A stretch of DNA of 64,000 bases, taken from the NCBI GenBank assembly GCA_013115145.1, contig JAAPAO010000014.1, positions 1 through 64,000 on the forward strand. Reading direction: 5' to 3'. The position numbers were made by a program, and so were the translations under genes. Source of the stretch: Perkinsus chesapeaki ATCC PRA-425 (lineage: Eukaryota > Protista > Perkinsozoa). This document shows positions 1-64,000 of the stretch, piece after piece; positions within the stretch are counted from its first letter, which is position 1; each line of letters opens with the position of its first letter. The notes below the pieces were generated by a model, which worked only from the letters and a program-made list of their open reading frames with translations, made no database searches and had not been told where the DNA came from.

Positions 1-768
1 ACTTCCCTAACAAAAACATGAATTTTGCGTGCATTTTTAAGCTGCGGTTTCTAAGAATGTGTCGCACCGATTTAGCACAAATTTTTCAATTACTCACTAC
101 TGACAAGGAGTTTGGCTCTAAAACTTGGAGGATATACTTATTTTGGCTAGGGAACATATCCTTGAGGTGATCGTTGATGAGTACACCTTAGTTGTTCTTA
201 AACCCTTGAAAAACACGAGTTGATAAGAATTTGACGCGCAGTGTATATAACTTAGTGCTTTGTTGCGTTATGACTAAAGGAACGGTAGAACACTGCAATG
301 CAGTGTCGATTGCCGCTTACCGATGTCGGGGAGTGAGGCCGAATTTTTTTATATCGTGCACAAACTCATTGACGAGAGATCGCAGGACTAATCTCATCAG
401 AGAAAGCGGCTCAGGGAGGATTCCTATTTGATGAAATTCGACCCGAACAAGTTCATATAAGTTTTCTTACTAATCTGTTACTCTTACTAGTCCGGTTCAT
501 GTTAAAATCAGTAAGTTTCAATGCACGCAAGCCTATTCAGAGAATGGAGACGAAAATGAAGCGGCTTGAGACGACTCGGAAAGAATATAATATCTCAATG
601 CTCATCCTAGCATAAATAGGAAGAATGGTGTTCATCACGTAATCTTAAAGTGACTAGGTGATTGAACTACTAAAGGTTCTTGAGTACCACGGTAGACTAG
701 CACGAGAGATGATAAGTTCACAGTTGCTCATCATCCAACCCACAAATGATAGCACTAAGAGCTGTTGT

Positions 769-2442
769 TCACTTCACATGAATCGGACCTGTTTTCCAAA
801 TTACGTAGCGTGGACTCCATGTATGCTGCCAAAATATAACATTCACCCAAAACAGGAGATCGAATCCAGAACTCCACTCCCAGGTTCCCATAAATATGTC
901 ATTAGTGGTTGTGGTAATATCCAGTCCAAGCCCAAATCCAACGACCAAGAATGACACGATGAGCATAACCGTACCCGAGATAGCGGTGTTTCTTCTCACC
1001 GTGGCCGTAATGGCACCTTGGAGTACCAGATCCCCAATATCACCAATAATAGGCAAGGCGACACCGGCGACGAGTGACATGCTAACACGAACGTCGATAA
1101 CACGCCCTTGTTGTGTAACATTTTGTACCCTGGCGCGACCGTCCATACAAATCCCAGCCCACAGCTCGATGCCCGAACCCAGCTTCCAAAGAACGACGCA
1201 GCCTTGAGCTTGCAGAGCCAGGTCGATATCTATCAAATTATTGTCGGTATCGAAATTGAGTTGAGCAATCAGCTGAAGCCAGAGAGTCCTTTTTGGGTCA
1301 TTGATATCAACAATCTTTAAACCAGCATTCACTGATAGATCGCGTATACCTCTGATAGCATCAGCAACTTCCACGAACAAACAATAATTGTACTTTTCCG
1401 GAGCCTCTTTGCACCCGGTAGGGTAAACTAGGTTGAGGAGGACTAGAAGTTGGCGTGGGCGATCAGCGTTGAAGTAAGCATATGCTGCCGTATCCTTTTC
1501 GATGGTAAAATAGTCTATATGATCTTTATCGATAGCATTTCCACGTAACTGCCTCACTTCAAGCCAGTTGCAGACTTTACCATTTTCAAAATATCTCCGG
1601 TTTTCCTCCGAGGTAGGATGAGGCACCATACTATTCATATAGAACTTACCAACAGGAGGAACGGAGTCAGAATTAGAGTCACGCAGCAGGCTTGTACTTC
1701 TGATCTCATAACGCTGGAGAATATCTTCTCTGATGCTGGCTGAGGGACCACCGAGAAGTTCACTGACCTCAAATTTGACGAACTCAGCCTGCTGATGTAG
1801 CTGATTCTTGCAAGTATTAACTGCATCTGATCTCACGGGATAGTCATTTTCATCTGTATAAAGATACCAACGATTAGGACCAACACCAGAGTGACACAGA
1901 GCGGAATGGTTGAACTTGGTCTCCTTGTCGAACTCTCCAACAGTTTTAGTCCATCTTTTCAAATCACGATTCTGCGTAGTCACATTCTTGTCGAAAACCC
2001 AGCCGTCGTGTAGGATAGCCTCTTCCGTCCACACGGCCTTGATCTGCGCCATGCTGGGATCAGCCTCACCATTAGCGAGTAGGATGGCTTGATTCTCGAG
2101 CAGCTGCTCAACCTGACTATGACTAGCAGTCTCAGTCGTCAAAAAGTATTGATAGGGATAGCTTGGCATTGCAGTAACAGTGTAACGGGCACCATCTTCC
2201 ACGGTTACTTCTTGAATCATCGATAATGTCTTGTAGTCCATTCCAGGCAGTACAAGACCTCTAGTCTCTTGGTCTGGGGATAACCAGCAAGGTAGAGCGT
2301 CCTTTCTGTGATCCTTGAGGCCAAGATCACAGTAGGTAGTAACATTGACGACGAAGCGAATGGAAGAACCATATATTTCAAGGGGCTTCACCCACACCAT
2401 GAAAAGGAAGTCGAGGAGCACACGAGGATGGTAAACTTTCAT
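769..2442 (-). CDS. Intronless hypothetical protein, probably secreted, with a beta-strand- and Trp-rich C-terminal third
   Basis: Uninterrupted ORF 769..2586. The likely start is the ATG at 2442 (MKVYHPRVLLDFLFMVWV, an imperfect hydrophobic leader). Several Cys and N-x-S/T sites; I recognise no family motif. Confidence 0.75.
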   Translation of the reverse strand: MKVYHPRVLLDFLFMVWVKPLEIYGSSIRFVVNVTTYCDLGLKDHRKDALPCWLSPDQETRGLVLPGMDYKTLSMIQEVTVEDGARYTVTAMPSYPYQYFLTTETASHSQVEQLLENQAILLANGEADPSMAQIKAVWTEEAILHDGWVFDKNVTTQNRDLKRWTKTVGEFDKETKFNHSALCHSGVGPNRWYLYTDENDYPVRSDAVNTCKNQLHQQAEFVKFEVSELLGGPSASIREDILQRYEIRSTSLLRDSNSDSVPPVGKFYMNSMVPHPTSEENRRYFENGKVCNWLEVRQLRGNAIDKDHIDYFTIEKDTAAYAYFNADRPRQLLVLLNLVYPTGCKEAPEKYNYCLFVEVADAIRGIRDLSVNAGLKIVDINDPKRTLWLQLIAQLNFDTDNNLIDIDLALQAQGCVVLWKLGSGIELWAGICMDGRARVQNVTQQGRVIDVRVSMSLVAGVALPIIGDIGDLVLQGAITATVRRNTAISGTVMLIVSFLVVGFGLGLDITTTTNDIFMGTWEWSSGFDLLFWVNVIFWQHTWSPRYVIWKTGPIHVK

Positions 2443-3654
2443 TGAAAGTAAGGGTAACAGCTGAAATAATAGGTATACTTGCTCTGCCATGGGGCTCGAG
2501 GATACAAAGAGGGTCTCCAGAAAGCTATCGCTACAGCCTGCCAGTTCGCTAAGAGCGCTGCGCCCCGAGTGGAATTCGGGTGTCACGTACGGTATCAGCG
2601 GTACGGTGCCCGTACTAGGCGGAAATATGTTAGGATCTATGGTCTGCTAGGTACTGCCTAGGATTTGAATCATGTGTTTATTCGACTTGGCTGCGAATGT
2701 CATGTTTATCCCACAACCCGACGACCCAAACTGGACCAGACACCATCACGGTGTCACCGCGCACCGGGCAATCTGCATGCTATGTGTGACGCCTTTGGAA
2801 CCGGCCCCGTTTGATTATCCAATTTTGATTATTGCACACACTTGGAATATTGGGGTCCTCATCAAAGCTCAAAGTCATCGAGGAAGCGTAATCGGCAAAA
2901 CGGTATGGACACGTGAAATTGGGGTGACAAAAGCGAGCAACCACCTCGGCGAAATTCCGTAAGCTCAGGGTTACCTGGAATTGTCAAAGCCATGATGTGG
3001 TCTACACTTGCAGTCCATATTCACAAGGAAGCTCACTATGAAGCAATAGTCGCCTGACAAAACGAACTTCCTCACGAGCGATGCATTCTTCCCTTCGAAA
3101 GGTTTACATTGCTCTGCGCTTCGCAAATTGTATGCAGACCTGTTTGATACCGAGAGTGGGAGCCTACTTAGCTATCGACGCGGAGCAGCAACCCACTATG
3201 TCTCGTTTAGTGTGGTTCATCTCTCAAAACAAAGATCTAGGGTGGAGGCTTGATGCTAGTACTGCAATCCGTGGTAAGCTCCTTCACTTGAACATCTCGT
3301 TCAGCATGTGGCAACATTGCCGTACTCTGTACAGTACGGACCAATCCAGTGTACGTTGTACAGAAACCTCGCCTCAAAGCTGTGGGAATACCACATACTC
3401 ACCGAAAGCTGCTTAGAAATAACTGGAACATTTCAGTACTTCAATTCTTGCAAGTAACCTCAAGGTAACTTATCACTTTGGCACTCGTGTTTCGTAGGAA
3501 AGCGAACTTCTAACGTCAACCCGATTTTCCGTTTTTTTCGACTTTCCACCACTCCACTCCGATCGTAGCCGTACAATGACATTGCTATACGACTATCTCT
3601 GACGCTCCCGGAAAAAGGTCTAATCTCGCGAGATGCTTCATAGTTCGTACCTAT

Positions 3655-3800
3655 CAATAGAATATAATATTATTAACAATTAAATAAATACATTATAAAC
3701 TAATACAATATATGATAAATTAGCCATATTAAATAATTAGATATAAATAAGTTAATCATATTATAACTATTCTTATATAAATATACAATCAAATATACAG
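3655..3800. other. Extremely AT-rich low-complexity island
   Basis: About 145 nt almost entirely A/T (aatataatattattaacaattaaataaatac...), with abrupt edges against mixed-composition flanks. Confidence 0.85.
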
Positions 3801-4477
3801 TTTCGGCCGAGTTAGCTCATCACGGGCTTGACGTTATCCGCGATTGATACGCAGTCATTTGATCTGCTCTCTAAGGGAGCTTCTTTTCTGCCTCATCGTC
3901 AAGTACAAATTGCCACAGAACACGCACAGTTAGCTCTCACCAGCCTCTGTGCGGGCGGAATTCTAACTGTCTATGGTTCACTGGGACTTTCCCATCCGCT
4001 GGGTGCCAGTCTGAGGGATGGCCTCGAGTCTAACTGCTCCGCTGGTAAGGCTAATAACTTTCGAGTTCATAACGCGGTTCTAGCCCGAGCTAAGCTTACA
4101 TCTCGAGTGAGCAAGGCAAGTGTGGATTTAGTACTGATAGATATCCACCTCGCTACTACTGTATTTTGTATTCTGTGTACTTGATTTTGTAAGTATTTCT
4201 TGACGAGTATGATACTTTGCAGCGGACAGTAGTATCACCAGTCACCTTGCCAGTCTGCTTTAGTTATATTCAGTGGCTCTGTCGCCGCTTCCCTCTCTCA
4301 GAGAGGCTCTCTGAGGGATCACTAGGTAGCATTGATTCAGCTGGGGGAAGTATCAGTTGTGTTAGATCAAATAACGGGACTCTGAAGGAAGGTCGAATGA
4401 ACCTTAACACCTTGACCATATGAAGAATTTGCGTTACCCAAGTTTCGTGTAACTGATTTGGATCACATTTTTGAATG

Positions 4478-4750
4478 GTGGCTTACCATTGGTAAGATAT
4501 GGTGGTAACAGGGGAAGTGAAGTGGAATTCGCGTTAGGCGACTTAATGGGTTCACGTGTGGCTTCCCCTGTGCGGTAAGCGGTTACCGCTAGCAATATAA
4601 GTGGCTAGCGCGACTCTATGTGGCTTACCAATGGTAAAGCCACATAGAATGCGAGAGTATGCACTAATTACATAGCGTTAGGAATATACTTTCATGTGTG
4701 GTCTTCACTAAAGTGATTATCATGGACTGAGAATGTGACTCTATGTGGCT
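4478..4750. repeat. Cluster of short inverted and direct repeats
   Basis: Stems: cttacc/ggtaag (~4482-4496), acaggggaag 4508-4517 / cttcccctgt 4562-4571, gcggtaa/ttaccgc 4572-4589, cgctagc/gctagcg 4587-4610, tctatgtggctt/aagccacataga ~4615-4648. gactctatgtggctt occurs at ~4612 and ~4737. Confidence 0.75.
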
Positions 4751-5111
4751 TTCATTTTTAAGGTAGTTCACAGAGTTGATGTTGCTTCAACGATGCGAAC
4801 TGCCCAAGTTTGTGAATCGTATTAGCTTGCACATCATAAGCTAGCGGCGGTAGTCTACCGCTATGGGCGATGAGTATCGTCCGGTCGCTCCAATTTCGAA
4901 CCTCTGAGTTTCAATGGTGAAATACTCCAACACCTTTGACTGTGCATCACACGGCAAGCGCTAACTTAAGCAACACCACAATGTGCTTGAGTACCGTAAA
5001 GGAAGCTAGCTTACTAGTCTCTACACATCATCAGTCCATGTCATGCTACTATTAAAAACACGATGCAGCACAGAAGAGCCGTCGTTATTGTGTACCTCCT
5101 GCAGGAGAATG

Positions 5112-7470
5112 TCAGTGCATAGATTGCCGAGCCCCGGAGACACCGAGAGCTGGTGTAGCTGAAAGAGACGACTGGGAACTAGAAATTACATGAAGAATGC
5201 CCTCCGCAGTCCTCGCAGTTTCGAAATATAAAAAAAGCAAAACGAACACACCATACTTAACAAACGTATTTGAGAAGGGAGGGAACATATGCGGGATCCC
5301 CATTCAAAAGATCACCAGTTTCTCTGCCGTCTCGTCCCAGTCGTTCCAGAACCACGAAATAGTGCTCAGACGAAAATTGGAGTCTCTAATGCATTGGATA
5401 AAGATGCAAATCGCTTCGGCACAGAGAGAGTTGCGGTTCAAGTTGAGCGCCACCATGGCACAGTGTGGCTTAGAGACTGCGTGACAGAACTGCTGGATCT
5501 CTGAGGTTTCCATCATCTCGCCTGCCAAAGGGAGGGGGTATCAAAAACGTAAGCATAGAGAGAGTATGAACCCGAAAAACGGACCAGACTAGGAACGTAT
5601 GCGAAGGAGCTCAAAACAGCCCCTCACTGTACGAGTCTTAGAACTTTATGGAGGTGATAATATTAACCAGTGCAGGAGCTATCCTAACGCCCAGTAAATG
5701 GCCGATCGCCACCGCAGGTAACCATCTCACCTATGCCGTTTGCCTCCAAATTGAGGTGTGTTATCCTACAGCAGCCGGAATTTATGAACTTAGTCAACGC
5801 TCGGATACCTTGCCATTTGACATGGTTGCACCTACGGAGTGCAATGGTTGAGCATCGAAATATCTATAGTTCGACACCAGTGTCGAGTCTCGAACTTCAA
5901 GAACCGCCGACTGCTCCTTCGCTGCTCACCTCAAGTCAAGTACTGAGATCTGGTTCGACGGGTTTCTCGAGAGGGCCTCCAAGAGAAGTTCAAGAGCGTC
6001 GTCCTTAATTCGCATTTTCCCAAGGTGTCTGAAGTATCCAAATTAATCAGCTACTAGCGTAATATATGTCAGCACGGTCCGTGCTGTACGGAGCAACTCC
6101 TCTGACAGGAGCGACAGCTCTCACACTGACATGGCTACAGATGCCCCACACGTACAGGCTCCTCAGTGTCGTATTGTTTAGGAGCATACGCGCCATGTGC
6201 TCGAAGAGAAGTAACGAGTTGGTATGATTCTCCAATCGTGGATTAGATATATCTAACTTCTCTAGGCAGACTGGTTGGCCATTGGCCCGTAGGGGATCCA
6301 TCATATTAATTATATCATGGATGGCATCATAGCCCAAGTCGCACGAACCCAGTGAGAGCCTCCTTAAACCTGATGCAGGGACTATTCGGGCCATCTAAAG
6401 GTTATAGAGTACGACAGAGGTTACACAACGAAGTAATATCAGTTAAGAGCCGAGTAAACGACGACACTTCTTAGCTTATCCATGACGAACTGTTGACTTG
6501 TGGCATGAGACTCATGCAAAACCCATAGTCCCTAGCTAAGTCTCAATTCTACCTAGCCGATAAGTTCAAGCAAAGGGAACATACCAGCTTTGAAAATGTT
6601 AGGTTCATCCGACGTAGAGTTCTGAGAGTTCATTGAACGCAGCCACCTAAGAGCTGTTGATGATCTGCGAGAGCCGCATGTACTTTGCAATAGCGACCCC
6701 GGCGTCTGTTCCAATAGCATTGTCGCTCAAATCGAGCTCTCCCAACTCGCATTGTGAGTTTCTAAGAGGTACACGTGAGACGGGGTTTGATCATGAAAGC
6801 AGCAGGAAGGCACCTACTTGATAGCTTCCAATACCTTGAAAGCTCCATCCTTGCCGAGCAGGCACCCACGAAGCCTGATTAACCGTGTATTACCTACAGA
6901 TCGATTGGGACATTATGCGACGTAACACACAACAACGCACGTGTGATGAGAGATGCGACGGCCGTGCAGCCATCATCCTTGATGGGATTGTGTGACAAAT
7001 CAATAAATCCCACACTCGTGCTTGATTTCTGCAGCGCTTGGCATATCAGGAGACATTGAATGTCAGAAAGCTTGTCGCCATGTTCACGCTGGTCACCTAG
7101 AACAATGCCAGAGACGCAGAGCGCCAAATATGGACAAACCGAGCGTGCGAAAGGGGATATTCCCAGCGATAAATTATCACTAATACGTGTGGCTTCCAAC
7201 CCCACGAATAGCTGACTCCGGAATCTACAATTTATCTCACCTCGGAATCTCAGTGTTATGTCACTGTCGGTATGGCCTTCACAGGAAGTTTCAATCGCAT
7301 CGTTCACCGATTTCAGAACTGGCAGGTTATTCTCTCTACAGAGTTCGTGGTATCTTCATAGACATGATGGATATAGGAGTGGGATATATTCAGGGCTACA
7401 TGGAAAGCGGGTTTGATTGATCAAACTGGTTATCACGGTCCAAGGCCGGACCATCACCCGTCGTTGCAGT
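5112..7470 (-). CDS. Multi-exon RNI-like leucine-rich repeat protein, resembling LRRC34
   Basis: Exon translations contain RI-type LRR units: VGFIDLSHNPIKDDGCTAVASLI, LRRLSLGSCDLGYDAI, LEKLDISNPRL, MVALNLNRNSLCAEAI. GT-AG introns lie between them. Start and stop exons are not resolved. Confidence 0.7.
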
Positions 7471-7880
7471 GTCTATTGTTTCTGAGATACGAACTATAGA
7501 GCCCCCGTTAGAGTCGGTGTGTAATCAACTGACCTTCAGCGTTATCGCCCTGAGTACTTACACCTTCTACAGTGAGAAGGGAGGGATCAGCTGGTGCCTT
7601 TTCAGGGGGGATCTCAGGAGACTGATCCGACATTTATACTTGAAATCCCAATGCTGCGTAGTAATGTTAATACGAATTCTTCGGTCTGGCCTGGCCTTGC
7701 AACTTGCAAGTCAGACACCTAGGCTAGCAGTTCGATGAACCGTAATATCGAACACAGAATGTTGTTGTGTAGGTACAGGTCCGACACCTAAGTCGCGCAG
7801 CTGAGCTGTTACTGATGTAGGTTTGCAGCGAATGTACCTATTCGAATTGTTGAGCCAGTTCAAAGCTCTCTTGGTCCCTA

Positions 7881-7910
7881 CTAGGGACTCCCTAGGGACT
7901 CCCTAGGGAG
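7881..7910. repeat. Short 11-bp tandem repeat (ctagggactcc, about 2.7 copies)
   Basis: ctagggactcc ctagggactcc ctagggag, containing the palindrome ctccctagggag. Confidence 0.8.
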
Positions 7911-8078
7911 CGGCGACTGACCGATCCATCAACGAGGGGCGCAGCGATATCAAGCAACATGAGACGGCCTCTTCAATGATACAGCTCGTCATGGAGAGAT
8001 TTTGACACAGAGTTTAGCACGGACGAAACAGCTTCTGAAGCGCATGGCGGCAGACATCATTATCAGGCTCAGCTTAAC

Positions 8079-10672
8079 TTATAGCCCGACGGCAGACTTA
8101 TAAGATTCGCTACGCTCTTGGTGATGGGCTACTGCATGGAAACCATTGAGAATTCCATCTACGCTTGTGGCGTTAAGAATGGCCTCGGCCACAGCAGGGC
8201 ACTCTCGCGCAAGCTCATCGACAACCTAAAAATCAAACAGCATCTCGGCGAACTAGAACTAGTGATTATTAGCATAGCAGTGCTTACCAGCAAGAATATC
8301 CATTTACCAACGCCATTTCCATGCCAGGCTACAGGTAGCCTATATTCGCTACCGCTAAGCCTTCGGCGGATTTCGCAGCCCCGAATATCATAGAGCCCGA
8401 GGGTTTCATTGAAGAGGCCAAAGTCGTCGCTGATAGTGCAGCATGGCTGTTGTGCACAAGGGGGCTTCCAGCCGTCCGGACATGCCACTGGGACGGTTTC
8501 GATAAAGTTACCGAACATGACTTGGTGATAATCTAATGCAATCAGCTGAGAGTGGCTCCAGTAATACTCGAAGAAAAGCCTTTGATCGGATTTGAAGTCC
8601 GAAGAATTGGCGAAGTTGATGACCCAGATAAGCATACTTATCAATGCTGACCTCTCCCCAATATAGGCACCAGCATTGAGGAAGCGACTGTTCGTTGGAG
8701 CTTTGGGAAATCGACCGATTTCTTCCTCGTTGCATTCATTCGCCCCGCCCCAGCCACATAGCTGTTCGGTCGACATGACAATGGGTTTGTCGAATGCGGC
8801 GAAAAGTCTTTTGATGTACTCATCAGGAGCGAACTCTTTGCCATTAGAGACAGAAGCTAAGTCGTTGAATACAACGTCCATGCCATCAACCATCATATAT
8901 AAGGTATCATCTGGAGGTTGAGCTTCCAGATAGTTCAGATAGGATTTCACCCGCACATTCATACCACTCCACTGCGCGCCACTCAGTTCAGCACATGTAT
9001 TGATGATATCAATAGGGGACGTCACTTGAACTAACCGAAATACGGGCAGATCAGCTACTGTCTGGTCCTGATCGGTCACACAGGTCACAGCTTTCACAGC
9101 GCCCTTCTGCCGAAATAACGGTTGCGGCCGCGGTTTCCGCAGGGTCTGCTGTAGGCGGACATACCACCAAGTTTGCATATGCAGGAACGAGGACTGTAGC
9201 TTCGCCGCAAAGGCTCGGGCCTCCTTAAGGTCGCGCTCAAGCTGTGATGATTCCTCCTGCGTACTGCTAGTCTTCGAAGTATCTTTCCCGTTCAACAAGA
9301 TACGCGTGGCATCACTGGTCCCTTCCATGATATTGGCGTCCGCATCAAATCCACGTTTCCCGTGTATTATAGGGTAGGCTCGTCGGGCGATGTAGTCCGC
9401 AATTGGTTTCTTGTATTCACTGTTCTTTACTTCAGGTGTTAACCAAAGATATTCTTGAATGACTGTACGGTCTAGGAAGGGGTACCGGGCTTCTATGCCG
9501 AAAGCACCCGCCACCATTTCTTCTTTCATCAAGTAATCACGTTGCGTTCCCATAAAGAAGGACTGCCAAGGGAATATGTCCCCAAGACTATCCGGGAACA
9601 GTCCACCAAAATCGCTGTGGGGGAAAATGCGGGTACCATTGAAACCATAGTCGCTAATGGTTTCATCTGCACCCGTGCCGCTTAAGTACAGAGAACGCCC
9701 CTCTTCCCGAGCTAGTTCACATATAAACGCCAACCCAGAGGCCGCCGGATCATCACCCATCATACCGATTCTCCCCCTTTGTGAGTATCTAAATGGTTCG
9801 CCACGCTCTTGCAAAATGCTATGGCTATTATCCAGCTCTCGCTCCGTTAGGATAAAGAGGCTGGAGTCTGATACGTTTCGACTGTATTGTGCTCGAGCTT
9901 CTAGAATAGCCAAATCCTCTTGAGAGAAGATTGAATAAGCTGCATGTGGCAAGCCGATGCTCACCAAAGCAGCTTGAATGGCGCCACTATCATAGCCGCT
10001 GGAAAGGCCTAGGAAGGCTGTCCCGGCTCTCGCATAACGGACCCGTTTTTGAACGGCGGCAGTGAAGGCACGATCCCAGCTCAACGTGTCCGTTTTGAAC
10101 TGCCGCAAGTCGAACTCGAACGTTGGACCCAGATATCTCTCATGGCATCCACCTTGTAACGATATCTCAAGGACAGTGTTGGGAAGGACTTGGCGTGAGT
10201 CCAGCTCTAGATGTGTCAGAGAGGATTGGTAAGTAGCCACATGAACTCCACGAGAGTCACATGCATAACTTAGCGGTTTTGTACCGAAAGGATCGGAGGC
10301 GAGCACAACGACTGCTCTTGAGAAGTCGTAAATAGCTATGGCGAACTCGCCGTCAAGAAGTCTGGCGAATAAAGGTGCACCATACGTTTTATAGAGCGAG
10401 AGTAGAATCTCCCCATCACTGAGGCATGCGGGACACAAGTCTTTATAGTTATAGATCTCGCCGTTGAACACCGCCGCTATGGCCTGATCATCTGATAGGA
10501 ATGGCTGCCGCGTTAGAGGTCCAGTCATATGGAGAAGGTCGTGAATGAAGACATAATCGCCGATCCGGACCTCCGAATGATGGTCGGGGCCTCTGTAACG
10601 TTGACGCTCAGATACTTGAGAAAGATCAAATATCAAGGATAGAGTGGCAGCCACGACCAGGAAGCTGCACAT
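8079..10672 (-). CDS. Asparagine-synthetase-like (class II glutamine amidotransferase + ATP-PPase) protein fused to a PLOD/LH3-type GT-A glycosyltransferase domain
   Basis: N-terminal MC (Ntn nucleophile), RGPD, FNGEIYNY, SDGE, LDGEFA, DPFGTKPL, PP-loop LSSGYDSG, SGTGADE, EARYPFLD. C-terminal domain: VDGMDVVF (DxD), STEQLC, FLNAGAYIG, SDQRLF, WHGNG. One predicted 62-nt intron 8226..8287 (GTAAG...TTTTTAG) gives a last exon VVDELARECPAVAEAIL... with TAA at 8079-8081. Confidence 0.85.
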
Positions 10673-11275
10673 TGATATCGACTCTGCACATAAATAGCTG
10701 CGAGCGGATCAGTAATCGTTCCTCAGTAAACTCCGTACGAAAGCCTATTCAACCTGGCTGGAGCCTTCCCGCTCCAACGGTTGAAATTCAACTCGATTCC
10801 GCAGGAACAATATTGATCGAGCAGTTTCCGTGAATTCAATTTCGTCACTATTGGAGCACGCATTGGTTTCCATGGCAAGCTCTTGTGACGCGTCTCTAGG
10901 ATAGAAAGTTGAGGGCTTCCCTTCTAAGGATGGGGTGAAATTTAGTGTGCCTACTTGTTCTGCATGTTAGCAACTCAACTCAACATCGTTACTTTCAAGA
11001 AGGATCGAATCGCAACGCAATCGCAGGCTTCATGTAGTATGCATAAAAGTCTCAGTTGTGTGCTCAAACTTAACTGAACAAACTGACACGATACTCGATA
11101 TCTCCTGATCACGACGTTGTGGGTATGGCCCGGAGTTAATGCGGCTTCGTACCTCTGAGTTTCAAGGCGAAAGCTATCTCGGAACAAACTGACGATTTGC
11201 TTTCCCTCATGAAGATCGGGCGTGGCTCTCGTTTCAGCGACACTGGTTCTTTAGGGCTCTCAGTGAGACCAAACT

Positions 11276-11564
11276 ATGTTCAGTTAGCCTTGCTTTCTCA
11301 TCCGCGATAACCTATTGTGTGTTACCTTATTGGCAGCTGAAGACTCTCATGCTCTCGATGGCGCTCCTCGGCAGTCCCAAACTGGGCCGCCGTAAAAAGC
11401 CTCTGGACTGTGCCTATAGGAAGCACACGTCTTACATGACGGCCATAAATCTTCGAAAAGCTTCGCGAAGACTAGCTAATACTCGAGCTTCAAAGCAAGA
11501 AGTCACCGTGGCACTCATCGACACTGGTGTGAATTGCGATCATCCCGACACTAGAATCTGTTGA
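11276..11564 (+). pseudogene. Truncated subtilisin (S8) paralog fragment
   Basis: HTSYMTAINLRKASRRL...EVTVALIDTGVNCDHPD matches the adjacent gene (QTKYLSAIKIPDAWQRL...EVGVAVIDTGVNCDYPD). It stops immediately afterwards and the leader region is disrupted. Confidence 0.8.
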
Positions 11565-12337
11565 GCTGAAGGAGTTCCCATTGAGGGAGCCTGCAAGCGG
11601 ATCACGAATAAGTGCCTCCGAGCAGACGGCCTGTCCGGAATAGCAAACACGTCATGCTAAATTATGAGATTAAATATATCCGGAACACATGCGTTGAACG
11701 AACCTCCGAACACTTTAAATGGGGTTATGCTGACAGCATTGGTTATCCGGACCATTAGCAATGTACATTTCGGAACAACGAGTGAATGCATCGGCTTGTA
11801 GAAAGTCCATATGTGCTCACTTCGTAGAGCGTGGACCAGCGAGGAAAGAGGTTCCACAGAATGTGCGTGACGCGGGGTTCGCTCGGTCGGTGTTTTCCTC
11901 GTCTCCGCCGCGCGCCACCGTTTCTTAAATTCAAATCCTGATCATTAGGAGAATGCGAATGCAACAAGTCGCAGACACAACAGCCATCGGCTCACAAAGC
12001 TTGAGAAAAATCCAACGGTGGTTTCCAAGAGCGATACGCGGTTGGAGGCTCCCTGCACGCACGTTAGTGAGCGCCTTTTCAGAGAGTCTTCTACTCCTCG
12101 AGCTCAAGGCTGGTGACCAGTCGCTGGTATTGGACTTCCGATAGAGCCTGAAGCCTAGCTTCCTGACATGACTATTTATCTTTGAAATTATGTACAAACC
12201 TTTGACTAAGGAACAGCGGACTCAGCTCTCGGCATGTATAGCCAAGCGGCAAGCTAGCATAGCTTCCGCGTCTCCGAAGGAAGAACGCTACAACCCTCAC
12301 GAAGATACTTCGATCCCTGTCGGCCCTCCAGGTGAAA

Positions 12338-13324
12338 ATGTGGCTGAACTTCTTCATTCTGCACGGCATCCTCCATATGCATTCGATGAGGGTACTTGTG
12401 GACGGCGTCGGTGTGCTTGGTTACCCGAATGATCCGATGTACAATAAACAAACTAAGTATCTTTCAGCTATCAAAATACCAGATGCTTGGCAGAGGTTAC
12501 AGAAGCCTAGAGTCAAGAGGAGCGAGGTTGGGGTGGCCGTGATCGACACTGGTGTGAATTGCGATTATCCTGACTTGGCTAAGAATTGCATCGAGGGTTA
12601 CAACGTCATCGACAATAATACAGATACACATGATAGGGAGCATCATGGGACTGAAGTCGCGGGGATTGTCGGAGCCGTCGTCAATAATAGTGTTGGTATC
12701 GCAGGGGTCATGGATCTGGTCAAGCTGATGCCAGTCTATAGCGGCGCTCGAGTAACAGGGCAATCTTTGATCAAGTCCGTGGACTATGTCATTCGTCACA
12801 AAGAAGAAAAGAATATCAAAATTATCTTAATGGCGGTTTCGTCGTCGACTCTTGATAAGCTCCTTAATTCAAAGATAAAGGAAGCAACAAATGCTGGTAT
12901 CCTGGTTGTGGTCACAGCCGGCAATGAGAGGAAGAACATTACCAAAGACAAGCGCTATCCATGCGCTCTGACTATACATCTGGACGGTGTGGTATGCGTC
13001 ACTGCAACGCAGGGAACAAAGATGCAGTTGGAAATTGCTAGCAACGTTGGAACTTATGTGGATATCGCTGCACCAGGTGCTGATATATGGACTACTTCTA
13101 CAGATACTCCATATAAAAAGGTTAGCGGAACGTCAGCAGCTGCTCCTATTATAGCTGGTGTGGCCGCCATGCTCTACAGCCTTGCTCCTCGCCTCAGCCC
13201 CGGTGACGTGAAGAAAATACTCAAGGATACCAGCAAGCCCGGTGTCAAAGATCGCTTCGGTGAAAAAAAGCTCAGACTAGGACGGGTAGATGCAGACAAG
13301 GCCGTGGCTAAGCTCATACCATGA
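12338..13324 (+). CDS. Secreted subtilisin-like serine protease (S8), intronless
   Basis: Catalytic triad motifs VIDTG, HGTEVAG, GTSAAAP; oxyanion TAGNE; DIAAPG. Hydrophobic leader from the ATG at 12338 (the ORF track starts at an upstream GTG). Confidence 0.92.
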   Translation: MWLNFFILHGILHMHSMRVLVDGVGVLGYPNDPMYNKQTKYLSAIKIPDAWQRLQKPRVKRSEVGVAVIDTGVNCDYPDLAKNCIEGYNVIDNNTDTHDREHHGTEVAGIVGAVVNNSVGIAGVMDLVKLMPVYSGARVTGQSLIKSVDYVIRHKEEKNIKIILMAVSSSTLDKLLNSKIKEATNAGILVVVTAGNERKNITKDKRYPCALTIHLDGVVCVTATQGTKMQLEIASNVGTYVDIAAPGADIWTTSTDTPYKKVSGTSAAAPIIAGVAAMLYSLAPRLSPGDVKKILKDTSKPGVKDRFGEKKLRLGRVDADKAVAKLIP

Positions 13325-14028
13325 CCCAGGAAGACTAGATAAATATATTATCAATAACTTAGGCTGAAGTCTTGAGGTAGATTCGTCATTTGAGTTTGCG
13401 TTCTCAAGTGTCAATAGCCAATGGGCCCTTCCCCGGGAAGGCTTGCCGACATTGACCTATATAAACCATGATAAACCATATTCGCCGTGTCTTCCGCTTT
13501 TTGGACAAGCGGTTCCAAGCAGAACATATTTGCTAATAGCAGAGCCGCCGAATGCCGACGGGCGGCCAGTGGTGGTAGCGTCAGGAGTGAGAAGGATCTT
13601 TCAGAGGTAGGATGCGGAGGCTGTCCAGTCTCTGGACACCAGAAATCTGACCCAAGTAAAGTGGTACTAAGCCAGAACCAGGACTGACCTCCTCGTGTAT
13701 GACCGCCATATGATGACGTTTACGAACGAGGGACTAAAAGTTCGTTGTATGATTAATGAACAAGCACCGTAAAACCTACTCACAGTGGAACCGGGAAGAA
13801 GGGCCGCGTCGGGCTCCCTCTGCGTGTTAGGGTTGATTTATGAGCACACCAAGTGAGGCAGATAGCTGAGGTCGAAATATTTATAAAGGAATATATGAAA
13901 TATGGTAAGAAGTTGGAGTTGGTATAAAGAAGAAGTGTTGAAATAACAATCGGCCATAAGATTGAAGCTGAAAACGCTGGCGTAGATCAGTTACCGTGAG
14001 TTTTAACGTGTACATATATGGGCTCCAC

Positions 14029-17000
14029 TTATGCGGCAATCGCGCACAATTGAACGATATTGTTATACTCCATGGATCAGTTTGACGATGGGCGGTGGGA
14101 TGCACCTTACCGTTGCCAAGCCCGCCATGGTACTAAAAGATCTATCAGCACACGTTATACATAACGTGCACAGGTTAAAAGATACGTGTTCGCCTATTCA
14201 GCAGACACTGCAAATTGATCAAACTCCGGCTATCGACTTGTTGGTAGAAACATTTCGAGGTAGTTATTCACCATGGGAGCCAACCTCCTTTAACCGGGAT
14301 AGAACTCTCCTCTTCAGAAACTGTCTCGCGGTAACTGAAAAAAACACTACGGGAGCTACTCCGGCTCAACGGCAGGTGGTTTCTGACCATTTCAGACCCT
14401 TAGCTGCCTCGACGGCTTCCGACACTCTCGATAATATAGCATCCACTTGCTCTCGTTCCTGTTTACCAGGGGCGTCCTAAAACAGGATAAAGTCGAAGAA
14501 ATATGAGCTAATTGTTCCCAACCGACCGAGTGCTCGCCTCCTTCTGCATATAATTGAAACTCCATAATGTCTTGCAGTGTTGGCTCGAGCGTGGCCACGA
14601 ACGAAAAATTCGAATCGATGTCGCCCGAGCCGGACGCTACCACACCTGATGCGTCTTGCAGGATGCTGCTAATCTGAAGGAGGCGCTTAAAGTACCAAAT
14701 ACGACATCTGATGCCAAACTACTGCTTCGAAGTTACGCTTGATCGGGTCGATGAAATTACTTGTCAAAGCTTGTCGTACTCGACCAAACCAAAGGGAATA
14801 GAGCGCTCGGAGAAACCTGGCAAACCGTGGGGAGTGCAAAGCTGCCAAGGACAGAATCATTTACTTTTCGACTGCAGACCGCTCTAACGAGTACACCTTA
14901 TTCCCACGATTGAACAACGACGGATTTTTAGTCATATGGACTTCCCTAAAATGACCGAGCAATCGCTAACTGTGACCGTCCAGTAAGAGCCGCTCACTGC
15001 CTTGCAGTAGCCAGTATCAGTTCCTTCAGTTTCCCCTCTTCCAAGTAGCACGGATGGCAGTCATCATCCAACTGGCCGTATACGGCAGAGAAGGTAGCGC
15101 TCACTCGGCGCCGTGTTATGGCATTGGCTCTAGATTTTCGGAGGAAATGTTGGACAGTTCGGTACCACTTCTCCAAGGCCTCTAGAGTAGATTGATACGC
15201 CTGTGTTCGGGATGAGTTGTACCTAGGCCAAGGCTAACTTCGAAACTCGAGGTCGAGCAGCTTACTGATCATTCCACTCTTTCAGCGCGCCCTCTGAAGT
15301 GTTTCGCAAGAACTCTAATACAGGCTGATTCGATACATCTTCGAACGTTACCGAGTCCTGAAGGAAACGTACGGAACTGCAATGCATACGCCATTCAAAT
15401 GGGCGCATGTTGCGAGCTATCGGGCAACAGCTGGCCAGGTCACCTCCGACGGCATGGTTGTCTCTAACCTCGTTGTGCAGCACTCATCCTCCCCGGGTAG
15501 CTCCGTAGTAGCAGATACGATTTTCTAAAAGATACAACTGGCAAGGACAGCTCCTACTCGGGGAACGGCTTACACTCTCCACGTCCGCTAAAAACGTTAC
15601 AAAGACAGCGCGGAGCTCGGATGTTCTATCAGAGATGAGAGACTGCTGATCGCAAGGCCCTGTTAATGCTTTCACTTCCGCCATATAATCTCGAATCTGA
15701 GCCCATCTGTCAGCTAGCAGACACGTCATAGCAAAGGTTACCATTGCTTTAAGTTGGAGCAGCGCCAGGTCGATGCTCCGTGGTAGCATAGACGTCCAGG
15801 CTCTGCCGAGGATACATGGGGACACGGAATCTGACAAGTGGGCAACGATAGGAAAGGATCCACTTCCAACTAGAAGACGAAGACTAGCAGGTAGAGAACA
15901 GAGTCATACTATACTTCAGGGGGTAACTCCATGAGGACCGCGAGAATTGTTACCAAAATGAATTTACAATTACGCAAGAACGCATCTTGTAGCAGCGCTG
16001 TAAGCCCTTTTTGATTCCTTTAACTAGAGCAGATTTGGTGGCGACCGCCGATCTGTGCATTCTATCTCTCTTGTTAGCGAAGCAAGCCTGGGAAATGAAA
16101 ATTCAGAGTACCGATTGGCAGTAAGAGAGCTGGCCTGGAGCACGGCGTCAAACACGATTCTGTTCGGGCTTATCCCACTTCAACTTACTTTTAATTTGCC
16201 CCATTTCAACTAAAGCCTTCATTTCTCTATCCCAAGCCTTGACAGTCATGTTTCTCAGCGAGGCAGCAGCCGGCCAATGCACTCCGTAGAGCAATGAACA
16301 TATCTAACAGCGCTGGCAGAAATGGCCAACCTCCCCAACGGAGTAATCCCACTTCTGCAAACCAAGGCTGTTCTTGCAGGGACGCCATAATGGTGCTTGT
16401 TATAGGACTGTTCGACTTCTTTCCGAATAGGGAGTGCATCTTCCATTTACCGTATCTGTCCGGGGAGCAGTTGTTGGCCCCGCGAGGAAAATGTACATTT
16501 CTCACATGCCCAAAACGCCAAGTCGACTAGCTGCAGCCAGACAGCTTTCCCTTTGCTCGCCCGTGTAGGTGTCATTGTGTAAGAGACCGGTGAACGCTTC
16601 CTGGAGTGAAAACCTGAAGGACCAAGTCGGGGTCCAAGTTCGACACGGGCGTGTGAGCTGCATGCAACAGACGAGGTAAGAGGCGAAGTTTAGGGAATGT
16701 TCAAATGCTTTCATGAACGTCGAGTAGGCTGATACCGTATCAGTGATACGTAATAAAAATACAAGTACATAATGTACATTTTTGAAACCCATTACCAATA
16801 AACTATTACTTACCTTATTGCACTGACAAACGAGCGACGTCCTGCCTCGGGTAACGAGTATCCAGGAAGTTTGTCTATGCAGTTTCCAACTATCCACAAG
16901 TTCTCCGCCGTCAGACAGCCATCTGCCTGTAGGGCCTTCAGCAGCAACAACAAGGAGGGGAAGTCAGAGGCACTTGGCCGTTTAGAGGCATCAACGACCA

Positions 17001-19153
17001 GTACCTGGCAATACCTCCAACCGACTAAGATACGCTCAGCGAAGCACCATTCCGTCAGATTGCTTCGCCTGCGTTCGGAGCATCTGCGATATTAAACTGT
17101 TATCATATAGCTTCCCATCTGGCGATACAGAGTCCACTAAGATGAGCTCGCCGAGCTGATCAGTATCCGCGTCGCCTAACGGTAGCAAAATGCACTTCAC
17201 CGTTAAAAGGAATTCTCCTACTGTTCGTTATTGAATTACCGAAATCTGTGTGAATGGTGAGAGCCATTTCTGGATGGGCCAAGAGCAGCCTGTAGTGTTC
17301 ATCAGATATAATGCCTTGTTTCATACCGCTCCACACTATATTATTCATGCGTTTCAGCAACTCGTTTACACCGTCTACCTAAAAGGCAGCGGGAGATCAT
17401 TTAACTTATATCGGGAGTTTTGTGGAGGAAAAGCTTATCTACATCTTTCAAGAGGAAATGCATAGGAGTGAGGTTGCCAATGGTAGTAGCTATTTTACTC
17501 AAGACCGTTTGGTGCATATGGTTCCTTGATTTGGTTTTACTCAACATTCTCGGTTACTGAATCTTCGAGATGGGTTGAATATCACAACATATTCAACAAT
17601 TCAAGGTTGGAAAAGTGCTCTAGCGACAATCAGTAATTGTGCCCACTTCCCAGTAGGAAGATGGTCAGACGCCTACCCCTTCAGCCGAACAGGGTAAAGC
17701 AGTGCTTTGAGTCGGGCAAGCGTCGTCTGCCCCAAGCCTTGGTGTGAGGGATGTCTCCCATTCTTGCAGGAGTTCATTCAACTGCAGTGGCATAGTTAGC
17801 CGAGGGAAGGCAGTGGAAGGGGAATGGTGCCACTCGGTAGTTACTAATAATAGATTGCCTGACAACCGAAGGGTCCACTGACATACACGCAGTTCTAGCA
17901 GCGTCTCCTCGCAAGGGGAAGTTGGCCATCGCTGCGACAAGACTGGTCCGTCCAGCGTAACAGGGCCCGAAGAAAAACAGTCTCGCCTGAGCAGTTCCCT
18001 GCTGACATTGAACTACGAGCCGAGCCTACCTTTAGATTGTCAAGTCGATTGGACAACTTCCGAAGCTCTAGGACATTCTCGCGCGCAATATTAAAGTTTC
18101 TCAAGGATGTGAAGCTACTCTGGTGAAAATAGTTGTCAATGCACACGGACCTGAACAAGTGTCTACGAATGTCACCGAGAAATCCCACGGCTTACGCGAC
18201 TTCCATGGCATCCACCGCTGCGGCGGTGAGCCTCTGGACGACCTCTTTCCCAGATAGTTGCTCATCAGTCACCTCATCCGTCATCCCTATCACCATTTCA
18301 TTTGCTTGCTCACAAGTAGGTGTCTTACTCGACACTGACACAACATTGATGCTCATAATGCCGCCACCAGCACTGAGGGATCGATGAGCTCTCACCGCCG
18401 TCTGTTGTCTCTTCGGCAGCTTTAGTGTCATCAGCGACGGCAGCACTCGTCACAGCTCGCCCAACCGCTGATTCAGTAGTAAACGATTTCCGCTGCTCTT
18501 CGTTCATCAATCTCATTAAGTCGTCGATGAACTGCCTATTTGCAAGGACGGAATCTACTGGCTGGAAGATGTCGTCCCACACAAGACTTTCTTGGCCGCC
18601 TTTCCACAGCCGTGAGAGCAGACTACTAAAAACCTAACAAGAGTTTCTCGAGAAATACGGCCGTTCTGGTCTACTTGTGCCGGCCCTGGGCCAGACGAGC
18701 GCTTGCTTGGAGTCACCCGCCACAATGCCAGTCTACAGGGCATCTTAACCTTAGTGAAGCCCAGCAGCCAAATACCCGACTGAGATACTATTGCAACACA
18801 CTCTAATATCTGCACAACTACATCACAGCCTACACAGGTGCTACGGAGCTACGCACCTGCCGGCCACTACTAGGCGAGCTCTCGAGGATCCTCAGCATGA
18901 AGTCCCATGCTGCCACCACAGACGCTTCTTCTACTGTGTCCAGAACCTGACCACGCACCAGTGATGTGATGCTCCGCTCCAACAACTCAAGTGAGCTCAC
19001 TTTAGGGTCTCGGCCGGCATCCAGTATGCCGACACGCAAGGATTTCCAAAGAGATCGACCCTCATTCTCAAACCTTCGGGCATCCCACTGTGCAGCCCCG
19101 ATAACAGACGGCATGCACTCTAGCAATCGACGACCACGTTCAATCGGTGGCAT
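14029..19153 (-). CDS. Large multi-exon hypothetical gene (possibly two genes), predicted mostly helical
   Basis: Chain of minus-strand exon-like ORF pieces with GT/AG borders, from MPPIERGRRLLE (ATG 19153) through WDDIFQPVDSVL, GFLGDIRRHLFRS, LQEQPWFAEVGLLRWGGWP and LEKWYRTVQHFL to ARQFLKRRVLSRL. No family recognised; the 3' end is approximate. Confidence 0.5.
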
Positions 19154-19321
19154 TCAAAGGCGATCTCCAGGGGCCGTAAATTAACAGTGGCCAACCCAAA
19201 ACAGCAGAGGGAGAATTGAGAAGCAGTGATGACGGTGCGCAGAATCATCGTCATCGTTACTGTCATCGTACACAGTGCACAAAAGTGTGAGAATGGCACA
19301 CTTGTTATTGGCTTTTCATCA

Positions 19322-22300
19322 TCACCGACTGCCATGATGAGAAGTAGTTGAATGGGAGGACGAAGACGCTCCAGCAGAGGATTCCAAATGGGAGAAGTCC
19401 ACCCGCCGCCATAAAACTATCTTCCCTAGAGAATCGGCGCTGGCCAGGAGAGTGTCCTAAAAACAGCCACATACATCACTTCAAGTGCTGTATCCATATT
19501 GCTCTCAACGCTAGACTATCAGAACCGAACACACGCTGCTTGAAGGCACAAAAGAGACGCCGACGACAACTCACTTGTTGGTTGGTCGCTACAGCCACCA
19601 CTGGTACTGTATGATGATGCAAGATACTCATACGATAGTTGCCTGTCTTCCCCAATGAATAGATATAAACCCCTTTATCCTCGGACCCAGATATACAGTA
19701 GCCCATCTCACTAGGAGAATAGCAGTTTTTGATGGGCAACAACGAGTGCGCCACACGAAGACGGTGACGCACTGTTAAATTGGTTAACACTCCGGGCGGT
19801 GGGCCTGAGAAAGTCCGACACTCCTATCGAGCCGACTCCGGTTTTCCTCTTCACCATATGTGCAGTCGATAACATTGACGTTAGAGTCGCTGGTGTTCAC
19901 CAACAGCATCGGTGGATTCCCATGTGCTGCCGACACAAAAGTGATGCAAGTGATGCCAGCTCTTGACAACTGGAACTTGAACTTGAACTTCAAATTCGCG
20001 CTGAACACCAATTTAGTCCAAAGCCCCGATAAGCAGCAGCAGCACAAGCTCACCTGTCGCTGGCCTCCAACACGTGAATTGCACCGTTCTTCGTGCCAGC
20101 CAGGAGGAACAGGCCGGTATCGTCAAATCGCAGGCAACGCACCTCGGTCTCGACCTTCAACTTTTGCAACACCAACCCATTCTGCACGTTAACCTATCAG
20201 CAGCGCCGTAAGCACCAAGTGCGACGGTGATATCCCCACCAATCTCAGAACAGCATTAGAGTTGGCTGCCACGAATACTTGAGGATTGAATGGAAGGAAG
20301 CACGCTACTGGCACCGGAGAGCTATCGGTGAATACCTAATGTAGACAATTTCGTGGCGAGTGACGCACTTCCGGACCTTGAGCATCTCCCCAGTATCCAC
20401 CATCCAGAAACGCACCGATTTATCGATGCTAGTGGTGACAATGGTGTCCTCCAGTAGATTGAAAAACATAGATGTTATAGCCCTACTGTGACCAACCTGA
20501 ACACACTAATTATCGAAACAACAATAAAGAAGAAAATACTAATGAGATGTTGATGGTAATGCAATGTAAAAGCGAGGAACCAGCAACAGTAATAAGAGTA
20601 TAACGGCAGAGCTTCGCTCCGCTAAGTAATGAACTATAAATCACACCGGCAGCAGCAATAACAGCATTATGCCAACTACCAGATTTACTTTATACAACAC
20701 ATAGATTACAAATTAATGCTGCTTACCAGCCTAGAGTGGAGAACGACCTTAGCTCCAGGAGCCTCTTGTCTCTCCCCAGAAGCATCATCATTAGGGAAGT
20801 CAGAGGGATCCAGACGAGCCAGCTCCATCTCAGTGCGGTAGCAACGATAAATAACAACGGTACCTTAAAACCGGTGTTGTCAAAATGAACAGGGAACACC
20901 TAGTAGTGTTGAGCCGTCTCTGAGCGACGGGGGAGACGTTGCCGAGCATTCTCATAGTCATCATCAGTAGTATCGTAATCGAACAGGCCGTCATAATGTG
21001 GGCGTCTATCTAATCTGCTCCTACCATCCTTAGAGGCAGCTGCCAGAAGGATGTGTGATCGATGAAGCTTCTCCTGCCCGAACGCGATGCAAGTGACAGC
21101 CGTCTCCGAATCCTGAATATGACATACACGTCACGGACAGCTTTAAATTCCCTTCGAACAACCAAGGTAGACATCACAAAAACCAACACAACCAAAGAAT
21201 GCATTAGTTTACACTGGCGCCGCCTATCATGTAGATGGTGAGTAGCATGCACCTCTACCTGTATCTCTTGAACTGGTCTAACATCGGCAACCGGTGGATC
21301 CTTGTTAGGACTGCCACGCTCCTTCATCGCCCTATTGCCACGCAACGATGGTTTGAGTACTCCCCCAGCACGATGGGCTTTATTATCTAACAACAGTCAA
21401 TTAACAACTCATAGGCCTACTTGCTACAGTGGAACACAAAGAACTTGTTTACGAATAAGAGGAACCAGGAAGTGAAGTGCTGCGATACGTTGTCAATAAA
21501 TGACAAATAGCACTGCTGCCGAATGGCTTAGCGCTGTGCGCGATACTGCAAGGAGTGTGTACGTTAAATATACAGAAGAACAGACAACAGCAATTTCTAT
21601 TGAAAGAAGTAAGGCCTCCATCCAGCCTTTATAACATCCATGGGATTTAAGCGCCATCTAGTAGATGAGGTTGATCCTGATCCACAGGAAAGCAGCGTAA
21701 CTCCCAACGAGCATTTCTGCGCTTCAGCGGACGAGAGCAGCAGCAGCAGCAGCGTTGGTGAGATGCCTTACCAGATCCCTTGAACCATCCCTTGAACGTC
21801 TCCAATGCTCCACTCAATGTGTGGGAGCTGGCATGGGAATCAGCACGAAGTGCGCGACTTGATGGGGTTGCAGCAGACACCGATGAAACCTATAAAAGCA
21901 AACATAAAGCTACCCAAGTCCAACAAGGGGCCTACCGCAGTATCCTTGCGGCTTGGTGGCTGTTGCTGTTGTGGTAAGGCAGTAGCTGCTACTGCTGCAC
22001 GATGAGCATCTAGGTCGCTGAGTACCAGCCGTACCTATATCGATGGATGAAAACTTCGCCCACATACCGAGGTAACCGAACTCTCCGTGATTTTCAGTGT
22101 GAAGTTTCCAGGAGCCTATACGCAACTACATTGCGGATGTGCACTGTAGATTCTACAATTTTAGGCATCTGTTGAAATCAGTATTTTTGTGATCTCAAAA
22201 GATCGGGCTCTTGAAGGTCGCTGCCCGACAACGGGCCTCAAGAGCACATGCTCAGTGGTTGTCGGATCAGCGCTACCGACAAAACCACCTTGGCCGGAGC

Positions 22301-25300
22301 AAGTCATGGAAGGGTGTCAGAGCAGATAATTGAGTGCAATCCCCAACTGTTCCTTCGAGCTCTACTCAAGCATAAACACTCTGCGGAACTCGAGTATTGG
22401 CGATCGCAGGTTTCGCCTGACCATCATCTATCCTCTAACCGAGTTGGTCCCAATTTTATAGTCACGTTCGTCGTTCCGAACGACTTGAAGTCACCACTAC
22501 TACTTAAGGAAAGAGGATTGACTAGTCGCCCGCGGGCATAGACCGTATGAACCAAATATTTGCATAATTTTATCGCGATAAAATTATGCTTCGAAAGCAG
22601 GCTCTATGCCAGGAGCGACTATTTTCTTAAAGTGAAAGGCGTCTCAATGGCAAGCAACAGCCGAATGACCCAACCGAGTAAGATATTCTAATAACTACCA
22701 AGCCATCAGCCCCATCGGTCATTGAAATGACTATAGCTTGGAGAGATCCTAGGTTCGTTTAAATTGGATCAAAATTGATGGCCTCAAGACTGTATGTCCA
22801 GTCGTCAACAGCGAAGCATTTGAGTACACCGTAGTTGCGAGAGACGATTCACCCTATCGACGCCTTGTTGATATATGCACAATATAGATCATCTATAATA
22901 GATGACTGTGGGAAGGTCATACTGCGACGACGATAGTTGAATGTGTTGACAGGTCATACTTGACAAATTCTGAAACCAACTCTGAACATTACGGCTTAGC
23001 GACCAGGTCCTGGTCACTAAGGCGGATTTAATATCCTACCGAGTGAGTGTATGGCGCCTCAACAAACGGTAGATATACCGAGAATCACAGGCGGCCCTAC
23101 ATGGGGTGGTGAGACTCGATTTGGAAGCGAACTGTGGCGGGACCAACAACGGAAAATGGTTCTGCAAGTAGTCGTCAGTGACGGCTTGTCATAGACTGGA
23201 TGTCAATCACGAACTAGAGTGTTTCGATTATACAGTTTTGCAAACGTGGTGAAGCAGATTCTCTAGATAGCGCACTTTTTCCAGAAACACACTGTAAATG
23301 TCATCCAATCCTTACTGCGTCCATCAGCCTATTCCCTTCAACTGCCAACGCATTAGCACTCGCTGCTGCATCCTTAGCCTCCATAACATCCACCTCAGGA
23401 GGCTTGCCCGCCTGGGCTGGTTGAAGGTTACCGAAAAGCAGAACCTAAGCCAGACACATGTACTCATCCTATTTGGACCTGCCGATAGCTTACGTTTGCT
23501 CCCATCCTGCCGGCTTCCCTCATCAGATCTAAAGCCTGCGAAAGGGATTCCTTCGAGCACATGTCATACACGCAGATGACCTATAAGAGATATGCAAAAG
23601 GCTCCGTTTGCCAGATCACTTACCCATCTTGAGCGGGCAAACCACTCCCTCACTAAATGCTGAGCTCTCTTATTGCCATTGCAGTCCAACACCTTGAGGA
23701 CCCTACAGGTAACACAGAATGTAAACGGTATTTCTCACACAATTCCTGCTTACTGCGTACAATACCATTTCGGACCCTACTTTTACGCAACAATGTACCC
23801 TATCTTTGCGTCTTACAACAAATACGCTCAGCGATGAGCCTTATCGATTTCTGTCGGTTCTACTCTAAATAATATTCGAACAAAGAAGCATATTAAATTA
23901 ATATTATTAATGCTCCCCATTTCTAAATAACTTATCAATTGCATGCTGACCACCGGGAAAAATTTGACTCCCATCTCCCAGTGTGAATAGATTATATTTC
24001 ATCGTTGCAGACAAGCATCCGCTTCTTCTGCCAGCTTACCTCGGCTTCCCATTGCTATCCTTGAACTGCAGTTGATAATGTGCCATAAGATTCGATCGAC
24101 TCCTCTCAAACTCTGGCATCTTGCTCGGATCAAGCTGCTGAATAAGGCCGGCCAACAGCGGTGATTTGCCCTAATAACCCAATGGCCATCACAATAACCA
24201 GTCTCACCACTCAGATGCCTACCACTCCTTGGGGCCCGACCAGCTGTATATCCACATTCCGAGCGCTCATACCACTGCCGGCAGCAGCAGCTGCCGCGGC
24301 GGCGGCGGCCTCGGTGGCTGCTCTAGGTTGGGCAGGACCTTGGTGCGTTGAGGCTTGTGACTGATAGACCGTGTTCTTCAACATGGTCTGGTATTTAGCC
24401 TCGGAATCCTGCGTGAAGAAAGCTCCGACCAGGATTCGAACCCACGACCCCCCTGCCCACCTCCCTCTCCTTATTGACTCTAGCCAGCTCCTCCTTCAGC
24501 CTGGCGTTCTCATTCTCAAGTGTGTCACTCTTAGAGTTAGCATCAACAAGAGACTGCCTCAATCTGGCAACAGCTACCCCCTCTACGGCTTCTAGCCCGA
24601 TCTGAAAAAATAAGATCCTATCCAACTCGCGCCGACTGCAATCAAGTCGGATTAAAACAACACACAGTAGCAAGGAACCGTAACGGGTAGCAACTGGGAA
24701 AGGCCAAGTGTCCAAGATCCGTGCAGTGAGCTACGTATACCATTGGATTCCACCGTGGTGAAGCTGTCAATAACGAAAAGCTCTAGAAAATAAAACAGTA
24801 ACTTCCTTCTAAGACTGTCATTTAACCAGCTCAGTATTGAATACAATATAATAACGGAAAGAGCTGGCTTCCAAGCCCTATGTGACCTCCAAACGCCTTC
24901 AGCCCTCACAAAGGGCCACTGAGAATAACTTACAGAAATTTACAATATAGATGCGTCAAAGAAGAAACATGGAATTAAGAGCAAATGACGGACGTGCACA
25001 AGAAGAAGAAGAATTCTCACCGCAGACGCCGTAGGGCTTGATATGCTTCCGTTTGGTGATATTCGGGGAGACGATGCAGGAGCATGCCCGCCAAACACAC
25101 CAGACGCACCACCCGCCTCGCTTGCTGCAACCGTAGAGCTTCCAGCCACCAACGCTGCACCTTCATACTTCATCACACACAGGTTCGATCCTCGGAGCCC
25201 GCTACCTCCAACAGCTGCCAATTCCTCAGCATGTTGTGAGGCTAGCTGGTCCATCTCTTCTTGGTGCTTCTTCACTGCTGTATCCAACTGGCCCTCCAGA

Positions 25301-28300
25301 ATGGTCACACGTTGGACCAGAGTCTATCGAGACATACCGATACGAGCTCCCCGCGCGAAGATGCTCACCTCCTTCCCCATCTTAAGCTGTTGATTCTCGC
25401 TCTTAGACTGCAGCAACAAAGCCTCTGTCTCGGCTAGCTTCCTCTTTACCGATGTAACCTCTGCTTGAGCGTTCTGGTACTTGGCCAACAAGGAGCCAAC
25501 TTCCTGAGCGAGTCACAGCGCTGCACTACAGAACGGCAATAGAAGCGCACTGGGAGAACGAGTCGAGTAGATGAAAGCAGAATAGGGCAATAGGCGCTAC
25601 GCGGATGATGCTAGCCGCCGACGAGAATCAGGAGAACAGTGGAAAATTGCGTACCACACTCCCCTCATAAACGAGTAGCTAGTATTAGTTTGAGCTCAGC
25701 TCCTCCACTGTTAAGATATACCGGAGATCGCGATGATGATGATACTACGACCGTCTATGGCGTCCGATATGGATTTTCATGAGGACAAGCATGCTGTATA
25801 GGCGACAACGATTTTACTACATAATCGACTGTAAGTTATATTTGGTATGCAAGAGCTTATCATGCAGTGCTTAGAGAACAGATGGCGATGCAGATTTAGC
25901 CAGCACTACCGAAAATGCTCCGCGCAAGCAGAGATTCCTCCTACTCCTCCCCACTCACCTTAGCCTCCTGCTTTAGTCTCCTCAACTGCATCTTAGCAGC
26001 TCTCATTCTGAACTGCCTCTGTGCAGCCAATACACTACTACGAAGTGCACGGTATTGTCGCTGAGTCTGGTAGCCCTTCCAGGCAGCTTGGATCTTTGCC
26101 GCAGCCGAATTGATACGGTACTGGAATAAACAACTCCCCATCATCAGCGCTACATCTCCTAGGCTACCTCCTTGGCGTAAGCTCGAGCCATCCTTCCACG
26201 CTGGATCGATTGAATGCGGACAACCTTCCGGACGACATCCTCGTACTTTACACGCTCGCGAGTCATTCGCCACCTGGATAAAAACTGCATTTTTTGGACT
26301 AGGAATGTGCTTTCCCGACCAGCTCTGTATCCTCATAGCTGCCGTCTCACGACGCATATTGGCAACTCTGATCCTCGCTAGTTTGCCTCTCATCAACGCC
26401 TGGATCTTCACCAGACATATAAGAGCAAAGTCATACCAAGCTCTGGTCTGGATGCCGCGCCATTGGGCTTGGATCTTCGTAGCCGCTTCGGCACGTAGAT
26501 GAAGACGAGCATTCTAGAGCAACGGAGATAGACTTTCCATCGATCCCACTCCCCGCCTCACCTGAAGCGCGTCGAACGCCTTCTGCTTAAAGAACACCAA
26601 AGTCTTTCCAACCTCCCACAAGCCTTCTTCTATGTCCAATGGCTGATGAAAATGACATATCTCAGCAAGGAGAGCTTCCCAGCGCTCCATCACCTACCCC
26701 AGAGAGCGCTGTAAGCAGCATATAGCAGCGCTTAGACATGTCCGGCTCCGCCAAGTACTTTTTGAGGTCACCTAGGAAGTATCAATGCTGCCGAGGGGAT
26801 TATTGAAAGCAAATTAACTTATATACACTAATACGTATTTACTGGCGACGAAGCAGAAAACACCCTAATTTGTACAACAAGCAATACATTATAGTGCAAT
26901 CCTATTCTAACACGGGATATCTAACTTAAGATAGCGGGTTGTATAATGATGAAGGTTCCTAGGTTGTCCTCTATCTACCTCCTACTACCTTTAACCAGCT
27001 GCATATAATCCAACCAGCAATCCTCATGTGACACTCTAACTGGATACCCAGCCCTAGACACTTGTATAGCCTATTTACCACAACACTACCACCCACCATA
27101 CCACTCCTTCATCTCACCTGTAATACACCACCATAACGCAGCTGTTCGCAGACACTAGGACGGTCGTACACGTCCGGTAGGTTCATAGGATTAGGCTTGA
27201 TACATCGAATGAAGTGAGGTTCTGTCTCCTTCACTGTGTCCTACCAATCATCACCGCTATCTCCTCCAATGGCAGCAGTGGCAGCCTTTATATTACCATA
27301 AGCTCAGTAAGCTGCTGCTTGAATTCCCCACTAACAGTCGTCAGCTTCTTCTTAGACTTCCCGCTTGGTGCCGCATCTGGATCTTGGAACTTAGTGTCCT
27401 CATACTCGGTAAAGAGTGTCGATACATACTCGGACATCGAAGCCTTCATCACTTGGAATAAAGAGTATGACATCTGACATCCACAATACCCCCAATACCA
27501 CTCACGACCCTGGATGCCGCCGGTGAAATATTTTATACTTATATAGTGCGCAAAGATCACACGTTCCAAATGCTGGCATCATTCTATTAATAAATGAAGA
27601 ATGTCTTAAGATAAGTAAGATCGCCACACACAACTATGGTGTAACATTATTATAAAAGTCCATTGTCTACATAAAACGCCCGCGAGCTGCAAGCATCCCG
27701 GCCGATGACGAATTGTGCAACTGTCCCCCTATTATAACCTGATCCTTATTCTTATCCATGAAGCCCTCAGTATCATATTCAACCGGCCCAGCGAAATGAT
27801 TAACGACAAAGCAATCCTGCCTCGTCTTCACTATATCAAATCTGCACACAATAATCTGTCCCCATACCGCTCCCTTCCCCAATCCTACCTCCTATGGTCC
27901 TTATATCGATGGCACAGTTTACTGCAGAAGTTCTTATCCGAGCCCCCTGGTATAACACACTCCTCATCCAACAATGCAAAGATACCCATTCTGTTATCAG
28001 CTAACAGATCCACGGCATCTTGGTTATCCGGGAAATCAAGAGGGTCCCAAGCGATGCCCTCTTCGGCATAGAGTTGCTCCTAAAGGCGATTAGCATATAC
28101 CTCTTTGTAGTGAGCTTCATCATGAGCGACAGCTGTATGTCGCAAACAGCAGCCTCACTGTATACATTTGTTTACGTCGAGGATAACATTATTATATATC
28201 ACGTGTACTCCGCAATGCACTGGATATCGTTGGTTTTACTATTATTGTTCGGGCTGTATTCCCACTAAAGTGGTTCATACCGCTCTCTCCCCAATTAATC

Positions 28301-31300
28301 TCTATGGCTTATTGCCACTTTTCATACCGCTTTTTCCTCAATTCACCCTACAGCCACACTCCTAGCCCCTCCCTATTTCCGAGTATCCCTCTACCCATAT
28401 TACCTCCATTTTGAATATGAAATTATTGAAAAACTGTTGGAGCCTCTCGTTAGTGTAATTAATGCAGAGCTGCTCAAATGAGTTAACCTTGAAGCATTCG
28501 AAGCCAAAGATATCCAACACGCCACAAAATAGCTTAGCTTTTGGATCGTAACCTAAAAAGATACTCCCGCACTGCGAAGAATACTCCTCCCCCCTCTCCA
28601 TTACCAATGGAATCATTCGTTCTAGAGACAACTCGCAGGAACAACAGTCCGTATAACTGCCTCGCCAACGAGTCACAGGACTCCAATGCCTGTCAAGCAA
28701 CAAGCATGCATATCATATACAATCACACCATAATGAAGACAAAAGGTAGATTCAATGGTTAGTATTCAATCAACGAGGGACACAGTGTCATGCCTCATCG
28801 AAGAGTCGTACTGAACTACTGCTCGATCATGTCCCCAACACTGGTGCAACAAGTAAAATGACATGATGACGCTCACTAGCTCGACCATCGAGCCTAGCCA
28901 GGGATGCCCTTACATGATTGAGATTATTTATTATCATAATAAAGTCACAGAGGTAACACCAACTTAACCCTCCCACGGTAACAACTCCCATACTTCGCTT
29001 ATCAAGTAAACCTTATTTTCAATCAGAATTCCAGCGATGCACAGAAGCTATTAAAGAGCTATTTCAGCCAACAGCAGTTCCATTCAGCGTTTTCATGGAT
29101 AAGCGTTTCCGCCATTGAGCTTGCGTACCACTCCTTCCCCCAATCCCTTCGATATATTACCGTATGCACCGACACCGGTGTATGATACACCTCCATACGC
29201 GTCTTGATGGTCTTAGTGGTCAAAGCCCTCAGGAATGACTCGGCATCCTCCAGTCCCAACAGCCTCATCAAAAGCTCAAAGTCCTTCAAGCTGCTCGGGT
29301 CCAACTCCGAGGCATCGCTGTCCCAATTAGGTGATCGAAAACGAATCTTATGGGAATATAGGCCAGTATAACCCAACGCTGATTTCCCTTACGTTTCCCA
29401 ATCTAAGAACAGCTGCAATAACATTCATCATCGAATTGATCTCTGGTACAGTGATGCCAACTGTTAACATGGCACGGACTGAGAAAGGATAAGCGTCATA
29501 CTAGAAGATAAACAAGAGTGTGAGGATATATAGTATATATATACTAATGTACCGTGTATGTATATATAGTATATACATACACTCTCAGAATCGCCCATCC
29601 AAGAGACCCGGTGCCGATTGCCGATACTCCTAGGCCTTTGTTGAGCCCCTCAGTAAAATAAGATGTCGGCTACAGGAGTGCATTTTGAAATGACCCGCTG
29701 TTCACAACATCGCTCGGCAATACACCTTTCCCTGCAAAAACTGCTTTCCTTTCGGGAGCCAAATCATTCCACTTAAAATGAGAACACAAAGTTAACCTCG
29801 TGAGCACTCCGTGGACCACCGAAGACAGGAATTCTCCCACACACTTGTTATTATTATTACCAGTAATCTCAAACTGCTCCACATCATCAACATCATCAAG
29901 CACCAATGTACTCGACTTGGTGAGATAGTTAAATGTCGATGCGTCACTGAATCCTGTCAGATCTATCTCTGCACTCTGTGGAGCATCCTCCAGATACTGG
30001 GGGAAGTTGTATTGGTGCTGAAATGAAGGTAATGAAAGCTACTTAATATCAATACACGTAAACCGATGCTTCACCACCGTTGCACCGGAAGACATTACAG
30101 ACTATTTTCCATTTCGAAACTGTGTTCAATGGCCGAATGCCAAGGATACCGATCATCCATTTCCCGTTCGCTTATGCCATCTACACTCTAGTCTTAGAAT
30201 TCCTTCTCTTTAATATTTCTCTTCGGATTCTGACACGAGATTTTCGAGGATATTCTATGCAGTGCGATGATTTCGTGGCGTTATTATCCGGTCTTACCGA
30301 GCCGGCAACCGCCATGGACGCCGCCGTGCATTGATAGAAGATGTGATAGTTCCTCTCACCTTCCTGTTGATCGCACACTCTAACCTAAGATTCCCAAAAT
30401 ACAACATAACCTCATTCAACCTCCAAGATACCTTTTCCAAAAGATACGTCTGCGTCTTAGCTCCAGCTAATCTATAAGTAGTCGGGAAGTCCGACGTCTC
30501 CAGCTCTCGCCTCAAATAGGCAGCTGTGCTCCCTCGAGGACCATGGGAATGCCGAGCATGGTGATGTCGAGATGTATCCTTGAATTGAAGCTGAATGAAC
30601 TTGCCAAACCTGCCATCTACGATAACCCTCCCCACAGAAGGCCTTCCCTACCGAGACGAGTTATCATTTCGCAAGGTCCGAGCGTTGCCGAACGCCTCCA
30701 ATACAGGGTTGCTTTCCAATACTTTTTTCTCGACATTCGAGACCCCCTGATCGCCCGCCCCCGCCAGGGCCAGAAACTTCATGACGAACTTCGTGGTTTC
30801 TGTCTTTCCAGCACCTAACGCGGCTCATACCGACACTTCCGTGCAGCTGGGGCAGCCCTACCAGATTCACCAGAGATGAGCACCGTCTGTGGAGTGTCGG
30901 TATCACACAGTCCTCTAAATGCATAGTTCGACACTGCGAACACATGGGGTTCATTCGCGCAGGCTGGATTCCGCAGTATCTGGTTCAGCTTGTCGATGTC
31001 GTAAAGGCCGGGAATCCGCTTGAATGGATTCATAGCGATGAGTATCGGTCCTATAAGCGACGACGCTAAGTGGCTCATCATCACTGCTACCCTACCAGTG
31101 AAGGTATATATTTTATCAGTGTCAAATCGGATCTGCAATGCATGGAGCAATGCCGGCTCGTGAAGATGCTGAAGCTGGGTGAGATCATCCAGCACTGTCA
31201 ACCCCTCCGATGAGAACACATCCTTATTACGAAGATGAAACTGACAATAAAAGATAACCCGCAGATCTTCGAAATTTTCTAACCTCCTGTTTCCTAGGAA

Positions 31301-31530
31301 TCCTAGCTTCGGAACCGTCATCGAATTTCACGACGAATTCCTCCCCGACAGTGCTTTGAATCTCACAGCTCTTCCATACAAGCTCCGCATCCCGTATCCA
31401 CACCTGGGTACCTAGAGGGGGTATGTATGAATTCGAGAGTGTTGACGGAGAATACGGTATGACCTTTGGGATACTGGGGTAATATTGATGCTGCTTCCTC
31501 TCCTTTTGCAGTATCGTCTGCTTGCGGCAT
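19322..31530 (-). CDS. MyoF: Unconventional myosin: SH3-like N-terminus, motor, IQ motifs, coiled coil and C-terminal WD40 domain (alveolate myosin F / class XXII architecture)
   Basis: Start MPQADD (ATG 31530), then YPKG|TQVWIRD, P-loop GESG|[18 protein letters not shown]|[31 protein letters not shown] motifs KIQALMRG and KIQAAWKG, and a coiled coil. WD40 exons ([31 protein letters not shown]) end at TGA 19322-19324. Motor and WD40 parts join in phase 0 across a predicted 1200-nt intron 22116..23315. Confidence 0.75.
22562..22589. repeat. Perfect 28-bp palindrome
   Basis: gcataattttatcg|cgataaaattatgc, inside the predicted long myosin intron. Confidence 0.95.
29531..29582. repeat. Two adjacent TA-rich hairpins in a myosin intron
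   Basis: 16-bp palindrome tagtatatatatacta (29531-29546) and 13-bp stem gtgtatgtatata-tag-tatatacatacac (29554-29582). Confidence 0.85.
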
Positions 31531-31552
31531 AGGTTAAGAAAGGAGAAGACAA

Positions 31553-31823
31553 ACAACTACAATAAAGTAGTGAGGCTTAGATTTGGAACAACTACAATAA
31601 AGTAGTACGGCTTAGATTTGGAACAACTATAATAAAGTAGTTAGGCTTAGATTTGGAACAACTATAATAAACTAGTTAGGCTTAGATTTGGAACAACTAT
31701 AATAAAGTAGTTCGGCTTAGACTTGGAACAACTACAATAAAGTAGTGAGGCTTAGATTTGGAACAACTATAATAAAGTAGTACGGCTTAGATTTGGAACA
31801 ACTATAATAAAGTAGTACGGCTT
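31553..31823. repeat. 35-bp minisatellite, about 7.7 copies
   Basis: Unit acaactacaataaagtagtgaggcttagatttgga at 31553, 31588 ... 31798, with few substitutions and no spacers. Confidence 0.97.
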
Positions 31824-32058
31824 GTGTCAACATCTTCCTTATTACATTTAGTAATGAGATGTGGGGGACTATACCGTGAAACCAAACCTGATAAACTGTC
31901 CCACAAATTCCCAACAAGAGCGAAATTTGACATACCAGCGACGCTCCAGCAATCCCCAGCAATATAATGCACTAGTGAACACGACACACTAAGGCGAATA
32001 CATTATCAACATCAACAACACCATACATCACCATACAAGCGTCCACCACCACCTCCTC

Positions 32059-33271
32059 CTACACCGGCGTTCCTGGTATGTCAATTATTATTTCAGTCTT
32101 GTCCAAACGTCTAGCAGCATGATTAGACCTCTGCTCCCACTCTGGACTAGCATCAAAGCTGCTGTTAGCGAGGTAATCAATAATAAGGGTGACGGGATGC
32201 TCTTCGACCGAACCGTCTCTAGTTCCATTGAGATGCAGAGCATAATAGGCTAGTTGATCTCTGCAGGCCTTGTGCAGGGCATCCTTTTGCCCAAGATCCA
32301 CTCCAGCTATCATCACAGCTTCGGCTCTAGACTCTATATCACGAAGCAGTACCATGTCAAAGTGAGGCATGCTCATATCGCTGAAATACGAAATAATTTA
32401 TTTCGAAAACTTATTTTTTATTATTAAATTTTACTTCAGATAAAATCAACGTTTCATTCCAAGAATAATAAAAGTGAAGATATCCTTACCGATCAGGTGG
32501 ACCATTGAAAGATACGTTGAAGGTCGCTATATTAAACCTCCTGGCTTCTCCATCCAGCAGCAGTGTTATGAAGGAACTCCTTTTATTCTACATCAAAACC
32601 TCCCACTTGTCCTCTATACCACCCCGCAGGTCACCTCTATCCCAAAAGCACCGTCCCAAGCACCATGAGCGATCTCCTTCCCCGTGCACGTCGTATACGG
32701 GTCTGAACTGAGCTGCAGCTCCTGGCTTAATCCGTATCCCAGCTTCTCGGTAAGATGCTTCTTCAGTGACGTGGGATAACGGCGTTTCATATCGAGATTT
32801 GATGCGAGCCTATTTTGATCCAAACGGCTCATGATGACATCACTCGCTGCAACGTGGTACGATGTGAGACCACTGAAGGGTGCAATAACTTTTTGAATCA
32901 CTCGACACTGCTGTCATGTACTTAGCCCTGCGAGTCGGGGAGAAGCAAGCAACATCCGTTAGCTTCCAGATTGTACCGTTACCAACAACGTCAAAGCCGA
33001 AGAATGCCTAAAATGATTATCGAATATCTTAGCTCGATCCCTGTAGTTGACACCTGATCCTTCTTATGGGTGTAAACAGAGCTTATTTGAATGGACCCAG
33101 TTCGCCGATTGCTTCCCTGAAGTGTCATCCCAGTTATCACCATGCAATAGATATCACTTCTGCCGCTCTACTGCGCGCAATAGCTTAACTTACCCCTGCT
33201 AGGCGCAATCCATAATTAAAGTAGAAGGATAACACACAGACGAGATATATGTGTGGTGTGGGATAAGACAT
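32059..33271 (-). CDS. Orphan secreted-protein family, copy A (multi-exon)
   Basis: Spliced model MSYPTPHIYLVCVLSFYFNYGLRLAG|GSNRRTGSIQISSVYTHKKDQ|AFFGFDV...|...RFNIAT...|...IIIDIPGTPV*. Intron positions are shared with copies B and C. Confidence 0.72.
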
Positions 33272-33457
33272 TATCCTTGGTAACAAGAGACTGTCGGTAG
33301 CCTGGTCACAATGGAGGCAAGAGACTGTGGCTCGTTAATGGCAGCAAATATAAGAAGACAACCCCTCCTTCCTGTTGCCGAACACAACACCAGACTTAGC
33401 TTAGCTATACATCAACAACATCATGTAGTAAAACAGGAATGACCAACATCTTCATCA

Positions 33458-34682
33458 TCATACACGCTGTTTCGGTATGTCCACGCGTATTAAATTCACC
33501 GGCGTGTTCACTATCTCATCACGGGACCTATTAGAGCGTATGAAAGCCTCTGAGCCTATGATGTGACTCAGAATAAGCTTCACAGGGTGAGCATTCCTAA
33601 GACCCCCGTCAACTCCATTGATGCGTGATCGGGCATGATTGGCATAATGCTCGATTTGAGCTTCGCATGCACGCTTGAGAGCAATTCTCTGAAAAAGGTC
33701 TCTATGAGGTATGGTGACGACTCTCGCATTATGCTCCATAAAGCGAAGGCGAGCCATGTCGAAGCTCGGTATGGGGTCCTCATCCCTGAGAGCAAAGAAA
33801 TCGTGACTAAGTTTATTCACAAGGGGAAGAAGCATCTCTACGAGTAGACTCACCCATTTGGCAGGTTATCGAAATATACGCCTAGAGTGGCAATGTTGAA
33901 TCTTGTAGAGGTCTCATTCAACACTAACGTTAGATTCATCTCCAGTTTATCCTACAACAACCATTTCGTTATAATTCATCCGTGGTACGGTTCACCCTCA
34001 TAAATATCAAGCCATCGAATAGGACACCTTCGATCACATTAACCGTACACGTTGCGTTCCTTCCTGGCCGGATCTGCAGCTCCCGGCTAAGACCGCGCCC
34101 CAACGCCTCTACGAGATGCTTCTTCAGCGCGGGCGGCTCTTTGGAGCGCGTGGAGGTGATCCCAAGGTTGACCCCCAAAGTGCTGAGCCTTAATCGCTCC
34201 ATGATAACATCGTTTGCAGCAACACGAAAAGTATTCCTAAATGAAGGTAAAGTGTTTTGCAACCCAATCTGCAATTCGTACCCATGATTTCTACTGTGAG
34301 TGTAATACGCAACGTCGGTGAGTTTCAATAACTCCTTCCCTTCCGTTGAACGGTTCATAACATCGAAGCCAAAAAGCGCCTAATCGAGCAAGGCATACAA
34401 CCATGTCATGGACAGAGGATGCCGAAACACCTTGTCCTTTCTATGAGTGTAGTCTGACATAATATTAATTGAGTAACTTCGTCGATTCTCATTGGAAGAG
34501 GCTCCTCTAATCCACTGAATTACAGCATTCCCATGCGAGCTCGAATATCAATGACTTACATCAGCACATCTTATAAGGGACTTGTAGACTTCACCAATAA
34601 ATATAGACTCTATCCCATCAACTATGCTTAGTTGTAATAATAGTACTCCAATGGTAAAGAATCGTGCAATAGGACAAACCAT
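33458..34682 (-). CDS. Orphan secreted-protein family, copy B (multi-exon)
   Basis: MVCPIARFFTIGVLLLQLSIVDG leader, |WIRGASSNENRRSYSINIMSDYTHRKDK|ALFGFDVMNRS..., RFNIAT, SFDMARLRFMEHNARV, ...VDIPKQRV*. Confidence 0.75.
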
Positions 34683-36001
34683 TATTCTCGACTGTATAGA
34701 GAACCTTCTGCAGCGAAACCAGTGTACCGAGCTCTGGATAAACTATGGCGATATGTTTTACCACTAACAGAACAGGACACAATAATAGAGGAGGGTTCTT
34801 GAGAATGAAATCTCATCGAATACGGGATTACGAGAGGGAACAGCAATACTCAACCCGAAACCCGGACGCTAGGTTATCTCTGGGTTCAAAGCCTGAACTC
34901 CATCAACACCCGGCGTTCCAGAATAGGTGAGTAGTGTGTTTCCAATGTCAGTCTAATCTTGACCTCGAACTAAAGGAGTGAGGAAACCCCAGGTGCCGAG
35001 CACTGTTCAAGGTTTATTAGCAATAGACTAGACATCGCCGTACTCAAGATCTTTCACAAAAAAAATGCCCGTCGAAGTCCACTCGACAAGGCCGTACGGC
35101 CGTACCATGTCCCGGCCCGGCTCAGCCGATACGGCCGTACCATATGCCCAGAGGTGAACTGATAGTATCGCTGGATTTGCACGCGTGCCCCCAGCTGCAT
35201 GCACAGGTTGTGTCGGATGTCTATTTTGTATGGGGTTGCACAGTAACCTTACCAGTGCGCAAACCCTCTATTCGCGATATTTCACTACCGCTACAGTCTA
35301 ACTCTCCTTCCGCTAACCATAACAATCATCTTTCACGAGCCTGCCGTTCGAGTTAGGAAAGCGCAAGTACCCACGAGAACGCAAGTTTAGCAAACCTCGC
35401 AGTGCGCTAGTTGTGGGAAATAGTATGGCATCCTGCTGCCCCTAAAATGCGGCGGTTATCCGAGTTGACTACTTTTCACATGTCCGGATGTCTTCGGTTC
35501 TATTCCCGATGGCTCTCTCTCAATCAGTCACAGAGGGGCCCGCTAGAGTGCTCGCTACACATGGCTCTCTCATGTTCTTAATACAAAAGGCGTAGATTAC
35601 GGTCATCACTGACGACCACTAGAGATCCCTTCCTACTGAAAGTAGCTCCCGATGTACAACGTTGAATCATCTCGCATGATACAATTATAAGCTTACTTTG
35701 GAGCTAAATGTAAACCATTACGTTGAATAGTAGCAAATGGGACATTCGCCCACACTTGACAAGTAGACCGCCGATAAATGTACGACTTTGCCACAGCGAC
35801 ACTTGAGGTACACTAATCCTACAGCATATTCTGCGGTGATGTCTCATCACTCAAGCAGACTAGAACAGGTGTTATTGTCTATACCAATCTAGTGACATAT
35901 ATACTAACTCCATAACTTCCTGAGTAGAAGGTAGGCTCACTTCGAAAACTCAACAGCAGGGCACTGAGCTTGAACAACATCAACATCATGGACAAGGATA
36001 T

Positions 36002-37200
36002 CTATACAGGCGTTCCCGGTATGTCAACAATGATCGTGCTCTCTATTCTATATAACGCACCAAGACTATCGCGTGAACCGTGTAGAAGGTCTGTTCCTGT
36101 GAGGAGACTCAAAATCAGCTTCACAGGGTGAGCATTTCTATGGACGTCTTTGTATACATTGACGCGTGATCGGGCATGATCGGCATAATGCTCGATTTGA
36201 GCTTCGCATGCGTCCTCAAGAGCAGCTCTCTGAAAAAGGTCTCTATGAGGTATGGTGACGACTCTCGCATTATACTCCATAAAGCGAAGGCGAGCCATGT
36301 CGAAGCTCGGTTGGGGGTCCTTATCCCTGGGATAACGAAGTATATTGAGCGGCACGGAAGAACCGTTCCTACCTCTTACGAGAGTCCTGGTAACCTACGC
36401 CCAGCGTAGCAATATTAAACCTGCGGGAAGTCTGGTTCAGGAGCATCGTTATGCTCATTTCACTTTTGTCCTACAGCAAGACTTATCACCACCACTAGCA
36501 CCACAGAAAGGGCTCACTCTGAAGAACGGTACTTCATGCAATGAGCCCGTTTCGGTCACTGTAGCCGTACAGGTCACCTGCCCTCTGGGATTCACCTTCA
36601 ACTCTTTACTCAGACCGCGCCCGAGAGTCCTTGTTAAATGCTCTCCTAGCGCAGGCACAACAGAGCACTTCGGAGGCGGGATGTCAAAGTTCAGTGCTAG
36701 GGTGTTGTGCCTCAATCTCTCCATTATAACATCATGGGCTGCGACTTCAAACCTATCCCTACTGGAGGGATTGAAGATGAATAATTCTGCAATTCGTACC
36801 CATGCTTTCTACTGTGAGAGTAATACGCAACGTCGGTGAGTTTCAATAACTCCTTACCTTGCGTTGAACGGTTCATAACATCGAAGCCTAAGAGCGCCTA
36901 ATCGAGCAAAGCATACAACCATGCCATGGACAGAGGATGCTGAAACACCTTGTCCTTTCTATGAGTGTAGTCTGACATAATATTAATTGAGTAACTTCGT
37001 CGATTCTCATTGGAAGAGGCTCCTCTAATCCACTGAATTACAGCATTCCCATGCGAGCTCGAATATCAATGACTTACATCAGCACATCTTATAAGGGACT
37101 TGTAGACTTCACCAATAAATATAGACTTTATCCCATCAACTATGCTTCGTTGTAATAATAATAATCCAATGGTAAAGAATCGTGCAATAGGACAAACCAT
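36002..37200 (-). CDS. Orphan secreted-protein family, copy C (multi-exon)
   Basis: The first ~390 nt are nearly identical to copy B. A predicted 38-nt phase-2 intron (GTACGA...CTCCAG) restores the frame. RFNIAT, SFDMARLRFMEYNARV, ...VDIPGTPV*. Confidence 0.72.
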
Positions 37201-38330
37201 TAAAGGTAGATTGAGAAATGAAATCCATTAAAAATCCCTGCCGTTTAAAAATTGGGTTGTCGGTGTATTGTATACCACTCCTAGAGACAATAAATACTTT
37301 TGTAGAGTCCCTGTGACAATGCCTTTTCTTAACTTTATTTTTCCACCAATTATTTTTATCGGTGACCCCAGCGCAATGGCATGCGTGCCGTCTCCAATAC
37401 GCAAGGCATCACACCGTTGCTCATTGGATCTCCGATTATCTCTACTACTCTGCCTGTTTAATATGGCATCTGTCAACTACTGAGACTTGAGTCCTTCCAG
37501 TATTAGAAGATCTCTTACGCATCCCTAGTGGCAGCGGCGCTCCAGAGTTACATAGCGTAAGGCTCGGCCTAGAAGTGTCTCTCGAATAGTCGCCGAATAT
37601 GTGGTTTTCAACGTCCCCGGGTTTCCCCGTGGTAGCGACCAAGCCAAGTTCCCTCAAGAACTATCCAAAAGTTCCATGACTTCCAGTCTCAGGCAACTTG
37701 GGGAAAATGTAAGAAGTTACGAGAACGCAAGTTTCGAACTGGCTCGTACGCATGTACACATTGCATTTTTAAAGGGGGTAATTGACGAGCGTCGAATCTA
37801 CTTCCTCTGCGAGGGGAGCATATGCAATGTGGCTTACTAAAGATGTGCCTGATGCTAAACTGAACATTCTTGTTTTGCACTTAGTAAAATCAATATATAA
37901 GACGTGAAATGTCGCCCAATGTAGAGACCATCTTCGAAAGTACTCGGGTCAGGAGTCCTGATTCAGGACAATGGTTTTGTACCGCAAAGGTACCTGAAAG
38001 TAAGAACACTCCCGCTCATGCTGCAGAGGACTCCACCATGCGTCCTTTGTAACGACATTACTGCGGTGTCTCATGGCGTGAACAACTGCGATGTCGCGCG
38101 GCCGAATAGCTCGGCGGACACAGCCTCAAATGGTGCCCCAAATCTTCAATGATTGGTGAGATCTTTTCTGTGCTTACTTTTATGAGACCCTATTTAAGCC
38201 CAACCTTGCAAGTAACGTCATATCTCCGCATAACTTCGACTCCGTAACACATCGATATAGCGCCATTTTCCTGGAACCAGAACACCGAATAACCTTCCAA
38301 AGGATTTTATTATACTCAGTTTGTATATTA

Positions 38331-39222
38331 ATGGTCCTCACTGCGGTCCAAAAGGAAACGTTTATCAAGTTCAAAGAATCATATCCAACCCGAGGGCTTC
38401 CGCTGGCTAAACGATTATATCCGAAAGAGTTTGCTGAGGTGAACAGCCACGAATGGAGCAGATTAGTCCACGAACTAGGATACGGTCGATACGGGGAAAA
38501 GCGAACAAGAACCTCCACATCGGTAAGATAAAATAAGTATCTCTTAGTAGCATGTTTGTTAGGGGGACACTAGTGGGAACAGAAGGAAGACAGAAGATGG
38601 CGGTGGTGACAGTAGCACTCCGACCCGAACGCCTATGGCGGGATCGAGCTCGGCAACAAGTAGGTTAAGGGGCGTTTTGATTAATTTTCATTAGCTTCAT
38701 TTTCATTGATCATTTTCGGTTAATTGTCGGTTCAGGCGATTCGATGTCGCTACCGGATGGTGTTAATGCTGATTACTGTGCTGTAAGGAACAGTAAATCC
38801 GTTGATGATGGTGACCGGCCGGCGGCTGAGTTCAAACGTGAGTCTGACGGGCGGACTCGGCTCTCATGCGCTTACAGCTACACCATACATGAATTTTTTA
38901 AAGCTGCGATATAAAGAACTGAAGGACCAGGGAGTATTGAAGCTGATAACACCAAAAGAGGTCACTGCTACGGTCTTCTGCGAGTGGGAAGCAATGACCG
39001 AGTGAGTTACACTTCCAAGCTGCATTATCATCATCTCTGTCATCATTTAGAGACCAGCGGAGAGCATACGACAAGACCGACTGCTGCAATAAGCTGCCGA
39101 ATTCGAATACTGTCGACGAGACAGAGGTCATCGTTGAGGAGGAGCCCGCTGCTGCAGATGGATTGATAGCAGCAGCTAAAGAACGTATTGTATCAGCTGA
39201 GCTATGCTCCGATGAAGATTAG
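38331..39222 (+). CDS. HMG-box domain protein (4 predicted exons)
   Basis: Spliced translation ...AEFK|PTPYMNFLKLRYKELKDQGVLKLITPKEVTATVFCEWEAMT|EDQRRAYDK fits the HMG-box pattern (P..Y..F ... W..M/L...Q/E...Y). All introns are GT-AG and phase-compatible; acidic tail. Confidence 0.68.
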
Positions 39223-39559
39223 TCTCTATACTACCTCCTGTGTTGGTCCTTTTGGGTACCGGTCGTCTGTTAGTGTTGGAAGAATATGCAAACAGGGCGA
39301 ATTTCGATTGAGTTGCGTCTTGGTCGGCAGCAGCAACAGCAGCATGTGCATTATAGCAGCAGGAGGTCGGGGCTCCACAGGACGTTATTCATATAAGTTG
39401 TTTGATACAACTTGCTCAGAAATCCATAGCAGGTATTGTAAAGTGTTCAATGTGGGCCGACTATTCGTCCCGTTACAAATCCTGTCGTGCAATTATTATC
39501 GTACGGGAGGATCCTTTGATCCATTCACCACCTGTCTGAGAGGTCTTACTATTTCTTTC

Positions 39560-42353
39560 CCATGCCAACTGCAGCAGCAGCAAGCCTTTCATTAGACCAC
39601 CTAGCTAGGCTTGACATTGCTGAGCTGATCTCACCTTCCGTTACCATCAAGGATACTAAGGCGCCCTTTCCTAGACTAAGAGAGAAGGCCACAGTGAGGC
39701 TGTTGGCTGCTGCTGGTAAGAACGTTCATAAATTCGTTCTCTCATGCGGTTTCCTCAGGCCGAAGTCTGTCCCATAGAGTACTGGAGCAGCGGATTCCTT
39801 CGGGGGAAGGTCCTCAACAGTCGATAGCCAAGCTAAAGTTTATTCATCGAACTCTTGGTTACTTGAGTGTAGGCAACAGCAGCAGCCGCATTATCTTGCT
39901 TTTTCTCCTCCATAGTCCAGCGCATTTCGTCGATTTGGTAGCAAATTTCAAGTTCTCAACCTCTTGATCAAGTTACTCCATATCCAGTATCTCCAATAGC
40001 GTCACTTGTTTATGCTCTAAATTCATCTCCTCAATATCTCCAACACTAGTCCTCATAAGCGAGTCTTACCTATTCCCTACTTTTCGGCGATGAATCCTCA
40101 TGATCGATCCTGCCAATTATTCCCCATGCCTTCTCGGCTGTCTTATCACTCTGTCACTTTCCTTTCCCAGATCAGTCGTTACGTCTCATCTTCCATGAGG
40201 ATCGGTACAGCGCTGACAGGGGCCAGTCGGAAAGGCAAAGCCGTGGGTCCTTGAACACTAGCATCATAGCCATCTTACCTGTCATGCCCTACTCAGCTAG
40301 GTGATGTTCTTTGCATTCGTTGGCTGGGCTGCCCCCTGCGTCGTGCACAGTCTTAAAGACTACACCTGGCTCCTTAACATCTTCCAACGTAAAAGAGGGT
40401 AGTCATGTCGAGGTTGGAGATCTCGTAGGTATAAATGAAATGAATACACCACAGAACAGAACACTTATTGATGAAATCGTCGGTGAATTCGAGCTCGACC
40501 TCAACCTTGAAGATGCTGAACTTTCCGATGCACTATATGATAGTCTAAGGCTTGAGGGAGAGGAAGGCCGCCAAGTGGAGGTCAGCTGCTGCATTCACCT
40601 CTCACGGATGAGCGCTGGGTCAGGCTGAAGGCTTGGCTATTTTATCGGAAGGACTGTCTCAGCTTGTCCAGAAGTTAGTGCCCCAGGAGGGTAACCTCAT
40701 TGCTGCACCCTATAACACTGAGTCAGTCAGAAGGTTAGATAACACAACCATACAGTACCTTCCATTAGGTCTACTGTGCCTGAGGAATGGCTCAGACTGT
40801 ATGCTGAGAAGTACCTTGACCTCGGTCCCTTAGTGAAAGCTGGTCGGTATCCCTGCAGACCTTTGGAAGCCTTTCTGAGGTCTGTTGCTGTTGTGGTACC
40901 CTCACGGGCAGGTAAATGGAGCAGCAGTTATTGACGGGGGATTGAGGGGCGGATATTCTCGGACCTTTTAGACCTCCTTATTGCGCGAATCCGTCGGGTG
41001 CATCTGCTCAATTCACTTGCTAGTCCGCCCATGATTCAAGGGGAAGTCGATGGGCATATTTCCACCTTTGATGGTAGGCTTCACGTCGTGGCTTGGACGA
41101 CTGGCGAATCATTAAAGCACTATATGCTACCCCATTCAAGGGATTTCTACTTGGTGTCAGGAAATGAGCTGGAAGATAACCCGACGGCAGTACGATCGTC
41201 ACCGCGTGGAAGCGTGCTTGTTGAGGGACAGTCTGGGCAAACCCTCACTCGCCCGACTTCGGTATCGTCCTTATTGTCATCCGCGTCTGATCCGACATTG
41301 TTGCCGCAAACCTCGAGAGCCTCGGTAGATGAAGCTCGAGAGGGAAGTTCACTTAATTATTCCATCACGGAGCATGGGTCCCCCAGGCTGAAATGGGGCG
41401 GCCTTATGGCGGCTATGAACTGGGTTAGAGGCAGCGGTAAAGCAGCCGGCATACCAAACCCTCGGGAAGCGAATGGGAGTAGCTATGCGGACAAAGTACC
41501 CTCTCTGACGGGGCGCTTTTCCGCCAAGGTTATCGTACCACCCATGGTGCCTTATCCGGTGGGTACTGACATGGCTGAGCCTGTGAGTGATGATAGTCTA
41601 CAAGGTCTACAACACCAAACTGTACCAAGGTTGGAGGAGGGTCGAGGTAACGATGCGGCGGAGGACACCAAGTGTGATCCCAGATGGTCGGGAAGAGGGC
41701 AACTGGTGGAGGAGAGTGAGACCATTACGGACCATGACGTCCAGGAGGACCCCGGGGCGACTGAGAGCGGTGACGGGGCCATTTCGAAGCAGCAGAATGC
41801 ACGAGCTCATAGGAGGCCGGTGAATGCGGTGAACATGCGTTGTGGGTTCGAGTCGGTGGAGGAGCTTGAGCAAGCACTCAATGCCAAGAGGAGTTCTCTG
41901 GGCTTGGATGAAGAAGGCGCCGGCAATCGCATTGAGGAGAAAGTGGCTCGGTCTAGGGCTATATCTCAAGCTGGGCATACAGCCTTCGCGTCGGAGTTGC
42001 AGGCCAAGGCGGCTGAGATGCACCGAAGGATAGAGTCCTGGGGATCCTCATCACCGCCAGCTCCTCCTCCCGCAGTTGATGCCCACAATATCGAAGAGAT
42101 CGTCACAAGGTCGCTCGTCTGGGATGGTATGGATCCCATGGAGGCTCGGATTGTGGCGAAGAAGGTTGGTAAACGCAGAGTAGCAGAAGTCCTAGAGCGA
42201 CTTGCGAGTCACTCCGAGAAGGAGCCAGTGGATACCGAAGAGGTTGCGAGGCTACGAGCGATAGAGTCGGGCCGAGGAAGAAAGCAGCCGTGGGGATTGC
42301 TGAAGTTTGCGAGCCATGGCAAGTCCGAATCTAGGCGGGACGGTTTCAAATAG
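39560..42353 (+). CDS. Hypothetical protein with a long, low-complexity, probably disordered final exon
   Basis: 451-codon ORF 40998..42353 (Ser/Glu/Gly-rich, helical C-terminus), plus upstream exon-like pieces (ELISPSVTIKD..., DEIVGEFELDLNLED...). The 5' end is not resolved. Confidence 0.5.
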
Positions 42354-43376
42354 TGATATGATGGCCAGATATTAGTAACTAATGCCAGATAATTAGCAGC
42401 CATGCTTTAGCATAAGGTCTCATCCATGGATCCGACCGCCTTGTGTTATAGTTGAGATGTATGACGAGCTGTCTACTAGACATCTTCCCCGCCCCCACGC
42501 CTAGACACTGTCTAGGGGAAAGATAGGAGGCCACCGGGCGACACCACTATTCTGGAGAGTAGTAGAATAGCTACTCTGAGTAGCCTACGGACTCTCTGAC
42601 CAGCGCCATTCCTGTTGTTAATGGCGCTGAATTGCTCATTCGATAACCATGACTTATCGGCAGCAGCTGTATTTTGTTGGCCGTAATACGCTCTCGAACC
42701 TCCCCAGAGCGCTGAACCTACGCTCAGGCTACCAGAGTCTGGTAGGAGGACAAGAAGCTTGGTGGGGAAAATAGCACGACTGTAGACAAGAAATACAAGA
42801 ATCGGACGCTGCCGTATACAAAGGGCAGCCCGCCGGGCTCCCGGTAACACAATCCGTGATGCGTTCGAAAAAATCGAAGCTACAATCGGCTCCGCGTCGT
42901 CGCTAAGGCCATAGGGCATTGTTGCCTGGTCAGCAATGCTGCCTTGTAAGCAACCGAAGGGAGCCAAATGTACGCGAGCGCGTGTCTAAGGACCCATGCT
43001 CAAACCGCCCTCATGCACCTGTCCCTTTCCTGCCAACCCAGGGGTCCACGTGCCTCCTTTGTCCGCTCGCAAGCTGATTGCCCATCATTGGCTAGAGCCC
43101 TTCAGTTCTCACTGCCCCAGTGGTGAGATGCTCGATGCCTACGCGTCTGCACGCCGGCGCCGGCGCCAGTGCTTGTGTTGGGAGGAGTCCTTTGCGGGCG
43201 ATGCGGACTGTCGGAGCGACGGGTGCCTCGTTATCATCAGGGTAGCCCGCACTAAATCGGTAGGCGGTTCCAGCCGTCATGTCACGTGATATTGCCATTC
43301 CTAGCATCTCCAACGTTTCTTGTTCGATAGTAATTTCTCAGAATTCCGCACTGACTTTTGCTTTAGTAGTGGCCCA

Positions 43377-45005
43377 ATGCGCCTCTTCTTGCTATGGCTT
43401 TTGCGTCCGGCCCCGATTGCGTCGTTGCCGAGCTCATCAATCCCTAACTGTGGCACCGCGTGTACCATCAGCGTCAGTCCATATACTCTAGCCAGAAGCG
43501 GCGATCCGCTGCACCTTGAATGGTCTGTCCCTTCCAACAATATATCTGCTGGTTGGATAGGCTTTTTCGCTCCACCATTCCACTCGGAATCGCACGACGA
43601 CTACATCATGCGTTTCCTCCCCGAATCGATTGGTGCCTCAGAGCACACAGTCTCTCTGACCAACGTGAGGTCTCAGTACTACGACATCCGTTATATCTCG
43701 AATGAGACCGGGAAGTGCCTTTGCCGGGCCGATTCGAAGATTGAATTTGCCATGGGCAGTTACGAGCCAGCTCAAGGACACGTTAGTATCGACATAACAA
43801 CTGGAGCTCTTAGAGTCCACTGGGTCAGCGATGACCCTAGCCCCGGGTATGTCGAGTACAAGTCACCGGGTAGTGCTGAATGGCTCATAAGGCACGCATC
43901 TGTTAGCACTTATGGTCATGAAGACATGTGCGGGGTTGATGCTGCGAAGTACTACGATCCAGGTCTCTTCTATGTGGCAACTTTACCAGATAGCTTCCCA
44001 GAGGGGACTGAAATAACCGTTCGCTTCGGCAGTGCGAAAAGACGGTCTCGGGCCTACACTGTGAGAGTTCCCTTAAAAGAAGGGTCGAGTAAAACCCATA
44101 GTGTTGCGCTGTTCGGCGATATGGGTGTTCAGGGCTACTACCGCGGGCCCGATAAGGTGGATGTGCCGAGTGGACGCTGGGACACGTATTGGGTAGTGGA
44201 CCATCTGCGATCGAATTCGAGGCTCAGCATGGCGTTACACATCGGTGACGTATCCTATGCCATGGGGCGGTCACGAGTCTGGGATATGTTCGGTACAGCT
44301 GTGGAAGAAGTATCTATGAAGATGCCGTACATGGTAAGCATCGGTAATCATGAGTTTGACTATTCCAGTGGAGGATGGCATCCATCTTGGGGCAACTTTG
44401 GTTCTGATTCTGGTGGTGAATGTGGTATACCAACTAAACACAGATATAAATTCCCTAATTGGTGGTATTCATTCTCATTTGGTATAGTACGATATTTTAT
44501 GTTGTCATCAGAGCATGATTGGACAGAAGGAAGTGAACAATGGAAATGGTTGAATGAAGAATTATCAAAAGTTAATAGGTTGATTACACCATGGGTTATA
44601 GTCACCTCCCATCGTCCTATGCTGGTGTCTGCCTTCGATCCTGATGAGCGAGCTGTCGAGGATCATATGTACCCTGCACTGGGGCCTCTGCTTCTCAAGC
44701 ATAAAGTTAACCTTTTTGTTGGAGGCCACTGGCACTACTACGAGAGGACTCACCCAGTTAATGGGACAGTCCACGTGATCGCAGGTAGCGCTGGAGCATT
44801 CGACGTAGGTGATATATTTGAGGATCTCGAGAGGGTCGCCATTAGATGGCCTGACGTTCGTGGCTATCTTGAGCTCAGTATCAGCCCAACCCAGCTTGAG
44901 GGTGTCTTTTGGGGCATAAACGATACAATGGCAGATAGAAAAATGAAAGAGTTCGATCATTTTATCGTTCTTCCTTGGCATGAGGACCAACTAACAATTA
45001 TGTGA
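43377..45005 (+). CDS. Purple acid phosphatase-family metallophosphoesterase, PAP1 (intronless)
   Basis: All five motif blocks: GDMG, GDVSY, GNHE, VTSHRP, GHWH. FN3-like N-terminal region (RVHWVS) and leader MRLFLLWLL. A pyrimidine tract + AG (ttttgctttag) lies just upstream of the ATG. Confidence 0.93.
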   Translation: MRLFLLWLLRPAPIASLPSSSIPNCGTACTISVSPYTLARSGDPLHLEWSVPSNNISAGWIGFFAPPFHSESHDDYIMRFLPESIGASEHTVSLTNVRSQYYDIRYISNETGKCLCRADSKIEFAMGSYEPAQGHVSIDITTGALRVHWVSDDPSPGYVEYKSPGSAEWLIRHASVSTYGHEDMCGVDAAKYYDPGLFYVATLPDSFPEGTEITVRFGSAKRRSRAYTVRVPLKEGSSKTHSVALFGDMGVQGYYRGPDKVDVPSGRWDTYWVVDHLRSNSRLSMALHIGDVSYAMGRSRVWDMFGTAVEEVSMKMPYMVSIGNHEFDYSSGGWHPSWGNFGSDSGGECGIPTKHRYKFPNWWYSFSFGIVRYFMLSSEHDWTEGSEQWKWLNEELSKVNRLITPWVIVTSHRPMLVSAFDPDERAVEDHMYPALGPLLLKHKVNLFVGGHWHYYERTHPVNGTVHVIAGSAGAFDVGDIFEDLERVAIRWPDVRGYLELSISPTQLEGVFWGINDTMADRKMKEFDHFIVLPWHEDQLTIM

Positions 45006-45580
45006 TATGGCCCACATCATGTGGGTTGTGTCGGATTGTGTCATGTCCTCGATTCCCTATAGATATCCTGTCCGTGTTATAATAAAGTCTTCGTATCTTT
45101 GTCATGGCTCGTTATGATGTACTATTGGTACCTCGTTTGTCTTTTGTTATTGGCACGAAAGCTATGCGTCCATTTTACGCCCCTATTGTGTTTCTAACCT
45201 GTCAATGGTAACTGTGAAGTATAAACTTCAGTCAATCATGAGCTGCCTACAGCCATAAACTGACCAAAAGGAACTTATGGAGAAAACGACTGAAGGGATC
45301 TAGGATAACCCACTGAGTCTTTGTTCGATTATCATATCTTCCCCCTATTTTATTGTTAAATGATAAGAATATGCGGTTATGAGACTAAGATTATGCCCCT
45401 ACGGCTGATTAGCCCCGCACAACGCCGGACAGCTAGAGCAGAACGCATGCGCACGAATAAACGATGATACTCGAAGATATCCATAGGAAAAGCCAACTTA
45501 ATGTGTTGAGAAAGTTAGCATACGGCAGATTGTACAGGACGATAAGATTCAGTTGAAACTTTTTCCGGCGAGAGTCATTA

Positions 45581-47559
45581 ATGGAGGAAATCAACTTCCG
45601 TGTTGCCGGGAGAATGCACGGTGGTCGCCTATGGTTGGGTTCTACCCACGAACCTCATCACGAAGCTTCTCAAGGAAACTCACCCCCGAGCATACCGTCA
45701 AGGCTTGAGACAGTTCTTAATAAGGTGCCGAGAGAGCCTAAAGGCTTTGGCAGTGAGGCTTCTCGCTTCGAGGCATCGCGGGGGCCTGATGGACCAGGAC
45801 CCGGCGAGTAAGTTTGATCACCCCACCTGTTGCGATGAATTTCCAGGCTTGAACTAAAAAGACGTATCAGATACGTAGGCGTTACCAAAAGGCGGCCTTT
45901 CGGCCATGACATGCTCACCTCGGATAGCTGGTCAAAAAAAGGAACAGGGTCGTTTGCTTCAAAGTCGACGAGGTTCAGTAGATGGCAGCGAGCTGGCGGT
46001 GTCGTCCCAGGTCAGTGACCTTCCCTCTCTTGCCTCACCTCACTCATCCTTCATCATCAGGTCCAGGTGCCTACGATACACCTGATTCAGCCAGTCGTTC
46101 CATTCCGTCAAGTTATGTTGGAACTCTATCCGGTGGTGGAAGGGTTGATAGAGTGCCGGAGTCGAAGCCAGGTCCAGGTCACTATGAGCCCCGCTACCCA
46201 TATTTTACCGGAGTACACACGGCCGTGCTGAGTATGAGCAACCCCAGAGGTTCCGCAACTCTGCAGAAGAGCCTGCCGGGACCTGGAACGTACGATCCAA
46301 AGATACCCTGCAGACTTGAAAAGAACTGCCCATCGAAAGTAGCCGCGCCGTCGGTTCGACCATCGACAAGTCCATGTAGAAGTATATTAGGACTGAGTAA
46401 ACTGGCCAACTCAGATAGTGTGAGAAGCCGGGCTTCCGCTGGTATCGGTCGTTAACTCTTCGCTCAAGAGTCTTCGGTGTCATACAGTACTTTCTCGACG
46501 AAGAGTCGCCACCTTGCAACTATCAATGCTGCTATTAAGATGCTCCTAGCTTTCTCTGTCAGATACGCCGCATCAACGCTAGTGTCTTGGATAAGGAATC
46601 CCATCCTCTGTCCCCTGAGCCTGGCCCCGGACATTATAATGGTGATCTTTCGTGTGCTACACGACCTACCGTTCATCTGGGTGTTGTACCTATAGTAGGA
46701 CTCTGTTTTGGGAACCGTGTTTCCAGCTTCGGTGTGAGAGGCTTATAATTGGCGTTGCAGCTTTGAGCACGACTTGCAGCGTGCCATCTTGTTGTTAAAC
46801 CAGTCCGGCTCACTTACCGCTCAGTGGGCTGTATACTGAGATCGGCTATGAGGTCGATTTATGACCTGGATTGTCTAGTATTCTAAATCAGACGCATAAG
46901 TATCATCTCATTGAGTCCCAACGGTTGAGATGTCATACCCTCTCCTTCATGTTCAGCTTTCAATGATCATTTACCTCGCTAATTTAGAAACTGCGAGATG
47001 CTATAGAATCTACATGGACCGTGCACGGCCCCACTGGACGGATTTGACATGTTGCTTGGGTTGCTATCATAGCGTCAATGCCCACCCTGTGACAATGTCA
47101 AGCCCGTTAGCTATTCCTTGACGTTTGAGTAACATCTCTCAGTTAAATTGGCGCCCCTTCCCGTGGATTTCTCAAGCAAGTTCAGCAGTGCGTTTCAAAA
47201 ACCTGTGAATGGCTCATTAGCCACTAGAGACTTCTTCGCCCGAGAAGATCGAGCACAAACACCGGGCCCAGGTGAACCGAATGCTATATCTCGACTCATG
47301 CCCTCCAGTGGTTCGTGCTTGCGAAATCTTTCCAGACCTGCTTGTAGAGCTGCTGCTCATGTTAGGTGAGTATGCGGTACAACTCAGACGACACGTGGAT
47401 AACAGAGCAAGTGCGGGATTCTTATCATCCTCAATTCAAAGAAATCTACTCCCTCCATCAACTGGTGCTCCTGGACCAGCGTATTATGAAAGAGTGGCCG
47501 ATGCAAGTACGATTCAACGCTTACTCTACATTCTGAGGGCTATTATAAGATTACATTAA
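45581..47559 (+). CDS. Sperm-tail PG-rich repeat (STPG/SHIPPO-type) protein, resembling STPG1, multi-exon
   Basis: Repeated PGPG(A/H/T)Y units, SIPSRLETV...GFGSEASRF, SKKGTGSFASKSTRF. Introns interrupt the PG|PG motifs. The 3' end is approximate. Confidence 0.78.
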
Positions 47560-48201
47560 CAACGGCAGGGACGAGCTAGTGTTTGCTGAGTATTGAACTT
47601 TAACTGTTTTCTATCGTAGTTCAGTCTGGTGTCATTAGCAAAGAGGCAGTGAAATATTTGCCTATTTAGGTCCGTCCTTCAAGAGGAGTTTCCATGTAAA
47701 GAACTCAAAACCGTGGGTGTATTGACATAACGGAAATGAAGCCATGTCAGCCGCACAATGGGTTTGCGTTGAAGAACCGATTGAGAATCGGCAGATGTTG
47801 CATTCTCCACCAAAGGTATAAGCTCGACCAGAGTGAGAAGGTTGCGTGTTCTATATATATTCTAAGCGATATCATGATTCGTCCCAAATCCCGATTCGGA
47901 TATCGGATGATAAACATGCATCGTCGAGTAAGGCTTCCCGCAGGCCATATTCGCTCCCCCACTTCTCCATAGACGGTCTCGAGACATGTATCATGTCACA
48001 TGATACAGAAATTCGTTGCTCTTCACTTTCGAACCTGATACCACTGATGCCATATAAGGATTTCCTCGGCAGACCGCGTGATGCCGTTTCAACTTGGAAC
48101 CTTGAAAACCTTCGGGCGGTGCAAGACAAAGTTCCCCATCATATGTCTTGTTTCGGGGATAAATGAAGTCCTTTTGTAGTACTTTACGTATCGGCCTTAT
48201 A

Positions 48202-49410
48202 ATGTTACAAGTTTCCCAACGGCGGCTCTTTGCCTTGTGGCTTTTGTGTCGGAAAGATACGTGGGGAAAGGTTTTGAGGCTTCCTTTGTCGAGAGAGATT
48301 ATCGAGTGGCCCGATTGGTACAACGAGGCCTTGATCTCGGAAATTACAGTGGATGGTCAAAGCCTGAAAGCTATGGTGGACACCGGCACGGATGAAACTT
48401 TCTTCATTTCCAGTCAATCTTTCATCGATGGCAAGTTGTGCGATGAACTGTTTTATGGTTGTTATCAATGCAGGCCTGAAGTTTGTGCTGCTGAATCTAC
48501 GGGAATTGAGTTCAAGGACGGCAGAAGGGTGAATCTCGTTCCTCACAGTGGTACCTTGGACTTTGGTCAAGAGAGAGTCACAGAAATGAAATTTGGTATA
48601 ATTAAGGACTACTTCGGGTTACCACATCATGCATCACTAGGCCTAGCACCCAAACCCGAAGATGATAATGAAGACTTCATCCCTCTATTGGACCAACTTG
48701 TGGACAAGAAGCTTATAGCCAAGAGGGAGTTTTCAATGTATTTTGAGCCAGACAATATTAATAAAGGCGAGTTAATCCTTGGTGGGAAAGATATCACGAT
48801 ATACCAGGAGCCCTCGCTACAAGTTCCTCTCACGGTTGGGAAAAACACGTGGAGGGTTGACCTTAAAGATATTACGATAGGTGGAAAGCTAATCCAGTCG
48901 GCGCGGAGTAGTTATTCGATCTTGGTAGACAGCGGGGCTGACTGTTTGTTCGGTCCACTAGAAGTGGTTCGACCAGTACTGGCAGTCATCGAGGCTAGCC
49001 TTACGGTTGTCGGTCGCAGTATTAAATTTAACTGGGACGGCTTTGATGGTCGTGATCTACAAAGCTGTGATGACCGCAAGTATCTACCATCAATCAAGCT
49101 TACATTCCGAGGAGAATCAGATACTGATGTGATCCTCGAAATACCTAGCGAGCTCTATGTCCGAGAATCACCCAACGGTCATTCGTGTACTCTTCTAATC
49201 AAAGAGGTTCCCAGGGGATTTGCTGTTGGTGTCAGCCTCCTGCGCAAGTATCATCTCCACTTCCAAGTAGACAAGCGTCAGATCGGCTTCGCCTTGTCAA
49301 AAGGGGAATCCAGGAAGCAGACAACTTACCGAAAACGACGTTTGAAAGGGCTTAAGCTGCCGAAGCTCCGTTCATGTCTCGGCTGTATATCACCATTACT
49401 CGTCTATTGA
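48202..49410 (+). CDS. Pepsin-like (A1) aspartyl protease, intronless
   Basis: Two catalytic motifs, AMVDTGT and ILVDSGA; SLGLA, FSMYF, GELILGG, VSLLRKYHLHF..IGFA. Leader from the ATG at 48202. Confidence 0.9.
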   Translation: MLQVSQRRLFALWLLCRKDTWGKVLRLPLSREIIEWPDWYNEALISEITVDGQSLKAMVDTGTDETFFISSQSFIDGKLCDELFYGCYQCRPEVCAAESTGIEFKDGRRVNLVPHSGTLDFGQERVTEMKFGIIKDYFGLPHHASLGLAPKPEDDNEDFIPLLDQLVDKKLIAKREFSMYFEPDNINKGELILGGKDITIYQEPSLQVPLTVGKNTWRVDLKDITIGGKLIQSARSSYSILVDSGADCLFGPLEVVRPVLAVIEASLTVVGRSIKFNWDGFDGRDLQSCDDRKYLPSIKLTFRGESDTDVILEIPSELYVRESPNGHSCTLLIKEVPRGFAVGVSLLRKYHLHFQVDKRQIGFALSKGESRKQTTYRKRRLKGLKLPKLRSCLGCISPLLVY

Positions 49411-50715
49411 GTCCTTCCACTGTAAGAATCTCTATTGACCATGGAGTTAGATGTTACACGACAAATTATTTATTAGTGTTATACACGAGTCACGAGTTCA
49501 GTTAAAATCAGTTCGATGCTAAGCTTGGGAAGTTACATACTACCAGCCTGGTAGTAGCAAGTCTTCTGGGCACTCCATTACATATCATCCCAGCAGCGTT
49601 CCGGTGTTTCGTTTTCGGCGACGACCCATCCTCCGATTCGAGTCAGTGGCGTACTGGCACAAAACCGTTTGGGGGCGTCTCGCTTGTAACACCGGAGAAG
49701 AGCCACCAGCCCAAGCAATCGAGCCTGTGCAATTGTGCTGCGCTTAACTGTTGTCGTTCCTCTGAAAATGGCATTCCTCAAACATAGCGCTCGACGAGCG
49801 CCGCTCGTGGATAATCATGGGGCGATGATATTCACCGGCAATGCACTGTGAAGAAAAAACATTGGTATGGCGAATCAATTTCGTGGGACAATCGAGTAGT
49901 CGCTGCCCTTCTCCGTAATCACAGCAGACGACCAAGGACACGGATAGGAACTAACTGTTCGAAACAGTTGAGTCGCAATGCGACTTTCGCATACACTTGA
50001 AGTGTAACACTTCATCTATCAAGTAAATAACAGTACATACAGTATCATAACTCAAGCGTACTTTCTTATCTGGGAATATTATAATGTAGTGATAAACTGT
50101 GCGTAGAAAGTCGAGAGGCCCAGCAGGGTCTGAGGCATTTCCTGTCGAATGAGTGCTTCCAAAGAACGGGTGAATTTCGAGAGGGTTTAACTTCACTCAA
50201 GAGGCTTGTAGAATCTACAATGTAGATTGCCTTCGAGTTCGGTCCCCTAACTCAGCATAAACCTGCCAGGTTAAACCTGGCAATAAACTCGACCTATTGG
50301 TCTCGTGCTAGCCCTGCCGCGTTAGCGACTGATGTGAACAGCCTTTAGTGATAAGCTCTCGCATTAATACTTCGATAGAGTCGACATCATCTCCCGCGTA
50401 TCTCAAACCGTCTGAACGTGAAGCCTGGGGCGAGGCCTTCTGCATCAGTGTTGAGAAGACAGTTCATGAGGCACTTGTTTCTCAGAAATGAGTCTCAGAT
50501 GCTATAAAGAGCACATTTTACGCTACGATCACACTTTCCTCAAGCATGAGAGACATCGGTAACGAGTGACGCTCCATCGTGTGGACCAAGAATGGAGCTA
50601 CCCATCCATACTGCAAATGCAGAATCTTGAGACTGGAAGATTATGGACACACGAGAAGGGCTTGGTCAGACTTGCTATGCCGTTTCGGCAGTTGTTACGC
50701 TCGACACCTCACAAC

Positions 50716-52338
50716 ATGCTACTCTCACTGTTGGCTACAGCTGGTGCGTTGTCGTATGCGGTAGAAGTCCTCGACCCTCCTTCATGCAGTGCTGACTGTC
50801 TTATAGATTCTGACATAAAAACACTATTGAGGAGTGGTGACCCTATTGGTCTTACGTGGGCCCTAAAAGACAACTCAAGTGCTACCAAGAACGATTGGAT
50901 CGGTTTCTATGCACCGCCGTTTGCTCAAGGAGACTACAGTGGCCATGATTATTTCATGTGGATCGATGTGTCAGCACTTCACACCAACAAGCATATTGTA
51001 CACCTTACCAACATGAGAGCTGATTACTATGATATCCGCTATATGAGGGGTTATGACTGTCTTTGTCGAGCTCCCCAAGTTAAGTTCGAGATGGGCGTAT
51101 ACGAGCCGACTCAAGGCCATGCCAGTATAGAACACACAACAGGCGTCCTTCAGATTCAATGGGTCAGTGGTGGGCCTCCTTCTATTGGGTACCTTCAATA
51201 TCGTACAGGGATTGATGAAGACTGGATGACGTTAAATGCCAGTGTGACTCATTACACCCTCGAGAACATGTGCGGCGTTGATAAAAGGAATTATTATGAC
51301 CCTGGTTACTTTTACAATGTAACACTCCCTCTTAAATCATCGTCGGTCGAAGTCAGGTTTGGGTCAGCTAAAGGAATGTCTAAAACTTTTGTTGTTCAAC
51401 CGGGTATACCCGAAGGAGTCTCAGACGGCGTGCACAGTATCGCTCTGTATGGTGACATGGGAGTCCAGGGCTATTCGTTAGGCCCCGATAAAGTGGAAGT
51501 GGGTAGATGGGGCTGGAATAGCTATTGGGTACAGGATCATTTAGCCTGCAATCCACGGCTCCGGCTATTGACCCACATCGGCGATATATCATATGCTGTG
51601 GGCAATAGTCGTGTATGGGATATGTTTGGACAGGCGGTACAAGAACTATCGTTGAAGCGGCCACTCGTCGCTAGCATTGGTAATCACGAGTTTGACTACT
51701 CCAGTGGAGGATGGCATCCATCTTGGGGTAACTTTGGTTCTGATTCTGGTGGTGAATGTGGTATACCAACTAAGCACAGATATAAATTCCCTAATTGGTG
51801 GTATTCATTCTCATTTGGTATCGTACGATATTTTATGTTGTCATCAGAGCATGATTGGACAGAAGGAAGTGAACAATGGAAATGGTTGAATGAAGAATTA
51901 TCAAAAGTTAATAGGTCGATTACACCATGGGTTATAGTCACCTCCCATCGCCCCATGATCGTCTCGGCATATGGTTCCTCCGAAGACCCGGTAGAAGAGC
52001 AACTCAGATTGGCAATGCTTCCCCTGTTCAAAAAGCACAAAGTCGACCTTTTTGTAGGTGGCCACTGGCACCATTACGAACGGTCTGACCCTATTGATGG
52101 CACTGTTCATGTCATTGCGGGTAGCGCTGGTGCCAAAGATGAAACCGTCTATCCTTATCGAGACTTGCCGACCGTGCCTGTTAAATGGCCATGGGTTCGT
52201 GGCTATCTCGAGCTTCAAGTGTCACGTGAGAACATGACTGGTATATTTTGGGGTATTAATGATTCTATGGCCGATCGTCGACTCATACAGATTGATAATT
52301 TTATAGTCGTCTCAAAAGTTGGTGAAAGCAATTCTTGA
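50716..52338 (+). CDS. Purple acid phosphatase-family metallophosphoesterase, PAP2 (intronless)
   Basis: GDMG, GDISY, GNHE, VTSHRP, GHWH; signal peptide MLLSLLATAGALSYA from the ATG at 50716. Confidence 0.93.
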   Translation: MLLSLLATAGALSYAVEVLDPPSCSADCLIDSDIKTLLRSGDPIGLTWALKDNSSATKNDWIGFYAPPFAQGDYSGHDYFMWIDVSALHTNKHIVHLTNMRADYYDIRYMRGYDCLCRAPQVKFEMGVYEPTQGHASIEHTTGVLQIQWVSGGPPSIGYLQYRTGIDEDWMTLNASVTHYTLENMCGVDKRNYYDPGYFYNVTLPLKSSSVEVRFGSAKGMSKTFVVQPGIPEGVSDGVHSIALYGDMGVQGYSLGPDKVEVGRWGWNSYWVQDHLACNPRLRLLTHIGDISYAVGNSRVWDMFGQAVQELSLKRPLVASIGNHEFDYSSGGWHPSWGNFGSDSGGECGIPTKHRYKFPNWWYSFSFGIVRYFMLSSEHDWTEGSEQWKWLNEELSKVNRSITPWVIVTSHRPMIVSAYGSSEDPVEEQLRLAMLPLFKKHKVDLFVGGHWHHYERSDPIDGTVHVIAGSAGAKDETVYPYRDLPTVPVKWPWVRGYLELQVSRENMTGIFWGINDSMADRRLIQIDNFIVVSKVGESNS

Positions 52339-52883
52339 ATCGTCAGTCACATGCCTTAGGTCCAGCACGTCTGATATTACTCTTCTTTCACTTATGATGT
52401 CGTCTTGCTTATTTTCAGACTGTACCGCTTTGATTTACAGTTACACACGCGCGCTCTATCCATCAAATCAACTGGTTGATCGCTCACCCCTAAATGATGC
52501 AACGGCACTAGATGTACATATGAAAGTTGACGTCGATGAATGAAGAAAATCGGTAATCCGTTTAGTGCTTATTGTCGTATTTTTGCATCAATCTTCGTTG
52601 TAATTCTCGTTGGTCTCATCGAGTTGTGATGGTAAACTATATGGCAGCTGCGATCATAGTAGTATGAGTCCCGCTTTCACTTCAGCTCAAGAACTTTCGT
52701 CAGCGCAACGCCAAGCAACTCCGGCGTTATCGGCAGATTTGCTTATCAAACCCCAATATACTGTTTTCCGAGATGGTCGAAGTTGACCTTCTGATTTGTC
52801 AACCTATTGAACTGTTGAATTCAACGTACATATATCTAGGGCTTCAATCACTTACTAGAATTCAGCCTCATTTAGAGTCGCTA

Positions 52884-53087
52884 ATGGAAGAAATAAATTC
52901 ACGTATTTTCAGGAGAATGCACGGTGGTCGCCTATGGTTGGGCTCTATCCACGAATATTTAAGGGGAATTCAGCTTCCGAGTATACCTTCAAGGCTTGAT
53001 ACAGTTATAAGTAAAGGCTGGGAGACCCTAAAGGCTTTGGCAGCGAGGCTTCTCGCTTCGAGGCATCACTGGACCAGGGCCCGGCGC
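52884..53087 (+). pseudogene. Degenerate copy of the STPG1-like first exon
   Basis: Clear nucleotide homology to 45581-45806 (gagaatgcacggtggtcgcctatggttggg; ctaaaggctttggcag.gaggcttctcgcttcgaggcatc), with indels and a frameshift. I found no later exons. Confidence 0.85.
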
Positions 53088-54922
53088 GTGTTTATGGTCA
53101 CGACACTTTGTGTGAATACCACACGCATCAGCAAAGCTTATCAAATATGTCATTGTAACGAAAAGGCGTCAGAACTCCTTACGTTGCTGAAGGGCTTGGT
53201 AAAGCATCAAAGTTGGAGCCAGATCGAGGCACTATGAAACCCTTGACAACTTCTCGAAAGCGACGCTTTGAAGGACCAAAGAGTTCGAACCTCGGCGCGG
53301 TCTCAGGTGTATATCATCATGATTCATGATAGTCGTGGTCCTAGATTCCACGAGTTGTTCATCTACTGTTACAGCACATTCACCCAATCGTAACGAGCTC
53401 AGTCATTATATGATAGTCCTCCGAGAGAGATGCTCCTCTTAGTAAGGCACACGCTACCTGGTAGTGACCAACAGACCGGCAAGCCGCAAAAACGATGGCA
53501 TTCAATTGCACGTCAACCCGGCAGGGTTAGCTTGCCCCGACCTTATTTTCGTACCATTTTCTAATAGCCATACTGGACCTGAACCGTGATACCATCAAGT
53601 TGATGGCATACTCAACTTAAATGAACGTCCGAGCCGCGGACCCCGCGTGGCGGGGCCCGCGGGCGTCTTGCTCATCACCTTGGAGGACAGCGATCAGCCA
53701 GCAACCTGGAGTGAGCGGCCAGAAAGATGGCCTAGTGCAATTCCCATGCTGCCAAAGCTTTATTGCCTCTTTGCCTCTCATGGAGTAGCTCAAGAGCCGT
53801 TATATGTCAGGCGTTAGCCGTCAGATGTAGCACTGTGCGGCTGACATATCAGTATGATGAACCTACTTCGTGTGTGAGTTCAAAATCCAACGGAGGATGT
53901 GGCGTAGTAGACTAGCCATTCCTGGGACTATCAATTGAGCCTTACCAACTTCTGTACCTTGGCGCATTTTCAGAGACACGGTCCATGTTACCCGGATAGT
54001 GACTAACTGCTCAAGACAGTTGAATTTCATAGACTTCATCATGTTCCAACTGGCAGCTCACAGCCCAAAAGCCAAATCCTAGGCTCAGGTTTACCGGGAG
54101 ATGATGATGATACTATAGGAAGTAGTTATTAATATTTTCGGAGGCCTAGTAGATTGGACATATTCACGGACTGGGGAGGGACAGTGAACCAATTAGTAGG
54201 CATAGACCATGTACAGTAGAAGCTACCTCATTGGCCAAGCGCTCTAGGGTCGACCTGGCAAGGTAGCAGTTTACTCAGCAGGGCTTATGGGTAGCCTTCG
54301 GTACTGTCAGGGCCGCTCGATCTATAGGCGTTGCTTGGATGTCAATTTCTTCATTACTTTTAGAGAGACATCGGTGGCTCACCGAGGGTGGGTGTCGGTC
54401 TAAACACTCGAACAGAATGGTTCGATGAGATTTACTCGCAAATCTGTCATCCTTCATAATTTTTCGCGGAGTTTCGGATTGGACCTCCCTAGCTTGCAAG
54501 AGCTACTGCCCAGTGAATCAGCGCATGCTTGCGTCGGTATCATCTCTCCCTGACTCCAAGCATGCAGAAGTGGAGCTTGCCATGTGGAGCGTGGAGTGAT
54601 ATCTGCTTCAGCAGTATGTTTGACTCGAAGTCTCTGCCATCGCCCGACTTGAACGAGGTAACTTAACAGAGAATTTGTGGGGCTATTGACTCCAAGGAAA
54701 GGGCTAAGGATGCTATACGAAGGATATTGTATAGCTCGATCATATTCTCCGACAAAGGTAAGGAGCTTCGAGCATGACCAACGCTCCATGGCGTGATAGG
54801 AGAACGGAGCTGCTCGATAGTGACACAAATTTCGACACTGGAAGAAAATATTTCCAGTCACGCAAAGAGACTGGCCAGAATTGCTATTCACTTCTTCAAG
54901 CTTTCATTCAGCTCCTCACAAT

Positions 54923-55482
54923 ATGTTATTCTCAGTCTTGGCTGCTACTGGTGCTTTATCATATGCGGTACTGCCCCCCAATAATCCAGCGTGTTGTCAT
55001 CAGAGCATGATTGGACAGAAGGAAGTGAACAATGGAAATGGTTGAATGAAGAATTATCAAAAGTTAATAGGTCGATTACACCATGGGTTATAGTCACCTC
55101 CCATCGCCCCATGATCGTCTCGGCATATGGTTCCTCCGAAAACCCGGTAGAAGAGCAACTCAGATTGGCAATGCTTCCCCTGTTCAAAAAGCACAAAGTC
55201 GACCTTTTTGTAGGTGGCCACTGGCACCATTACGAACGGTCTGACCCTATTGATGGCACTGTTCATGTCATTGCGGGTAGCGCTGGTGCCAAAGATGAAA
55301 CCGTCTATCCTTATCGAGACTTGCCGACCGTGCCTGTTAAATGGCCATGGGTTCGTGGCTATCTCGAGCTTCAAGTGTCACGTGAGAACATGACTGGTAT
55401 ATTTTGGGGTATTAATGATTCTATGGCCGATCGTGACCTTATTGAGTTTGATACCTTTGTTGTTCCCTCGAGGCTTGGTTGA
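54923..55482 (+). pseudogene. PAP3: internally deleted, frameshifted purple acid phosphatase
   Basis: Signal-peptide segment MLFSVLAATGALSYAVLPPNNPAC (homologous to PAP2 MLLSLLATAGALSYAVEVLDPPSC) is joined out of frame at ~54992 to a 3' half nearly identical to PAP2 51838-52275. GDMG, GDxSY and GNHE are missing. Confidence 0.85.
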
Positions 55483-55722
55483 GGCGAGAGATCCATTCTC
55501 CTATCCGTAAGCACTCGTCTTAGATCTAGCACGTCCAATACTCCGTGCCTTTATTAATTCCAACTTCATCTAGTTTATTATCAAAATATACCGCTTTGCT
55601 TTACAGTTACACCAACGAGGCTGTCCATCCATCGAATGATCGCGATGTTTTAGTTAATCACTTTCACTGAATAACACAACGAAATGTCGTAACGTCAAAA
55701 CACCGGCTCGTTCATAAGGACA

Positions 55723-57486
55723 TCATGATGGTGTTATGCGCAAAGACGGCTGACTCAACGCGGTCACCCTCAACTGAGTAGATGATGTGGGATGTGAGCG
55801 AGGAGTCAGCGGGGATTGAACCACTCGGGAACGAGATGAGAAGGAAAGAACATCCGCGGGGTGATGGCTCATTGATACGAGCTTCGCCTGAAGGCCAACA
55901 TCATCGAGGAGTAAGGTTAACAAGATTACCCTCTCTACTCCATCAAAAGAACGGAGATCGATCGTACTGTGAGAGGGCACTGTGTATGTTGGTACCGGTG
56001 TGTTACCCGTTCGAGGGCTGACAAATCCGCCACCTGAATGATCCCAGTGTAGCTCCCAACCTCTGCGGATGTTATACCGTTAGATAATTCCCTTCGCGGA
56101 GTTGGAACTGCCTGCTGGATCCGTTGAGGCTTCGATTCTTCCGTTATACCAACGAGATTGACGCTGTGGCCATCGTGCGTTCTGTCGTCAGAGTGTTCTC
56201 TTCTCTCTCCATTTTGAAATGGAGAGATGGGCCTCCCGTAAGTGGATATGGTGGCACCACGACGGTCATCCTACCAGAAGCCATGGGTACGCAGCAAGAC
56301 GCCTCACTTGCCCGTGGCGAGTAAACAAACAGCTTGCTTACCTGCATCCCTTTACATGCATTACAGTGGTCACGGAACTCCTTACGAAGTTCAGTCAATT
56401 CCTGAGGTTGAAGCACTGGTAAAATAACACGGCCTGAGAACCGACGCCCACCTTGCGAAGTTCCTCGACCTGTTCCTTCGCTCCGACGGCTTCTTCATGT
56501 CGTTCCTCTCGAAGCATCTTTATTTCTCTATTCATTCCCGATAGTATCTCTACCAACGATGCCATCTCATCCCGTAGGGTCTGACAGGACGACTTCCCCA
56601 CAGACATGTCAGAAGTGGCCATCACATTCTCGAACTTGTTGCGAGACTTCTTCAAGGCCGATATGTCCTTGCTGGCCACATCTAGTGCTTTGTATACGGC
56701 ATCAAACTGCTGATGCCAGGTGCTGCTAAGGGCATTGAGATCCCTTCGCAATAAATCTACCGCCGTTCGTTGGCTGAAGGGATGCGTTATGGTCAGAGGG
56801 AACGGGAGGATGGTCACATTTTGGCTTCTCGACCGTACTGTCTGACAGCAGCTTCAGTTTCATTTCGACTTTCCTGACTTCTTCCTTGAACTTCCGATAG
56901 CCACTCAGCGAACGCTAGGACCTACGACAAGCCAGCGCCATCTTCAAGATAGCACTAAGAAGGGTAGCTCACCGTGGGGTCGATATCCCCCCTGATTGAG
57001 GGTCTTGAGGAACGCTGAACTCTCGGAGAGTTGGCTACGGAAATGACATATCGGCAGCTAGAGTTCACAATGGCTTACACTGGTGGCCTTCTGTTTCCCG
57101 CTTCCTGTCTTCCTGGTCTGAGTTATCGTCTTCCGCGATCAGCTGCATTGGAGCTCGGGGCACTCTCCTGGTCTCGGAATCGTCCACCACTACATGTTGA
57201 AGATGATGCTCTGGTGTGGTGCTCCTCCTGAGCAGCTAAGTTAAAGGAGTTTTACACGGCCAACTTACGCCTTAGCGATCGACGCTTTGGTAGGTTTGGT
57301 TAGGTTGGAGCTCATATTAAAGATACGCGAGTACTGTAGTGGAGAGTCTGCATGCCTGGCCAGCATTGACAAACACAAAGCTATTCGGCTGCTAGAAACG
57401 TGGCTTGGAGTGCCGCTATATAAATGAAATGCAGAGACCTCAGCAGTAAACGACCGACTGGAGGCCGCAGTGAGGTGACCGGGCAT
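55723..57486 (-). CDS. Multi-exon coiled-coil hypothetical protein
   Basis: Exon-like pieces LLRRDLNALSSTWHQQFDAVYKALDVASKDISALKKSRNKFE...EQVEELRK and QELTELRKEFRDHC, with GT/AG borders. Both ends are uncertain. Confidence 0.5.
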
Positions 57487-57722
57487 TGCTGGACTAATGT
57501 TGCGCTACATGTTGATGCTTGTGGTGGTGACCTGGCCTCCAGTTGAGGACACGCCTCACTTCTGCAATGTTACTATCGAGTTCCTGAATAAAGTAGTATG
57601 TAGGCGGTATTAGCTTAACCCGTGCCTTGCCTGACGGAGCATTCTATTGATAGTAATCGCCCATCGGCTACCATCCTTGACGTTCTGGTTCATATCGATA
57701 AGTACTGTACGGTTACGATTGA

Positions 57723-58828
57723 TTAAATTCTGCACGTAGCAGACGCGTTGGCGATCATCCTTCTTCTGAGGTCGCGATTTATCAACATGTAGAAGGAGGA
57801 TGCCTCGCTCACCCAGTCTCTGAAGCGCGGCTCGTCAGGATAGGCTTCATTACGGTGCTCGTCACAATATGCTCTCAGAGGGTTAACGACATCGAGACCT
57901 TTCTCAGCATCCTCGTCCATTCGATCGACCTCCCCTGAACGGTACCATGCTCACAGGACTCAAGGCTACTGCCTACCAACCAGGTCGAGAGCGTAGTTCA
58001 TTGCCCGCGCACAAGGTATATGAAATCCTCGGTAACAACTAGTCGAGGAGCATTGGAGCACCGCACCAACGTTCGATAAGTTACATATATCACAGGGAAC
58101 TTTGAATCTTAGGAGGGGATAATGGTAGCATACTGTAGAGCCATACTAACCTTTGCCGAAGGTTCCGCATAGAGACTGCATCTAGGGAAACATACCTGAG
58201 CGATATGACTTTGGCGATGGTTGCATACTTAACTCCACCACACCCGTATCGGCCCTCTTGTATACTGCATTCTGGTATCCACCATGCACAAGAGGAATGT
58301 ATCCAGTAATCATCAAACCTAAAAGTAGAGGTTACCAGAGCGATAGGCATTGGGTTCACGACGACGACCTGCCATCCTTAATTCGGATCAAGGCACCGGT
58401 CCGTCTTGGACACATGAGACATTGTCGTTCGCGTTTGGCCTTTTCTGGACCTGATAAGGTCGATTGAGTGATCGATGATAGGCACCTTACTGAGCCCGTC
58501 TTCGTGTACATGCGTGCAGAAATCACAATACCATTTGTCAGCGAGAACTCGAGGCATGCTGAAAAGGGTGATGCCTCTCGGTATATTGGGGCCGACTGCT
58601 TACAAGTAGCAATTCTGATGAACCGTAGCGTCACAGCCATCACACACAACTATCAGATTCGGATTGCCCTCCTGAGATTAGGAGTATGTTAGAGTCGATT
58701 GGCAGTAGTATGCTGCTCACATCGTCATTCTGATCATTTATGAGGCACACATCGCATACAAGACCGTCATCATCAAGGTCCTCGAGAACCTCTTCAACCC
58801 TCTCGTAGGCTCTGGCTCCTTGTTGCAT
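57723..58828 (-). CDS. PHD + extended-PHD (PZP-type, BRPF/JADE-like) zinc-finger protein, multi-exon
   Basis: Spliced Cys/His pattern CDVC...IVVCDGCDATVHQNCY...WYCDFC, CLMCPRRTGAL, WIHSSCAWWIPEC, ...AYCDEH. Confidence 0.85.
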
Positions 58829-59046
58829 CGTTTAGGGATCAAGAAGGGGGCGTGGCTTCCGCTACGTGGGGTTACGTAATTGCTACGAGTGTGCCTGCTC
58901 AAGCTTCCCTGATAGAGAGTTACCTTCCTCTTGATTATAACACAATGCGGTCAGAGGAAACAGCAACTCCGTCTCATCACGCTAGAACCACCACGGAGGT
59001 ATGCAAAAACGTATAAATGGTACTGTTCGCAACTGCGGCATCGTCG

Positions 59047-60606
59047 CTACACTTTTCCAATGATTCTCGGAGGGACCACCGAGGCATCAGCCATCTCCAC
59101 CAAACCACCAGAGGCGGCGGCACTCTCCTCGTCCTCTAGACCATCATAGTATTCTGCCCGACCGCTCTTCGTAGCACCGTAAACTGCCAATGCCAGCAGA
59201 GCAGCTAGGGCGGCGCACACAGCACTGACTGCGAAGACTGCAGCTCCCTGATGGAAGATACCTGCCCATAATCCACCAGTGACGGATACGAGAATCTGTG
59301 CGACTGCTTGGGCCACGGAAAGCATCGACATGCGGAGCGCAGCTGATGCAGTACCGGTCCTAGCCAGCAATGTGAGGGGTATTGTCAACTGTGTAGCGTA
59401 CATAGGCCCAAGGCCGAGGATCATCCAGGATAAACCAAATGCCTTATTGTCAGCTACCCGTGGCAGAGCAAGCGAGCTTATTAAGAGGCTTGCAAATAGG
59501 AGGAGAGACACCACCCAGCATAAGGAGATGTCGAGGCCAAAGCGCTCAACAAAAGGAAGGCACATAGCCGTAACAACACCTAAAATCATGGACCCATAGA
59601 GACCATAGGTGGCCATAGCATATCTTTCTTGTAGCGGCATAACCGATGGTAGACCATCTGTGGTAAGGAAAGTAACTCCGTAAATCATAAGGGCACTAAC
59701 ACCGATGAAGCCTCCGACAGCTGCGAGGAAGACTAAACCCGTCGAGGTTGCATTAACAAGGAGATCTTTGATGTCACAGAAAAAGTCAGCAATCCACTTG
59801 AAGCAAAGACAACAGCGGCCGCGCTGTTCAGGCGGAACAGCGGTGACAACTTCAGGAAGCATTAAGACAGAGTGAGCCATTATAAACTGGAGGCAACCGC
59901 ACAGGACAGCCAGGCCTCTGAGATGTAGGCATGTCATCGAGCCACAGCTGTCGCTCTTCAACTTCTCAATCCACCAGGCGCCTTCGTAGTCCACCAGATA
60001 CCCCAGGGCGTAGGTAAGGGAAGCCCCGAAAACATAGAATAGCGTCTGTAATGAGAAGTAGACCCCCATCGATTGTCGTGGGACAGTATCCGTCACCAGC
60101 GAGCGCAGCATTAGGAGCTGCATGTTGTTACTGATGAAAAGGAGACCGAAACCGATGGCCAGATAGACGATTGAGTTGCCGGGGAGCTCGGATGCCAGAC
60201 TGAGCACTGCGCAAGCGATGAGGGCAAAGACGTAGCCCATCAACAAGAAGGGTTTTCGACGACCACCAAAACGGCTCCATGTTGACCGATCACTCCACAC
60301 AGCAGCACATGGTTGGACCAGTATAGCGGCCAAAGGAGATACCAACCATCCGTAACCGATAAGCCAGGAAGATACCCCTGCATCAACTAGGGAAGAGGTG
60401 AGCAATAGGATGGCCATGGCCTCGGAGAAGCCTATAGGGAGTGTGCCCATGGCCAAGCGGAGACCAAAGCATCGACCTCTAGAGGCATCATCAGGGACAG
60501 CTGGCCCACTAGGGACCATCCCACCAGCACTGTTCAAGTTGGTGTACTGCGCTTGCTGTTGCTGGCGGGCCGCATACCTAGCACGATGTGATGAATTCGG
60601 CGCCAT
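59047..60606 (-). CDS. MFS/GPH transporter of the sucrose transporter / SLC45 type, intronless
   Basis: 519-aa ORF with about 12 hydrophobic segments; signature WLVSPLAAILVQP..AVWSDRSTWSRFGGRRKPF. Confidence 0.88.
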   Translation of the reverse strand: MAPNSSHRARYAARQQQQAQYTNLNSAGGMVPSGPAVPDDASRGRCFGLRLAMGTLPIGFSEAMAILLLTSSLVDAGVSSWLIGYGWLVSPLAAILVQPCAAVWSDRSTWSRFGGRRKPFLLMGYVFALIACAVLSLASELPGNSIVYLAIGFGLLFISNNMQLLMLRSLVTDTVPRQSMGVYFSLQTLFYVFGASLTYALGYLVDYEGAWWIEKLKSDSCGSMTCLHLRGLAVLCGCLQFIMAHSVLMLPEVVTAVPPEQRGRCCLCFKWIADFFCDIKDLLVNATSTGLVFLAAVGGFIGVSALMIYGVTFLTTDGLPSVMPLQERYAMATYGLYGSMILGVVTAMCLPFVERFGLDISLCWVVSLLLFASLLISSLALPRVADNKAFGLSWMILGLGPMYATQLTIPLTLLARTGTASAALRMSMLSVAQAVAQILVSVTGGLWAGIFHQGAAVFAVSAVCAALAALLALAVYGATKSGRAEYYDGLEDEESAAASGGLVEMADASVVPPRIIGKV

Positions 60607-60769
60607 TTAAAGTGGTAAGCTGGTACTATTGTTGGTGTGGCCTCATAACAACTCAACACGATCTCTCAGATATCGTATCAGTATTAGTAATGAACGTTTG
60701 GCTTCGAGGACTATGGACACACTAGAAACAGGAGTGGTGCCGTCAGTAGAGAAGGAGGAGGAGGATCGA

Positions 60770-63700
60770 CTAGAGGTACCTGCCAAATACCGTTCAACGT
60801 CACAGAGGTGTGAATTGCAGCAGTAAGTGCCTCTTACAGACTAGCACTGAAAACTATTCCCCTTCGAAGTTTAGTTCTGCCCTCCACCATCTTCTCTTCG
60901 AGCTCCTTATGACCAATTAGCTTCGCAGCCATACCTGTCAAATGTCAGTATTATGCCATCTACTCACAGTACTGATCATTAACAGGAGCAGTGCTGGAGT
61001 GGTACGTATGACACTATTGAAGAAGGAGACCTTGGAAGAATTCTTACAAACTTATCGCATCAAAGAATATAAAGTACTTCTACATGGCAAATCGGTATGG
61101 AAATAGCTTAACTACTTTTGACGCTCGAGAAAGAGCAGCCCCCCCCAAACTTACCGAGCTCTCGTAGGAGTTCCTCTAGACGTCTCATAACTCGTACCAC
61201 ACTTCCTTCATACATCTCGCAGGTCTGCATAATATCCTTGAAGGGTTTGCCCTCCATCCAGGCCACCACAGCTGGGACCAGTTGCGGTCGGATATGGTCC
61301 TCTACATAGGTGCTGGTATCGACGCCAGCAACCTTGCACTCCTGCAAGCCAGGTGGAACAGGTAGGCAGCATTCCCACTCAAACGCTTACCGCCATAACA
61401 GTCGCTACGTCCTGAGCAATGACCTTCATCTTGTCCAAGGCCTTCGCGAGATCAGCGTTGTCCGGTGTCCTGAGAGAGCAACTCCTCCGGGCGCTGTCTG
61501 ACAGTCCACAAGCTTACGTGGCATCCTCCGACTTCTCGTCGAGAATCAAACATGAGCAAAGCGCGGCGATATGCTCAGGCTGATCACAGAACAACTTGGA
61601 CGATGCAACTGACAACAACGCTGGCAACCTACCGACATCCCCTCGAAGACGTTATTGAAGACGAGCTCAGTAATGAGTATCTCATCACAGGAGGATATCT
61701 CGCAGGCCAGCTTGCCCTAATGGTAAATAGATTCTCATCAGCAACTTTCGCGCCCCCCACCTTCTCGAGGACCACATTGTTTCTGTCAATGAATCCCAGA
61801 CGTCTCAGCACGCGTTTCATCGATCGAAGCTCATCGCGGAGAATCTGCCGAAAGTAATACCAACCTAATCGGGCCTGCAAACTCACCACTGCGTTCTGAT
61901 TCTTTATGATATCCGCACATTTAGTCTGCTCCTCGTGGAGATGCACCCGCTTGGTGAACAAGTCCATAAGCCTGGACGACCGTAATAATTGAGAATCCTA
62001 CAAGCTGCTGCTCCTCCTACTGAGATCGCTCAGCCTCGGGCACCGTCATTAGGCGGTTCGACAACTTAGCGTTTTCTGCATTCTTTATTTTCTTCGCCAC
62101 CTCACCAAACTCCTCGCTGTCAATCTTCATCTCGTTAATCGGGTCCAGTTCCGGCAAGCCATGAGCCTTGAAGTTGTCATGATTTAGCTGACAACAACAG
62201 CAACACCTTATCCTTCCATCCTCGACCATAATGCCCTACAATGGCCTTAAGCATGTTCTTGCATTGTGTCTTGACAGCCTCAGTTCTGTTATGTGGCTCC
62301 TGGACAGCCTGCGGTAGCTGTCCCCTTATCCTGCTAATCTTGTGCAATGAACGCAATGGGACGCTACGGACGACTCCTTCCTCTGAATAATAGGATACAA
62401 CTACTCCTGCTATACCACAGTGCAGGTGTGCGTGGACGATCAGCAACCACAGATGGAAAATGCGGATACACTATAGGTATCATACGCACTTAAGGAACCA
62501 CCAGGAAGAGCGCGAGCGAGCATCTCTAACCACGCTCCATATCGGCACGTTATTACCATCAATACAATCAACAACATAACTGTTCTCAATATCAGCAGCT
62601 CCTTTATCATCAGCTAACTTATCACATTTGATAACCATAGCCCAGTCACCTATACCAACATACACCCAACATACGGAGCAATACCACCACCACCATCCTT
62701 ACCATCCTTTGCCAAGCTGATTAGCCTTCCTGGGTTCATAAACGGTATTGCGTACTTCGGCAAGGTAATGATCTTCCGTCTCTCCTCCATAGCATTGTCC
62801 AAATCCTGGTCGGCTTGGAATGCGTCCGTGAGAGCCTGAAGATCGACTAATACTTCTCATCCAGCCGGCTCGAAACGATACCATTTTGACGTCGAAGTTC
62901 ATCTTCTTCGATGCCTCCGATGTGACCTTGTTGAGCTCCTCTGTGGCATCTTCGAGCTTGTGGCTCAACTCGGCATTCTGAGGAGGGTCATGTGCTGCCT
63001 TCCGAGACCACGGGCATCTCTGATCTCACCTTCTCCTTGGCAGCAATGCATCCCTTGTCCTTCTGAAACTGTGAAAAGCTTCTCTCTAGTAGGTAGTTAG
63101 GATCCACACCTGACTGCATAAGTAACCCTCAAAGGTCAACAAGGGTATCACCTTCCAAGCGAAGCATGTTAAGTAGCATATTGTAGCCAAGATAGAACTG
63201 ACTGTCAAGTCGACTTGCGTCACCTGAGGCCACCGCCGCCGCCATCATCACTACTACAGCAACACTCCCACTCTACCAAGGAACATCTCCTTCGCAGTGT
63301 TAGGCTCAACCTTATCGGTCAACATAATGATAACAAGACCCTTGTCATCCTTGCCTCTTCGACCTACATGGACAAACTCTACAAGGAAGTCCGGCAAATA
63401 TAGCTTACCGGCGCGGCCAGCCATCTGGATGTACTCCCCACTATTTAGCGTCCTTCGTTCGATACCGTCCCACTTCTGAACCTAAGAGGGACAGGAAGAT
63501 ACCCTTTGAGGGGCCTGAGTGGCAGCAGCAGCAGCACCTACCGAAGTAAAGACGACAGTCTTAGCAGGCATGTTGACACCCATGGCGAAGGTCTCTGTGC
63601 AGAACAGGACCTGAGGGAAATTGTCGACGGAATTTGGACCGGCGCCGGCCGAGTTGTGTATCTTGCACGCACCTTGATAAGATTCTCCTGGAATAGAATC

Positions 63701-64000
63701 TCCACAATCTCCTTTAAGATAGGCAGGAGGCCACCATGATGGATACCGATGCCTCTTGACAAGAAGCCGAGCATGGACTGGATCTGCTGAAGCTCTCTAT
63801 CCTCCGGACCTTGAAGAGCAAAGGTAACCCCGTCATTAAACAGTACCGCAGCTCACTTAAAGTGGCCATTGCATTCTCAAAGACATCACCAATAAGAGCC
63901 TTCTCATCCTGGGTAACAAGATCGATATTACGCAATACCAATGCATTTTGTTCACACTCCTTCTTGCTGAAGGCGAACACTATAACCTATAAATAATCCA
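60770..64000 (-). CDS. MTR4: Ski2-like nuclear exosome RNA helicase, 3' part (5' end beyond the window)
   Basis: [77 protein letters not shown], and spliced C-terminus GIVFSASL|YL* (TAG at 60770-60772), typical of MTR4. Confidence 0.92.

Follow-up and report, generated by a model that had tools for sequence, protein, structure and literature searches.

FOL47_001616 of Perkinsus chesapeaki joins an AsnB-like amidotransferase and an LH3-type glycosyltransferase in a single chain

Background

Taken separately, both AsnB-like amidotransferases and LH3-type glycosyltransferases are familiar enzymes. In the glutaminase site of AsnB we take Asn74 and Gly75 to be the oxyanion pair, Asp98 to bind the alpha-amino group of glutamine and Arg49 to bind its alpha-carboxylate; position 348 is acidic, and the segment that includes Thr322, Thr323 and Arg325, together with Asp384, presumably belongs to the aspartate site.

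AsnB-like amidotransferases of the WbpS type form the uronamide sugars of O-antigens and N-glycans, and WbpS probably amidates the sugar while it is nucleotide-bound, ahead of its transfer (PMC6025236, PMC2615507). For R699, the LH3-type glycosyltransferase of Mimivirus, it has been reported that Asp83 and Asp86 are the Mn2+ ligands, and that His216, Asn218 and Lys222 are required for catalysis (PMC12279948).

In this work we analyzed the gene FOL47_001616 of Perkinsus chesapeaki, which is annotated at NCBI as a hypothetical protein, in a window of 64,000 nucleotides (the whole stretch of DNA under analysis; contig JAAPAO010000014.1, positions 1 to 64,000). From this analysis we conclude that its product is a real single-chain fusion that retains the catalytic motifs in both halves, an AsnB-like amidotransferase and an LH3-type glycosyltransferase being joined in one chain.

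Results

Structure of the gene

According to the ORF listing and the sequence, the coding region of FOL47_001616 is located on the minus strand at 8079..10672 and encodes 843 amino acids plus the stop codon. It is formed by two exons separated by a single 62-nt intron. Exon 1 (8288..10672, codons 1-795) has a reading frame that is unbroken from the ATG at 10672, the intron (8226..8287, GTAAGC...TTTTAG) is in phase 0, and exon 2 (8079..8225) includes codons 796-843 and the TAA stop (8081-8079). The intron had been proposed in the initial annotation and it is supported here, since its removal restores a C-terminal tail with the invariant Cys804 that is kept in the orthologues (P. olseni, P0004 and the dinoflagellates); the tail that would be read through from the unspliced intron shows no conservation among them. 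The spliced translation is identical at every residue to P0001, i.e. the NCBI protein FOL47_001616. The tail encoded by exon 2 belongs to the glycosyltransferase half and AF2 predicts it to be helical (248-303 of the modelled segment). Judging from its conservation, the gene is predicted to be spliced and expressed in P. chesapeaki; the two small sequencing runs listed under this species label contained almost none of the words of the window. The ORFs that flank the gene in the window (6894-7307 and 11319-11564) gave no match in a Pfam search, and the Perkinsus fusion gene has no informative neighbours.

Domain architecture of the fusion

Profile and fold searches agree on the two domains that had been assigned previously; all the features described below are on the minus strand. 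The first ~195 residues (10088..10672) form a class II glutaminase domain, with an N-terminal Cys, that is recognized by the Pfam families GATase_7 (residues 54-152, 6e-18) and GATase_6 and is modelled by AF2 with a pLDDT >90. It is followed by a PP-loop adenylating (synthetase) domain (residues ~196-467, 9272..10087) that matches Pfam Asn_synthase (residues 377-467, 9.5e-9) as well as 1ct9 in profile and Foldseek searches. The LH3/R699-type GT-A domain (residues 524-795, 8288..9103) begins around residue 524 with the conserved strand beta1 (VKAVTCVTD) and runs on into exon 2; it was detected by profile and Foldseek searches and by Pfam GT_PLOD (PF25342; residues 570-723, 6.4e-8), with 32.5 bits against a gathering cut-off of 27. 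The linker is in consequence placed at residues ~468-523 (9104..9271), where conservation is low, the length differs widely between orthologues and the model of the N-terminal half ends in residues with a pLDDT <50. The motifs on which the initial annotation was based are all present in the translation: MCSF at residues 1-4, HDLLHMTG at 44-51, SSGYDS at 224-229, DGMD at 596-599 and WHGNG at 783-787, together with a Cys-rich insert at 731-745.

The claim that both halves are fused in a single frame also holds, given that they are contained in one uninterrupted exon of 795 codons and that the architecture is conserved. The order AsnB-like/GT is common to at least 19 proteins, and conservation of the two-domain chain extends over Perkinsus, Symbiodiniaceae and Amoebophrya (with P. 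olseni, Effrenium and Amoebophrya as named carriers), including complete transcriptome ORFs. A different fusion was observed in P0064, which combines the same AsnB-like domain with GT_PLOD and GT25.

The glutaminase domain

The protein starts with Met1-Cys2, therefore the catalytic Cys becomes the first residue after Met removal; this Cys is invariant in the 36 members of the clade to which the N-terminal half belongs (see below). Besides Cys2, the aligned and conserved residues Arg27, Asn70-Gly71, Glu72 and Asp86 are the counterparts of AsnB Cys1, Arg30, Asn74, Gly75, Glu76 and Asp98. In contrast, the Arg that binds the carboxylate of glutamine is replaced, the equivalent of Arg49 being Leu46. 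Leu occupies this position in 35 of 36 clade members, whereas Arg is found in all of 92 prokaryotic AsnB-like proteins, and the loss is accompanied in the clade by co-ordinated changes at D54, M120, E160 and K162. From this pattern, the amide donor could be a compound other than glutamine, or glutamine could be bound in some other way; the near-invariant Lys132 could substitute for the role of Arg49.

The synthetase domain compared with asparagine synthetase

The AF2 model of the N-terminal half (pLDDT 92.5) has AsnB and ASNS as its best fold matches, with a TM of 0.72; for 1ct9 the Foldseek E-value was 1e-24 and the profile E-value 5.7e-33. As E. coli AsnB and human ASNS (1CT9, 6GQ3), the N-terminal half shows the two-domain fold and the glutaminase residues mentioned above, and it also keeps the PP-loop S-x-G-x-D-S, Ser346, Gly347, Asp351, Glu352, Tyr357 and the GxExRxPFLD motif. 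The PP-loop SSGYDS (residues 224-229, 9986..10003) aligns with SGGLDS of AsnB, and no clade member departs from its Ser, Gly, Asp and Ser. The initial annotation regarded SSGYDS and HDLLHMTG as divergent motifs; both are certainly present, but they are not a peculiarity of this gene, as they represent a near-invariant signature of the whole clade.

Unlike these synthetases, with which it is only ~20% identical, the N-terminal half is ~100 residues shorter at the C-terminus, and apart from the Leu that replaces Arg49 it differs from E. coli AsnB at several positions of the synthetase domain. Residue 348, Glu in AsnB, is Thr in FOL47_001616, and the clade as a whole has Gln, Ser or Thr there, never an acid; the TTIR segment (T322/T323/R325) is G-D-D-P; the acid at position 279 of AsnB is the invariant Arg260 in the clade; and the segment of AsnB that leads to Asp384/Arg387 is occupied by an aromatic-rich insert (FNGxKxxPHSxFGGLFPxxLxxIFPWxSFYxGTQ, residues 344-377, 9542..9643) that is conserved in the clade, specific to it and absent from prokaryotic AsnB-like proteins. 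The N-terminal half scored 122 bits with the NCBIfam AsnB equivalog TIGR01536 and 96.8 bits with PRK09431, below the respective cut-offs of 267.1 and 499. Most likely, the acceptor site has been rebuilt for a substrate other than free aspartate. The role outside asparagine synthesis that the initial annotation had suggested is thus favoured by the low equivalog scores and by the loss of Arg49 and of the acidic residue 348, and it receives further support from the stand-alone viral relatives, which are embedded in glycan gene clusters.

The glycosyltransferase half

The C-terminal half matched R699 (E 1.5e-17) and LH3 (E 2e-15) in profile searches and LH3 by Foldseek (E 5e-10), although the TM of the fold match to LH3/R699 was only 0.46-0.58. 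The metal-binding DxxD motif, D596-G-M-D599-V (8873..8887), aligns with D112/D115 of LH3 and D83/D86 of R699, and the motif WHGNGVGK (residues 783-790, 8303..8326) aligns with HGNGPTK of LH3 and with H216/N218/K222 of R699. The predicted Mn2+ ligands D596, D599 and H784 are therefore aligned in the three proteins, and the two Asp (D57/D60 of the segment) are near-invariant; E636, W641, D696, N786 and K790 are the aligned, conserved counterparts of R699 E114, W118, D163, N218 and K222. The GT-A fold, the E..CW loop, FLNxG, the DQ of the poly-acidic stretch, LD, FxN and HGNGxxK are likewise shared with human LH3 (PLOD3) and Mimivirus R699 (6FXK, 6WFV, 9DYT). Judged by its sequence, the C-terminal half is a metal-dependent, retaining GT-A glycosyltransferase of the LH3/R699 type with its catalytic motifs kept.

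Several differences with the characterized enzymes were observed. The Tyr of DxYD that stacks on uridine (Y114 in LH3, Y85 in R699) is Met598 in FOL47_001616; Met, Leu, Ser, Ala or Thr are found at this position in the fused eukaryotic forms, with the exception of two divergent proteins, P0061 and P0064, which alone have the Tyr. Neither an accessory nor a lysyl-hydroxylase domain is present, and the domain sits behind an amidotransferase. Word-based searches with this half alone retrieved only fragments and fused proteins, and in an exhaustive profile search every catalytically intact member of the Cys-rich subtype was a fused protein or a fragment of one.

Conserved cysteines and signal peptides

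Another difference with LH3 and R699 is a Cys-rich insert of ~45 residues, whose cysteines C731, C739, C744, C745 and C766 (residues 731-766, 8375..8482) are present in 19/19 fused homologues. In total ten Cys are invariant in these 19 proteins, a stronger pattern than the Cys-rich character noticed initially, and one that suggests a domain of the secretory pathway. The same Cys-rich domain, with all ten Cys and the C-terminal tail, occurs in the stand-alone paralogues P0133, P0136, P0139, P0140 and P0147, which instead of the AsnB-like half have a signal peptide and a coiled coil; these proteins are probably not enzymes, because DxxD, SDQ and HGNG are degenerate in them.

The initial annotation had pointed out a conflict between the need for a free N-terminal Cys2 and a domain of lumenal appearance. 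For the family this puzzle is eased, given that seven homologues have a signal-peptide-like presequence whose last residue directly precedes the catalytic Cys; it is not eased for the P. chesapeaki protein, which starts with Met-Cys. An upstream exon encoding a signal peptide was considered for FOL47_001616 and rejected, since there is an in-frame stop 13 codons upstream of the ATG and Met lies directly before Cys. An ATP- and glutamine-dependent synthetase in the secretory pathway would be unusual, and the P. chesapeaki protein has no signal peptide; any placement of FOL47_001616 in a compartment is an inference.

A short AsnB-like clade in viral glycan gene clusters

The N-terminal half belongs to a distinct clade of short (~440 residues) AsnB-like proteins that is abundant in glycan gene clusters of marine phages and giant viruses and is expanded in eukaryotes of the dinoflagellate type. 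Among IMG/VR contigs, matches were confirmed for at least 472 stretches, and in PHROGs the N-terminal half matched one family, of unknown function, while the glycosyltransferase half had no match. When the genomes of 185,579 prokaryote species were scanned, no close member of the clade appeared, only generic AsnB-like proteins; the closest of these are 24-28% identical to the N-terminal half and keep Arg49. The stand-alone viral proteins annotated as 'asparagine synthase', such as SSCSM1_130 of Synechococcus phage S-SCSM1 and Hyperionvirus21_27, are 41-45% identical to the N-terminal half and share with it the signatures MCSF, HNLLxxTG, SSGYDS and SDYGFNG; in contrast with the fusion, they are ~440 residues long and lack the GT_PLOD domain.

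In S-SCSM1 and in marine phage contigs the gene is found within dense glycan clusters, together with GDP-mannose dehydratases, fucosyltransferases, GT2, GT25 and methyltransferases, and the genes directly upstream in 35 dereplicated viral loci encode GT-like proteins or sugar-modifying enzymes. An ORF of the Ugd-family dehydrogenase was located 0.6-6.5 kb away in 22/80 viral loci (11/36 after dereplication), all of them in glycan clusters; these ORFs are of a short form (255-283 residues) that lacks the C-terminal domain. When an HMM of the glycosyltransferase half was run against every ORF located up to 10 kb from the stand-alone gene in the 80 viral loci, no glycosyltransferase of this type was found even at E 10, which indicates that the viral partner glycosyltransferases are of other families. 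A TOD1_MUCI70-like phage gene placed just upstream was considered as a relative of the glycosyltransferase half and rejected (BLASTP E 3.5).

Discussion

On balance, and by a small degree only, we lean towards the view that FOL47_001616 encodes a single-chain bifunctional glycoconjugate enzyme, which amidates a carboxylate other than that of aspartate, plausibly that of a uronic acid, and transfers a sugar. The N-terminal-Cys glutaminase would set ammonia free; the PP-loop domain would adenylate a carboxylate, most plausibly C-6 of a uronic acid that is probably nucleotide-activated, and yield a uronamide; and the GT-A half would move a sugar onto a glycoconjugate acceptor in a metal-dependent, retaining reaction. 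The transferred sugar may be one freshly amidated by the N-terminal half. The product could be a sugar chain of the cell surface; the initial annotation had suggested a parasite wall or surface coat as an example. The carboxylate substrate is proposed here through guilt by association, and we infer in a similar manner the order of the steps and the donor and acceptor sugars. The initial annotation had both reactions occurring on the same glycan; because WbpS is thought to act before transfer, a scheme in which the donor is amidated and then transferred appears at least as likely.

The viral relatives of the N-terminal half resemble the WbpS/WbmC-type enzymes in being AsnB-like glutamine amidotransferases encoded among glycan genes, with a Ugd-family dehydrogenase near ~30% of their loci, and the amidation of a sugar carboxylate is proposed for them by analogy. 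Unlike them, the WbpS/WbmC-type enzymes are stand-alone bacterial proteins of ~630 residues, and the likeness is one of context and proposed chemistry. Two observations count against the uronic acid: ~70% of the viral loci have no Ugd-like gene nearby, and to our knowledge the characterized LH3-type glycosyltransferases use protein-bound Gal-Hyl and not uronic-acid glycans.

This last point is also an argument for a different assignment, in which both halves modify protein, with the glycosyltransferase acting on a residue, hydroxylated or already glycosylated, in a protein that is collagen-like or otherwise secreted, and the N-terminal half amidating an Asp/Glu side chain or a C-terminus. The GT25 domain of P0064, which is of the collagen galactosyltransferase family, the viral clusters that combine GT25, GT_PLOD and a 2OG oxygenase (Atlas), and the fact that AsnB-like enzymes can use peptides, as illustrated by the match of the N-terminal half to a lasso-peptide cyclase, point in the same direction. 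Nevertheless, we consider a protein target unlikely, given that no collagen-like or oxygenase partner was seen beside FOL47_001616, that nucleotide-sugar enzymes abound around the viral genes, and that we know of no precedent for an ammonia-using AsnB-like enzyme that amidates a protein carboxylate. The N-terminal half could instead be a true glutamine-dependent asparagine synthetase tethered to the glycosyltransferase, for example for local Asn supply; the 'Mimiviridae-specific AsnS' is assumed to be such a synthetase. AsnB and ASNS are its best matches in sequence as well as in fold, the glutaminase nucleophile and the PP-loop are intact, its relatives are annotated as 'asparagine synthase', and the giant-virus gene has been treated as AsnS in the literature (PMC6163669). 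This role seems quite unlikely in view of the distance by which both equivalog cut-offs were missed, the replacement of Arg49, of the acidic residue 348 and of TTIR, the clade-specific insert in the Asp384 region, the lack of the last ~100 residues of AsnB, and the position of the viral copies between glycosyltransferase genes and not among genes of amino-acid metabolism.

The replacement of Arg49 and the co-ordinated changes around it would also agree with an N-terminal domain that does not use free L-glutamine, acting on another amide or as another Ntn hydrolase, so that the synthetase would be fed with something else than ammonia from glutamine; we judge this very unlikely, since the remaining glutaminase residues from Cys1 to Asp98 are all retained, another basic residue such as Lys132 could replace Arg49, and the genomic context points to no alternative donor. 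As for the fusion itself, it is hardly credible that it is an artefact in which the models of two neighbouring genes were merged. Merged models do occur here (P. olseni P0002 continues into an LRR protein, and P0005 and P0019 have long N-terminal extensions), but no stop or intron separates the two halves in exon 1, the same domain order recurs in the homologues, transcriptome ORFs included, and the intact glycosyltransferase subtype was never found on its own.

If the N-terminal half amidates sugars, as in the bifunctional glycoconjugate enzyme that we favour, the 'asparagine synthase' of cyanophages and giant viruses would need to be re-read as a glycan-tailoring gene, in a clade that is uncharacterized yet very common in marine viruses. 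One would then expect Perkinsus, dinoflagellates and Amoebophrya to display amidated, and hence charge-neutralized, uronic acids at their surfaces, with a possible part in host recognition and symbiosis, and the fusion would offer a compact system in which to examine how sugar modification and transfer are coupled. The junction between signal peptide and Cys and the loss of Arg49 are unusual features within a textbook enzyme class, and both can be put to the test.

A broader proposal, which we put forward as tentative and rather doubtful, is that the short clade represents a virus/eukaryote-specific glycan amidotransferase, some eukaryotic paralogues of which would reside in the ER/Golgi lumen. 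There signal peptidase would unmask the catalytic Cys, and the enzyme, dependent on ATP and on an amide donor and devoid of the glutamine-binding Arg, would work beside a disulfide-rich LH3-type glycosyltransferase. The clade possibly includes the 'Mimiviridae-specific AsnS' marker. The giant-virus forms have other C-terminal extensions; for those of the long forms without GT_PLOD (P0114, P0088, P0059, P0035 and P0026) a Pfam search returned nothing, and the leads obtained from Atlas were GT-like but weak (scores 0.79-0.82).

Structure of the fusion gene and its neighbourhood

The fusion gene of Perkinsus chesapeaki lies on the minus strand. Its exon 1 begins with an ATG at 10672 and runs for 795 codons; an intron of 62 nt (8287..8226, GTAAGC...TTTTAG) comes next, and exon 2 (8225..8079) supplies the final 48 codons and the TAA stop. 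Once spliced, the gene encodes a product with the same sequence as FOL47_001616 (P0001), an 843-aa NCBI entry that is recorded as a hypothetical protein. The 62-nt intron proposed in the initial annotation was upheld, given that its removal yields this product with a tail that is kept in Perkinsus olseni and in more distant orthologues, including the invariant cysteine C804; the tail obtained from unspliced read-through is without conservation. Among the public RNA runs listed, none contained this stretch, and it is from this conservation that splicing and expression of the fusion gene in P. chesapeaki are proposed. A hidden upstream exon encoding a signal peptide was ruled out, since an in-frame stop is located 13 codons before the ATG and the Met directly adjoins the Cys, leaving no space for it.

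The octamer ATGTGCAG, formed by the start codon and the Cys codon, is present in two copies, 20 nt apart, at 10665-10692 of the window (minus strand), and the upstream copy starts a short out-of-frame uORF immediately ahead of the real start of the fusion gene. Downstream of the gene, an ORF at 6894-7307 (minus strand) has an LRR-like sequence and gave no Pfam match at E 0.01 or better. In P. olseni, the model of the orthologous fusion protein (P0002) continues into an LRR_6 protein (P0002:760-1232), and both observations together reflect either conserved synteny or a merged P. olseni gene model. A short ORF at 11319-11564 (plus strand) includes 'ALIDTGVNCDHPD', which resembles the subtilase Asp-box; it also gave no Pfam match at E 0.01 or better, and may be one exon of an adjacent protease gene.

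Identity of the two halves

The assignment of an AsnB-like synthetase and a PLOD-type glycosyltransferase (GT) was confirmed by Pfam, fold and profile matches, which agree. The Pfam matches (GATase_7/6, Asn_synthase and GT_PLOD) are each above the curated cut-off. The AlphaFold2 model of the N-half (aa 1-475) has a mean pLDDT of 92.5, and its best fold matches are E. coli AsnB and human ASNS (TM 0.72, approximately 20% identity), followed by TsnB9, beta-lactam synthetase and carbapenam synthetase. For the C-half model (aa 540-843, mean pLDDT 88) the best matches are the human LH3 GT domain (E 5e-10) and the Mimivirus collagen glucosyltransferase R699 (E 4e-8), with retaining GT-A enzymes from GT6 and GT8 ranking next; the profile of the GT half gives 1.5e-17 against R699 and 2e-15 against LH3. 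The true start of the GT domain is around aa 524, at the conserved beta1 strand VKAVTCVTD, which places the linker at about aa 468-523; this linker is weakly conserved and its length is highly variable among orthologues.

Both domains are of known kinds, and the protein is found in databases as hypothetical with the same Pfam hits. We found no description of the fusion itself, of the confinement of the AsnB-like clade, with its rebuilt donor and acceptor sites, to viruses and eukaryotes, or of the signal-peptide/catalytic-Cys junction presented below.

The N-half compared with asparagine synthetase

With AsnB residues numbered from Cys1, E. coli AsnB and the N-half have in common Cys1, Arg30, Asn74, Gly75, Glu76 and Asp98 as well as Ser346, Gly347, Asp351, Glu352, Tyr357 and the GxExRxPFLD motif, and the PP-loop is kept as S-S-G-Y-D-S. 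In contrast, Arg49 is replaced by Leu46, Glu348 by Thr333 (clade members carry Gln, Ser or Thr here), and the TTIR segment by G-D-D-P; the segment up to Asp384 is replaced by the conserved aromatic-rich insert FNGxKxxPHSxFGGLFPxxLxxIFPWxSFYxGTQ, and there is no counterpart of the C-terminal ~100 residues of AsnB. In AsnB, functional roles are assigned to R49, E348 and T322/T323/R325 by mutagenesis and structural work. The NCBIfam AsnB equivalog models score 122 and 97 bits on the N-half, against cut-offs of 267 and 499.

As a baseline we used 92 AsnB-like ORFs (24-28% identity) among the closest matches in the genomes of 185,579 species of bacteria and archaea. Position 49 is Arg in all 92 and Leu in 35 of the 36 clade members; position 348 is Asp or Glu in 69/92 and never in the clade. 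Relative to this baseline, clade-fixed changes occur at D54, M120, E160 and K162 of the glutaminase half, and in the synthetase half the conserved acid at 279 is reversed in charge to an invariant Arg260. Judged by these differences, the N-half is most likely other than an ordinary asparagine synthetase.

The motifs that had been described as divergent are indeed present; nevertheless, MCSF, HxLLxxTG and SSGYDS characterize a large clade of ~440-aa proteins as a whole and not one gene. Relatives are encoded in at least 472 stretches of IMG/VR viral contigs, and occur in Synechococcus phage S-SCSM1, in giant-virus MAG contigs and in Hyperionvirus. Among the 185,579 bacterial and archaeal genomes, no close member was found. 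A 'Mimiviridae-specific' glutamine-dependent AsnS that serves as metagenomic bait (PMC6163669) may be this same clade.

As to the phylogeny against true AsnB, E. coli AsnB, used as the root, stands at an extreme distance from the clade as a whole. In this tree, which comes from a quick search and has long branches, the sequences from eukaryotes group into one supported clade (SH-aLRT 98), nested among viral lineages and adjoining the group that holds Hyperionvirus; the GT-fused forms are spread over several eukaryotic subclades, mixed with non-fused paralogues of 550-715 aa.

The N-terminal cysteine and the Cys-rich GT half

The requirement for a free N-terminal Cys had seemed at odds with a lumenal GT domain. 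Seven homologues from several subclades (P0008, P0010, P0011, P0024, P0061, P0096 and P0098) have no Met ahead of the catalytic Cys; they carry a signal-peptide-like presequence of 17-69 aa, in which a hydrophobic core is accompanied by small residues at positions -3 and -1, and which stops immediately before the Cys (as in MLLLAAAAASTWTGVSA or ...LLLAPSVGA, each followed by CSF). This suggests that in them the Ntn glutaminase nucleophile may be unmasked by signal peptidase, in the secretory pathway, or by autoprocessing, so that within the family an exposed N-terminal Cys need not conflict with a lumenal location. The puzzle is thereby eased for the family, but the P. chesapeaki protein itself starts with Met-Cys, as do P0004, P0009, P0012, P0015 and P0016. 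In P0098 (MMETSP transcript, 947 aa) a signal peptide, the AsnB-like domain and a C-terminal EamA-type (drug/metabolite transporter) domain form one chain, which suggests a membrane-tethered amidotransferase, lumenal or extracellular.

In the GT half, all active-site hallmarks of LH3 and R699 are aligned and conserved: the metal ligands correspond to D596-x-x-D599 and H784, and E636, W641, FLNAG, D696-Q, LD, FGN, N786 and K790 are kept. The uridine-stacking Tyr is instead Met or Leu, which hints at another donor nucleotide or sugar. Unlike LH3 and R699, the GT half has an extra Cys-rich insert of ~45 aa, and its Cys-rich character was borne out, with 10 Cys invariant in 19/19 fused homologues; in the N-half of these proteins the catalytic Cys is the sole invariant one.

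An exhaustive search with the GT-half profile over 1.84 billion representatives recovered 3432 relatives, 33 of them at E 1e-30 or better. The top tier consists of fused proteins or plain fragments thereof, and the second of stand-alone paralogues of 440-540 aa with a signal peptide, a coiled coil and the Cys-rich domain, in which all 10 Cys are present and the catalytic motifs are degenerate. Retention of the cysteines despite this degeneration indicates that they are structural, and that in the signal-peptide paralogues the domain is a predicted secretory-pathway domain. Five of these paralogues (P0133, P0136, P0139, P0140 and P0147), with ~100 aa of coiled coil, degenerate DxxD, SDQ and HGNG and 10/10 Cys, are probably secreted pseudo-glycosyltransferases. 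In this search a catalytically intact Cys-rich GT was seen only behind an AsnB-like domain, a restriction that speaks for functional coupling between the two activities.

Viral context and proposed function

In phage S-SCSM1 the clade gene is part of a gene run headed by GDP-mannose dehydratase and GDP-fucose synthase, where genes for glycosyltransferases and methyltransferases flank it. A marine phage version, on at least 24 contigs, has a TOD1_MUCI70-type GT-like gene on one side and a methyltransferase on the other, surrounded by GT10, GT11, GT2, GT25, O-FucT, DegT and four dehydratase/epimerase genes. Among 35 dereplicated viral loci, the gene directly upstream is TOD1_MUCI70 in nine, and in the remainder methyltransferase, Nucleotid_trans, GT8, epimerase, acetyltransferase or sulfotransferase. 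The UDP-glucose/GDP-mannose dehydrogenase family accounts for 5/77 neighbours in eight diverse viral loci, and an ORF of this family is found 0.6-6.5 kb from the clade gene in 22/80 loci (11/36 dereplicated). Most of these ORFs are short (255-283 aa) and lack the C-terminal domain; examples from IMG/VR loci are L044:8527-9300, L043:8654-9421 and one on L054, located ~2.2 kb ahead of the AsnB-like gene, which span the NAD-binding and central domains only, without the C-terminal nucleotide-sugar domain. The GT-half HMM found no Perkinsus-type GT among ORFs within 10 kb in any of the 80 loci. These surroundings speak for a glycan role of the clade and, in part, for uronic acid as the substrate; they agree with the precedent of WbpS, an AsnB-like enzyme held to turn UDP-HexNAcA into the uronamide (PMC6025236, PMC2615507).

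We propose that the N-half would adenylate a carboxylate other than that of aspartate, most plausibly of a nucleotide-activated uronic acid, and amidate it with ammonia released at its own glutaminase site, and that the C-half would be an active retaining glycosyltransferase using or extending the same glycoconjugate. We hold this joint reading to be somewhat better than an even bet; the carboxylate substrate, the order of the steps and the location of the enzyme are the parts that we infer.

Other explanations were weighed. Both activities could be aimed at protein, as the kinship of the GT half with LH3 and R699 might invite; we regard this as unlikely in view of the glycan genes around the viral relatives. 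A true asparagine synthetase, to which the fold and the shared catalytic residues would point, is slightly less likely still, considering the replacements at positions 49 and 348. A glutaminase domain with a switched amide donor would accommodate the Leu at position 49, and we consider it improbable, with Cys1, Arg30, Asn74, Gly75, Glu76 and Asp98 all retained. That the fusion is a gene-model artefact is very improbable, with 795 codons in one frame and fused homologues elsewhere.

Viral contig L028 carries two divergent short AsnB-like genes (10001-11329 and 14413-15753), ~3 kb apart, in one glycan cluster. In P0064 (L006:4969-8967, on a metagenome contig of ORFan genes) a single chain unites the short AsnB-like domain with GT_PLOD and with GT25, to which collagen galactosyltransferases belong. 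Fusions of GT25 and GT_PLOD, with or without 2OG oxygenase/methyltransferase, are common in Uroviricota (Atlas clusters), and together with P0064 look like a collagen-type Hyl-Gal-Glc toolkit of phages.
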